Both the position numbers and the translations under genes were made by a program. DNA of 7,184 nucleotides from a virus. Lineage: Duplodnaviria > Heunggongvirae > Uroviricota > Caudoviricetes. Below are positions 1 to 7,184 of this stretch, piece by piece. The stretch is taken from positions 1 to 7,184 of IMG/VR virus record IMGVR_UViG_2681813320_000018. The stretch is one strand, 5' to 3'. The notes beneath the pieces are model-generated. The model was given only the letters and a program-made list of their open reading frames with translations, was not told the origin of the DNA and did not search any database. Every line of letters starts with the position of its first letter. Positions within the stretch are counted from its first letter, which is position 1.

Positions 1-20
1 GATTCAGGGGGTGACGTGTC

Positions 21-761
21 ATGAAAAACATTGCGGCAGTTGGGGTTCTTGAACGTATTCGCAGACTTGCACCACAGGGGTCGGTTCCACCGTACCGTAC
101 GGTGGCGGAGTGGCGGGAATGGCAGCTTGCTGAAGGGCGTAAGCGCAGCGAGGAGGTTAATCGTCTGAATCATCAGACGCGGGTTGAAAAAATTATTAAC
201 CGCTCCGGTATCCAGCTGCTTCACCGGAAGTGTACGTTCGGTAACTACCGGGTGCAGAACGATGGTCAGCGCCATGCCCTGAGTCAGGCGAAATCCATTG
301 CGGCAGAGCTGGAAGGCGGCTGTACGAATTTTGTTTTCAGTGGCAGGCCTGGCACAGGAAAAAACCACCTGGCGGCGGCTATTGGCAACCACCTTCTGGC
401 GAAAGGTCGCAGTGTGATTGTGATAACAGTGGCGGATGTGATGCTGGCGTTACATGGCAGCTACGACAACAAAAACTCGGGCGAAAAATTTTTGCAGGGA
501 TTGTGTGGCGTTGACCTGCTGGTACTGGATGAAATTGGCATGCAACGGGATACGCGTAATGAGCAGGTCACGCTGAATCAGATTGTTGACCGCAGAACGG
601 CATCGTTACTCAGTGTGGGGATGCTGACAAATCTTAACCATGCAGCGATGAATACACTTCTCGGCGAGCGGGTGATGGACCGCATGTCCATGAACGGTGG
701 TCGCTGGGTGACGTTTAACTGGGAGAGTTGGCGTCCGAACGTCAGCCAGCACAGGAACTGA
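21..761 (+). CDS. DnaC-like replicative helicase loader (phage replication protein, AAA+ DnaC/IstB family)
   Basis: 246-aa ORF from the track. Walker [16 protein letters not shown] and Walker B LLVLDEIG are in the order and spacing typical of DnaC and lambdoid DnaC-like proteins. SD-like CAGGGGG at 5-11 precedes ATG 21. Co-directional with the downstream phage genes. Confidence 0.85.
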
Positions 762-790
762 GAAGTAATTTTTATCCGGAGGAAGTTTTA

Positions 791-1561
791 ATGGAAACCG
801 TATTGCATGCACTGAAAGCGATGGGTAAAGCCAATTCTGTTGAACTGGCGGCGCGGCTTGATATCAGCCGTGAAGAAGTTCTCAACGAACTGTGGGAACT
901 CAAAGAAAATGGCGTTGTTGATAAAACGGGTCACACCTGGTTTCTGGCTGGTGAAGGTGAATCCGGGGTAACCGAAGAACAGCCAGCACAGTCTGAAGTA
1001 CCGGATGTGCTGACCGGGGAGGTCGAACAAAAAGTTACCGCGGACATGATGATTGAGTTTATCTGTCAGGATGGGGCTAAAACGTGTGAGGAACTGGCGG
1101 ATAAGTTCGGTGTTAGCATTCGCAAGGTTGCTTCCACGTTGGCGGTCGTAACAGCAACGGGGCGCCTGGCACGCGTAAATCAGAACGGTAAATTTCGTTA
1201 CTGCATGCCGGGCGATAATTTACCAGCAGAGCCGAAAGCCGCGCTGGTAACGGAAAGTGATGGTAAGGCCTTTCCTCAGCCAGCAGGTGCTGCGTTACCA
1301 GGCCGGGAAGCCGCAACACAGGAAGAAATTAAAACAGAAACTGTGGCGGACATTGTGCAGTCGTTGCCATCGTTTACCGAAACGCAAGCAGATGAGCTGA
1401 TTTTTCCGTCCCTGCGCAGGGCAAACCTGGCGCTGCGCAGGGCGAAAAGTGATGTTCAGAAGTGGGAGCGAGTCTGCGCCGCGCTGCGGGAGCTGAACAA
1501 GCACCGGGATATTGTTCGACAGATTACTGATTCTTCCCGCCGTGTTGTATCGGAAAAGTGA
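791..1561 (+). CDS. hypothetical prophage protein with two winged-helix-like repeats (nin-region-like)
   Basis: Track ORF 728-1561. Start moved to ATG 791 because GGAGG at 778-782 sits 8 nt upstream and the DnaC-like gene stops at 759-761. Two internally similar modules (..[30 protein letters not shown].. and ..[31 protein letters not shown]..) resemble wHTH DNA-binding domains. No specific family recognised. Confidence 0.6.
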
Positions 1562-1576
1562 TTGCCGGAGGCGCTT

Positions 1577-1999
1577 ATGGCAAAAGTATTTACACAAGAA
1601 GAGCGGGAAAAAATTAAGGGGCAGGTTGTTGAACTCGTGCGCCAGAATGGGCGCGAGACGTTACGACAACTTGAAGCTAAGACAGGTGCGACAAGATATT
1701 TAATGAGCGTTCTCGCCAGAGAGCTGGTTGCCAGTGGCGATGTATATAACTCCGGCTACGGGCTATTTCCCTCTGAACAGGCTCGTAAGGACTGGCAAAA
1801 CGCCCGCAAAAAACTCTCAAGGGCAAAGCTGAAGAAACCATCTGCGGTTGATCCGGACCTTATCTGGTCATTACCAGATGGCGAAATACGCCGCTACGAC
1901 AGGCGTCTGAACATAATCTGTCTCGAGTGCCGGAAGAGCGAAGTTATGCAGCGCGTACTGGCGTTTTATCAGGGGAATTTTGAGGAGGTGGTGCGGTGA
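1577..1999 (+). CDS. hypothetical prophage protein (single winged-helix-like module)
   Basis: Track ORF 1562-1999. Preferred start is ATG 1577, preceded by GGAGG at 1567-1571 (5-nt spacer). Contains a module (ETLRQLEAKTGATRYLMSVLARELVASGDV) similar to the two in the upstream gene. Stop TGA at 1997-1999 overlaps the next start. Confidence 0.6.
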   Translation: MAKVFTQEEREKIKGQVVELVRQNGRETLRQLEAKTGATRYLMSVLARELVASGDVYNSGYGLFPSEQARKDWQNARKKLSRAKLKKPSAVDPDLIWSLPDGEIRRYDRRLNIICLECRKSEVMQRVLAFYQGNFEEVVR

Positions 2000-2250
2000 G
2001 TGAATCAAAATGCCAGGTTAATGGCAACAAGATAGAACCATGTGCAGCACTGGCAAAGTCCCTTGAGCATGATGCTGAATACACGATGCGAAAAGGTCTG
2101 CTGATATACAAAATCTGGAATGAGAGTTTAACTCGCGGTCCTGATTTTGTGATGTTGCGTTCCGGTGAATTTTCTAAATTACCAGTTCGGGTTTCATTTT
2201 GTCCGTTCTGTGGTGAAAGTCTGAAAACGTGGGAGAACAGAAATGAATGA
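1996..2250 (+). CDS. hypothetical small prophage protein, possible zinc-ribbon (C-x2-C near C-terminus)
   Basis: 84-aa ORF. GTG start at 1996 overlaps the upstream stop (GTGA), with GAGGAGG at 1982-1988. Cys residues at positions 6, 16, 69 and 72 (CPFCGE). Translational coupling supports it as real. Confidence 0.5.
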   Translation: MSESKCQVNGNKIEPCAALAKSLEHDAEYTMRKGLLIYKIWNESLTRGPDFVMLRSGEFSKLPVRVSFCPFCGESLKTWENRNE

Positions 2251-2554
2251 AATTAAAGAAATACCAGTAGTACGTGATGAATATGGCTGCTGGACGCATC
2301 CTGAATATGAAAAATTCTGTGACGGTCGGGAATATATTTCAACGGAAGAGTTTAACGCCTGGATGGAGGAAAATAATCTTCAATACGTCCTCTGCTTCAG
2401 AGATGAAGGATGTGCTGACCTTGATGCGTGTGATGCTGATATTTCTGCATGGGAACCGGAACGACCAGAGGGCAATGGATGGTTTATTGGTTCAATACAT
2501 GACACCGAAGATGGCCCGGTTTGTGTATGGCTGAGAAATAAGGCCGAAGCATAA
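2243..2554 (+). CDS. hypothetical acidic small prophage protein
   Basis: 103-aa ORF. ATG 2243 overlaps the previous stop (ATGAATGA at 2243-2250). Acidic, Cys-containing, no recognised motif. Last gene before the composition drops. Confidence 0.55.
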   Translation: MNEIKEIPVVRDEYGCWTHPEYEKFCDGREYISTEEFNAWMEENNLQYVLCFRDEGCADLDACDADISAWEPERPEGNGWFIGSIHDTEDGPVCVWLRNKAEA

Positions 2555-2585
2555 AGGCTATAAACCGACTAACAACTAAATACTG

Positions 2586-2620
2586 AGGATTTAAATCAGA
2601 AACGATTTTTATTAAATCCT
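2586..2620. repeat. 9-bp perfect inverted repeat AGGATTTAA / TTAAATCCT with 17-bp spacer
   Basis: Read directly: aggatttaa at 2586-2594 and ttaaatcct at 2612-2620. Lies in the intergenic gap at the left edge of the AT-rich block, about 65 bp upstream of the Q-like gene start. Confidence 0.5.
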
Positions 2621-2686
2621 TAACCGGAGGGATTCCTGCACCCTCAAATCATCAGGAGGCCGCCAGAAAGGGCGGTGGAGATAATA

Positions 2687-3208
2687 ATGGGAATAACTAA
2701 AGAACGATTGTTGGAAATAGCAAACCTTAGTGATTGGGCATTAAGTGATGAGAGAATTGTTTCTCCTCATGCTTATGAGTCAGTTACAAGTATAGAAATA
2801 ACAACAATGGCTAGAATGCTGCTTGGTTATTTCAAAATAGAAAATAAAAAACAGATGGATAGTAATGTTGATATATGTGAGATTTTAGACGATTGGGGGG
2901 CTTGGGTTGTGGCTGGTAATAGTTCTATTGATTGGCAGGAAATAGCTGATAAATATAAAAATGTTGTTCCTCATGGTAAAAAATCACGTCGTCAGTGCAG
3001 CAATGATGAAGGGCGAATTATTGACATTAGTATCCTTAGGTTAGAAAGATATAAGCAACAAGAATATGAGTTAATTGTTGCTCATTTCGTGATTGGTTTA
3101 TCTCTTCGTGCTATTGCAAAGCAACAAGGATGTTCAGATGGAACAATTCGTAAAAGATTGCAAAAAGCCTTAGGTTTTTTGACTGGATATATAGCAATTA
3201 CCAGTTAA
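2687..3208 (+). CDS. Q-like antitermination protein homolog (QuuD/Phage_antitermQ-like C-terminal region) with ~60-aa N-terminal extension
   Basis: Track ORF 2675-3208. Preferred start is ATG 2687, with GGAG at 2677-2680 and a 6-nt spacer. Motifs DDWGAW, SRRQCSNDEG and HFVIGLSLRAIAKQQGCSDGTIRKRLQKALG match what I recall of E. coli cryptic-prophage Q proteins of the QuuD type (from memory). The C-terminal segment also resembles a sigma-70 region 4 / LuxR-type HTH. AT-rich like the adjacent operon. Confidence 0.55.
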   Translation: MGITKERLLEIANLSDWALSDERIVSPHAYESVTSIEITTMARMLLGYFKIENKKQMDSNVDICEILDDWGAWVVAGNSSIDWQEIADKYKNVVPHGKKSRRQCSNDEGRIIDISILRLERYKQQEYELIVAHFVIGLSLRAIAKQQGCSDGTIRKRLQKALGFLTGYIAITS

Positions 3209-3846
3209 GAGTCAGCGGTTTTTTTACCAGTGTAATGGTATAAGGATACTCCCATGTGTCTTACATGATATGGAAGCGCTGTTGCTGGATGCTTTGTGAT
3301 ACTCTTAAAGCGGAGGGGAGAGCCTTCCGCTTCAATTTCTGCGTCCGAAACGGTCGTAGAGAAAAATTCTTTCCATTCATTGAATTTTACTGCTGATTTG
3401 TCAGACTTTATATAAATTAGAATTCCTCCATGATCGTCACGTGACGTACCCGTGCCGTAACGTTCGGTTAGCTGAATCCAGCCATTATGAATAGATTTGG
3501 GGCCTCTCCATAATTTTGCTTCACCGATCCATTCGAATTTTCCGAATTGATGTTTAACTAATAAATCAACGTGACCGCCATGTTGAGTATCATGTTCAAC
3601 ATCATAAAACCTACCTTTCAGGAAATTTTTGATCGACGCTGTTAGCTCGTCCTCTCCCCACTTAGCATCTTGATAGAAGTGTTTGTCATTTTCTAAATTC
3701 TGAATAGCGTCGTCTAAATCTTCATAGAGTTGCTTTACAAAAATATTTTTGTCTGCAGCTAATTTTCTTTGAACCATTCCCCTAAATTCAGGATCCATTC
3801 TAATTAATGATTGAAGGTCTGCAGTACAGATGTTTACATCACTCAT
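3205..3846 (-). CDS. hypothetical protein, putative PD-(D/E)xK-type nuclease (third gene of minus-strand operon)
   Basis: Track ORF 3205-3909. Preferred start is ATG at 3846-3844, with GGAGAG 5 nt upstream on the - strand, overlapping the upstream gene's stop by 8 nt (ATGAGTGA). Motif YDVEHDTQHGGHVDLLVKHQFGKFEWIGEAK gives E83, D94, E109-x-K111, consistent with a restriction-endonuclease-like core. The 3' part of the gene (about 3205-3500) is nearer 52% GC while the 5' part is about 35%. Confidence 0.55.
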   Translation of the reverse strand: MSDVNICTADLQSLIRMDPEFRGMVQRKLAADKNIFVKQLYEDLDDAIQNLENDKHFYQDAKWGEDELTASIKNFLKGRFYDVEHDTQHGGHVDLLVKHQFGKFEWIGEAKLWRGPKSIHNGWIQLTERYGTGTSRDDHGGILIYIKSDKSAVKFNEWKEFFSTTVSDAEIEAEGSPLRFKSITKHPATALPYHVRHMGVSLYHYTGKKTADS

Positions 3847-4267
3847 GCAGACTCTCCAAAAGACTCGAAGGAGTAAAGTATGGATAAAGATACTGGCTAA
3901 AATTATCAACCAATTCGCCAGTTTCTGGATGGTAAAAACTTCCTGTGTCTAAAGCATAGGAAATAAGATCATCTTCAACTGGTATTGGTTCTTCCGTTAA
4001 ATTATCAATGTATTGAAAATGCATATCCAATAGATGTGCTTTATAGCTAGATAAATAATCAGTTGCTTTTATTAGCAGGATATAGTCATCTTTCGTATCA
4101 GTTAGATAGGTTAAACCATTGATAAGGGTTTTGTATGTAAAGTGATTGATATTTTTAGCATCTTTACTAACCAGAAAAAGAAAAAGATCACGACACACAC
4201 TGCGAACAGGATCATTAAAATCCTGCTCTATTTGCGTGATAATGTCGTGATATATACTCTTTTTCAT
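3839..4267 (-). CDS. hypothetical protein (142 aa), middle gene of minus-strand operon
   Basis: ATG at 4267-4265 overlaps the upstream gene's TGA (ATGA overlap). Its stop overlaps the next start. AT-rich coding with an acidic C-terminal half. No recognised motif. Confidence 0.55.
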   Translation of the reverse strand: MKKSIYHDIITQIEQDFNDPVRSVCRDLFLFLVSKDAKNINHFTYKTLINGLTYLTDTKDDYILLIKATDYLSSYKAHLLDMHFQYIDNLTEEPIPVEDDLISYALDTGSFYHPETGELVDNFSQYLYPYFTPSSLLESLHE

Positions 4268-5355
4268 TTATGGCCTGATGATCTCGCTCTTCTTTTCTCT
4301 TCACAGGACTTAACAGAATCCAATATTTTTTCAACAATAAATATAATCGAATCAATGTTGTTACAGTTCTTCGCAATTGCTTCATGCAACCTAATTCTAG
4401 GATTATCAAGCATTGTCCTTTTTCCTGGTAATATTAACTCTACTGATAAAATATGTGAAGAACTTTGTGGTAAATCCCAAATTTTTCCCAACTTAAACTT
4501 TGTCAATATTGGGCTTGCGGACTCTCCACTATGATGGTAAACATCTTGACGCAAACACTTTTGACTTGGTTTGAGTTTTAAAGAACTTGTATTGCCATCT
4601 GAGGTGATAAAAGATACATGAGAAATTCTGCCATCTACTTTTTCGTAAAGATCTTGTATTGAACCAAATAATTCAAGAGGATTGTTTAAAATAACGCCAG
4701 CTTCTTTTTTTATAAATTTAGCCACAAGGTATTGTTGAGGCTGTGATTCACTTCTTGGAAGGATAGATAAATCAATCGTAAGAATTAATATTTTTTCTGC
4801 AGGCATTAGCATGATGGTATTAAAGCATTGCGTGACTTGGCGTGTTTTGCATTTTATTTCTCCACCATTAGCACGTAATTCCATACCCGCATCGCTAAGA
4901 TGTGTTGGGTCAAGCTCTATCACTTCAGTGTAATACGCTTTGGATAAAAAAACAGCAGTGTCAATTTGTTTATCACGAATGATATCTTGACGTAGTTCAG
5001 CAAAATGCAGCTCAGTATCAGCAACTAACAGCTCCTCTCTGGATAAAGGAGTTGGGTATTTTTCTGAGAAGGGGCTATTGTCCTTTTTCTGATTTGTGAA
5101 AATTGTTTGTAATTTTGCTACGTCTTCATCGGTGATTCTATAAATAGAAAGTAATCGATTCCCGCTAAAAATTAAACCTTTCCAGAAATCGTCGATTCTG
5201 TCTTTTAGGTCGGGATTATGCTGAACTACACTATTTACACGTTCAATAAAAAGGGGTAATCCTTGGGCCGTTACACCCAGTGATGAACCAAGAAGCTTAC
5301 GGGTGTTGCGCCAGCCAAAGCGTGAATTGATGTTTTTTACTGTTTGCTCAAGCAT
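4264..5355 (-). CDS. hypothetical protein (363 aa), first gene of minus-strand operon
   Basis: Track ORF 4264-5361 begins at a GTG. Preferred start is ATG at 5355-5353, preceded on the - strand by AAGGAAG (5-nt spacer). Long uninterrupted AT-rich ORF. No Walker A/P-loop found on manual scan and no family recognised. Confidence 0.65.
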   Translation of the reverse strand: MLEQTVKNINSRFGWRNTRKLLGSSLGVTAQGLPLFIERVNSVVQHNPDLKDRIDDFWKGLIFSGNRLLSIYRITDEDVAKLQTIFTNQKKDNSPFSEKYPTPLSREELLVADTELHFAELRQDIIRDKQIDTAVFLSKAYYTEVIELDPTHLSDAGMELRANGGEIKCKTRQVTQCFNTIMLMPAEKILILTIDLSILPRSESQPQQYLVAKFIKKEAGVILNNPLELFGSIQDLYEKVDGRISHVSFITSDGNTSSLKLKPSQKCLRQDVYHHSGESASPILTKFKLGKIWDLPQSSSHILSVELILPGKRTMLDNPRIRLHEAIAKNCNNIDSIIFIVEKILDSVKSCEEKRRARSSGHK

Positions 5356-5400
5356 TAACACTTCCTTAATTTTCCCTTAACAATTTAGGGTGCTAAACTT

Positions 5401-5440
5401 TTTTGCGCAGTTTACATAAAAAAATAGTGCGTACGCAAAA
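5401..5440. promoter_or_regulatory. operator-like dyad: 10-bp perfect palindrome TGCGTACGCA inside an imperfect 9-bp inverted repeat (TTTTGCGCA ... TACGCAAAA)
   Basis: Read directly: tgcgtacgca at 5428-5437 is self-complementary; arms at 5401-5409 and 5432-5440 match 8 of 9. Located 45-85 bp upstream of the minus-strand operon start, in the AT-rich divergent intergenic region. Function is inferred. Confidence 0.3.
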
Positions 5441-5496
5441 ACTATCTAACATGATGAGCTTTAACCGGGAAATTTGTATATGTTGTGAGCATAAAG

Positions 5497-5525
5497 TTGG
5501 CTGAGAAATCTAAAACGGGTAGAAT
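5497..5525 (+). promoter_or_regulatory. candidate sigma-70 promoter for the hok-family transcript (-35 TTGGCT, 17-bp spacer, -10 TAGAAT)
   Basis: TTGGCT at 5497-5502 and TAGAAT at 5520-5525 with a 17-bp spacer. Predicted start near 5532 gives a leader of about 170 nt before the hok ATG, in line with the long structured leaders of hok-family mRNAs. Confidence 0.3.
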
Positions 5526-5701
5526 GACTGCGGGTGCTTGAGGCTATCTGTCTCAGGCATGAACACCAAAAGGCAGATAGAGAAAAGCCCCAGTTAACAT
5601 TACGCGTCCGGCAAGACGCTTAACATTAATCTGAGGCCATATCTATGCTCTACACACGTAGGTTAGCCTCTTACGTGCCGAAAGGCAAGGAGAAGCAGGC
5701 T

Positions 5702-5857
5702 ATGAAGCAGCAAAAGGCGATGTTAATCGCCCTGATCGTCATCTGTTTAACCGTCATAGTGACGGCACTGGTAACGAGGAAAGACCTCTGCGAGGTACGA
5801 ATCCGAACCGGCCAGACGGAGGTCGCTGTCTTCACAGCTTACGAACCTGAGGAGTAA
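5702..5857 (+). CDS. hokD: Hok/Gef-family type I toxin (HokD/RelF-like, 51 aa)
   Basis: MKQQKAMLIALIVICLTVIVTALVTRKDLCEVRIRTGQTEVAVFTAYEPEE carries the Hok-family signature (hydrophobic TM helix, LVTRKDLCE, TGQTEVAVFTAYE) and matches my recollection of E. coli HokD (unverified). GGAG at 5690-5693 precedes ATG 5702. The track ORF starts at an in-frame upstream ATG 5645, judged not the toxin start. Confidence 0.85.
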   Translation: MKQQKAMLIALIVICLTVIVTALVTRKDLCEVRIRTGQTEVAVFTAYEPEE

Positions 5858-5927
5858 GAGACCTGGCGGGGGAGAAATCCCTCGCCACCTCTGATGTGTC
5901 AGGCATCCTCAACGCACCCGCACTTAA

Positions 5928-5953
5928 CCCGCTTCGGCGGGTTTTGTTTTTTT
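5928..5953 (+). terminator. rho-independent terminator (CCCGC-UUCG-GCGGG stem-loop plus U-tract)
   Basis: Perfect 5-bp GC stem at 5928-5932 and 5937-5941 with a UUCG tetraloop, followed by TTTTGTTTTTTT at 5942-5953. Lies 70 nt downstream of the hok stop. Confidence 0.7.
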
Positions 5954-6024
5954 CTGGCATTCTGGTTTACAATTCGCACGTCAGCCTGAACACCTGACAC
6001 CTGCTGCGCCAGCAGAGAAAACAG

Positions 6025-6297
6025 ATGGCGCACAAAACCAAATTTCACAATTCTGATACCGACCTTGCCATCCGGCATGGGCGGCGTTCACACGCATTTA
6101 AAACCGACTGGTACCAACACCCACCATGTACTGAAGAACAGGCCGAATGGCTAATTCATAACTACCGCAGACGCGGATACGAGATTAAGAAAGCCCTCAG
6201 CCTCGATTATCGTCACTGGATAATCTCCGTCAGGCTTCCTTACTCTGAACGCCCACCGCGTCCGTCCCGCACATTCCAGCAACGCATCTGGAGGTAA
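6025..6297 (+). CDS. hypothetical small prophage protein (rem-like by position between hok and the DUF968-like gene)
   Basis: 90-aa ORF starting at ATG 6025 with a weak purine-rich SD. Basic, Arg-rich. Assigned as rem-like only because E. coli K-12 Qin has the order hokD-rem-ydfU (from memory). Its stop at 6295-6297 abuts the next gene's GTG. Confidence 0.55.
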   Translation: MAHKTKFHNSDTDLAIRHGRRSHAFKTDWYQHPPCTEEQAEWLIHNYRRRGYEIKKALSLDYRHWIISVRLPYSERPPRPSRTFQQRIWR

Positions 6298-6298
6298 C

Positions 6299-7184
6299 GT
6301 GCGGGTATTACTTCGACCTGTTCTGGTACCGGAACTCGGGCTGGTGATCGTTAAGCCGGGCCGTGAATCCATGCCGGTATTCCACAATACCCGGGTACTG
6401 GTGGAGCCGGAACCGAAAAGCATGCGTAATCTGCCGTCCGGGGTCGTTCCTGCCGTTCGCCAGCCGCTGGCGGAGGATAAATCATTACTGCCATTTTTCA
6501 GCGACGAACGAGTGATTCGTGCTGCTGGTGGCGCTGGCGCATTGTCTGACTGGTTACTGCGCCATGTTAAATCCTGCCAGTGGCCACACGGCGATTATCA
6601 CCACAGTGAAACCGTCATTCACCGTTATGGTACCGGCGCAATGGTGTTGTGCTGGCACTGCGACAACCAGCTGCGCGACCAGACCTCCGAATCACTCGGG
6701 CAACTTGCTCACCAAAACCTGTCTGCATGGATGATTGACGTCATACGCCATGCAATGAATGGCTCGCAGGAACGGGAATTATCGCTGGCTGAATTATCCT
6801 GGTGGGCGGTCCGCAATCAGGTGGCGGACGCGCTACCGGAAGCGGTATTACGTCGTTCGCTGGGGTTGCGTGCGGAAAAAATCCGCTCAATGTACCGTGA
6901 AAGCGACATCGTACCGGGAGAGCAGACCGCCACCAGCATACTGAAGCAGCGCACAAAAAATCTTGCGCCGCTGCCTCACGCCCACCAGCAAAACCCGCCA
7001 CAGGAAGAGACGGTGGTCAGCATTGCCGTTGATCCTGAGTCTCCGGAATCTTTCATGAAACGACCTAAACGTCGCCGCTGGGTTAACGAGAAATACACAC
7101 GCTGGGTGAAGACACAGCCGTGTGCGTGTTGTGGTAAGCCAGCCGACGATCCCCATCACCTGATTGGTCATGGTCAGGGCGGAA
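6299..7184 (+). CDS. YdfU/DUF968-like prophage protein, 3'-truncated by window end
   Basis: Frame translated by hand from GTG 6299 to 7184 without a stop (295 codons), so the track omits it. GGAGG at 6290-6294 precedes GTG 6299; alternative starts are ATG 6371 or 6422. C-terminal visible part has C-A-C-C-G-K-x5-P-H-H-L-I-G-H-G, a Cys/His cluster suggesting a zinc-binding or HNH-like module. Several track ORFs here overlap it on other frames and strands. Confidence 0.6.
   Translation, partial: MRVLLRPVLVPELGLVIVKPGRESMPVFHNTRVLVEPEPKSMRNLPSGVVPAVRQPLAEDKSLLPFFSDERVIRAAGGAGALSDWLLRHVKSCQWPHGDYHHSETVIHRYGTGAMVLCWHCDNQLRDQTSESLGQLAHQNLSAWMIDVIRHAMNGSQERELSLAELSWWAVRNQVADALPEAVLRRSLGLRAEKIRSMYRESDIVPGEQTATSILKQRTKNLAPLPHAHQQNPPQEETVVSIAVDPESPESFMKRPKRRRWVNEKYTRWVKTQPCACCGKPADDPHHLIGHGQGG

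Follow-up and report, generated by a model that had tools for sequence, protein, structure and literature searches.

The stretch between Q and the lysis genes is a site of accessory genes in lambdoid phages, stx in Stx phages being one such gene. A different slot is occupied by relBE in the Qin prophage of Escherichia coli K-12, where the gene order is relB-relE-hokD-rem-ydfU-ydfT. Many systems that pair a sensor with a nuclease use an NTPase or a helicase. Phages also encode relatives of RdgC, an E. coli protein reported to restrain RecA: a tblastn search with E. coli RdgC gave matches in 432 phage records, and to our knowledge the role of the RdgC fold in phages is not clear. Finally, the late regulatory cassette of the phage 21 type consists of Q, the pR' promoter with a Q-binding element, a pause site, and a terminator, ahead of late genes such as those for lysis (bioRxiv 10.1101/651190).

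Here we describe a locus that touches on each of these systems. It lies in a 7,184-nucleotide stretch of a caudoviricete genome (IMG/VR record IMGVR_UViG_2681813320_000018, positions 1 to 7,184), referred to below as the window. At its center is a low-GC cargo island holding a spare copy of Q and a three-gene operon, A-B-C (the trio), which on balance we regard as a probable candidate for an uncharacterized nuclease-based defense module directed against phages or other mobile DNA.

A low-GC island in a variable prophage slot

The island occupies positions 2677 to 5518 and has a GC content of 36.0%, compared with 52.5% to its left (1 to 1999) and 54.5% to its right (5519 to 7184). The compositional discontinuity is real and far exceeds chance; a two-breakpoint model was better than a uniform one, with a log-likelihood ratio of 95, and a three-breakpoint maximum-likelihood segmentation placed the breaks at about 2000, 2675, and 5525. 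It had been noted in a preliminary description of this DNA, which put the flanks at 57 to 58% GC rather than the 52 to 55% found here. The same description had an exact drop after the last nin-like gene and a right edge at 5460. The fall on the left instead proceeds in two steps, at about 2000 and 2675, the first of which lies within the conserved backbone (43.1% GC at 1996 to 2554, spanning two small backbone genes), and the right edge is found at about 5518 to 5525, before the hok/sok match begins at 5532. Codon usage gives the same picture, with third-position GC (GC3) of 0.22 to 0.33 across the four island genes, below the values of 0.50 to 0.60 in the three leftmost flank genes (DnaC-like, DUF1627, and DUF977) and 0.55 in the 90-aa gene right of the island. 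Alignment to relatives mapped the insertion boundaries to the same edges as the GC segmentation: homology to a relative carrying other cargo ends at 2676 and restarts at 5519, and comparison with a second backbone puts the left edge at 2617.

Immediately outside the island, the right flank begins with a hok/sok type I toxin-antitoxin locus on the plus strand (5532 to 5947), comprising a match to the Rfam sok family RF01794 (117 bits, 5532 to 5707), the hok coding sequence (5702 to 5857), and a terminator-like site (5926 to 5943); hokD is annotated in the near-identical prophage of strain E2348/69. The K-12 Qin gene order places relBE exactly at the position of the island, as the preliminary description had proposed. 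Of 5426 complete E. coli genomes, 5029 have matches to the flanks and only 14 contain the A-B-C block (3205 to 5361), at no less than 99.5% identity over at least 97% of the block. In relatives, the slot instead holds DUF4014 and DUF551 genes, DUF7167 and Ea22-like genes with an integrase-core (IS-type) gene, or an IS3 element. Given these widespread flanks, the rarity of the block, and the differing contents of the slot in relatives, we conclude that a Rac/Qin-type lambdoid prophage acquired the island horizontally, as cargo in a variable slot, and the earlier view of it as inserted cargo, rather than a core function of related prophages, holds.

A Q-family gene and a degenerate late-promoter-like block

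The plus-strand gene of the island (2675 to 3208) encodes, by its sequence, a Q21-family antiterminator-like protein. The 177-aa open reading frame (173 aa from the RefSeq start at 2687) matches Pfam PF06530 over residues 66 to 175 with 109.9 bits against a cutoff of 26, and it matches the phage 21 Q structures 6jnx and 6p18 with an E value of 6e-4. The gene is composite: its Q core (about 117 aa, from M61) is matched by phrog_79 and follows a foreign N-terminal part of about 60 aa, with phrog_3323 matching residues 4 to 67. Mismatches to the second E. coli backbone are concentrated in codons 1 to 77, and the homologous Q genes adjoining the operon elsewhere encode proteins of 113 to 129 aa. 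In the E2348/69 prophage a second Q gene lies downstream after RusA, beyond the end of the window. Since Q is missing from the nonlambdoid contexts of the trio (L004 to L007, L046, L048, L050, L059, L064, L066, and L075), it is not a component of the A-B-C system; the window gene may be a mosaic remnant or spare copy standing outside that system.

Upstream of gene A, a block of about 55 bp recurs in all nine other lambdoid loci aligned, its core GCG(G)T(A/C)CGCAAAAA...TG(T/A)TAAGAGTGGT being kept despite an identity of only about 50% among the A proteins. In two of these loci (L008 and L055), an intrinsic terminator oriented toward the holin gene follows the block. The window copy (5410 to 5458) is degenerate: a gap of 7 nt interrupts it, and its TAAGAGTGGT part carries substitutions. 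Next comes hok/sok instead of a terminator with lysis genes, and a scan of the window found no terminator-like site between the block and hok. The Q21-type arrangement of an adjacent late promoter, Q-binding site, and terminator with late genes is thus not found in the window.

Between positions 2900 and 5500 the two E. coli backbones share about 99.4% identity, and they diverge on either side, which marks this segment as a unit of recent exchange. The island is probably not a simple insertion but the Q-to-late-promoter segment of another lambdoid phage together with its resident accessory operon. This segment, comprising Q, the operon, and the late promoter, would have been copied by recombination into the slot upstream of hok/sok, with Q and the late-promoter block probably serving as flanking homology for the exchange, such that Q travels with the operon. 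The locus illustrates how cargo of the Q-to-lysis region can move with its flanking regulator to a second slot, which matters for the reading of prophage mosaicism.

A three-gene operon with a predicted PD-(D/E)xK nuclease

The trio is encoded on the minus strand in the order A (4264 to 5355, 363 aa), B (3839 to 4267, 142 aa), and C (3205 to 3846, 213 aa; 197 aa at 3205 to 3798 in the shorter RefSeq form). Gene A starts at an ATG (5355) that has an AAGGA ribosome-binding site; the mechanically called open reading frame begins at a GTG at 5361. Genes A and B overlap by 4 nt and genes B and C by 8 nt, an organization that suggests coupled translation and possibly a complex of the products. The 3' ends of C and Q overlap, the operon being antisense to Q, and in the other lambdoid prophages examined it likewise lies antisense between Q and the late-promoter/terminator region. 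A consensus scan of the minus strand upstream of A returned nothing convincing as a promoter, and we claim none.

Protein C is predicted to be a PD-(D/E)xK nuclease. The structure prediction yields a BamHI-like fold with the restriction-endonuclease-like alpha-beta-beta-beta-alpha-beta core, and among solved structures it comes nearest to type II restriction endonucleases and McrC. All 39 homologues, whose identity goes down to 27%, retain D94, E109, and K111, together with E65; in the model D94, E109, and K111 fall on the second and third core strands (91 to 98 and 105 to 112), as expected of an active site with an acid on strand 2 and a (D/E)xK motif on strand 3. The window protein matched no family in Pfam or NCBIfam, although 3 of the 39 homologues weakly touch PDDEXK_9 (best E value, 0.0098), and a search of solved structures with the single protein sequence gave no match. 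Matches of the C profile to Rab GTPases, which fall on a noncatalytic stretch, are regarded as spurious. The island encodes no methyltransferase, and none directly adjoins the operon at other loci, unlike the arrangement of a type II restriction-modification system. Neither an NTPase nor a helicase is encoded within the trio.

Protein A is predicted to combine a four-helix N-terminal part with an RdgC-like core. Two fold searches, independent of each other, both gave RdgC as its best match, along most of the chain, though the superposition on RdgC (PDB 2owl) is loose (root mean square deviation, 6.7 Å; TM score, 0.3 to 0.4). At the sequence level, neither A nor any of 60 family members matched Pfam PF04381 (RdgC) or any other Pfam family, hhalign found no relationship between the A family and RdgC (probability, 0.45%), and searches of solved structures with A and its profile gave no match. 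The predicted resemblance is therefore one of fold only and says little about what A senses. Some IMG/VR copies of the island carry frameshifts in Q or A; the two with frameshifts in A may reflect decay of the operon in some strains, unless these are assembly errors. Protein B belongs to phrog_11490, an entry without an assigned function, and had no match in Pfam, NCBIfam, PADLOC, or the PDB; its matches to solved structures, with either the sequence or its profile, were at chance level (E value of 0.06 or worse).

No toxin-antitoxin (TA) or known defense family in Pfam, NCBIfam, or PADLOC matches the trio, and a classical TA or an already known defense system was rejected on this ground. A relBE-like type II TA identity also disagrees with the presence of three genes of 363, 142, and 213 aa without any TA family. 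In PADLOC-DB v2.0.0 (2023), A and B had no match and C had only a weak one, to PDC-S54 (E value, 0.002); ten distant A homologues searched against the same release gave none beyond a spurious AbiEi match (E value, 0.0035). Literature searches by protein accession and by topic found nothing on these genes. The slot had earlier been called a hotspot for TA and anti-phage systems; for this cargo the TA part fails, and the anti-phage part is a reasonable expectation.

Distribution and genomic contexts of the trio

All three profiles matched in every distant locus tested, and the sole locus with A alone (L041) is a 1.2-kb fragment. A, B, and C keep their order and sizes in differing settings, B lying between A and C in all loci examined, and the order extends to Vibrionaceae, Shewanella, Acinetobacter, and metagenomes. 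In lambdoid prophages of Salmonella, Enterobacter, and E. coli, the trio lies between Q and the holin gene. Elsewhere it adjoins a polyvalent protein in a Yersinia prophage and a P2-type replication gene in one genome, and it is carried by a Shewanella island with a resolvase gene, a Photobacterium chromosome, a metagenomic phage, a transposase-flanked locus, and an Acinetobacter chromosome contig. In three loci, an anecdotal sample, the trio has neighbors that match PADLOC defense models, two of the matches being partial: L066 places it beside HmaC (E value, 1e-122) together with an MNT/HEPN pair, a NERD protein, and an integrase; in L064 it adjoins a mad3-like ATPase; and in L048 it adjoins a PbeA-like helicase.

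The A family comprises at least 512 clusters at 50% identity, and the trio with the invariant catalytic residues of C persists in hundreds of clusters, with identities falling to about 20%. In Salmonella, one A protein sequence appears in about 2,000 indexed blocks of the assembly collection. Among 50,697 deposited records, no phage genome carries the trio, the exceptions being two mislabeled Acinetobacter contigs, and a search of species-representative genomes found only one locus. The trio reaches pathogens, including enteropathogenic E. coli E2348/69, Shiga toxin-producing E. coli strains, and Salmonella.

Functional interpretation and alternatives

From the predicted nuclease, the conservation of the trio, and its contexts, we infer a defense role. 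The operon would be expressed from the lysogen; A, by virtue of its RdgC-like fold, probably binds or encircles DNA as a sensor or loader; B may be a small partner that bridges or restrains A and C; and C, the BamHI-like endonuclease, would be the effector that cuts DNA. A bolder form of this proposal, which we regard as doubtful, takes the trio to be a widespread, previously undescribed three-gene system in which an RdgC-fold DNA clamp detects either invading DNA or intermediates of replication and recombination and, via a small adaptor, licenses the nuclease. The antisense position of prophage copies between Q and the late promoter, where the Q and C stop codons overlap, would then be deliberate, such that antitermination silences the trio upon induction and convergent transcription provides self-immunity. 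Should the trio be a defense system, it would add a family in which two proteins, A and B, fall outside all curated families, and the RdgC fold, found in those 432 deposited phage records, would gain a role. If it is not, the locus is an ordinary low-GC accessory island.

Doubtful, too, is an addiction or TA-like module, with the nuclease C as toxin, B as antitoxin, and A in a regulatory or chaperone role. Instead of sensing phage, such a module would stabilize the prophage or island in the manner of relBE and the nearby hok/sok. The slot does hold relBE in Qin, hok/sok adjoins the island, the trio resides on mobile elements of many kinds, and a nuclease without a methyltransferase needs an inhibitor, which the small overlapping B could be. 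Yet there is no TA family match, the three genes are kept together in all loci examined apart from the L041 fragment, unlike TA loci, which are usually gene pairs that swap partners, and a large protein first with the nuclease last is not the usual antitoxin-toxin layout. Such a module overlaps with abortive-infection defense, from which it is not cleanly separable. Defense would also take in the quite unlikely case of a restriction enzyme that is modification-dependent (type IV-like) or unregulated in some other way; C would itself cut modified or specific DNA, with A and B serving as subunits for specificity or assembly. The structural proximity of C to type II restriction endonucleases and McrC and the lack of a methyltransferase in or beside the operon in any locus are compatible with this, but a GTPase or ATPase partner such as McrB is missing, and we know of no sign of a modified-base reader in the RdgC-like fold of A.

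That the trio is a DNA metabolism accessory of the phage itself, modulating recombination or replication with A restraining RecA and C processing DNA ends, accords with the RdgC fold of A, the frequency of RdgC homologues in phages, and the fact that most copies were found in prophages. We consider it unlikely, as the operon is antisense to early and late transcription in lambdoid prophages and has its own upstream region, A shows no sequence similarity to RdgC, and the trio is rare in E. coli (14/5426), is found beyond phages on chromosomes and in loci flanked by transposase or resolvase genes, and is absent from deposited phage genomes apart from the mislabeled contigs. Highly improbable is a decaying, nonfunctional recombination remnant whose low-GC genes are silent xenogeneic DNA. 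H-NS commonly silences AT-rich foreign DNA in E. coli, the Q-like gene is a mosaic, the late-promoter-like block of the window is degenerate, and some copies are frameshifted in Q or A; against these stand the intactness of all three window reading frames, the near identity of the block across the 14 E. coli genomes, and the persistence of the trio and its catalytic residues at great sequence distances. A defense module is the reading we retain.

Comparison with known systems

Like relBE-hokD (relBEF) of K-12 Qin, the island is accessory cargo on a syntenic backbone, in the slot immediately upstream of hokD-rem-ydfU-Q; unlike relBE, a two-gene type II TA pair, it holds a Q-family gene and a three-gene nuclease operon without a TA match. 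With stx and other Q-to-lysis accessory genes the trio shares the slot between Q and holin that it fills in Salmonella, Enterobacter, and other E. coli prophages. It differs from them in being antisense to late transcription, with a 3' end that overlaps that of Q, and the window copy has moved with Q to a different slot. The likeness to the Q21-type late cassette lies in the plus-strand PF06530 gene of the island, related to Q21, and in the succession of Q, conserved block, terminator, and lysis genes in relatives. In these prophages, however, 2.2 kb of antisense cargo splits Q from the promoter-like block, and in the window the block is degenerate and hok/sok follows.

Of the proteins, A is predicted to share its fold over most of the chain with E. 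coli RdgC (2owl) and phage RdgC-like proteins, but it has no detectable sequence relation to RdgC, carries an additional four-helix N-terminal part, and is a member of an operon, whereas RdgC is a stand-alone gene outside any nuclease operon. C can be set beside the BamHI/BglII/BstYI/OkrAI group and McrC, HamA (Hachiman), and NucC, with 8 to 14% sequence identity. In contrast to these type II enzymes and PD-(D/E)xK defense effectors, the trio has no methyltransferase, helicase, GTPase, or cyclic-nucleotide sensor as a partner of the nuclease; the partners of C are A and B, which belong to no known family.

A compositional island in a variable prophage slot

The window belongs to an E. coli lambdoid prophage of the Rac/Qin type; its bases 1567-7184 are 98.5% identical to enteropathogenic E. 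coli (EPEC) strain E2348/69. A DnaC-like ATPase (21-761), DUF1627 (728-1561), DUF977 (1562-1999), and a pair of small phage genes (1996-2250, 2243-2554) are followed by the island, a hok/sok element (5532-5707; 117 bits, Rfam), and a gene for a 90-aa protein (6025-6297), whose counterpart in the E2348/69 annotation precedes a DUF968 gene. The first small gene (84 aa) is intact in the window; in E2348/69, the annotation marks its counterpart as a pseudogene interrupted by an internal stop codon. Rfam also gives a subthreshold match (27 bits, with the gathering score at 50; E = 0.0085) to the Salmonella prophage small RNA isrK at 5866-5947, a stretch that overlaps both the hok terminator and the 3' end of hok.

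The compositional island is real. In a sliding-window profile, the GC content is ~50 to 57% up to ~2000, ~40 to 44% across 2000-2650, 30 to 42% across 2700-5500, and 49 to 60% again past 5550. Maximum-likelihood segmentation with three breakpoints placed them at ~2000, ~2675, and ~5525, and even a two-breakpoint model was favored over a uniform one by a log-likelihood ratio of 95. GC at the third codon position is 0.22 to 0.33 in the four island genes, 0.50 to 0.60 in the three leftmost genes, and 0.55 in the right-hand 90-aa gene. The discontinuity claimed in the preliminary description is thus confirmed in part, but its flanking GC values were too high, the computed contents being 52.5% (1-1999), 43.1% (1996-2554), 36.0% (2677-5518, the island), and 54.5% (5519-7184). 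The single left edge at 2555 gives way to a two-step fall, with breakpoints at ~2000 and ~2675, and the right edge at 5460 was drawn ~60 bases too early. The first step is produced by the two small phage genes, whose GC content is 43% even though they belong to the conserved backbone.

The island carries an operon of three minus-strand genes, A, B, and C (here, the trio). Some part of the window is matched by 5,029 of 5,426 complete E. coli genomes, and the A-B-C block is found in only 14 of the 5,426, in each case as a single chromosomal copy and with at least 99.5% identity. In a relative with DUF4014, DUF551, and one hypothetical gene in this slot, homology ends at 2676 and restarts at 5519; other relatives have there either an IS3 element or DUF7167/Ea22-like genes together with an IS-type integrase-core gene. 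The alignment to related prophages that had been proposed therefore yields both the insertion edges and a slot whose contents vary, and the interpretation of the block as inserted cargo stands, since its genes are not universal core functions. Its proposed equivalence to the relBE position also holds: the order in the K-12 Qin prophage is relB-relE-hokD-rem-ydfU-ydfT(Q), so that relBE, immediately before hokD, fills exactly the slot of the island. Among the carriers, IS421 lies inside the matched region of two (genome hits H7 and H8; NZ_CP027312.1 and NZ_CM165887.1). ETEC1746 (hit H43, NZ_CP122727.1; locus L063) has a truncated gene A (621 nt) followed by IS1A in place of the hok side, and the operon is therefore undergoing erosion in at least one strain.

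Genes of the operon and their predicted products

Gene A (4264-5355, minus strand) encodes 363 aa, B (3839-4267, minus) 142 aa, and C (3205-3846, minus) 213 aa. The genes run into one another, with 4 nt shared by A and B and 8 nt by B and C. Converging on C is a plus-strand Q-like gene (2675-3208), whose product resembles antiterminators of the Q family (PF06530, 109.9 bits; phage 21 Q structures, E = 6e-4), and the palindrome TTAA at 3205-3208 is common to the stop codons of both. Searches of Pfam, NCBIfam, PADLOC, and the PDB sequences gave no match for A, B, or C; their only assignments are to PHROG families whose function is unknown. For C, a PD-(D/E)xK nuclease by predicted fold and motif, we prefer the longer start (3846) over the 197-aa RefSeq call as the probable one because the PHROG profile and all homologs start there and most other loci have the same 8-nt overlap with B. 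A is RdgC-like in predicted fold only, since sequence-level searches give nothing: none of 60 family members matched Pfam, and hhalign of the family against an assembled RdgC alignment returned a probability of 0.45%. A strongly conserved stretch of A (H274, G277, and neighbors) falls in the sole low-confidence loop of the model and may, as a guess, be a partner or DNA contact. No relatives of B were found outside the trio.

The trio as a conserved unit in diverse contexts

Word-indexed searches recovered 33 clusters for A and 45 for C, and a profile search with A across 1.84 billion representatives recovered 512 clusters at E ≤ 1e-3 (302 at E ≤ 1e-10), nearly all of ~350 aa. In every locus examined, these three genes recur with their order unchanged and their sizes similar, and at each distant locus the A, B, and C profiles all find their respective genes. 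The settings comprise lambdoid prophages of Salmonella, Enterobacter, and other E. coli; 34 IMG/VR viral contigs; a Yersinia prophage, where the trio adjoins a 2,753-aa polyvalent protein; a genome with a P2-type replication gene alongside; a Shewanella island that includes a resolvase gene; a Photobacterium chromosome; a metagenomic phage; a metagenomic locus flanked by a transposase; and an Acinetobacter contig deposited as "phage" with metabolic genes. The Yersinia slot (loci L005 to L007, 1-5564) is quite unlike the lambdoid one, with LPD5, LPD1, MuF_C, and LPD38 domains in the polyvalent protein and tail genes nearby. The records deposited as "Acinetobacter phage MD-2021a" (CAKLQF020000019.1 [locus L075] and CAKLQH020000040.1), with nitroreductase, FabG, glycerate kinase, and AcrR genes around the trio, look like bacterial chromosome contigs rather than phage.

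In one metagenomic locus (L066), the genes directly upstream of the trio encode an MNT/HEPN pair and an HmaC ATPase (E = 1e-122), and those on the opposite side encode an integrase and a NERD protein; the locus looks like a compact defense island. Its flanks (1-4451 and 7723-8842) also hold a DUF1156 methylase fragment; the MNT/HEPN pair is inserted before HmaC (Hma system), and the NERD protein is of the NERD/zinc-ribbon type. In two other trio loci, neighboring genes gave matches to a mad3-like ATPase (L064) and to a PbeA-like helicase (L048). These three loci, too few for statistics, suggest that the trio may reside in defense neighborhoods.

The putative Q-to-late-promoter arrangement and a proposed history of the island

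Every other trio-bearing lambdoid prophage examined has the order RusA-Q-[C, B, A antisense]-holin-endolysin, with Q proteins of 113 to 129 aa and the 3' end of C overlapping that of Q by 4 to 25 nt. The Q-like gene of the window has ~60 extra N-terminal residues, which match another family of small phage proteins (phrog_3323, E = 9e-15); the gene resembles a fusion or an overextended open reading frame (ORF). Within 2675-2860, an internal Met61 begins the Q core, and the N-terminal part is the region of greatest difference between the two E. coli versions. The near-identical E2348/69 prophage has a second Q gene downstream, after RusA and past the window end.

Upstream of A, a block of ~55 bp with the core GCGGTCCGCAAAAA...TGTTAAGAGTGGT is common to all nine other lambdoid loci aligned, the A proteins of which are only ~50% identical (block region, 5827-5925 in L008, 6834-6920 in L055, and 5410-5458 in the window). 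Two of these loci, L008 and L055, have an intrinsic terminator no more than ~50 nt past the block, facing the holin gene. The late cassette of Q21 consists of the Q gene, a late promoter with the Q-binding element and pause site, a terminator, and the late genes (bioRxiv 10.1101/651190). The trio prophages have the same layout, but 2.2 kb of antisense cargo parts Q from the putative promoter region; by this analogy, the block is probably a late promoter or Q-utilization region. The window retains its A-proximal half (5410-5458), the other half having a 7-nt gap and substitutions, and hok/sok follows in place of a terminator and lysis genes. With the 3' ends of the convergent Q and C genes overlapping (3205-3208 in the window; likewise at the L008, L052, and L055 junctions), a terminator cannot fit between the two. 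Transcription continuing past Q would run antisense through A, B, and C, so that the phage itself could silence the operon upon prophage induction.

The two island-bearing E. coli backbones are ~99.4% identical over 2900-5500 and diverge sharply at 2617-2900, within the Q-like gene, and past 5500. In the simplest history, the trio would usually reside in lambdoid phages, with Q on one side and the late promoter on the other, and would be exchanged by recombination within these flanking sequences; the lineage of the window would have acquired the entire segment by recombination at the variable slot that precedes hok. Since no nonlambdoid context has the Q-like gene, this gene is a passenger rather than a component.

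Possible function and relationship to known systems

Several properties of the trio, taken together, fit anti-phage or anti-mobile-DNA defense: a predicted restriction-type nuclease that lacks an accompanying methyltransferase but has two obligate partners; overlapping genes with their own upstream region; antisense orientation in prophages; presence in many kinds of mobile element, at times adjoining defense genes; a patchy, rare distribution within a species; and low GC. We consider a defense module somewhat the likelier explanation. Considerably less secure is the division of labor, in which A would bind DNA as a sensor or loader, B would link or restrain, and C would cut. The trio might alternatively be a type IV-like restriction enzyme or a toxin-antitoxin-like addiction module, the latter overlapping with abortive infection. 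It might also be a recombination module serving the phage itself, but this is disfavored by the orientation of the genes, by the nonphage contexts, and by the lack of the trio in all deposited phage genomes. A decaying remnant, another conceivable reading, is at odds with the deep conservation of the trio.

The trio is not covered by PADLOC-DB v2.0.0 or Pfam (2025), and the A, B, and C proteins are absent from the searchable literature, a scope outside which newer defense catalogs and subscription-only papers lie. The island is a well-delimited, rare cargo with a candidate new three-gene nuclease system. Prophage-borne defense cargo is known as a kind; the components of this one, judging from sequence, lie outside known families.

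What the first reader, a model, noticed from the sequence alone, without database searches (positions are those of the whole stretch)
2687..3208. Extra, divergent Q-like antiterminator with a novel N-terminal extension inside the AT-rich block
The C-terminal 110 aa carry the WGAW, R-x-Q-C and CSDG-x-I-x-KRLQKA motifs I associate with QuuD-type Q antiterminators. The gene is AT-rich, has about 60 extra N-terminal residues of unknown type, and sits upstream of hok-rem-ydfU, which in Qin precede the phage's own Q. This would therefore be a second Q-like gene. It could be a dedicated regulator of the adjacent operon, a decoy or sensor acting on RNA polymerase or a superinfecting phage's late transcription, or a relic of another phage.
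Basis: partly seen in the sequence, partly recalled or inferred. Interest (0 to 1): 0.6.

Follow-up and report, generated by a model that had tools for sequence, protein, structure and literature searches.

The report
Second Q-type gene flanking defence cargo
This prophage gene is a real, intact extra copy of a phage "Q" transcription antiterminator with an added 60-residue head, but it sits beside a swappable defence-gene slot rather than the lysis genes, has kept its DNA target but lost the late promoter around it, and so most likely regulates the neighbouring cargo genes.

Summary
ORF 2687-3208 (+), 173 aa and about 36% GC, matches Pfam PF06530 (Q21/QuuD family) at E=9e-32 over residues 62-171. 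It has a 60-residue N-terminal extension that Q21, QuuD and the 113-120-aa relatives lack. It is a second Q: the near-identical E2348/69 prophage has a Q82-type Q (PF06323) downstream of hok-rem-ydfU-rusA.

The gene is one arm of a three-part module: Q-family gene, variable antisense cargo (often known defence genes), and the 13-bp element GCGTACGCAAAAA (window 5429-5441). In 32 short-form contexts across Enterobacterales the element lies in a conserved late-promoter block, usually with a terminator, and in the annotated loci ahead of holin genes. In all 6 long-form contexts that block is absent. They keep the element, extended to the palindrome TGCGTACGCA, and in 5 of 6 a leftward sigma-70-type promoter whose -35 lies inside the element and reads into the cargo.

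All gene segments show purifying selection (dN/dS 0.1-0.4). My best reading (0.45) is a Q antiterminator re-used as an operator-binding regulator of the cargo promoter. Rivals are a relay antiterminator through the hok terminator, a trans-acting decoy or helper, and a relic. RefSeq already calls it "antiterminator Q family protein", so this is a new variant of a known kind.

The parts
2687..3208 (+). Long-form Q-family gene (173 aa), identical to WP_000513135.1 'antiterminator Q family protein'
   Evidence: ORF and RBS. PF06530 E=9.4e-32. 100% nt identity to E2348/69. dN/dS 0.1-0.4 against five other alleles.
2687..2866 (+). N-terminal extension, aa 1-60. Lineage-specific and predicted helical, function unknown
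   Evidence: Absent from Q21, QuuD and short-form relatives. No Pfam hit. PHROG 3323 E=3e-15. Only 6 hits among 1.84 billion representatives. dN/dS 0.11-0.42 in 14 of 15 pairs. AF2 pLDDT below 50.
2870..3199 (+). Q21/QuuD-family domain (aa 62-171), including the WGAW...GKKSRRQC.NDEG segment that aligns with the torus-forming part of Q21
   Evidence: Pfam and PDB alignments. Family-invariant residues retained. Torus description from bioRxiv 10.1101/651190.
3131..3169 (+). Putative DNA-recognition helix of the sigma-region-4-like HTH (CSDGTIRKRLQKA)
   Evidence: Sigma70_r4_2 E=1.7e-5 and Sigma70_r4 E=5.8e-4 at aa 128-163. The CSDG.IRK core is shared by long and short forms. It changes in QuuD (CSDGYIGK) and the L062 Q (GKDEKLVR), whose DNA elements also differ.
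3205..3798 (-). Cargo gene 3 (197 aa), convergent with the Q-like gene; the two stop codons overlap
   Evidence: PHROG 9664. 60% identical to a Salmonella cassette member. The D..EAK motif (HVDLLV...GEAKLW) suggests a PD-(D/E)xK nuclease; this is an inference from the sequence only.
3839..4267 (-). Cargo gene 2 (142 aa), unknown function
   Evidence: PHROG 11490. No significant Pfam or PADLOC hit.
4264..5355 (-). Cargo gene 1 (363 aa), unknown function
   Evidence: PHROG 12777. Homologues only in Enterobacterales, all 'hypothetical'. The same three-gene cassette lies between a short-form Q and the holin genes in Salmonella.
5429..5441 (+). GCGTACGCAAAAA, the cognate element of this Q subfamily (putative Q-binding element). 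With T5428 it forms the 10-bp palindrome TGCGTACGCA
   Evidence: Present on the + strand downstream of the Q homologue in 38 distinct contexts. Absent from related loci without the gene. Variant cores accompany variant recognition helices.
5409..5438 (-). Predicted sigma-70-type promoter reading into the cargo: -35 TTGCGT (5438..5433, inside the element), 18-nt spacer, -10 TAAACT (5414..5409). RBS AAGGAAG lies ahead of ATG 5355
   Evidence: TTGCGT-17/18-TAnnnT found in 5/6 long-form and 22/32 short-form contexts against 9.5% in shuffles (P about 1e-19). All 27 with TA also have T at hexamer position 6.
5447..5452 (+). TAACAT, the only -10-like hexamer near where the pR' -10 lies in short-form loci (1 nt nearer the element). 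No conserved initial-transcribed block or terminator follows
   Evidence: a + strand -10 at positions 20-25 in 0/6 long-form against 32/32 short-form contexts.
5497..5953 (+). hok/sok locus bounding the slot on the right: promoter TTGGCT-17-TAGAAT (5497-5525), Rfam sok 5532-5707, hok CDS 5702-5857, intrinsic terminator 5926-5953

Best explanation
The gene encodes an intact, selected member of the Q21/QuuD antiterminator family with a lineage-specific 60-residue N-terminal extension. It is the left arm of a three-part module: Q-family gene, variable antisense cargo, and the 13-bp element GCGTACGCAAAAA.

In the common short form of the module (113-120-aa protein, many Enterobacterales prophages; DLP12 quuD-nmpC-essD is a relative with a variant element) the element is the Q-binding part of the late promoter pR' ahead of the lysis genes.

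In the version in this window (170-175-aa protein, Rac/Qin-like prophages of E. coli and Salmonella) the module sits in the nin region before hok. A different Q runs the late genes, and the rightward pR' half (-10, initial transcribed block, terminator) is gone. What remains is the element, made more palindromic, and a leftward sigma-70-type promoter whose -35 lies inside the element and which reads into the cargo.

I therefore propose that the protein binds this element through its sigma-region-4-like helix-turn-helix and controls the cargo promoter. The simplest version is repression once early lytic transcription produces the protein. That would also stop head-on transcription against the rightward early operon on its way to hok, rem, ydfU, rusA and the true Q.

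Shown here: family membership, second-Q status, module architecture, the link between element and protein, loss of the pR' features, the leftward promoter signature, and purifying selection.

Inferred: that the protein binds the element, the sign of regulation, when it is made, and any role for the extension (dimerisation on the palindrome is a guess).
For: Family and integrity:
- PF06530 E=9.4e-32; Q21 structures E=6e-4.
- Family-invariant residues are retained.
- dN/dS is 0.1-0.4 in the N-extension, middle and HTH segments across six alleles.

Second Q:
- The downstream late Q is PF06323 in E2348/69 and L056, PF03589 in L048, and DUF1133 in L008 and L053.

Module:
- All six long-form cassette types, each with different cargo, carry the element once, 56-83 nt upstream of the cargo start codon. 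Surrounding sequence is unalignable and dS in the 3' half of the gene is saturated.
- The same element follows the short-form genes at 0.6-2.6 kb in every short-form locus whose contig extends far enough, across more than 15 genera.
- The 9-mer core occurs 56 times on the + strand of the loci held, against about 3 expected.
- Controls without the gene lack it: Qin, Rac-SA53, mEp460, phage 21.

Specificity covariation:
- CSDGTIRK goes with GCGTACGC.
- QuuD CSDGYIGK goes with ACGTACGT.
- The L062 Q, GKDEKLVR, goes with GCGGTCCGC.
- The rest of the pR' block is unchanged in all three.

Loss of pR':
- + strand -10 at positions 20-25: 32/32 short against 0/6 long.
- TAAGA block: 30/32 against 1/6.
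- Terminator within 150 nt: 23/32 against 0/6.

Retained leftward promoter: TTGCGT-17/18-TAnnnT in 27/38 contexts against 9.5% expected.

Palindrome: the base before the core is T in 6/6 long forms and C in 30/32 short forms.

Geometry of a studied relative: phage 21's annotated QBE lies in the pR' spacer.
Against: - No binding, transcript or reporter data exist, so both promoters are consensus-level predictions.
- The segment homologous to the Q21 torus and RNAP-contacting region is as conserved in long forms as in short forms. A pure DNA-binding repressor might be expected to relax it, although it may simply be structural.
- One long-form type (L008, Salmonella) lacks the leftward -10 at 17-18 nt.
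- Three of six long-form types have some -10-like hexamer 18-19 nt from the element start, so a weak rightward promoter is not excluded.
- Repressing transcription would not remove cargo proteins already made, so the benefit of repression is an argument, not an observation.
- The AF2 model is poor (pLDDT 53), so nothing structural supports a role for the extension.
Confidence: 0.45

Rival explanations
1. It is still a working antiterminator, an early 'relay' Q. It binds the element, loads onto RNA polymerase starting at a weak rightward promoter next to it (TAACAT 5447-5452), and makes that polymerase read through the hok terminator (5926-5953) into rem-ydfU-rusA and the late Q. This restarts the early operon downstream of the antisense cargo.
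For: - The torus-homologous segment and all family-invariant residues are conserved under purifying selection.
- The element has the same orientation as in pR' loci.
- Positions 1-18 (GCGTACGCAAAAACTATC) are identical to the short-form consensus in the window and L003 types.
- -10-like hexamers lie 18-19 nt from the element start in 3/6 types.
- A strong intrinsic terminator follows hok.
Against: - The features Q loading needs (precisely placed -10, promoter-proximal pause block) are near-invariant in short-form contexts (-10 in 32/32, TAAGA block in 30/32), and a nearby terminator is found in 23/32. They are absent or shifted in all 6 long-form contexts.
- Sequence after the element differs completely among the six types.
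- The distance from element to hok varies from about 50 to about 390 nt.
- Rac-SA53, sequenced as a complete phage genome, has hok and its late Q but neither the gene nor the element.
Confidence: 0.22
2. It acts mainly in trans on other phages. It recognises the same element as the late promoters of short-form phages, so it could occupy their Q-binding site. It might block late transcription (a dominant-negative decoy, with the N-extension preventing productive loading), or instead switch on a co-resident prophage.
For: - The recognition helix core and DNA element are identical to those of short-form phages, which are common (527 of 5,426 complete E. coli genomes match the Q domain).
- The gene lies in a slot that often carries defence systems.
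- Gifsy-1 AntQ shows that a Q-like protein can act beyond its own operon (PMC4825925).
Against: - It does not explain why every long-form cassette keeps its own copy of the element at a fixed distance from the cargo start.
- No promoter for lysogenic expression was found upstream of the gene.
- The gene lies in the early lytic operon.
Confidence: 0.13
3. It is a functionless remnant, the 3' part of a late-region Q carried into the nin region with a cargo cassette and fused to an upstream reading frame.
For: - dS rises 5' to 3' along the gene, so the 3' half travels with the cargo.
- The same cargo cassette occurs in a late-region slot in Salmonella.
- Truncated and frameshifted copies exist (P0026, P0121-P0123).
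Against: - dN/dS is 0.1-0.4 in all segments over saturated synonymous divergence.
- The reading frame is intact in six independent cassette types.
- The 13-bp element is perfectly kept in flanks that no longer align.
Confidence: 0.05

Closest known systems
QuuD (YbcQ) of the E. coli K-12 DLP12 prophage
   Same: - Same Pfam family; 36% identity over 108 aa with shared WGAW, RxQC and CSDG.I.KRLQKA motifs.
- Same module layout: quuD, then antisense cargo (nmpC), then an element-plus-pR'-like block and terminator, then essD.
- Reported to control the DLP12 lysis cassette (Rueggeberg et al. 2013, as cited in PMC7918800).
   Different: - QuuD is 127 aa with no N-terminal extension.
- It is the only Q of its prophage and sits ahead of the lysis genes.
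- Its element core is ACGTACGT and it keeps the pR' block and terminator, which the window's locus lacks.
Q21 of phage 21 (PDB 6P18, 6JNX)
   Same: - Homologous over residues 67-145 (E=6e-4), covering the segment that forms the RNA-exit-channel 'nozzle' in Q21.
- Sigma-region-4-like DNA-binding module.
   Different: - Q21 is 162 aa with an HT[loop]H insertion and a longer C-terminus.
- Its QBE is two adjacent direct 8-bp repeats (ATTGAGCA, AATGAGCA) in the pR' spacer immediately after the gene, followed by the SDPE and a terminator.
- Here the element is a palindrome-plus-A-tract 2.2 kb away, with no SDPE or terminator.
Short-form Q proteins (113-120 aa) of Enterobacterales prophages (e.g. P0064, P0028, P0100)
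   Same: - 55-62% identical over the whole Q domain, with the same recognition-helix core and the same 13-bp element.
- Same 'gene, antisense cargo, element' layout.
   Different: - They lack the extension.
- In the annotated loci they follow RusA/KilA-N/DUF968 and precede the holin genes.
- Their element is embedded in a conserved promoter block, followed by a terminator in 23/32 contexts.
AntQ of Salmonella Gifsy-1
   Same: A prophage Q-like protein studied outside the classical late switch. Its expression has wide effects on transcription termination (PMC4825925).
   Different: - AntQ lies directly upstream of the isrK locus, close to the Gifsy-1 lysis genes; I read it as that phage's own late Q.
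- I did not compare the sequences.
Defence hotspots of P2-like phages and P4-like satellites
   Same: A fixed slot in a mobile element, bounded by conserved genes, in which unrelated anti-phage systems replace one another (PMC9122126, listed). Here the cargo includes PD-Lambda-5, Kiwa KwaB and PDC-M53 homologues.
   Different: - Different elements and boundary genes.
- Here one boundary is a transcription factor gene and the other its DNA target, so the slot appears to carry built-in regulation.

Membership tests
Q21/QuuD family (Pfam PF06530, Phage_antitermQ) | Significant full-length match to the family profile above the curated cut-off | tested here: met
   109.9 bits against a cut-off of 26, E=9.4e-32, profile positions 3-112 of 118. 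PHROG 79 E=1.7e-34.
Q21/QuuD family (Pfam PF06530, Phage_antitermQ) | Sequence homology to the solved Q21 protein across the helices that form the torus | tested here: met
   phmmer against PDB: 6jnx/6p18 E=6e-4, query 67-145 to Q21 20-99. Q21 T54 aligns with S100; Q21 S29 aligns with A76.
Q21/QuuD family (Pfam PF06530, Phage_antitermQ) | C-terminal sigma-region-4-like helix-turn-helix | tested here: inconclusive
   Sigma70_r4_2 scores E=1.7e-5 but 24.8 bits against a cut-off of 25.7. Sigma70_r4 E=5.8e-4; TIGR02937 E=3e-8, below its cut-off. No confident 3D model.
Functional late-gene Q antiterminator (Q plus QBE, pR', pause element, terminator, late genes) | Cognate DNA element present downstream of the gene | tested here: met
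   GCGTACGCAAAAA at 5429-5441, the element found with this subfamily in 38 contexts.
Functional late-gene Q antiterminator (Q plus QBE, pR', pause element, terminator, late genes) | Element embedded in a promoter with a correctly spaced -10 and conserved promoter-proximal block, followed by a terminator | tested here: not met
   0/6 long-form contexts have the -10 at positions 20-25, 1/6 the TAAGA block, and 0/6 a terminator within 150 nt. Short-form contexts score 32/32, 30/32 and 23/32.
Functional late-gene Q antiterminator (Q plus QBE, pR', pause element, terminator, late genes) | Gene lies immediately upstream of the lysis and late genes and is the phage's only Q | tested here: not met
   It lies between the replication genes and hok. 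A separate Q (PF06323, PF03589 or DUF1133) precedes the lysis genes in related prophages.
Functional late-gene Q antiterminator (Q plus QBE, pR', pause element, terminator, late genes) | Antitermination activity on RNA polymerase | not testable with these tools
   Needs in vitro transcription or a terminator-reporter assay.
Sigma-70 / ECF sigma factors | Region 2 (-10 recognition, core binding) in addition to region 4 | tested here: not met
   Only region-4-type hits at aa 107-164, all below curated cut-offs. There is no region 2 hit.
Anti-phage defence system component (PADLOC models) | Significant match of the Q-like protein or its three neighbours to a known defence family | tested here: not met
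   Only marginal hits: mad1 E=0.0065 for the Q-like protein and PDC-S54 E=0.0014 for the 197-aa protein. Other cargoes in the same slot do match.

The most novel reading that the evidence does not exclude
The Q gene, antisense cargo and Q-binding element form a general, previously unrecognised regulatory cassette of prophage defence hotspots. A palindromic Q-binding site shared by two back-to-back promoters acts as a toggle: cargo is expressed in lysogeny and rightward phage genes in lysis. In the long form, an antiterminator has been converted, by adding an N-terminal (possibly dimerisation) domain and losing pR', into an operator-binding switch that couples expression of defence cargo to the prophage's state.
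Probability: 0.3. Interest if true: 0.7.

Novelty: new variant of a known kind. Interest (0 to 1): 0.55.

Why it matters
Q proteins are textbook operon-specific antiterminators: one per phage, acting at one promoter. Here a Q-family protein with an added domain has been kept under selection at a second place in the genome. Its DNA target is retained but not the promoter context that Q loading needs. That would be a clear case of an antiterminator re-used as a conventional site-specific regulator.

The same analysis shows that this Q subfamily is, in every locus examined, separated from its target site by a swappable block of antisense genes. Several of these are known anti-phage systems (PD-Lambda-5, Kiwa, PDC-M53). 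This defines a searchable hotspot across Enterobacterales, with boundaries of a PF06530 gene on one side and GCGTACGCAAAAA on the other. It could be used to find new defence systems, including the uncharacterised three-gene cassette in this window. It also suggests how prophages tie cargo expression to the switch between lysogeny and lysis.

The three pairs of recognition helix and palindromic core also give a testable specificity code for this Q family.

Tried and rejected
- **AlphaFold2 on a 60-sequence alignment.** Mean pLDDT was 53 and below 50 for the extension, so I ran no fold searches.
- **Exhaustive search with the extension alone.** Only 6 hits came back: the same family, fragments, and one 193-aa protein (P0124) in a phage contig that also encodes a phage-type RNA polymerase. 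Its context gave no functional clue. Pfam found nothing for the extension or for P0124.
- **Upstream intergenic region 2555-2686.** I considered a regulatory RNA or terminator, but the fold is not better than shuffles (z=-0.89) and there is no U-tract. No promoter was found there.
- **Rfam.** Only sok, plus a sub-threshold isrK-like match over the hok terminator. The IsrK/AntQ system concerns Gifsy-1's own late-region Q and is not this arrangement.
- **hok promoter as the Q target.** The element lies about 90-100 nt upstream of the hok start, too far for Q loading by the phage 21 geometry.
- **Q loading at the leftward promoter.** Its -10 lies 22-23 nt from the core against 20 nt in pR', so the geometry is not equivalent.
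- **The 9-mer GTTAAGAGT at the gene's stop codon (3204-3212).** It is identical to the pR' block, but one such hit is expected by chance at p of about 0.05 and other alleles lack it.
- **Backbone gene as the source of the extension.** The genes at the same position in mEp460 and Rac-SA53 are unrelated.
- **Apparent N-extended homologue in Rosenbergiella (L034).** This is only an upstream in-frame reading frame.
- **Literature.** Searches for a described lambdoid hotspot bounded by a Q gene found nothing specific. The library is limited, so this is not proof of novelty.
Full report
**1. What is at the coordinates**

The window has an ORF at 2675-3208 (+). The likely start is ATG 2687, which has GGAG 7 nt upstream. 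That gives 173 aa, identical at the nucleotide level to WP_000513135.1 of E. coli O127:H6 E2348/69, which RefSeq calls "antiterminator Q family protein".

The family assignment rests on these matches:
- Pfam PF06530 (Phage_antitermQ): E=9.4e-32, 109.9 bits against a cut-off of 26, covering nearly the whole profile.
- PHROG 79, "anti-termination protein Q-like": E=1.7e-34.
- The solved Q21 protein (6jnx, 6p18): E=6e-4, query residues 67-145 aligned to Q21 20-99.
- K-12 QuuD: 36% identical over 108 residues.
- Weak sigma-70 region 4 hits over the C-terminal helix-turn-helix. This fits the published finding that Q21 has a sigma-R4-like fold (bioRxiv 10.1101/651190).

The gene and the three genes after it have 32-41% GC, against 50-57% in the flanks.

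**2. The N-terminal extension**

Q21 has 19 residues before the WGAW helix and QuuD about 10. The closest relatives, 55-62% identical and 113-120 aa long, begin right there. The window protein has about 60 more residues.

The extension is not unique to this window. About 25 protein clusters of 170-185 aa from E. coli and Salmonella share it, nearly unchanged. Among 5,426 complete E. coli genomes, 68 carry the long form and 527 match the Q domain.

The extension has no Pfam match. It matches PHROG 3323, a family of unknown function. An exhaustive search of 1.84 billion representative proteins found only six hits. These were the same family, fragments, and one 193-aa protein in an unrelated phage contig. 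AlphaFold2 predicts helices, but with pLDDT below 50. Its function is unknown.

**3. It is a second Q**

The window is 98.5% identical over positions 1567-7184 to an apparently complete prophage next to ompW in E2348/69. In that prophage the gene order is:
- replication genes;
- DUF977 and two small ORFs;
- this gene;
- three convergent genes;
- hokD, a rem-like ORF, DUF968 (ydfU-like) and RusA;
- a 229-aa Q of the Q82 family (PF06323, E=3.5e-91);
- tRNAs and the lysis genes.

Other prophages with the long form have a Q-lambda-type (PF03589) or DUF1133-type protein in the late position. So the long form coexists with unrelated late Qs and is a separate module.

**4. A variable slot**

In six long-form locus types the gene is followed by different convergent cargo:
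- three unknown genes in the window and E2348/69;
- an NA37-family gene plus a gene of 410-490 aa;
- genes of 309 and 182 aa;
- a DUF6731 gene plus a 159-aa gene;
- a single 332-aa gene.

hok always follows the cargo.

The short-form relatives occupy the classical Q position. In E. coli L004-L007 they come after RusA, KilA-N and DUF968 and before the holin genes. They too are followed by one to three antisense genes in all 30 loci tabulated.

I scanned 51 cargo proteins from both kinds of locus. PADLOC found PD-Lambda-5_A, Kiwa KwaB, PDC-M53A/B and a DRT-associated MBL protein. Pfam found NA37, RelA_SpoT and a D12 methylase. The slot therefore behaves as a defence hotspot.

The window's own cassette of 363, 142 and 197 aa matches no defence model. 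A homologous cassette of 365, 140 and 211 aa (50% and 60% identity for the two proteins compared) lies between a short-form Q and the holin genes in Salmonella. The 365-aa protein is recorded on 1,000 or more contigs.

**5. The cognate DNA element**

The 13-mer GCGTACGCAAAAA lies at window 5429-5441, just beyond the cargo. Its distribution is as follows:
- It occurs once, on the same strand and in the same relative place, in every long-form locus. The flanks there do not align.
- The same core follows the short-form genes at 0.6-2.6 kb in loci from Buttiauxella, Enterobacter, Klebsiella, Citrobacter, Kosakonia, Erwinia, Pantoea, Providencia, Ewingella and others.
- The 9-mer core occurs 56 times on the + strand of the DNA held, against about 3 expected.
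- Related loci without the gene lack it: K-12 Qin, phage Rac-SA53, mEp460 and phage 21.

In short-form loci the element is part of a conserved block..CTAAC GCGTACGCA AAAACTATCG TAATCT GTTAAGAGTGGTyAC... About 40 nt later comes an intrinsic terminator. The holin genes follow in the annotated loci.

K-12 DLP12 has the homologous block upstream of essD, after antisense nmpC. DLP12 lysis-gene expression is reported to depend on its Q (cited in PMC7918800). In the annotated phage 21 genome the QBE lies in the pR' spacer, followed by the -10, the start site, the sigma-dependent pause element and a terminator. The short-form block has the same overall anatomy. I therefore read the element as this subfamily's Q-binding element.

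Covariation supports that reading. Three recognition helices go with three palindromic cores, while the rest of the block stays the same:

| Recognition helix | Core | Source |
|---|---|---|
| CSDGTIRK | GCGTACGC | long and short forms |
| CSDGYIGK | ACGTACGT | QuuD, DLP12 |
| GKDEKLVR | GCGGTCCGC | L062 Q, Salmonella |

**6. How the long-form loci differ**

I counted features over 38 distinct element contexts, 32 short-form and 6 long-form.

| Feature | Short form | Long form |
|---|---|---|
| Rightward -10 (TAnnnT) at positions 20-25 | 32/32 | 0/6 |
| TAAGA block | 30/32 | 1/6 |
| Rightward terminator within 150 nt | 23/32 | 0/6 |
| Base before the core | C in 30/32 | T in 6/6 |

The T before the core makes the 10-bp palindrome TGCGTACGCA in the long-form loci.

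Both classes keep a leftward sigma-70-type promoter. Its -35, TTGCGT, lies inside the element, and a TAnnnT hexamer follows after 17-18 nt. This is found in 5/6 long-form and 22/32 short-form contexts, against 9.5% in shuffles (P about 1e-19). All 27 contexts with TA at the right spacing also have T at hexamer position 6.

In the window these features are:
- -35 at 5438..5433;
- -10 (TAAACT) at 5414..5409;
- RBS AAGGAAG;
- start codon of the 363-aa gene at 5355.

In the six long-form types the element lies 56-83 nt from the cargo start codon. Its distance to hok varies from about 50 to about 390 nt.

**7. Selection and history**

I compared six long-form alleles by the Nei-Gojobori method. dN/dS is 0.1-0.4 in the extension, the middle segment and the HTH segment.

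dS rises along the gene:
- 0.03-0.57 in the extension;
- 0.27-0.94 in the middle segment;
- 0.64 to saturation in the HTH segment.

So the 5' end belongs to the conserved prophage backbone, and the 3' half is exchanged together with the cargo. Despite saturated divergence, each cassette keeps an intact protein and a perfect element. That argues strongly against a relic.

**8. Mechanism**

Shown here:
- membership of the Q21/QuuD family;
- second-Q status;
- the gene, cargo and element module;
- the link between element and protein;
- loss of the pR' features in long-form loci;
- retention of the leftward promoter signature;
- purifying selection.

Inferred: the protein binds the element and controls the cargo promoter.

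I favour repression because the site overlaps the -35. The gene lies in the rightward early operon, so the protein would be made on induction. Shutting off the leftward promoter would then remove head-on transcription across the 2.2-kb antisense cargo that early transcription must cross to reach hok, rem, ydfU, rusA and the late Q. Activation is not excluded. A role for the extension in dimerising on the palindrome is a guess.

The main rival is a relay antiterminator that reads through the hok terminator at 5926-5953. Conservation of the torus-homologous residues keeps it alive. The missing, non-conserved promoter context weakens it. So does Rac-SA53, a complete phage genome that has hok and a late Q but neither the gene nor the element.

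A trans-acting decoy or helper role on short-form phages is possible because the specificity is shared. It does not explain the conserved cis element.

**9. Comparison with known systems and novelty**

The protein is a member of the PF06530 family by sequence. It fails two context features that define a working late-gene Q: its element is not set in a pR', pause and terminator context, and it does not sit ahead of the late genes. I therefore file it as a new variant of a known kind.

Its existence and family annotation are already public. I found no description of the following in the searchable literature, which is limited:
- the long-form subgroup as a second Q in the nin region;
- the conserved element;
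- the hotspot bounded by a Q gene and its own binding site;
- the loss of pR' in the long-form loci.

**10. Verdict**

Interest is 0.55. A phage-transcription specialist would find a selected, promoter-less second Q with an added domain moderately surprising. The module also gives a practical handle for finding defence systems. Every functional statement still needs binding and transcription experiments.

Noticed in passing
window 3205-5355 (- strand); L062 5001-7159: The three convergent genes (363, 142 and 197 aa) form a conserved cassette of unknown function. A homologous cassette (365, 140 and 211 aa; 50% and 60% identity for the two proteins compared) lies between a short-form Q and the holin genes in Salmonella prophages, and the 365-aa protein is on 1,000 or more contigs. 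The 197-aa protein has a D...EAK motif suggesting a PD-(D/E)xK nuclease. There are no Pfam or PADLOC matches. It is a candidate new anti-phage system.
   Followed up: partly
loci L004-L046, between the Q homologue and the element: The slot between this Q subfamily's gene and its DNA element always holds 1-3 antisense genes of changing identity. These include homologues of PD-Lambda-5, Kiwa KwaB, PDC-M53A/B and a DRT-associated MBL protein, plus NA37, RelA_SpoT and D12 methylase domains. It is a defence hotspot across Enterobacterales prophages.
   Followed up: partly
L047 7196-7280 (K-12 DLP12, upstream of essD); L062 4830-4925 (- strand): Homologous late-promoter blocks carry different palindromic cores (ACGTACGT in DLP12, GCGGTCCGC in L062). 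Each goes with a Q protein that has a different recognition helix. This suggests a simple specificity code for this Q family.
   Followed up: partly
window 2555-2686: The 130-nt intergenic region upstream of the gene is conserved (86-93% identity) in phages Rac-SA53 and mEp460, which have other genes at this position. It contains two hairpins (GGATTTAA..TTAAATCC and GCCGCC-AGAAAG-GGCGGT next to the RBS). The fold is not better than shuffles, and neither a promoter nor a U-tract was found.
   Followed up: partly
window 5404-5411 and 5434-5441: In this cassette type only, the half-site CGCAAAAA occurs twice in inverted orientation 30 bp apart (TTTTTGCG ... CGCAAAAA), bracketing the predicted leftward -10. 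It could be a second weak binding site or chance.
   Followed up: no
window 3204-3212: GTTAAGAGT, identical to the conserved initial-transcribed block of the short-form late promoters, overlaps the stop codon of the Q-like gene and is followed by a T7 run. One such 9-mer is expected by chance at p of about 0.05, and other alleles lack it.
   Followed up: no
window 5866-5947: A sub-threshold Rfam match to the Gifsy-1 sRNA IsrK (27 bits against a gathering score of 50, E=0.0085) covers the 3' end of the hok transcript and its terminator. The terminator (CACTTAACCCGCTTCGGCGGGTTTTG) also resembles the tR' of DLP12-type late promoters (GCTTAAACCCGCCGTCGAGCGGGTTTT).
   Followed up: no
L060 6001-6582: A distant copy of the N-terminal extension (58% identity over 45 residues) heads a 193-aa protein in a phage contig that also encodes a phage-type RNA polymerase. 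The extension therefore appears to be a mobile domain found in at least two architectures.
   Followed up: partly
L012 7145-7910 (phage Rac-SA53): At the same slot Rac-SA53 has an IS1 inserted a few codons into a different gene. A 192-aa + strand ORF and a convergent 365-aa ORF annotated 'beta' follow. This is another cargo type in the same hotspot, without the Q-like gene or the element.
   Followed up: no

Follow-up and report, generated by a model that had tools for sequence, protein, structure and literature searches.

Two genes that converge in a lambdoid prophage, one of the antiterminator Q family and the other nuclease-like, share the last bases of their coding sequences, and a string resembling an extended -10 element lies just beyond the shared stops. 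The question raised by this locus is whether the junction holds a promoter that controls the neighboring operon or has an origin of a different kind. We analyzed it within a 7,184-nucleotide stretch of viral DNA (hereafter the window), which belongs to a Rac-like lambdoid Escherichia coli prophage and is 99.9% identical over positions 2600-5700 to a prophage of E. coli O127:H6 strain E2348/69. A preliminary description of this DNA had proposed that the string, TGGTATAAG, if active, and especially if modified by the Q-like protein in the manner of lambda PR', would drive antisense transcription across the operon as a built-in switch. Our results point to another explanation, which we consider likely: the region 3200-3250 is the left junction of an exchanged cargo module, and the motif is a chance or coding by-product and not a promoter. 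The features discussed below are collected in Table 1.

Table 1 Features of the window around the convergent junction, in order of position.
Feature	Position	Strand	Remarks
Q21-family antiterminator homologue, 'early' Q-like gene	2687-3208	+	173 aa; Pfam PF06530; ORF 2675/2687-3208
Mosaic boundary inside the Q-like gene	3014-3164		Upstream part common to all cargo types, downstream part type-specific
AT-rich palindrome CAAAAAGCCT-A-AGGTTTTTTG, inverted repeat	3161-3181		Inside the Q-like gene
TTAA, interlocked TAA stops of the two convergent genes	3205-3208		
Last cassette gene, PD-(D/E)xK nuclease-like	3205-3846	-	213 aa from ATG 3846
TGGTATAAG, extended -10-like string	3236-3244	+	Inside the coding sequence of the minus-strand nuclease-like gene
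Terminator-like hairpin GCGGAGGG/CCTTCCGC, then TTCAATTTCT	3309-3331	+	Inside the nuclease-like gene
Middle cassette gene, no recognizable family	3839-4267	-	142 aa; PHROG 11490
First cassette gene, no sequence family	4264-5355	-	363 aa; predicted fold closest to RdgC
Cargo-specific non-coding region upstream of the cassette	5356-5527	-	
sok/hok type I toxin-antitoxin locus	5532-5857	+	sok region 5532-5707, hokD 5702-5857; right flank of the slot, conserved
Intrinsic-terminator-like hairpin with T-run	5926-5943	+	3' of hokD

The stops of the two genes can be read directly. The TAA of the rightward ORF occupies 3206-3208, that of the leftward ORF is read from 3207 to 3205, and the RefSeq annotation of E2348/69 has the identical 4-nt overlap, there between an 'antiterminator Q family protein' and a hypothetical protein. 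The two genes thus do end on a common TTAA, as first described, and it is also correct that neither transcript is able to end outside the other gene, since there are zero intergenic bases and any terminator falls inside the opposing gene. Convergent overlaps of 4 nt on TTAA, CTAA, CTAG, or TTAG are a common class, visible as a jump or peak in the distribution of overlap lengths in prokaryotes; E. coli has 58 convergent overlaps, and intrinsic terminators are found in only ~20% of the genes involved (PMC2174442). The junction studied here is exactly of that class, and nothing sets it apart. The TTAA overlap is real but routine, of the sort that drift of the 3' ends ordinarily produces where genes converge, and forms the left edge of a swappable cargo module.

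The identity of the rightward gene as Q-like is well founded. Its product matches PF06530 over profile positions 3-112 of 118 (E 9.4e-32, 109.9 bits against a cut-off of 26), falls into PHROG 79 ('Q-like'), and carries a C-terminal HTH resembling sigma region 4 (Sigma70_r4_2). Residues 62-171 are ~60% identical to the late Q proteins of Stx1a and Stx2a phages, and the match to the Q21 structures (6JNX and 6P18) is weak (E 6e-4). The late Q proteins of phage 21, of the Stx1a and Stx2a phages, and of SfII all belong to the same Pfam family; unlike them, the Q-like protein has an additional conserved N-terminal extension of ~60 aa, and its gene has an early-operon position. According to RefSeq, the gene order in E2348/69 is Q-like gene, cargo, hokD, DUF968, rusA, lambda-type Q, and tRNAs. 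The Q-like gene is therefore not the late-gene Q of the prophage, as a lambda-type Q lies 4.5 kb downstream of it, followed by the tRNAs, and holds the late position. The Q-like gene itself, upstream of hok, DUF968, and rusA, does not occupy the position of a last early gene in front of a late promoter and lysis genes. This arrangement speaks against a late promoter under the control of the Q-like protein at this site.

On the opposite strand, the nuclease-like character of the last cassette gene is supported by structure prediction, which gives a restriction-endonuclease-like fold with an invariant D...E-x-K, as expected for the PD-(D/E)xK superfamily. RefSeq places the start of this gene at 3798, giving 197 aa. 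Judging from the alignment, ATG 3846 is probably the true start, because 23 homologues of 199-218 aa align from there.

Both genes lie in a region of low GC content (32-40% across ~2550-5500, and 36-39% around the junction, compared with 50-57% in the flanks), and the surroundings of the junction turn out to be mosaic. We collected 38 IMG/VR loci encoding the Q-like protein, using alignment; a scan of genome contigs with the single Q-like protein gave 120 pattern matches, of which none was confirmed. In all 36 loci long enough to reach hok, minus-strand cargo lies between the stop of the Q-like gene and hok. The slot holds six unrelated cassette types, and the convergent stops are separated by 5, 9, 19, 19, and 30 nt in the types other than that of the window, with its 4-nt overlap. 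One of these types is the PADLOC candidate system PDC-M53; the other cargo is uncharacterized and includes NA37-like proteins in two types and a DUF6731 protein in one. We found no specific description of this hotspot in the literature.

The borders of the exchanged segment can be located on both sides. In protein alignments, homology between cargo types breaks at about residue 110 of the Q-like protein, so that the N-terminus is nearly identical across types and the C-terminal ~60 aa form a type-specific allele. At the nucleotide level, megablast homology to other E. coli ends at window position 3096, and blastn homology reaches 3164. One locus, STEC308, is a recombinant, with a foreign Q-like N-terminus joined to the C-terminus and cassette of the window type. 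Homology between types returns at 5528, the start of the sok/hok locus, for which both the RNA model of sok (Rfam RF01794, 117 bits against a gathering score of 59) and the Hok peptide (hokD in RefSeq) are present. A weak isrK-like Rfam match at 5866-5947 (27 bits against a gathering score of 50) was set aside, as it is most simply the terminator region of hok. With homology lost within the Q-like gene and regained only at 5528, the region of the interlocked stops is the left junction of an exchangeable module. We propose that the horizontally exchanged unit spans from inside the 3' third of the early Q-family gene to just before hok/sok (~3014/3164-5527). It carries an operon of three leftward genes, whose products are the protein with the predicted RdgC fold, the protein of 142 aa, and the PD-(D/E)xK nuclease-like protein, and this cassette is packed against the Q-like gene so tightly that the TAA stops interlock.

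We then ask what the extended -10-like string represents in such a junction. It starts 28 nt past the stop of the Q-like gene and has a TG at 3236-3237 (-15/-14), one base upstream of the hexamer at 3239-3244. The TG of an extended -10 element can partly compensate for a weak hexamer. The hexamer here, TATAAG, contains the -12T and -11A, but its -7 base is G instead of T, and no -35 element is present, the hexamer at 17-nt spacing being CGGTTT. A standard two-hexamer promoter scan did not list the site. The fit to the extended -10 consensus noted earlier is thus partial: the TG and TATAA are there, but the -7T and the -35 are not, and the string occurs at chance frequency. For TGNTATAAT with at most one mismatch, the window contains 4 matches against 7.2 expected. 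The exact class of the site, TGNTATAA followed by a base other than C, has one match against 0.72 expected, and at least one match was obtained in 108 of 200 shuffles. The class TGNTANNNT, which demands the TG, -12T, -11A, and -7T, is found at 13 other sites in the window (14.8 expected) and excludes the site at 3236-3244.

The origin of the string can be traced to the coding sequence on the other strand. The minus strand reads TCC TTA TAC CAT from 3246 to 3235 and encodes Ser-Leu-Tyr-His, and TGGTATAAG is the reverse complement of these codons, which are part of the conserved C-terminal block VRHM.V(S/C)L(Y/F)H of the nuclease-like protein. Protein conservation together with AT-rich codon choice therefore explains the motif. 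The homologous sites read TGAAATAAT in an E. coli homologue (62% identical, locus L005), TGATATAAA in Yersinia (L009), which lacks a nearby Q gene, and TGCCACAAT in Shewanella (L012). The -7 base corresponds to the third (wobble) base of the Ser/Cys codon and is G, T, or A among three homologues, so that variation is seen at the one promoter position left unconstrained. Neither Shewanella nor, in a comparison by eye, the Stx1a-converting phage Stx1_499 retains the motif. Within 130 nt of the Q stop, an extended -10-like string was found in two of the six early-Q cargo types and in two of four late-Q cases; it is missing from the other four cargo types, and also from Stx1_499 and Stx2a_1447. 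One observation counts against the by-product reading: the site in L005 has both the -11A and the -7T and lies exactly at the stop of a genuine late Q. A 46-aa ORF on the plus strand downstream of the motif (3256-3396) was dismissed, as it lacks support and runs opposite to a conserved gene. Judged from the sequence, TGGTATAAG looks like a chance or coding by-product in AT-rich DNA and not like a dedicated or Q-dependent promoter.

A weaker form of promoter activity should be weighed at this point, namely that the motif is a spurious intragenic promoter, normally silenced by H-NS and cleared by Rho, which serves no regulatory function and is unconnected with the Q-like protein. Foreign AT-rich DNA in E. 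coli frequently contains active intragenic promoters, and such promoters are pervasive in horizontally acquired DNA of this kind. The low GC content of the region and the frequency of -10-like strings, including the 13 TGNTANNNT sites, agree with such a reading, but the missing -7T and -35 predict very low activity, and we consider it unlikely.

A comparison with genuine late Q genes bears more directly on the idea of a PR'-like promoter. The late Q genes of Stx phages and SfII, like the Q-like gene, directly precede convergent cargo cassettes. In phage SfII, a convergent cassette of two genes lies 3 nt past Q, and 285 nt of non-coding DNA separate it from the holin gene. In Stx2a_1447, a two-gene cassette lies 21 nt past Q. 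In a widespread E. coli prophage (loci L005-L008), a cassette of the same family as that of the window overlaps the late Q by 25 nt and lies between Q and the holin gene. In Stx1_499, a cassette encoding proteins of 350, 130, and 221 aa lies 30 nt past Q, between Q and stx1AB; it is a distant homologue of the window cassette, with hhalign probabilities of 100% for the nuclease and 95.7% for the large protein. Five phages share a conserved unit of ~100 nt with a strong hairpin and T-run at its end, which is located between the cargo, just past its 5' end, and holin or stx. We infer that this unit, which Rfam does not recognize, is the best candidate for the late promoter, leader, and terminator, and the cargo would thus lie between Q and PR'. 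The unit was found neither in the window, searched with up to 3 mismatches, nor in any of the 38 early-Q-like loci, so that the PR'-like unit postulated beside the Q-like gene lacks the leader-terminator part that related late Q genes possess.

The locus does resemble the lambda late switch (Q, PR', qut, and tR') in some respects, as it has a rightward Q-family gene in a lambdoid prophage with a motif just past the stop. There are also features that could be taken as support for a working PR'-type extended -10 at TGGTATAAG, from which polymerase modified by the Q-like protein would transcribe the cassette antisense as a built-in switch. The TG and TATAA follow the stop of a Q-family gene at short distance, the terminator-like plus-strand hairpin with its T-rich tail lies ~60-85 nt further on, loosely like a PR'-tR' unit, and L005 carries its string at the homologous site beside a late Q. 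In the lambda-type unit, however, the PR', qut, and tR' elements are located in non-coding DNA beside Q and are conserved with the Q type, and the window has no intergenic DNA, no -35, no -7T, and no conserved leader-terminator unit. The hairpin is not conserved in the L005 homologue when the two are compared by eye. The chance-level frequency of the motif, its coding origin with the varying wobble base, its presence in Yersinia without a Q gene, and its loss in most cargo types argue against a promoter as well, and a constitutive promoter at this place would be expected to oppose expression of the cassette in lysogens. Taken with the position of the Q-like gene, these results lead us to regard a functional Q-modified promoter at 3236-3244 as extremely unlikely.

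The exchanged-module reading has to account for how transcripts end at a junction of this kind. For the window cargo type, terminator prediction gives no intrinsic terminator in either direction at the junction. A run of seven T at 3219-3225 was considered as a terminator and rejected, because no GC stem precedes it and the folds are marginal over shuffles (z -2.2 and -1.3). The sole hairpin candidate for stopping cassette transcripts is the palindrome inside the Q-like gene, which is weak, does not appear in the minus-strand MFE fold, and is not flagged by terminator prediction. As the junction has no intrinsic terminator, cassette transcripts are expected to run into the Q-like gene, where they are probably ended by Rho. 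Untranslated, C-rich RNA is a typical Rho substrate. Across the Q-like gene, the antisense RNA from the minus strand is untranslated, with a C/G ratio of 1.95, and the longest ORF in the plus-strand RNA across the cassette is no more than 59 aa; both antisense RNAs should therefore be substrates of Rho. The absence of a terminator is not a conserved property of the slot, since another cargo type (type D, represented by L034) has a bidirectional intrinsic terminator at the junction.

Transcription in the other direction can be considered in the same manner. Early rightward transcription would probably have to cross the slot, as the plus-strand genes distal to hok, including the late Q, lie beyond it. 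In our model, the cassette is expressed in the lysogen from its own promoter and its transcripts give an untranslated, C-rich antisense RNA over the Q-like gene that would be terminated by Rho; upon induction, early rightward transcription would cross the slot on its way to DUF968, rusA, and the true late Q, and in running antisense through the cassette would probably dampen it. Read-through from the early promoter is what the gene order suggests, and hok and the downstream genes might have promoters of their own. The promoter of the cassette is presumably located within the non-coding region upstream of it (5356-5527), in which a two-hexamer promoter scan gave no minus-strand match. The antisense conflict over the operon that the preliminary description envisaged is therefore plausible in itself, but a promoter at 3236 is neither needed for it nor supported, and its source would be early transcription arriving from upstream.

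Such an arrangement has parallels. Prophages typically carry accessory loci oriented against their lytic genes (PMC7067206), and the window cassette is, like those morons, AT-rich, counter-oriented, and placed in a variable slot. Control by an antisense 'noncontiguous operon' has been shown for the prophage defence pair tha/ith of phage 80alpha (PMC11087260), and from the geometry a reciprocal interference between lysogenic and lytic transcription is plausible here too; unlike in tha/ith, no small antisense inhibitor gene was identified here. This precedent invites the stronger proposal that the overlap has been selected for mutual interference, with the cassette silencing leaky expression of the Q-like gene in the lysogen and the Q-like gene silencing the cassette on induction. 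Convergent abutment is found in all cargo types, and the window type has no junction terminator on either strand, as this proposal would predict. The spacing, however, ranges from -4 to +30 nt among types, one of which has the bidirectional terminator, and a 4-nt overlap is what convergent genes in tight packing arrive at by default (PMC2174442). We regard selection for mutual interference as quite unlikely.

The invariable position of the Q-like gene directly upstream of the slot suggests yet another role for its product, that of an early processive antiterminator which carries early polymerase over the ~2.5-kb cargo and the hok terminator to rusA and late Q, with an HTH allele specific to the module. 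The plus-strand RNA over the slot, with its short ORFs, should be sensitive to Rho, and there are terminators to be passed, after hok and at the junction of types such as L034. The C-terminal ~60 aa also co-vary with the cargo type beside the nearly invariant N-terminus. On the other hand, no loading site or promoter was found for the Q-like protein, the gene is frameshifted in several loci (L037, L049, and L050) and is AT-rich like the cargo, and linkage at a recombination boundary explains the co-variation equally well. The probability that the protein acts as such an antiterminator appears low to us. That it is dedicated to the cargo slot, making polymerase insensitive to Rho as well as to the terminators at the junction and after hok, and thereby turning off the nuclease cassette at induction, is in our view highly unlikely.

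The cassette itself deserves a closer description. Its middle gene overlaps both neighbors, by 8 and 4 nt, and L005, L009, and L012 each have a conserved gene of 140-147 aa in the same place. Outside E. coli, the cassette is found in a Yersinia prophage and in a Shewanella island, both without a Q gene. None of the three cassette proteins had a significant match in Pfam, PADLOC, or NCBIfam. With PADLOC-DB 2.0, the nuclease-like protein matched PDC-S54 only (E 0.002 over 60 residues), and the other two proteins had no match. The possibility that the 363-aa protein is a diverged NA37 nucleoid-associated protein was rejected, as comparison with the first genes of two other cargo types gave hhalign probabilities of 0.2% and 1.1%. 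The RefSeq protein accessions were not found in the full-text literature or in the DefensePredictor supplements. The nuclease-like protein has the same predicted fold and D...E-x-K as McrC, HamA (Hachiman), NucC, and type II restriction enzymes of the BamHI/BglII group; in contrast to these, it does not belong at the sequence level to any listed defence family, has no methyltransferase partner, and is accompanied by the RdgC-fold protein and the 142-aa protein. The cassette most likely has an accessory or anti-phage role. This uncharacterized family is found repeatedly, in E. coli, Yersinia, and Shewanella, and is placed between Q and stx1 in Stx1a-converting phages, which makes its combination of an RdgC-fold protein with a small protein and a PD-(D/E)xK nuclease a reasonable candidate for a new anti-phage system.

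The junction at 3200-3250 itself carries little weight, and the cargo hotspot around it is more useful and moderately interesting. Both early and late genes of the Q21-type subfamily mark a slot, found time and again, in which unrelated leftward cassettes are swapped. Were the Q-like protein an antiterminator dedicated to this slot, it would represent a second, early tier of Q-type control tied to a hotspot of defence cargo. Finally, the location of this cassette family between Q and stx1 in Stx1a-converting phages suggests that it may influence the Q-dependent expression of the toxin.

The interval from the stop codon of the early Q-like gene to hok (the slot) looks like a hotspot for defence or cargo genes. 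Five further leftward cassettes, unrelated to one another and to that of the window, occupy it in other loci with an early Q-like gene (L029, L030, L034, L035 and L038): PADLOC PDC-M53; two cassettes that each pair an NA37-like protein with another protein, of 493 aa in one and 410 aa in the other; DUF6731 together with a 159-aa protein; and a set encoding proteins of 182, 94 and 241 aa. No published description of a Q-like-to-hok hotspot was found in the literature searched. In type D (L034), a bidirectional intrinsic-terminator hairpin lies precisely where the Q-like gene meets the cargo, whereas the window's type has none there. The GC content of the Q-like gene matches that of the cargo (32-40%) and not that of the neighbouring early genes (50-57%), and the gene may be evolutionarily part of the accessory region. 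Its frameshifted or truncated copies in several prophages (L037, L049, L050 and L051) suggest that it is dispensable in cryptic prophages.

As annotated in RefSeq, the nuclease-like gene (197 aa) probably starts 16 codons too late, and the upstream ATG (MSDVNIC...) is preferred. Homologues of 199-218 aa align with the protein from this ATG, and starting there gives an 8-nt overlap with the upstream gene, which is also seen in the cassette relative beside late Q (L005). The window's prophage is related but not identical to that of E2348/69, as an 84-aa ORF intact in the window is annotated in E2348/69 as a pseudogene interrupted by an internal stop, and the upstream part differs, with ydaV/DnaC-like and DUF1627 genes in the window.

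Features and their coordinates
Feature	Locus	Coordinates (strand)
Low-GC region	Window	2550-5500
Nuclease-like gene, RefSeq start	Window	3798
Nuclease-like gene, preferred ATG	Window	3846
84-aa ORF	Window	1996-2250
84-aa ORF counterpart	E2348/69 (L001)	5397-5651
isrK-like match	Window	5866-5947
Junction terminator hairpin	L034	8519-8551
Conserved unit	L005	4310-4400 (-)
Conserved unit	Stx1_499 (L056)	2575-2660
Conserved unit	L052	2745-2830
Conserved unit	L055	4470-4560
Conserved unit	L053	2630-2720
Cassette homologue	L056; LC567825.1	415-2522; 13614-15721
STnc100; AgvB/AsxR-type anti-sRNA	L056	4402-4676

Five late-Q phage loci share a conserved unit of ~100 nt, containing GCTAACGCGTACGCAAAAATTATTGTATCGTGTTAAGAGTGGTTACTTCGCCAC followed by a hairpin and T-run, directly beyond the cargo, with holin or stx downstream. 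The unit, which has no entry in Rfam, is probably the PR'-leader-tR' for the Q subfamily of these phages. Downstream of hokD, the window has a terminator hairpin (AACCCGC...GCGGGTT) that is similar to the terminator of these putative PR' units and is overlapped by a weak isrK-like match (Rfam, 27 bits, under the gathering score).

Between Q and stx1AB, the Stx1a-converting phage Stx1_499 carries a cassette that is distantly homologous to the three-gene one of the window and convergent to late Q. Located 3' of stx1B are STnc100 (Rfam, 191 bits) and, on the opposite strand, an AgvB/AsxR-type anti-sRNA (Rfam). The Stx1_499 cassette could influence Q-dependent toxin expression.

Follow-up and report, generated by a model that had tools for sequence, protein, structure and literature searches.

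Introduction

Several anti-phage systems pair a nuclease effector with a separate DNA-sensing part, as in Shedu (SduA), Hachiman (HamAB), and Lamassu, where the PDDEXK protein LmuA is the effector. DS-21 (working identifier TOXO), a three-gene system that comprises WP_001532221, WP_021552536, and WP_001557682, was published and named as a family in April 2026 (DeWeirdt, Mahoney & Laub, Science 2026, PMC13092281). When cloned on a low-copy plasmid with its native promoter, DS-21 protects E. coli MG1655 against some Drexlerviridae phages, and it is listed as defensive TRUE and replicated TRUE (PMC13092281). The log10 drop in efficiency of plating (EOP) is 4.48 for Bas1 and 2.0 for Bas11 (Table S7), and the spectrum is narrow, with 2 of 24 phages clearly affected (PMC13092281). 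We tentatively read the "Y" flag in Table S7 as smaller plaques, which is our own interpretation of the table.

Here, we compare DS-21 with a three-gene operon in a 7,184-nucleotide stretch of viral DNA, referred to below as the window. The DS-21 system itself, validated in E. coli, was already known; what we add is a diverged subtype, the RdgC likeness of its first protein, and the breadth of the family.

Results

The window operon is a diverged relative of DS-21 by sequence comparison

Direct reading of the DNA confirmed the three minus-strand open reading frames of the original prediction, which had been made from the sequence alone, together with the overlaps that link them (Table 1). Genes A and B share the 4 nt ATGA at 4264-4267, where the end of gene A (...CAT AAA TGA) encloses the ATG of gene B, and genes B and C share the 8 nt ATGAGTGA at 3839-3846 (CTG CAT GAG TGA / ATG AGT GAT). 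The prediction had also described the operon as AT-rich, and indeed its GC content is 0.365, compared to 0.50 in the left flank and 0.55 in the right flank. In 1000 shuffles of the segment, the longest stop-free run averaged 75 codons and never exceeded 168, compared to the 363 observed.

Table 1. Features of the three-gene operon and its upstream region in the window
Feature	Position	Strand	Description
Gene A	4264-5355	-	363 aa, pI 8.8; DS-21A ortholog
Gene B	3839-4267	-	142 aa, acidic, pI 4.6; DS-21B ortholog
Gene C	3205-3846	-	213 aa; DS-21C ortholog
Non-coding region upstream of A	5356-5531	-	stops at the start of the Rfam sok/hok match (5532)

Two of the three reading frames allow more than one start. 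The frame of gene A spans 4264-5361 and would encode 365 aa from a GTG or 363 aa from the ATG at 5355, while that of gene C spans 3205-3909 and would encode 234 aa from a TTG or 213 aa from the ATG at 3846. A Shine-Dalgarno-like AAGGAAG lies 5 nt upstream of the ATG of gene A, and GGAGAG lies at the same distance from the ATG of gene C, which supports the 363-aa and 213-aa starts. RefSeq places the start of C at a later ATG, giving 197 aa. Since the family alignment covers the first 16 residues of the 213-aa form and B and C also overlap in 8 of the 11 other measured loci (-1 to -8 nt), we favor the 213-aa protein.

We matched the operon to DS-21 through Table S6, using the 2159-bp size and the accessions, which we also checked against Table S8 (PMC13092281). 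By BLASTP, all three window proteins align over their full length with those of DS-21: A with WP_001532221 (51% identity, E 5e-141), B with WP_021552536 (54%, E 2e-48), and C with WP_001557682 (60%, E 6e-93). In the RefSeq genome of E. coli A17, the DS-21 genes lie between a Q gene and a holin gene, with a gap of +10 nt between A and B and an overlap of 8 nt between B and C. The two operons share the gene order, the co-directional and tightly spaced arrangement, close protein sizes (363/142/213 aa in the window versus 365/140/211 aa in DS-21), identical catalytic residues, and a place in a lambdoid prophage where they are convergent with and overlap a PF06530 Q gene. On the other hand, the window operon belongs to a separate sequence subtype, with DNA only about 66% identical over 58% of its length, and it differs in its position in the prophage. 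Together, these comparisons indicate that the window operon is a diverged member of the DS-21 family with full-length orthologs of A, B, and C. The divergence of 40-50% from DS-21 could alter or abolish the phage specificity of the window copy.

The prophage setting of the window operon

The original prediction placed the operon in a prophage slot beside a hok toxin, and this holds: the operon sits inside a lambdoid prophage, where it is flanked on one side by a Q-family antiterminator gene and on the other by an adjoining hokD/sok pair (Rfam sok, 117 bits at 5532-5707; Pfam Hok/gef). It lies within a nin-like region, with DUF968 and RusA genes downstream, and its strand opposes the transcription of the surrounding phage genes. 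A second Q gene and the lysis genes are located further downstream. In DS-21 loci, by contrast, the place of hok/sok upstream of the operon is taken by a holin gene and late-promoter region.

The non-coding region upstream of gene A contains its ribosome-binding site and presumably also the operon's own promoter. A consensus scan of this region found no strong minus-strand sigma-70 site, and the region is unrelated to the one upstream of DS-21 loci. We also considered that late Q-dependent transcription might run antisense through the operon and silence it on induction. We dropped this idea because gene A and the holin gene of DS-21 loci are separated by a conserved block and a terminator-like hairpin, which suggests that the late promoter lies beyond the three genes.

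The three genes recur as a unit on mobile elements

Another 13 loci, ranging from Enterobacteria to a plasmid of Calothrix, have the same order and tight spacing, which were kept in every three-gene locus that we examined. The unit is therefore conserved elsewhere, in line with the original prediction, and its carriers are prophages, integrative islands, plasmids, and one defence island; its reach extends to Vibrio, Shewanella, Pseudomonas, and a cyanobacterial plasmid, always with all three genes together. One copy (L022) adjoins a type I restriction-modification (R-M) system, which is a separate neighboring system; another (L024) adjoins AbiEi, and a third (L026) adjoins BrnTA. The protein A family alone comprises 505 cluster representatives at 50% identity, so DS-21 is far larger and wider than its single validated example implies.

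Within E. coli, the three genes are present in 26 of 5426 complete genomes. Megablast with the Salmonella genes misses the DS-21 type in E. coli, for which a more distant search mode is needed. A scan of species-representative genomes returned a single locus; it relied on two short peptide patterns and is thus a poor guide to true breadth. Against phage genomes, megablast with the three genes gave no match, and tblastn with A gave only two weak Acinetobacter phage matches.

Searches with A, B, and C found no match in Pfam, NCBIfam, PADLOC 2023, or PDB sequences, and scanning the same libraries with family alignments gave nothing usable. PHROGs returned matches to three families of unknown function. 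As predicted originally, ATPase, helicase, methyltransferase, and reverse-transcriptase domains were not found in the three proteins (PADLOC, Pfam, NCBIfam). The search for NTPases by PADLOC and Pfam was also negative across A, B, C, and 34 A-family members, as was that for an SMC-like ATPase, helicase, or ABC ATPase partner of the Lamassu, Hachiman, Gabija, or Septu type.

Protein C resembles type II restriction enzymes in fold

The model of protein C has an N-terminal helical region followed by a PD-(D/E)XK core that is BamHI/BstYI-like. Its closest folds are the type II restriction enzymes BstYI, BamHI, OkrAI, and BglII, together with McrC, and its structural neighbors also include the CdiA-CT DNase toxin as well as NucC and Can2, both of which are effector nucleases of abortive systems. 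The residues E65, D94, E109, K111, and Q125 are invariant across 27 homologs, and also across 13 sequences that include those from Pseudomonas and Calothrix. In sequence searches, window C matches no Pfam or NCBIfam superfamily model, 1 of 27 family members matches PDDEXK_9 (E 0.026), and the 16-bit match to PADLOC PDC-S54 covers the motif only. Rab GTPase matches to the C profile fall in a non-catalytic stretch with E 0.007 or worse, and we rejected them as chance. For DS-21C, the more sensitive HHpred gives PF18742 at 0.96, a match to the DpnII/MboI restriction endonuclease family (PMC13092281).

The modeled fold and the invariant motif support the assignment of C as a putative PD-(D/E)XK nuclease with an intact catalytic motif, and hence the nuclease-like signature noted for D94, E109, and K111 in the original prediction; we propose that C is the effector. 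C differs from the BamHI/BglII/BstYI group in several respects. C is 8-14% identical to these enzymes in sequence, its N-terminus is extended by a conserved helical stretch of 60 residues, and it is always accompanied by A and B. Unlike in type II R-M systems, no cognate methyltransferase adjoined C as a conserved partner in any locus examined, nor was any other self-protection gene present.

Protein A resembles RdgC in fold

E. coli RdgC is a recombination-associated and nucleoid-associated protein that is toroidal, binds DNA independently of sequence, and modulates RecA. The model of protein A, which consists of an N-terminal four-helix domain, an RdgC-like alpha/beta body, and a long C-terminal helix, resembles only RdgC (PDB 2OWL/2OWY), with a high rmsd and a global TM-score of 0.30-0.37 that reflects a different domain arrangement. 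The four-helix domain and the long C-terminal helix are extra to A. Residues about 240-295 form the most conserved segment of A, and within it residues 269-286 were modeled below pLDDT 50.

Since none of 34 diverse A-family members matches any Pfam family, PF04381 included, and the A family profile aligns with E. coli RdgC at a probability of only 0.1 (hhalign), we do not class A in the RdgC family; as modeled, it is RdgC-like in fold and not a member of PF04381. The resemblance does not appear in the text or tables of PMC13092281, whose authors report for DS-21A a weak match at residues 16-48 to HeH/SAP, likewise a DNA-binding motif. The modeled fold may offer a concrete and testable way into how a validated system works.

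Protein B lies between A and C in all three-gene loci

B homologs are located between A and C in all three-gene loci examined, and in 9 of the 12 loci measured, the window included, the B and C genes share 1-8 nt. In one locus (L014), the gene immediately upstream of C encodes an unrelated protein that carries a B-like domain as a C-terminal fusion. Based on this overlap and fusion, we propose that B links A to the nuclease as an adaptor or regulator. The HHpred matches of DS-21B are to DUF5939 (0.94) and a winged helix (0.8) (PMC13092281).

Discussion

We consider it probable that the window operon is a DS-21-family three-gene anti-phage system that lacks an NTPase and a methyltransferase and moves on prophages, plasmids, and islands. 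This would agree with the anti-phage function originally predicted, by analogy with the validated DS-21: a full-length ortholog trio in the same order abuts a convergent PF06530 Q gene in both. The claim that the system was undescribed, on the other hand, did not survive, since DS-21 has been named and is missing only from older libraries (PADLOC 2023, Pfam). A reader of the sequence alone had rightly flagged a defence system that is still hypothetical in Pfam, NCBIfam, PADLOC 2023, and RefSeq annotation. The label DS-21-type defence can now be given to these genes in EPEC E2348/69, in STEC strains including O145, and in numerous Salmonella prophages.

The layout of a nuclease effector with a separate candidate DNA-sensing part recalls Shedu, Hachiman, and Lamassu, yet the PADLOC models for these systems match none of A, B, and C. 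The operon lacks the helicase of Hachiman (HamB) and the SMC-like ATPase of Lamassu (LmuB), and it has no fused sensor domain such as that of SduA. We know of no description of an RdgC-like sensor fold for any of these three systems.

As for mechanism, we infer that A would bind DNA and recognize an infection-specific feature, acting as a sensor or loader, with free DNA ends or replication and recombination intermediates of the incoming phage as the favored target. The acidic B would be produced in fixed proportion with C and couple it to A, and it may also hold C back in uninfected cells. Engagement of A would then lead C to cut DNA, and phage replication would be halted. In its most specific form, we offer this as a speculation that we think unlikely to be right in full: a new mechanistic class, free of NTPase and methyltransferase, in which A would be an RdgC-like toroidal clamp that threads onto phage DNA ends or recombination intermediates, the winged-helix adaptor B would license the BamHI-like C there only, and the phage range of the window subtype would differ from that of DS-21.

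An abortive or toxin-antitoxin mode, which we regard as possible if somewhat doubtful, would instead make C an indiscriminate DNase and B its antitoxin; sensing by A or loss of a labile B would free C, so that host and phage DNA are destroyed and the cell dies before phage release. B is indeed small, acidic, directly upstream of C, and overlapping with it, which is the usual type II antitoxin-toxin layout, and both the lack of a self-protection gene in any locus and the resemblance of C to the CdiA-CT toxin, NucC, and Can2 would suit this mode. However, B had no HMMER-level match to any family, known antitoxin families included, and the fusion of a B-like domain to a large protein is easier to reconcile with an adaptor than with a labile antitoxin. 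The 4.5-log drop in EOP is compatible with either mode.

It is also conceivable, but improbable, that the system is a solitary, type IV-like or methylase-independent restriction system, in which C would be sequence- or modification-specific, A and B would be recognition subunits, and cutting would be direct, without infection sensing. The folds nearest to C, the absence of a linked methyltransferase, and a narrow phage spectrum, which would suit a specific DNA feature, are in line with this, as is the DpnII/MboI match reported by the DS-21 authors (PMC13092281). But none of the 14 loci carries a modification-reader domain (SRA, YTH, Mrr-N, and similar) or a McrB-like GTPase/ATPase motor, and the RdgC-like fold predicted for A is that of a non-specific DNA-binding protein and not a known specificity domain. 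To our knowledge, Bas1 and Bas11 are moreover ordinary T1-like phages without hypermodified DNA, which also counts against solitary restriction.

Finally, the operon could have a role in the phage life cycle: an RdgC-like anti-RecA or recombination modulator would act with a structure-specific nuclease in the recombination or replication of the prophage, in the manner of rusA, ninG, and rap, with defence incidental. This accords with the nin-like surroundings, with the effect of RdgC on RecA, and with the many PD-(D/E)XK proteins that are recombination nucleases, but we find it highly improbable because the operon opposes the surrounding phage transcription, is foreign in composition, is rare among complete E. 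coli genomes, occurs outside phages on plasmids and integrative islands and beside R-M systems, and has an ortholog that is protective in a prophage-free context, when carried on a plasmid in MG1655.

Separately, we note that a spectrum as narrow as that of DS-21 is not an obvious prediction of a generic DNA-end sensor.

Relationship of the trio to DS-21

The original prediction proposed that three overlapping genes of the window, A, B, and C, form a candidate undescribed anti-phage or abortive-infection system. The defensive role is supported by homology, but the system is not new, since the DS-21 family has already been published (DeWeirdt, Mahoney and Laub, DefensePredictor, Science 2026, PMC13092281). 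Table S6 of that study lists the validated transcription unit "TOXO" (DS-21) as three hypothetical proteins in 2159 bp, which is also the length of the Salmonella trio. The RefSeq accessions of the E. coli A17 trio are those of DS-21 itself (WP_001532221, WP_021552536, and WP_001557682), and the DS-21 sequences in Table S8 agree with them (PMC13092281). Over their full length, the window proteins are 51% (A), 54% (B), and 60% (C) identical to validated DS-21A, B, and C, and a distant-mode search located the DS-21 variant in 12 complete E. coli genomes. In the DefensePredictor study, each system was placed, under its native promoter, on a low-copy plasmid in MG1655 and tested against 24 phages; Table S7 gives TOXO a log10 EOP reduction of 4.48 for Bas1 and 2.0 for Bas11, with smaller, flagged effects on Bas3, Bas9, Bas67, and T3, and the system is recorded as defensive and replicated (PMC13092281). 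DS-21 receives no individual discussion in the main text (PMC13092281), and our literature search found no later paper mentioning it.

Every DS-21-family feature that sequence analysis can check was found in the window trio. R-M systems carry a methyltransferase, and Lamassu, Hachiman, Gabija, and Septu carry an ATPase or helicase, whereas the trio has none of these, in line with the original prediction that it would not look like Septu, Gabija, Lamassu, or an R-M system. Together, these findings place the window trio as an orthologous subtype within the DS-21 family rather than an undescribed system, and defense by this copy is predicted from sequence. Pfam, NCBIfam, and PDB sequences gave zero matches for window A, B, and C, the only PADLOC-DB 2.0.0 (2023) match was that of candidate family PDC-S54 to the motif region of C, at 16 bits, and PHROGs place all three in families of unknown function. 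Distant family-A members likewise lack Pfam, PADLOC, or PDB matches.

Gene structure

ORF calling and direct reading of the junctions confirmed the three overlapping minus-strand ORFs. The 3' end of A (...GGC CAT AAA TGA) contains the start of B, with an ATGA overlap at 4264-4267, while the end of B (CTG CAT GAG TGA) and the start of C (ATG AGT GAT) share eight bases at 3839-3846. The RefSeq/PGAP start of C is a later ATG at 3798, giving 197 aa, and direct reading found no ribosome-binding site upstream of it. Since family conservation begins at residue 1 of the 213-aa form, a ribosome-binding site is found only at 3846, and the B/C overlap recurs in 8 of 11 other measured loci, we favor 3846 as the true start; a large protein collection holds both forms in one cluster. 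The trio is AT-rich as predicted (GC 0.365 vs 0.50 and 0.55 in the flanks), and shuffled versions of its segment never yielded a stop-free run of >168 codons.

Features of the window and of loci with trio homologs (window positions unless a locus handle is given)
Feature	Position	Strand	Details
DnaC/IstB-like ATPase	21-761	+	
DUF1627 HTH protein	728-1561	+	
DUF977	1562-1999	+	
Two small ORFs	1996-2250, 2243-2554	+	no family matches
Q-family antiterminator gene	2675-3208	+	Pfam Phage_antitermQ (PF06530), E 9e-32; GC 0.345
Gene C	3205-3846	-	213 aa, ATG at 3846; Shine-Dalgarno-like GGAGAG five bases 5' of ATG
Gene B	3839-4267	-	142 aa; ATG inside 3' end of A
Gene A	4264-5355	-	363 aa, ATG at 5355; Shine-Dalgarno-like AAGGAAG five bases 5' of ATG
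hok/sok type I toxin-antitoxin module, complete	5532-5857	+	Rfam sok RF01794, 117 bits over 5532-5707; Pfam Hok/gef ORF ending 5857
Strong terminator-like hairpin	5926-5943	+	just 3' of Hok/gef ORF
PF06530 Q genes, other loci	L018 8135-8524; L003 10156-10524; L002 10139-10507		convergent with C
Prophage copies			L002 (Enterobacter); L003-L006 (Salmonella); L018 (E. coli A17)
Island copies			L007 (Shewanella); L009 (Vibrio)
Metagenomic copies			L012 (metagenomic phage); L016, L020, L027 (loci)
L022	1-8131		adjoins type I R-M HsdM/HsdS, NucS-like/DUF5655 gene, radical SAM gene, integrase
L024, Pseudomonas plasmid	1905-5696		beside AbiEi
L025, Calothrix (cyanobacterial) plasmid			
L026	2124-3450		beside BrnT/BrnA

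Conservation of the trio

A word-indexed search returned 32 family A clusters, all from Enterobacterales, and 45 family C clusters, whose range extends to Vibrio, Shewanella, and Photobacterium; an exhaustive profile search raised family A to 505 representatives (50% clusters), nearly all of ~350 aa. Profiles confirmed the homology of all three parts across loci. The trio is a conserved, mobile unit elsewhere, with the order A-B-C kept in every three-gene locus examined and neighboring genes spaced by -20 to +17 nt. The prophage copies L002-L006 and L018 occupy the interval from a Q gene to the holin gene and run on the opposite strand. Other defense or toxin-antitoxin genes lie beside the distant copies L022, L024, and L026, and gene A of L026 is apparently split into ORFs of 286 and 109 aa.

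A two-gene variant (L014, 4743-6630) encodes a 423-aa protein with a C homolog directly downstream. The C-terminal ~80 residues of this protein match the B profile (E 7e-11), while the N-terminal ~340 residues are unrelated to A. This B-like domain, fused to a non-A protein, suggests that B and C are the core of the system and that the "sensor" part is replaceable.

Predicted proteins and proposed mechanism

The nuclease-like signature of C had been assigned to D94, E109, and K111, which proved to be the correct residues; like E65, D66, H85, H92, and Q125, they are unchanged in homologs ranging from E. coli to Calothrix. Given these residues and a confident structural model (pLDDT 91.6), C is predicted to be a PD-(D/E)XK nuclease whose active site is intact. 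B is acidic (pI 4.6), carries a conserved YHPxTGE motif, and has no HMMER-level match.

In the model of A (pLDDT 81, pTM 0.79), four helices form the N-terminal domain; an alpha/beta body follows, and a long helix lies at the C-terminus. Foldseek on this model, a check put forward in the original prediction, returned three RdgC chains as its only significant matches (E 2e-5 to 4e-5, prob 1.0), aligned over ~350 columns with TM 0.30-0.37. RdgC forms dimeric rings that bind DNA irrespective of its sequence, and it modulates RecA. Since Pfam and profile comparison detected no sequence-level relation, modeled A is called RdgC-like in fold only. The best-conserved block of A, ~240-295 (window ~4471-4638; DGR.S..SF.T.DGN.SSLKLKP...CLR.D.YHHGGE.ASPILTK.KLGK.WD), overlaps the sole very-low-confidence stretch of the model (269-286, pLDDT below 50) and could correspond to a functional loop that is flexible, or to an interaction surface. 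The main text and the Table S8 notes covered here do not mention the RdgC resemblance; in those notes, HHpred gave DS-21A a weak HeH/SAP motif (residues 16-48, 0.64), DS-21B a DUF5939 (0.94) and a winged helix (0.8), and DS-21C a DpnII/MboI-type PD-(D/E)XK domain (0.96), and HHblits linked DS-21C to the Lamassu LmuA PDDEXK effector (PMC13092281).

The trio is orthologous to a validated defense system, and its three genes are strictly linked and closely spaced or overlapping; C has the fold and motif of a nuclease, modeled A has a DNA-binding-type (RdgC-like) fold, and no NTPase or methyltransferase was found. We propose that A would recognize an infection-specific DNA feature, B would couple or restrain C, and C would cleave DNA; that B acts as an adaptor is supported by the fusion seen in L014. 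A tentative alternative is an abortive or toxin-antitoxin mode, where cleavage would be abortive for the cell instead of selective for phage DNA. That the system is a solitary restriction enzyme is improbable; a function in the phage life cycle is more improbable still. Useful leads are how widely the family occurs and A as an RdgC-like candidate sensor.

Genomic neighborhood

Among 5426 complete E. coli genomes, 14 carry the 2151-bp trio segment at 99.5-100% identity; EPEC E2348/69 and one O145 strain belong to this set, in which each of the three genes bears the annotation "hypothetical protein". As predicted, the trio lies in a prophage beside hok: a hokD/sok module adjoins it, and the E2348/69 copy is within a lambdoid prophage whose integration site is beside ompW. 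Because this module is divergent from A, the trio's own putative promoter would have to lie in the ~180-290 bp shared with the hok/sok control region.

The window Q gene is convergent with C, and their 3' ends share four bases; this overlap is 4-25 bp across the window and all enterobacterial prophage copies. The window Q gene is about as AT-rich as the trio, and E2348/69 has a second Q gene further downstream, adjoining the lysis genes. Given both observations, Q and the trio may be a single imported block, and this Q copy may be redundant.

Prophage loci of the DS-21 type have 300 bp separating A from the holin gene (L018 5683-6000, with equivalents in L003 and L002). This stretch contains a conserved ~60-bp block and, on the strand of the holin gene, a terminator-like hairpin (L018 5834-5855); the two together resemble a late promoter with tR'. 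If so, the trio in these loci separates Q from the promoter that it targets. The region upstream of A in the window is unrelated. The left part of the window (21-2554) is an ordinary lambdoid replication/early region.

Follow-up and report, generated by a model that had tools for sequence, protein, structure and literature searches.

A Probable Complete hok/mok/sok Locus of a Lambdoid Prophage and Its Relation to K-12 hokD

Introduction

The window, which is the whole stretch of 7,184 nucleotides of Caudoviricetes DNA that was analysed here (positions 1 to 7,184 of the record IMGVR_UViG_2681813320_000018), carries a short hok-like reading frame beside a three-gene cassette. The locus raises the question of whether this reading frame is part of a complete type I toxin-antitoxin system, and whether that system belongs with the cassette or with the prophage that carries both. 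An earlier note on this DNA proposed an intact hokD-like module at 5497-5953 and suggested that the module and the cassette may act as a combined island. The results reported here make it very probable that 5497-5953 holds a complete type I toxin-antitoxin locus of the hok/mok/sok kind, carried by a lambdoid prophage. Judged by sequence comparison, the window has this locus at full length, and the K-12 reference gene hokD (relF) is a 5'-truncated remnant of it. The locus is canonical, widespread, and already annotated in many genomes, so it is a known system and not a new one. The comparison provides exact coordinates for an unannotated Sok RNA and for the regulatory elements, which are of use in annotating the locus and in interpreting the genes around it.

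The Hok Toxin and Its Gene

The hok toxin gene is located at 5702-5857 on the plus strand, encodes 51 amino acids, ends with a stop codon at 5855-5857, and is preceded by a Shine-Dalgarno sequence, GGAG, at 5689-5692. The protein matches the Pfam family HOK_GEF (PF01848) with 82.9 bits (cutoff 22, E = 1.2e-23) over the entire profile (1-42 of 42) and PHROG 251, 'MokW-like host killing', with E = 2.8e-33. The coding DNA is 100% identical to that of K-12 hokD, and together with the Pfam match this bears out the description of the reading frame as intact and hokD-like. The residues conserved in the Hok family, C15, T17, L29, C30, E31, and E40, are all present. This list is taken from a 2025-26 survey (Met1, Cys, Thr, Leu-Cys-Glu, Glu), and the numbering in the window is offset by -1 relative to the survey logo.

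The toxicity of the window protein is putative and is based on HokW, which is identical to it over residues 1-44 and is toxic (PMC8621323). In a survey preprint (bioRxiv 10.1101/2025.08.07.668861), the homologues under study, HokD among them, were tested by over-expressing their coding sequences. Position 47 of the window protein is a tyrosine, encoded by UAC that is followed by G, and full toxicity may therefore depend on TadA editing that converts Tyr47 to Cys. A hairpin that might serve as an editing site was sought at Tyr47 and set aside, since the sequence there folds only weakly (-0.7 kcal/mol, z +0.6). The sequence UACGAACC at Tyr47 matches the anticodon arm of tRNA-Arg2.

Promoter, mok Reading Frame, and Terminator

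The hok/mok promoter lies at 5497-5525 on the plus strand and features a -35 hexamer TTGGCT (5497-5502), a 17-nt spacer, and a -10 hexamer TAGAAT (5520-5525), which together score 9/12 in a consensus scan. The hexamers alone are not significant in that scan, with 3 sites seen and 0.9 expected, but the arrangement recurs elsewhere. The -10 hexamer TAGAAT is the same in six other genomic contexts and is TACAAT in a plasmid copy. A -35-like element, TTGGCG or TTTGCG, is found 17 nt before TAGAAT in five other contexts and 16 nt before it in a sixth; the plasmid copy is without it. The TTGGCT-17-TAGAAT promoter read from the letters alone in the earlier note is thus present where it was placed, with a -35-like element that recurs in six of the seven other contexts.

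The mok reading frame (5645-5857, plus strand) has 70 codons and is in frame with hok. Its Shine-Dalgarno sequence, GAGG, is at 5633-5636, 8 nt before the ATG. This frame is the equivalent of the annotated mokW of 933W, in line with the suggestion that the in-frame ATG at 5645 could open a mok-like coupling frame. From the conserved anatomy, the translation of hok would be coupled to that of mok. Transcription is predicted to end at an intrinsic terminator (5926-5953, plus strand) that was found by a terminator scan and consists of the hairpin AACCCGC-UUCG-GCGGGUU at 5926-5943 (-11.8 kcal/mol) and a T-run that extends to 5953, in agreement with the UUCG-tetraloop terminator proposed before.

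Folding of the Leader and of the Full-Length mRNA

The names of the RNA elements used here (tac, ucb, dcb, and fbi) follow Le Rhun et al. (PMC9841398). The leader, 5532-5707 on the plus strand, matches the Rfam family RF01794 over the entire model (1-157 of 157) with 117.1 bits, compared with a gathering score of 59, and E = 6e-27. RF01794 is named 'sok'; however, it matched in the orientation of hok and reaches as far as the hok AUG, so it identifies a hok leader and not an antisense RNA. Model position 1 falls at 5532 and places the 5' end of the mRNA there. The predicted 419-nt transcript, 5532-5950, folds with -173.1 kcal/mol (z = -6.7).

The tac element (GGGUGCUUGAGG) occupies the 5' end of the mRNA at 5532-5543 on the plus strand, and its partner near the 3' end is the fbi element (CCUCAACGCACCC) at 5907-5919 on the same strand. 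The two form 12 base pairs with one bulge in both the minimum-energy and the centroid folds, and the energy of the duplex is -21.5 kcal/mol, compared with -15.3 ± 2.2 kcal/mol for shuffled 5' ends. Compensatory changes preserve the complementarity of the 5' and 3' ends in hok loci of the R1 type and of Citrobacter, Vibrio, and Aeromonas, for example GGGUGC/GCACCC versus GGCGC/GCGCC and UUGAGG/CCUCAA versus CUCUUGG/CCAACGAG. The 3' partner of the end-pairing in these four divergent loci is found 47-59 nt past the stop codon.

The tac element is also able to take part in two alternative pairings. The first is a metastable hairpin in which tac pairs with 5550-5560 (-16.9 kcal/mol, z -5.3), and the second is the tac/ucb pairing (-10.7 kcal/mol). 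The ucb element, an anti-Shine-Dalgarno box (AAAGCCCC) as defined in PMC9841398, is at 5584-5591 on the plus strand; its AGCCCC is invariant across the family in the alignment, and its partner in the full-length fold is the mok Shine-Dalgarno sequence. The dcb element (AGCCUC; 5665-5670, plus strand; definition from PMC9841398) is able to pair with the same mok Shine-Dalgarno sequence with a duplex energy of -9.3 kcal/mol, and this stem is part of the Rfam consensus structure. The TAGCCTCT of dcb is likewise invariant across the family alignment. The window transcript is thus able to form each of the four alternative pairings of the R1 model, and the folding check suggested earlier for tac/fbi/ucb-type pairings gave tac/fbi in both the minimum-energy and the centroid folds.

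Between tac and ucb lies a leader hairpin (5544-5580, plus strand) that features a 10-bp helix formed by 5544-5553 and 5571-5580. The two complementary 7-bp boxes that had been pointed out in the leader, CTATCTG at 5544-5550 and CAGATAG at 5574-5580, are the core of this helix. The helix is 94% paired among 7 diverse hok loci, with changes on both sides at 3 pairs in this small sample, and it is also part of the RF01794 consensus structure. The boxes hold up at the positions given for them as two arms of a covarying helix. They were also considered as candidate ucb/dcb elements, which is ruled out by the definitions in PMC9841398.

The 3' UTR contains a second stable structure, a stem-loop at 5864-5887 on the plus strand (-18.9 kcal/mol, z -5.3), which, following the R1 model (PMC9841398), is likely to be the protective 3' end of the processed mRNA. 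The 3' UTR at 5866-5947 also gave an Rfam match to isrK that is sub-threshold (27 bits; gathering score 50). An origin of isrK from a hok 3' UTR was considered and dropped, as the likeness is a generic resemblance of a stem-loop followed by a terminator. The only Salmonella phage record that matches the hok 3' UTR (L054) has no Rfam match at E ≤ 0.1; this prophage record carries a decayed hok remnant with deletions in the coding sequence.

The Sok Antisense RNA

The earlier note expected a Sok-like antisense RNA on the minus strand around 5590-5690 and offered TTGCCT-17-TAACCT as a weak and tentative promoter. The antisense gene itself is supported by the sequence evidence, but the range has to be revised, since the RNA is placed at about 5653-5583 and the segment 5660-5688 is its promoter. 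The Sok RNA is predicted to be ~71 nt long (5583-5653, minus strand), with the 5' end at ~5653 and the 3' end at ~5583 as derived from the annotated sokW of 933W, and it is complementary to the mok Shine-Dalgarno sequence and the mok AUG. The 74-nt stretch 5653-5580, within which this RNA lies, folds (-29.7 kcal/mol, z -4.7) into a long hairpin flanked by a single-stranded 5' tail and a U-tail.

The candidate Sok promoter (5660-5688, minus strand) consists of a -35 hexamer TTGCCT (5688-5683), a 17-nt spacer, and a -10 hexamer TAACCT (5665-5660). It is weak by consensus, scoring 7/12, and was not flagged by the promoter scan. However, sokW of 933W has the same two hexamers as the window, and the promoter shares its alignment columns with the R1-type TTGCGC-17-TATCCT. 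The tentative promoter turns out to be the same as the sokW promoter and the positional equivalent of the R1-type one. The sokW promoter was mutated by Takada et al. (2021; PMC8621323) with the primer YO-421, which changes TAGGTTAG to CCGGCTCG and thereby the minus-strand -10 hexamer from TAACCT to GAGCCG. The resulting promoter-less sokW construct was toxic and its antitoxin activity was lost, while sokW supplied in trans rescued the cells. In the same study, sokW RNA was seen on Northern blots.

A Sok gene with its own promoter is thus predicted in the window. By analogy with hokW-sokW, which is 93% identical and for which these properties were shown (PMC8621323), the RNA would be transcribed, unstable, and able to neutralise Hok. 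The predicted Sok differs from sokW at 6 positions, all of which are located in the first 16 nt, within the 5' tail, and the 55 nt at the 3' side are identical. Because the differences are confined to the 5' tail, the kinetics of Sok could differ from those of sokW. A literature search on 'sokD' found no relevant paper.

Proposed Mechanism

The steps of the mechanism were shown for R1 and partly for hokW, and for the window they are inferred from the conserved sequence and the predicted folds. A constitutive promoter would produce a stable hok mRNA of ~420 nt. During synthesis of the mRNA, the 5' tac element would be held in a local hairpin, and in the finished mRNA tac would be paired with fbi while ucb would lie over the mok Shine-Dalgarno sequence. 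With the ends closed by tac/fbi and the mok Shine-Dalgarno sequence covered by ucb, the full-length mRNA is proposed to be neither translated nor bound by Sok. Slow trimming from the 3' end would remove fbi, upon which tac would pair with ucb and the ribosome site of mok would be freed. The short-lived 71-nt Sok, made from the opposite strand, would then pair across the mok start and block the translation of mok and of the coupled hok, and the duplex of Sok and mRNA would be marked for RNase III. If the supply of Sok stops, the processed mRNA would be translated, and the 51-aa Hok protein would enter and collapse the inner membrane.

Relation to the Neighbouring Cassette

The idea that hok/sok and the adjacent three-gene cassette form one two-module anti-phage (abortive infection) island has some features in its favour. 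The two are adjacent and divergent with a 170-bp intergenic region between them, and hok is next to every one of the 13 intact cassette copies in E. coli. Additionally, R1 hok/sok on a high-copy plasmid modestly lowered the plating of T4, as cited in PMC8621323. The cassette is present in 14 of 5426 complete E. coli genomes and the cassette-hok junction in 13 of them. In the fourteenth, ETEC1746, the cassette is truncated by IS1; this genome was considered as a case of a cassette without hok and rejected, as IS1 truncated the cassette and the region is deleted.

The wider distribution points the other way. The cassette is the neighbour in only 13 of the ~2100 genomes that carry the full hok module, and elsewhere the slot upstream of hok is filled by QueH, an alpha/beta hydrolase, a SAM methyltransferase with a SMEK-domain gene, small ORFs, or, in K-12, relBE. 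The reverse comparison is based on 35 collected loci that encode proteins related to the 365-aa cassette protein. Only the 17 cassette copies with at least 97% identity have Hok as a neighbour. At 16 loci with cassette proteins of 50-76% identity and at least 1.6 kb of flank, the Q-like gene is kept and no Hok was found in searches that included an HMM search without filters. One locus (L033) carries a 99% identical cassette beside a mosaic hok locus that shares the 5' leader, fbi, and terminator with the window but has a Hok coding sequence of only 35% identity. According to the survey (bioRxiv 10.1101/2025.08.07.668861), hok is not enriched near defence systems.

The three cassette proteins (365, 234, and 142 aa) have no significant match in Pfam or PADLOC. 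PADLOC returned no match for Hok or for the 365-aa and 142-aa proteins, and the 234-aa protein has only a weak match to PDC-S54 (E = 0.002, 15.6 bits). A combined island is therefore not borne out, given a junction limited to 13 of 5426 genomes and cassette homologues without Hok, and a joint anti-phage function of the two modules is judged to be very improbable. The few shared junctions, the varied cargo, and the diverged cassettes without Hok indicate that the hok module is part of the prophage backbone that borders a cargo slot.

The partner that does follow the cassette is the Q-like gene. Genes for the Q-like, 234-aa, and 142-aa proteins accompany the relatives of the 365-aa protein wherever the contig reaches far enough, even where the identity of the Q-like protein is 31-38%. 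As far as gene neighbourhoods can tell, the conserved partner of the cassette is the Q-like gene at 2675-3208 and not hok, and studies of the cassette should treat it as such.

Distribution in Genomes and Biological Role

Some match to the hok query is found in 4939 of 5426 complete E. coli genomes, and in ~2100 of the 5426 a copy reaches back to position 120 of the query (window 5519). Copies truncated as in K-12 begin at query position 289 (window 5688). Among the ~2100 genomes, the hok coding sequence shows little or no variation, and the module is also present on plasmids and in many temperate phage records. In megablast searches, the homology to most genomes starts at 5519, which places a break in homology between the -35 and -10 hexamers of the hok promoter, with differing cargo to the left. 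This arrangement could mean that hok/sok is the fixed right border of a lambdoid cargo-exchange hot spot. In addition, the 5' tail of Sok may have diversified between prophage lineages, given that all 6 differences from sokW fall in its first 16 nt. This two-part proposal is speculative and is considered quite doubtful. If the Sok tails have diversified, co-resident prophages could run their hok modules without cross-neutralisation, and if either part is true, hok would have a role in the modular evolution of prophages or in competition between them.

The only direct data on function for a close relative come from hokW (PMC8621323). In that system, sokW disappeared when the prophage was induced with mitomycin C. 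HokW depended on RecA for its appearance, which preceded that of the R endolysin by ~1 h, and the deletion mutant released half as much phage. By analogy, the window locus likely has the same role, in which Sok is lost upon prophage induction and Hok aids lysis and phage release. The locus may also stabilise the prophage to some extent. Prophage addiction, or post-segregational killing upon loss of the prophage, as the main role instead of help in lysis would agree with the classical role of plasmid hok/sok; however, the hokW data describe a phenotype in lysis and release, and the chromosomal hok loci that were tested, as described in the survey, gave no post-segregational killing. Addiction as the main role is therefore considered rather unlikely, though it retains some weight.

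The same preprint (bioRxiv 10.1101/2025.08.07.668861) summarises that chromosomal hokA, hokB, and hokC were without post-segregational killing and without a response to rifampicin. The inactivity of these loci in those tests implies that an intact anatomy is no guarantee of activity. The window locus could be structurally intact and physiologically silent, in which case it would be transcribed, would never trigger killing in nature, and would persist only as a passenger of the prophage backbone. Decayed copies do exist, namely the truncated hokD of K-12 and the Salmonella prophage remnant, and the window protein has Tyr47 instead of Cys, which may make full toxicity dependent on RNA editing. 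Such a silent state is nevertheless unlikely, as every regulatory element is kept in the window and the coding sequence is near-invariant in ~2100 genomes. Additionally, activity was shown for the 93%-identical hokW-sokW, whose toxicity is countered by sokW and which influences lysis and phage yield (PMC8621323). The role in lysis and phage release proposed from hokW is the reading that is preferred here.

Comparison with Known hok Systems

The R1 hok/sok system (parB) shares with the window the gene order, the tac/fbi end-pairing, the ucb and dcb elements, the mok frame, and the alignment columns of the Sok promoter, and both loci match RF01794. R1 Hok, however, is only ~43% identical to the window protein. 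The window leader is shorter than that of R1 and is without a 15-nt insert in the first hairpin, while its Sok-target hairpin is longer. R1 hok/sok is also located on a plasmid, whereas the window locus is in a prophage.

A close characterized relative is hokW-sokW of Sakai prophage 5 (Sp5) and phage 933W, which is 93% identical in DNA to the window from the -10 hexamer to fbi (5519 to ~5929) and has the same hok/mok/sok layout and lambdoid prophage setting. The annotations of mokW and sokW in 933W map to 5645-5857 and 5583-5653 of the window. The toxins diverge only after residue 44, where the C-terminus is TAYEPEE in the window and VDYESEK in HokW. After fbi the window has the UUCG terminator, whereas 933W has a different sequence, and the neighbours of hokW and its place in the phage genome differ from those in the window.

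K-12 hokD (relF, b1562), which is located in the Qin prophage, is identical to the window in its coding DNA (156/156 nt). Its 3' UTR, fbi, and terminator are near-identical, with 2 differences in the 3' UTR before the T-run, and the downstream backbone is common to both, consisting of rem or a small ORF, DUF968/ydfU, and Q. The homology, however, starts only at ~5688, where relE abuts the K-12 gene instead, so that K-12 hokD is without the hok promoter, tac, ucb, the mok start, the Sok gene, and the Sok promoter, all of which are present in the window. As K-12 hokD is without everything upstream of 5688, the window copy is the intact form. The same intact form is found in EPEC E2348/69 at 1439.5-1440.1 kb of NC_011601, where a locus that is 98.9% identical to the window and is labelled hokD (RefSeq/PGAP) lies in the same gene context, which consists of a Q-family gene, three minus-strand hypothetical genes, hokD, a small ORF, DUF968, RusA, and Q.

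Prophage Surroundings and the Q-like Gene with Its Cassette

The neighbours of the hok/mok/sok toxin-antitoxin locus in the window include a gene for a DnaC/IstB-like ATPase (21-761), a Ren-like exclusion protein (1562-1999, phrog_142) and, downstream of hok, a 90-aa ORF (6025-6297, phrog_1212), and they confirm that the locus lies in the early region of a lambdoid prophage. In E2348/69, DUF968, RusA, and a second Q gene come next after the phrog_1212 ORF.

Upstream of hok, a Q-like antiterminator-family gene on the plus strand (2675-3208) forms a four-gene unit (2675-5361) with the cassette, which consists of three minus-strand genes encoding proteins of 234, 142, and 365 aa. The unit is kept in 33 of the 35 related loci, and the contigs of the other two stop short of the Q-like gene. 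Across the related loci, the Q-like gene falls to 31-38% identity and the cassette proteins to about 51-60%. The three cassette proteins gave no match in a Pfam search, their only PADLOC result is a weak PDC-S54 match (E = 0.002), and they belong to PHROGs 12777, 11490, and 9664, all of unknown function. In E. coli ETEC1746 the 365-aa gene is truncated by an IS1A insertion (positions 4593-5346 of locus L018); the expected hok, DUF968, RusA, and Q region is missing and the terminase genes come directly next.

RNA Elements of the hok Locus

Rfam gives two hits on the hok locus. The 'sok antitoxin' family, RF01794, matches 5532-5707 on the hok-encoding strand, with a consensus that runs only as far as the hok AUG. 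This match therefore marks the hok leader, and automated annotation relying on it would assign 'sok' to the wrong strand. The second match, to isrK, is below threshold (5866-5947, 27.2 bits compared with a gathering score of 50, E = 0.0085) and covers the stem-loop of the hok 3' UTR, the 3' pairing element fbi, and the terminator. The resemblance to isrK is probably generic, because the homologue of this UTR from a Salmonella prophage has no Rfam match at E ≤ 0.1.

The antisense RNA Sok (minus strand, about 5653-5583) was compared with sokW, the antitoxin RNA of hokW-sokW from phage Sp5/933W. All six differences are located within the first 16 of the 71 nt, which form the single-stranded recognition tail (5638-5653, minus strand), and the other 55 nt are identical. 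As judged from sequence, the tail may have diversified against cross-talk among co-resident hok modules, or the differences may reflect a weaker constraint on 5638-5653.

The Tyr47 codon of Hok is UAC and is followed by G (5840-5843). The sequence at this codon, UACGAACC, matches the anticodon arm of tRNA-Arg2. The local hairpin predicted at the codon is weak (-0.7 kcal/mol). A preprint surveying Hok proteins reports that TadA edits the hokC, hokD, and hokE mRNAs at this site, changing Tyr to Cys (bioRxiv 10.1101/2025.08.07.668861).

Mosaic and Decayed hok Loci

A 99% identical cassette in IMGVR_UViG_2913112809_000004 is adjoined by a mosaic hok locus (positions 4350-5000 of L033). Its fbi, its terminator, and its 5' leader as far as the mok start are the same as in the window. 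In place of the window's Sok-promoter region and Hok coding sequence it has a type that is only 35% identical. This pattern suggests recombination inside hok loci with preservation of the pairing ends. Salmonella phage ZC-S1_prp features a decayed hok remnant (positions 1290-1620 of L054), with Gifsy-type genes and a Q antiterminator downstream of it; the remnant's coding sequence carries deletions, and the 3' UTR, fbi, and terminator are still recognisable.

The Variable Slot Upstream of hok

The slot directly 5' of hok, 5362-5519 in the window and its equivalent in the compared loci L003-L009, carries cargo that varies among lambdoid prophages. Across prophages it is occupied by QueH, an alpha/beta hydrolase, a SAM methyltransferase together with a SMEK-domain gene, small ORFs, or, in K-12, relBE. 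Megablast homology breaks at 5519, between the -35 and -10 hexamers of hok, and despite this break a -35 hexamer of TTGGCG or TTTGCG is kept in six of the seven compared contexts. Additionally, an IncFIB plasmid of Citrobacter sp. Y3 carries a Hok-family gene with relB-relE directly upstream (positions 1-597 of L016). This is the same arrangement as relB-relE-hokD of K-12, located in the Qin prophage, and the adjacency of relBE and hok is thus not unique to Qin.
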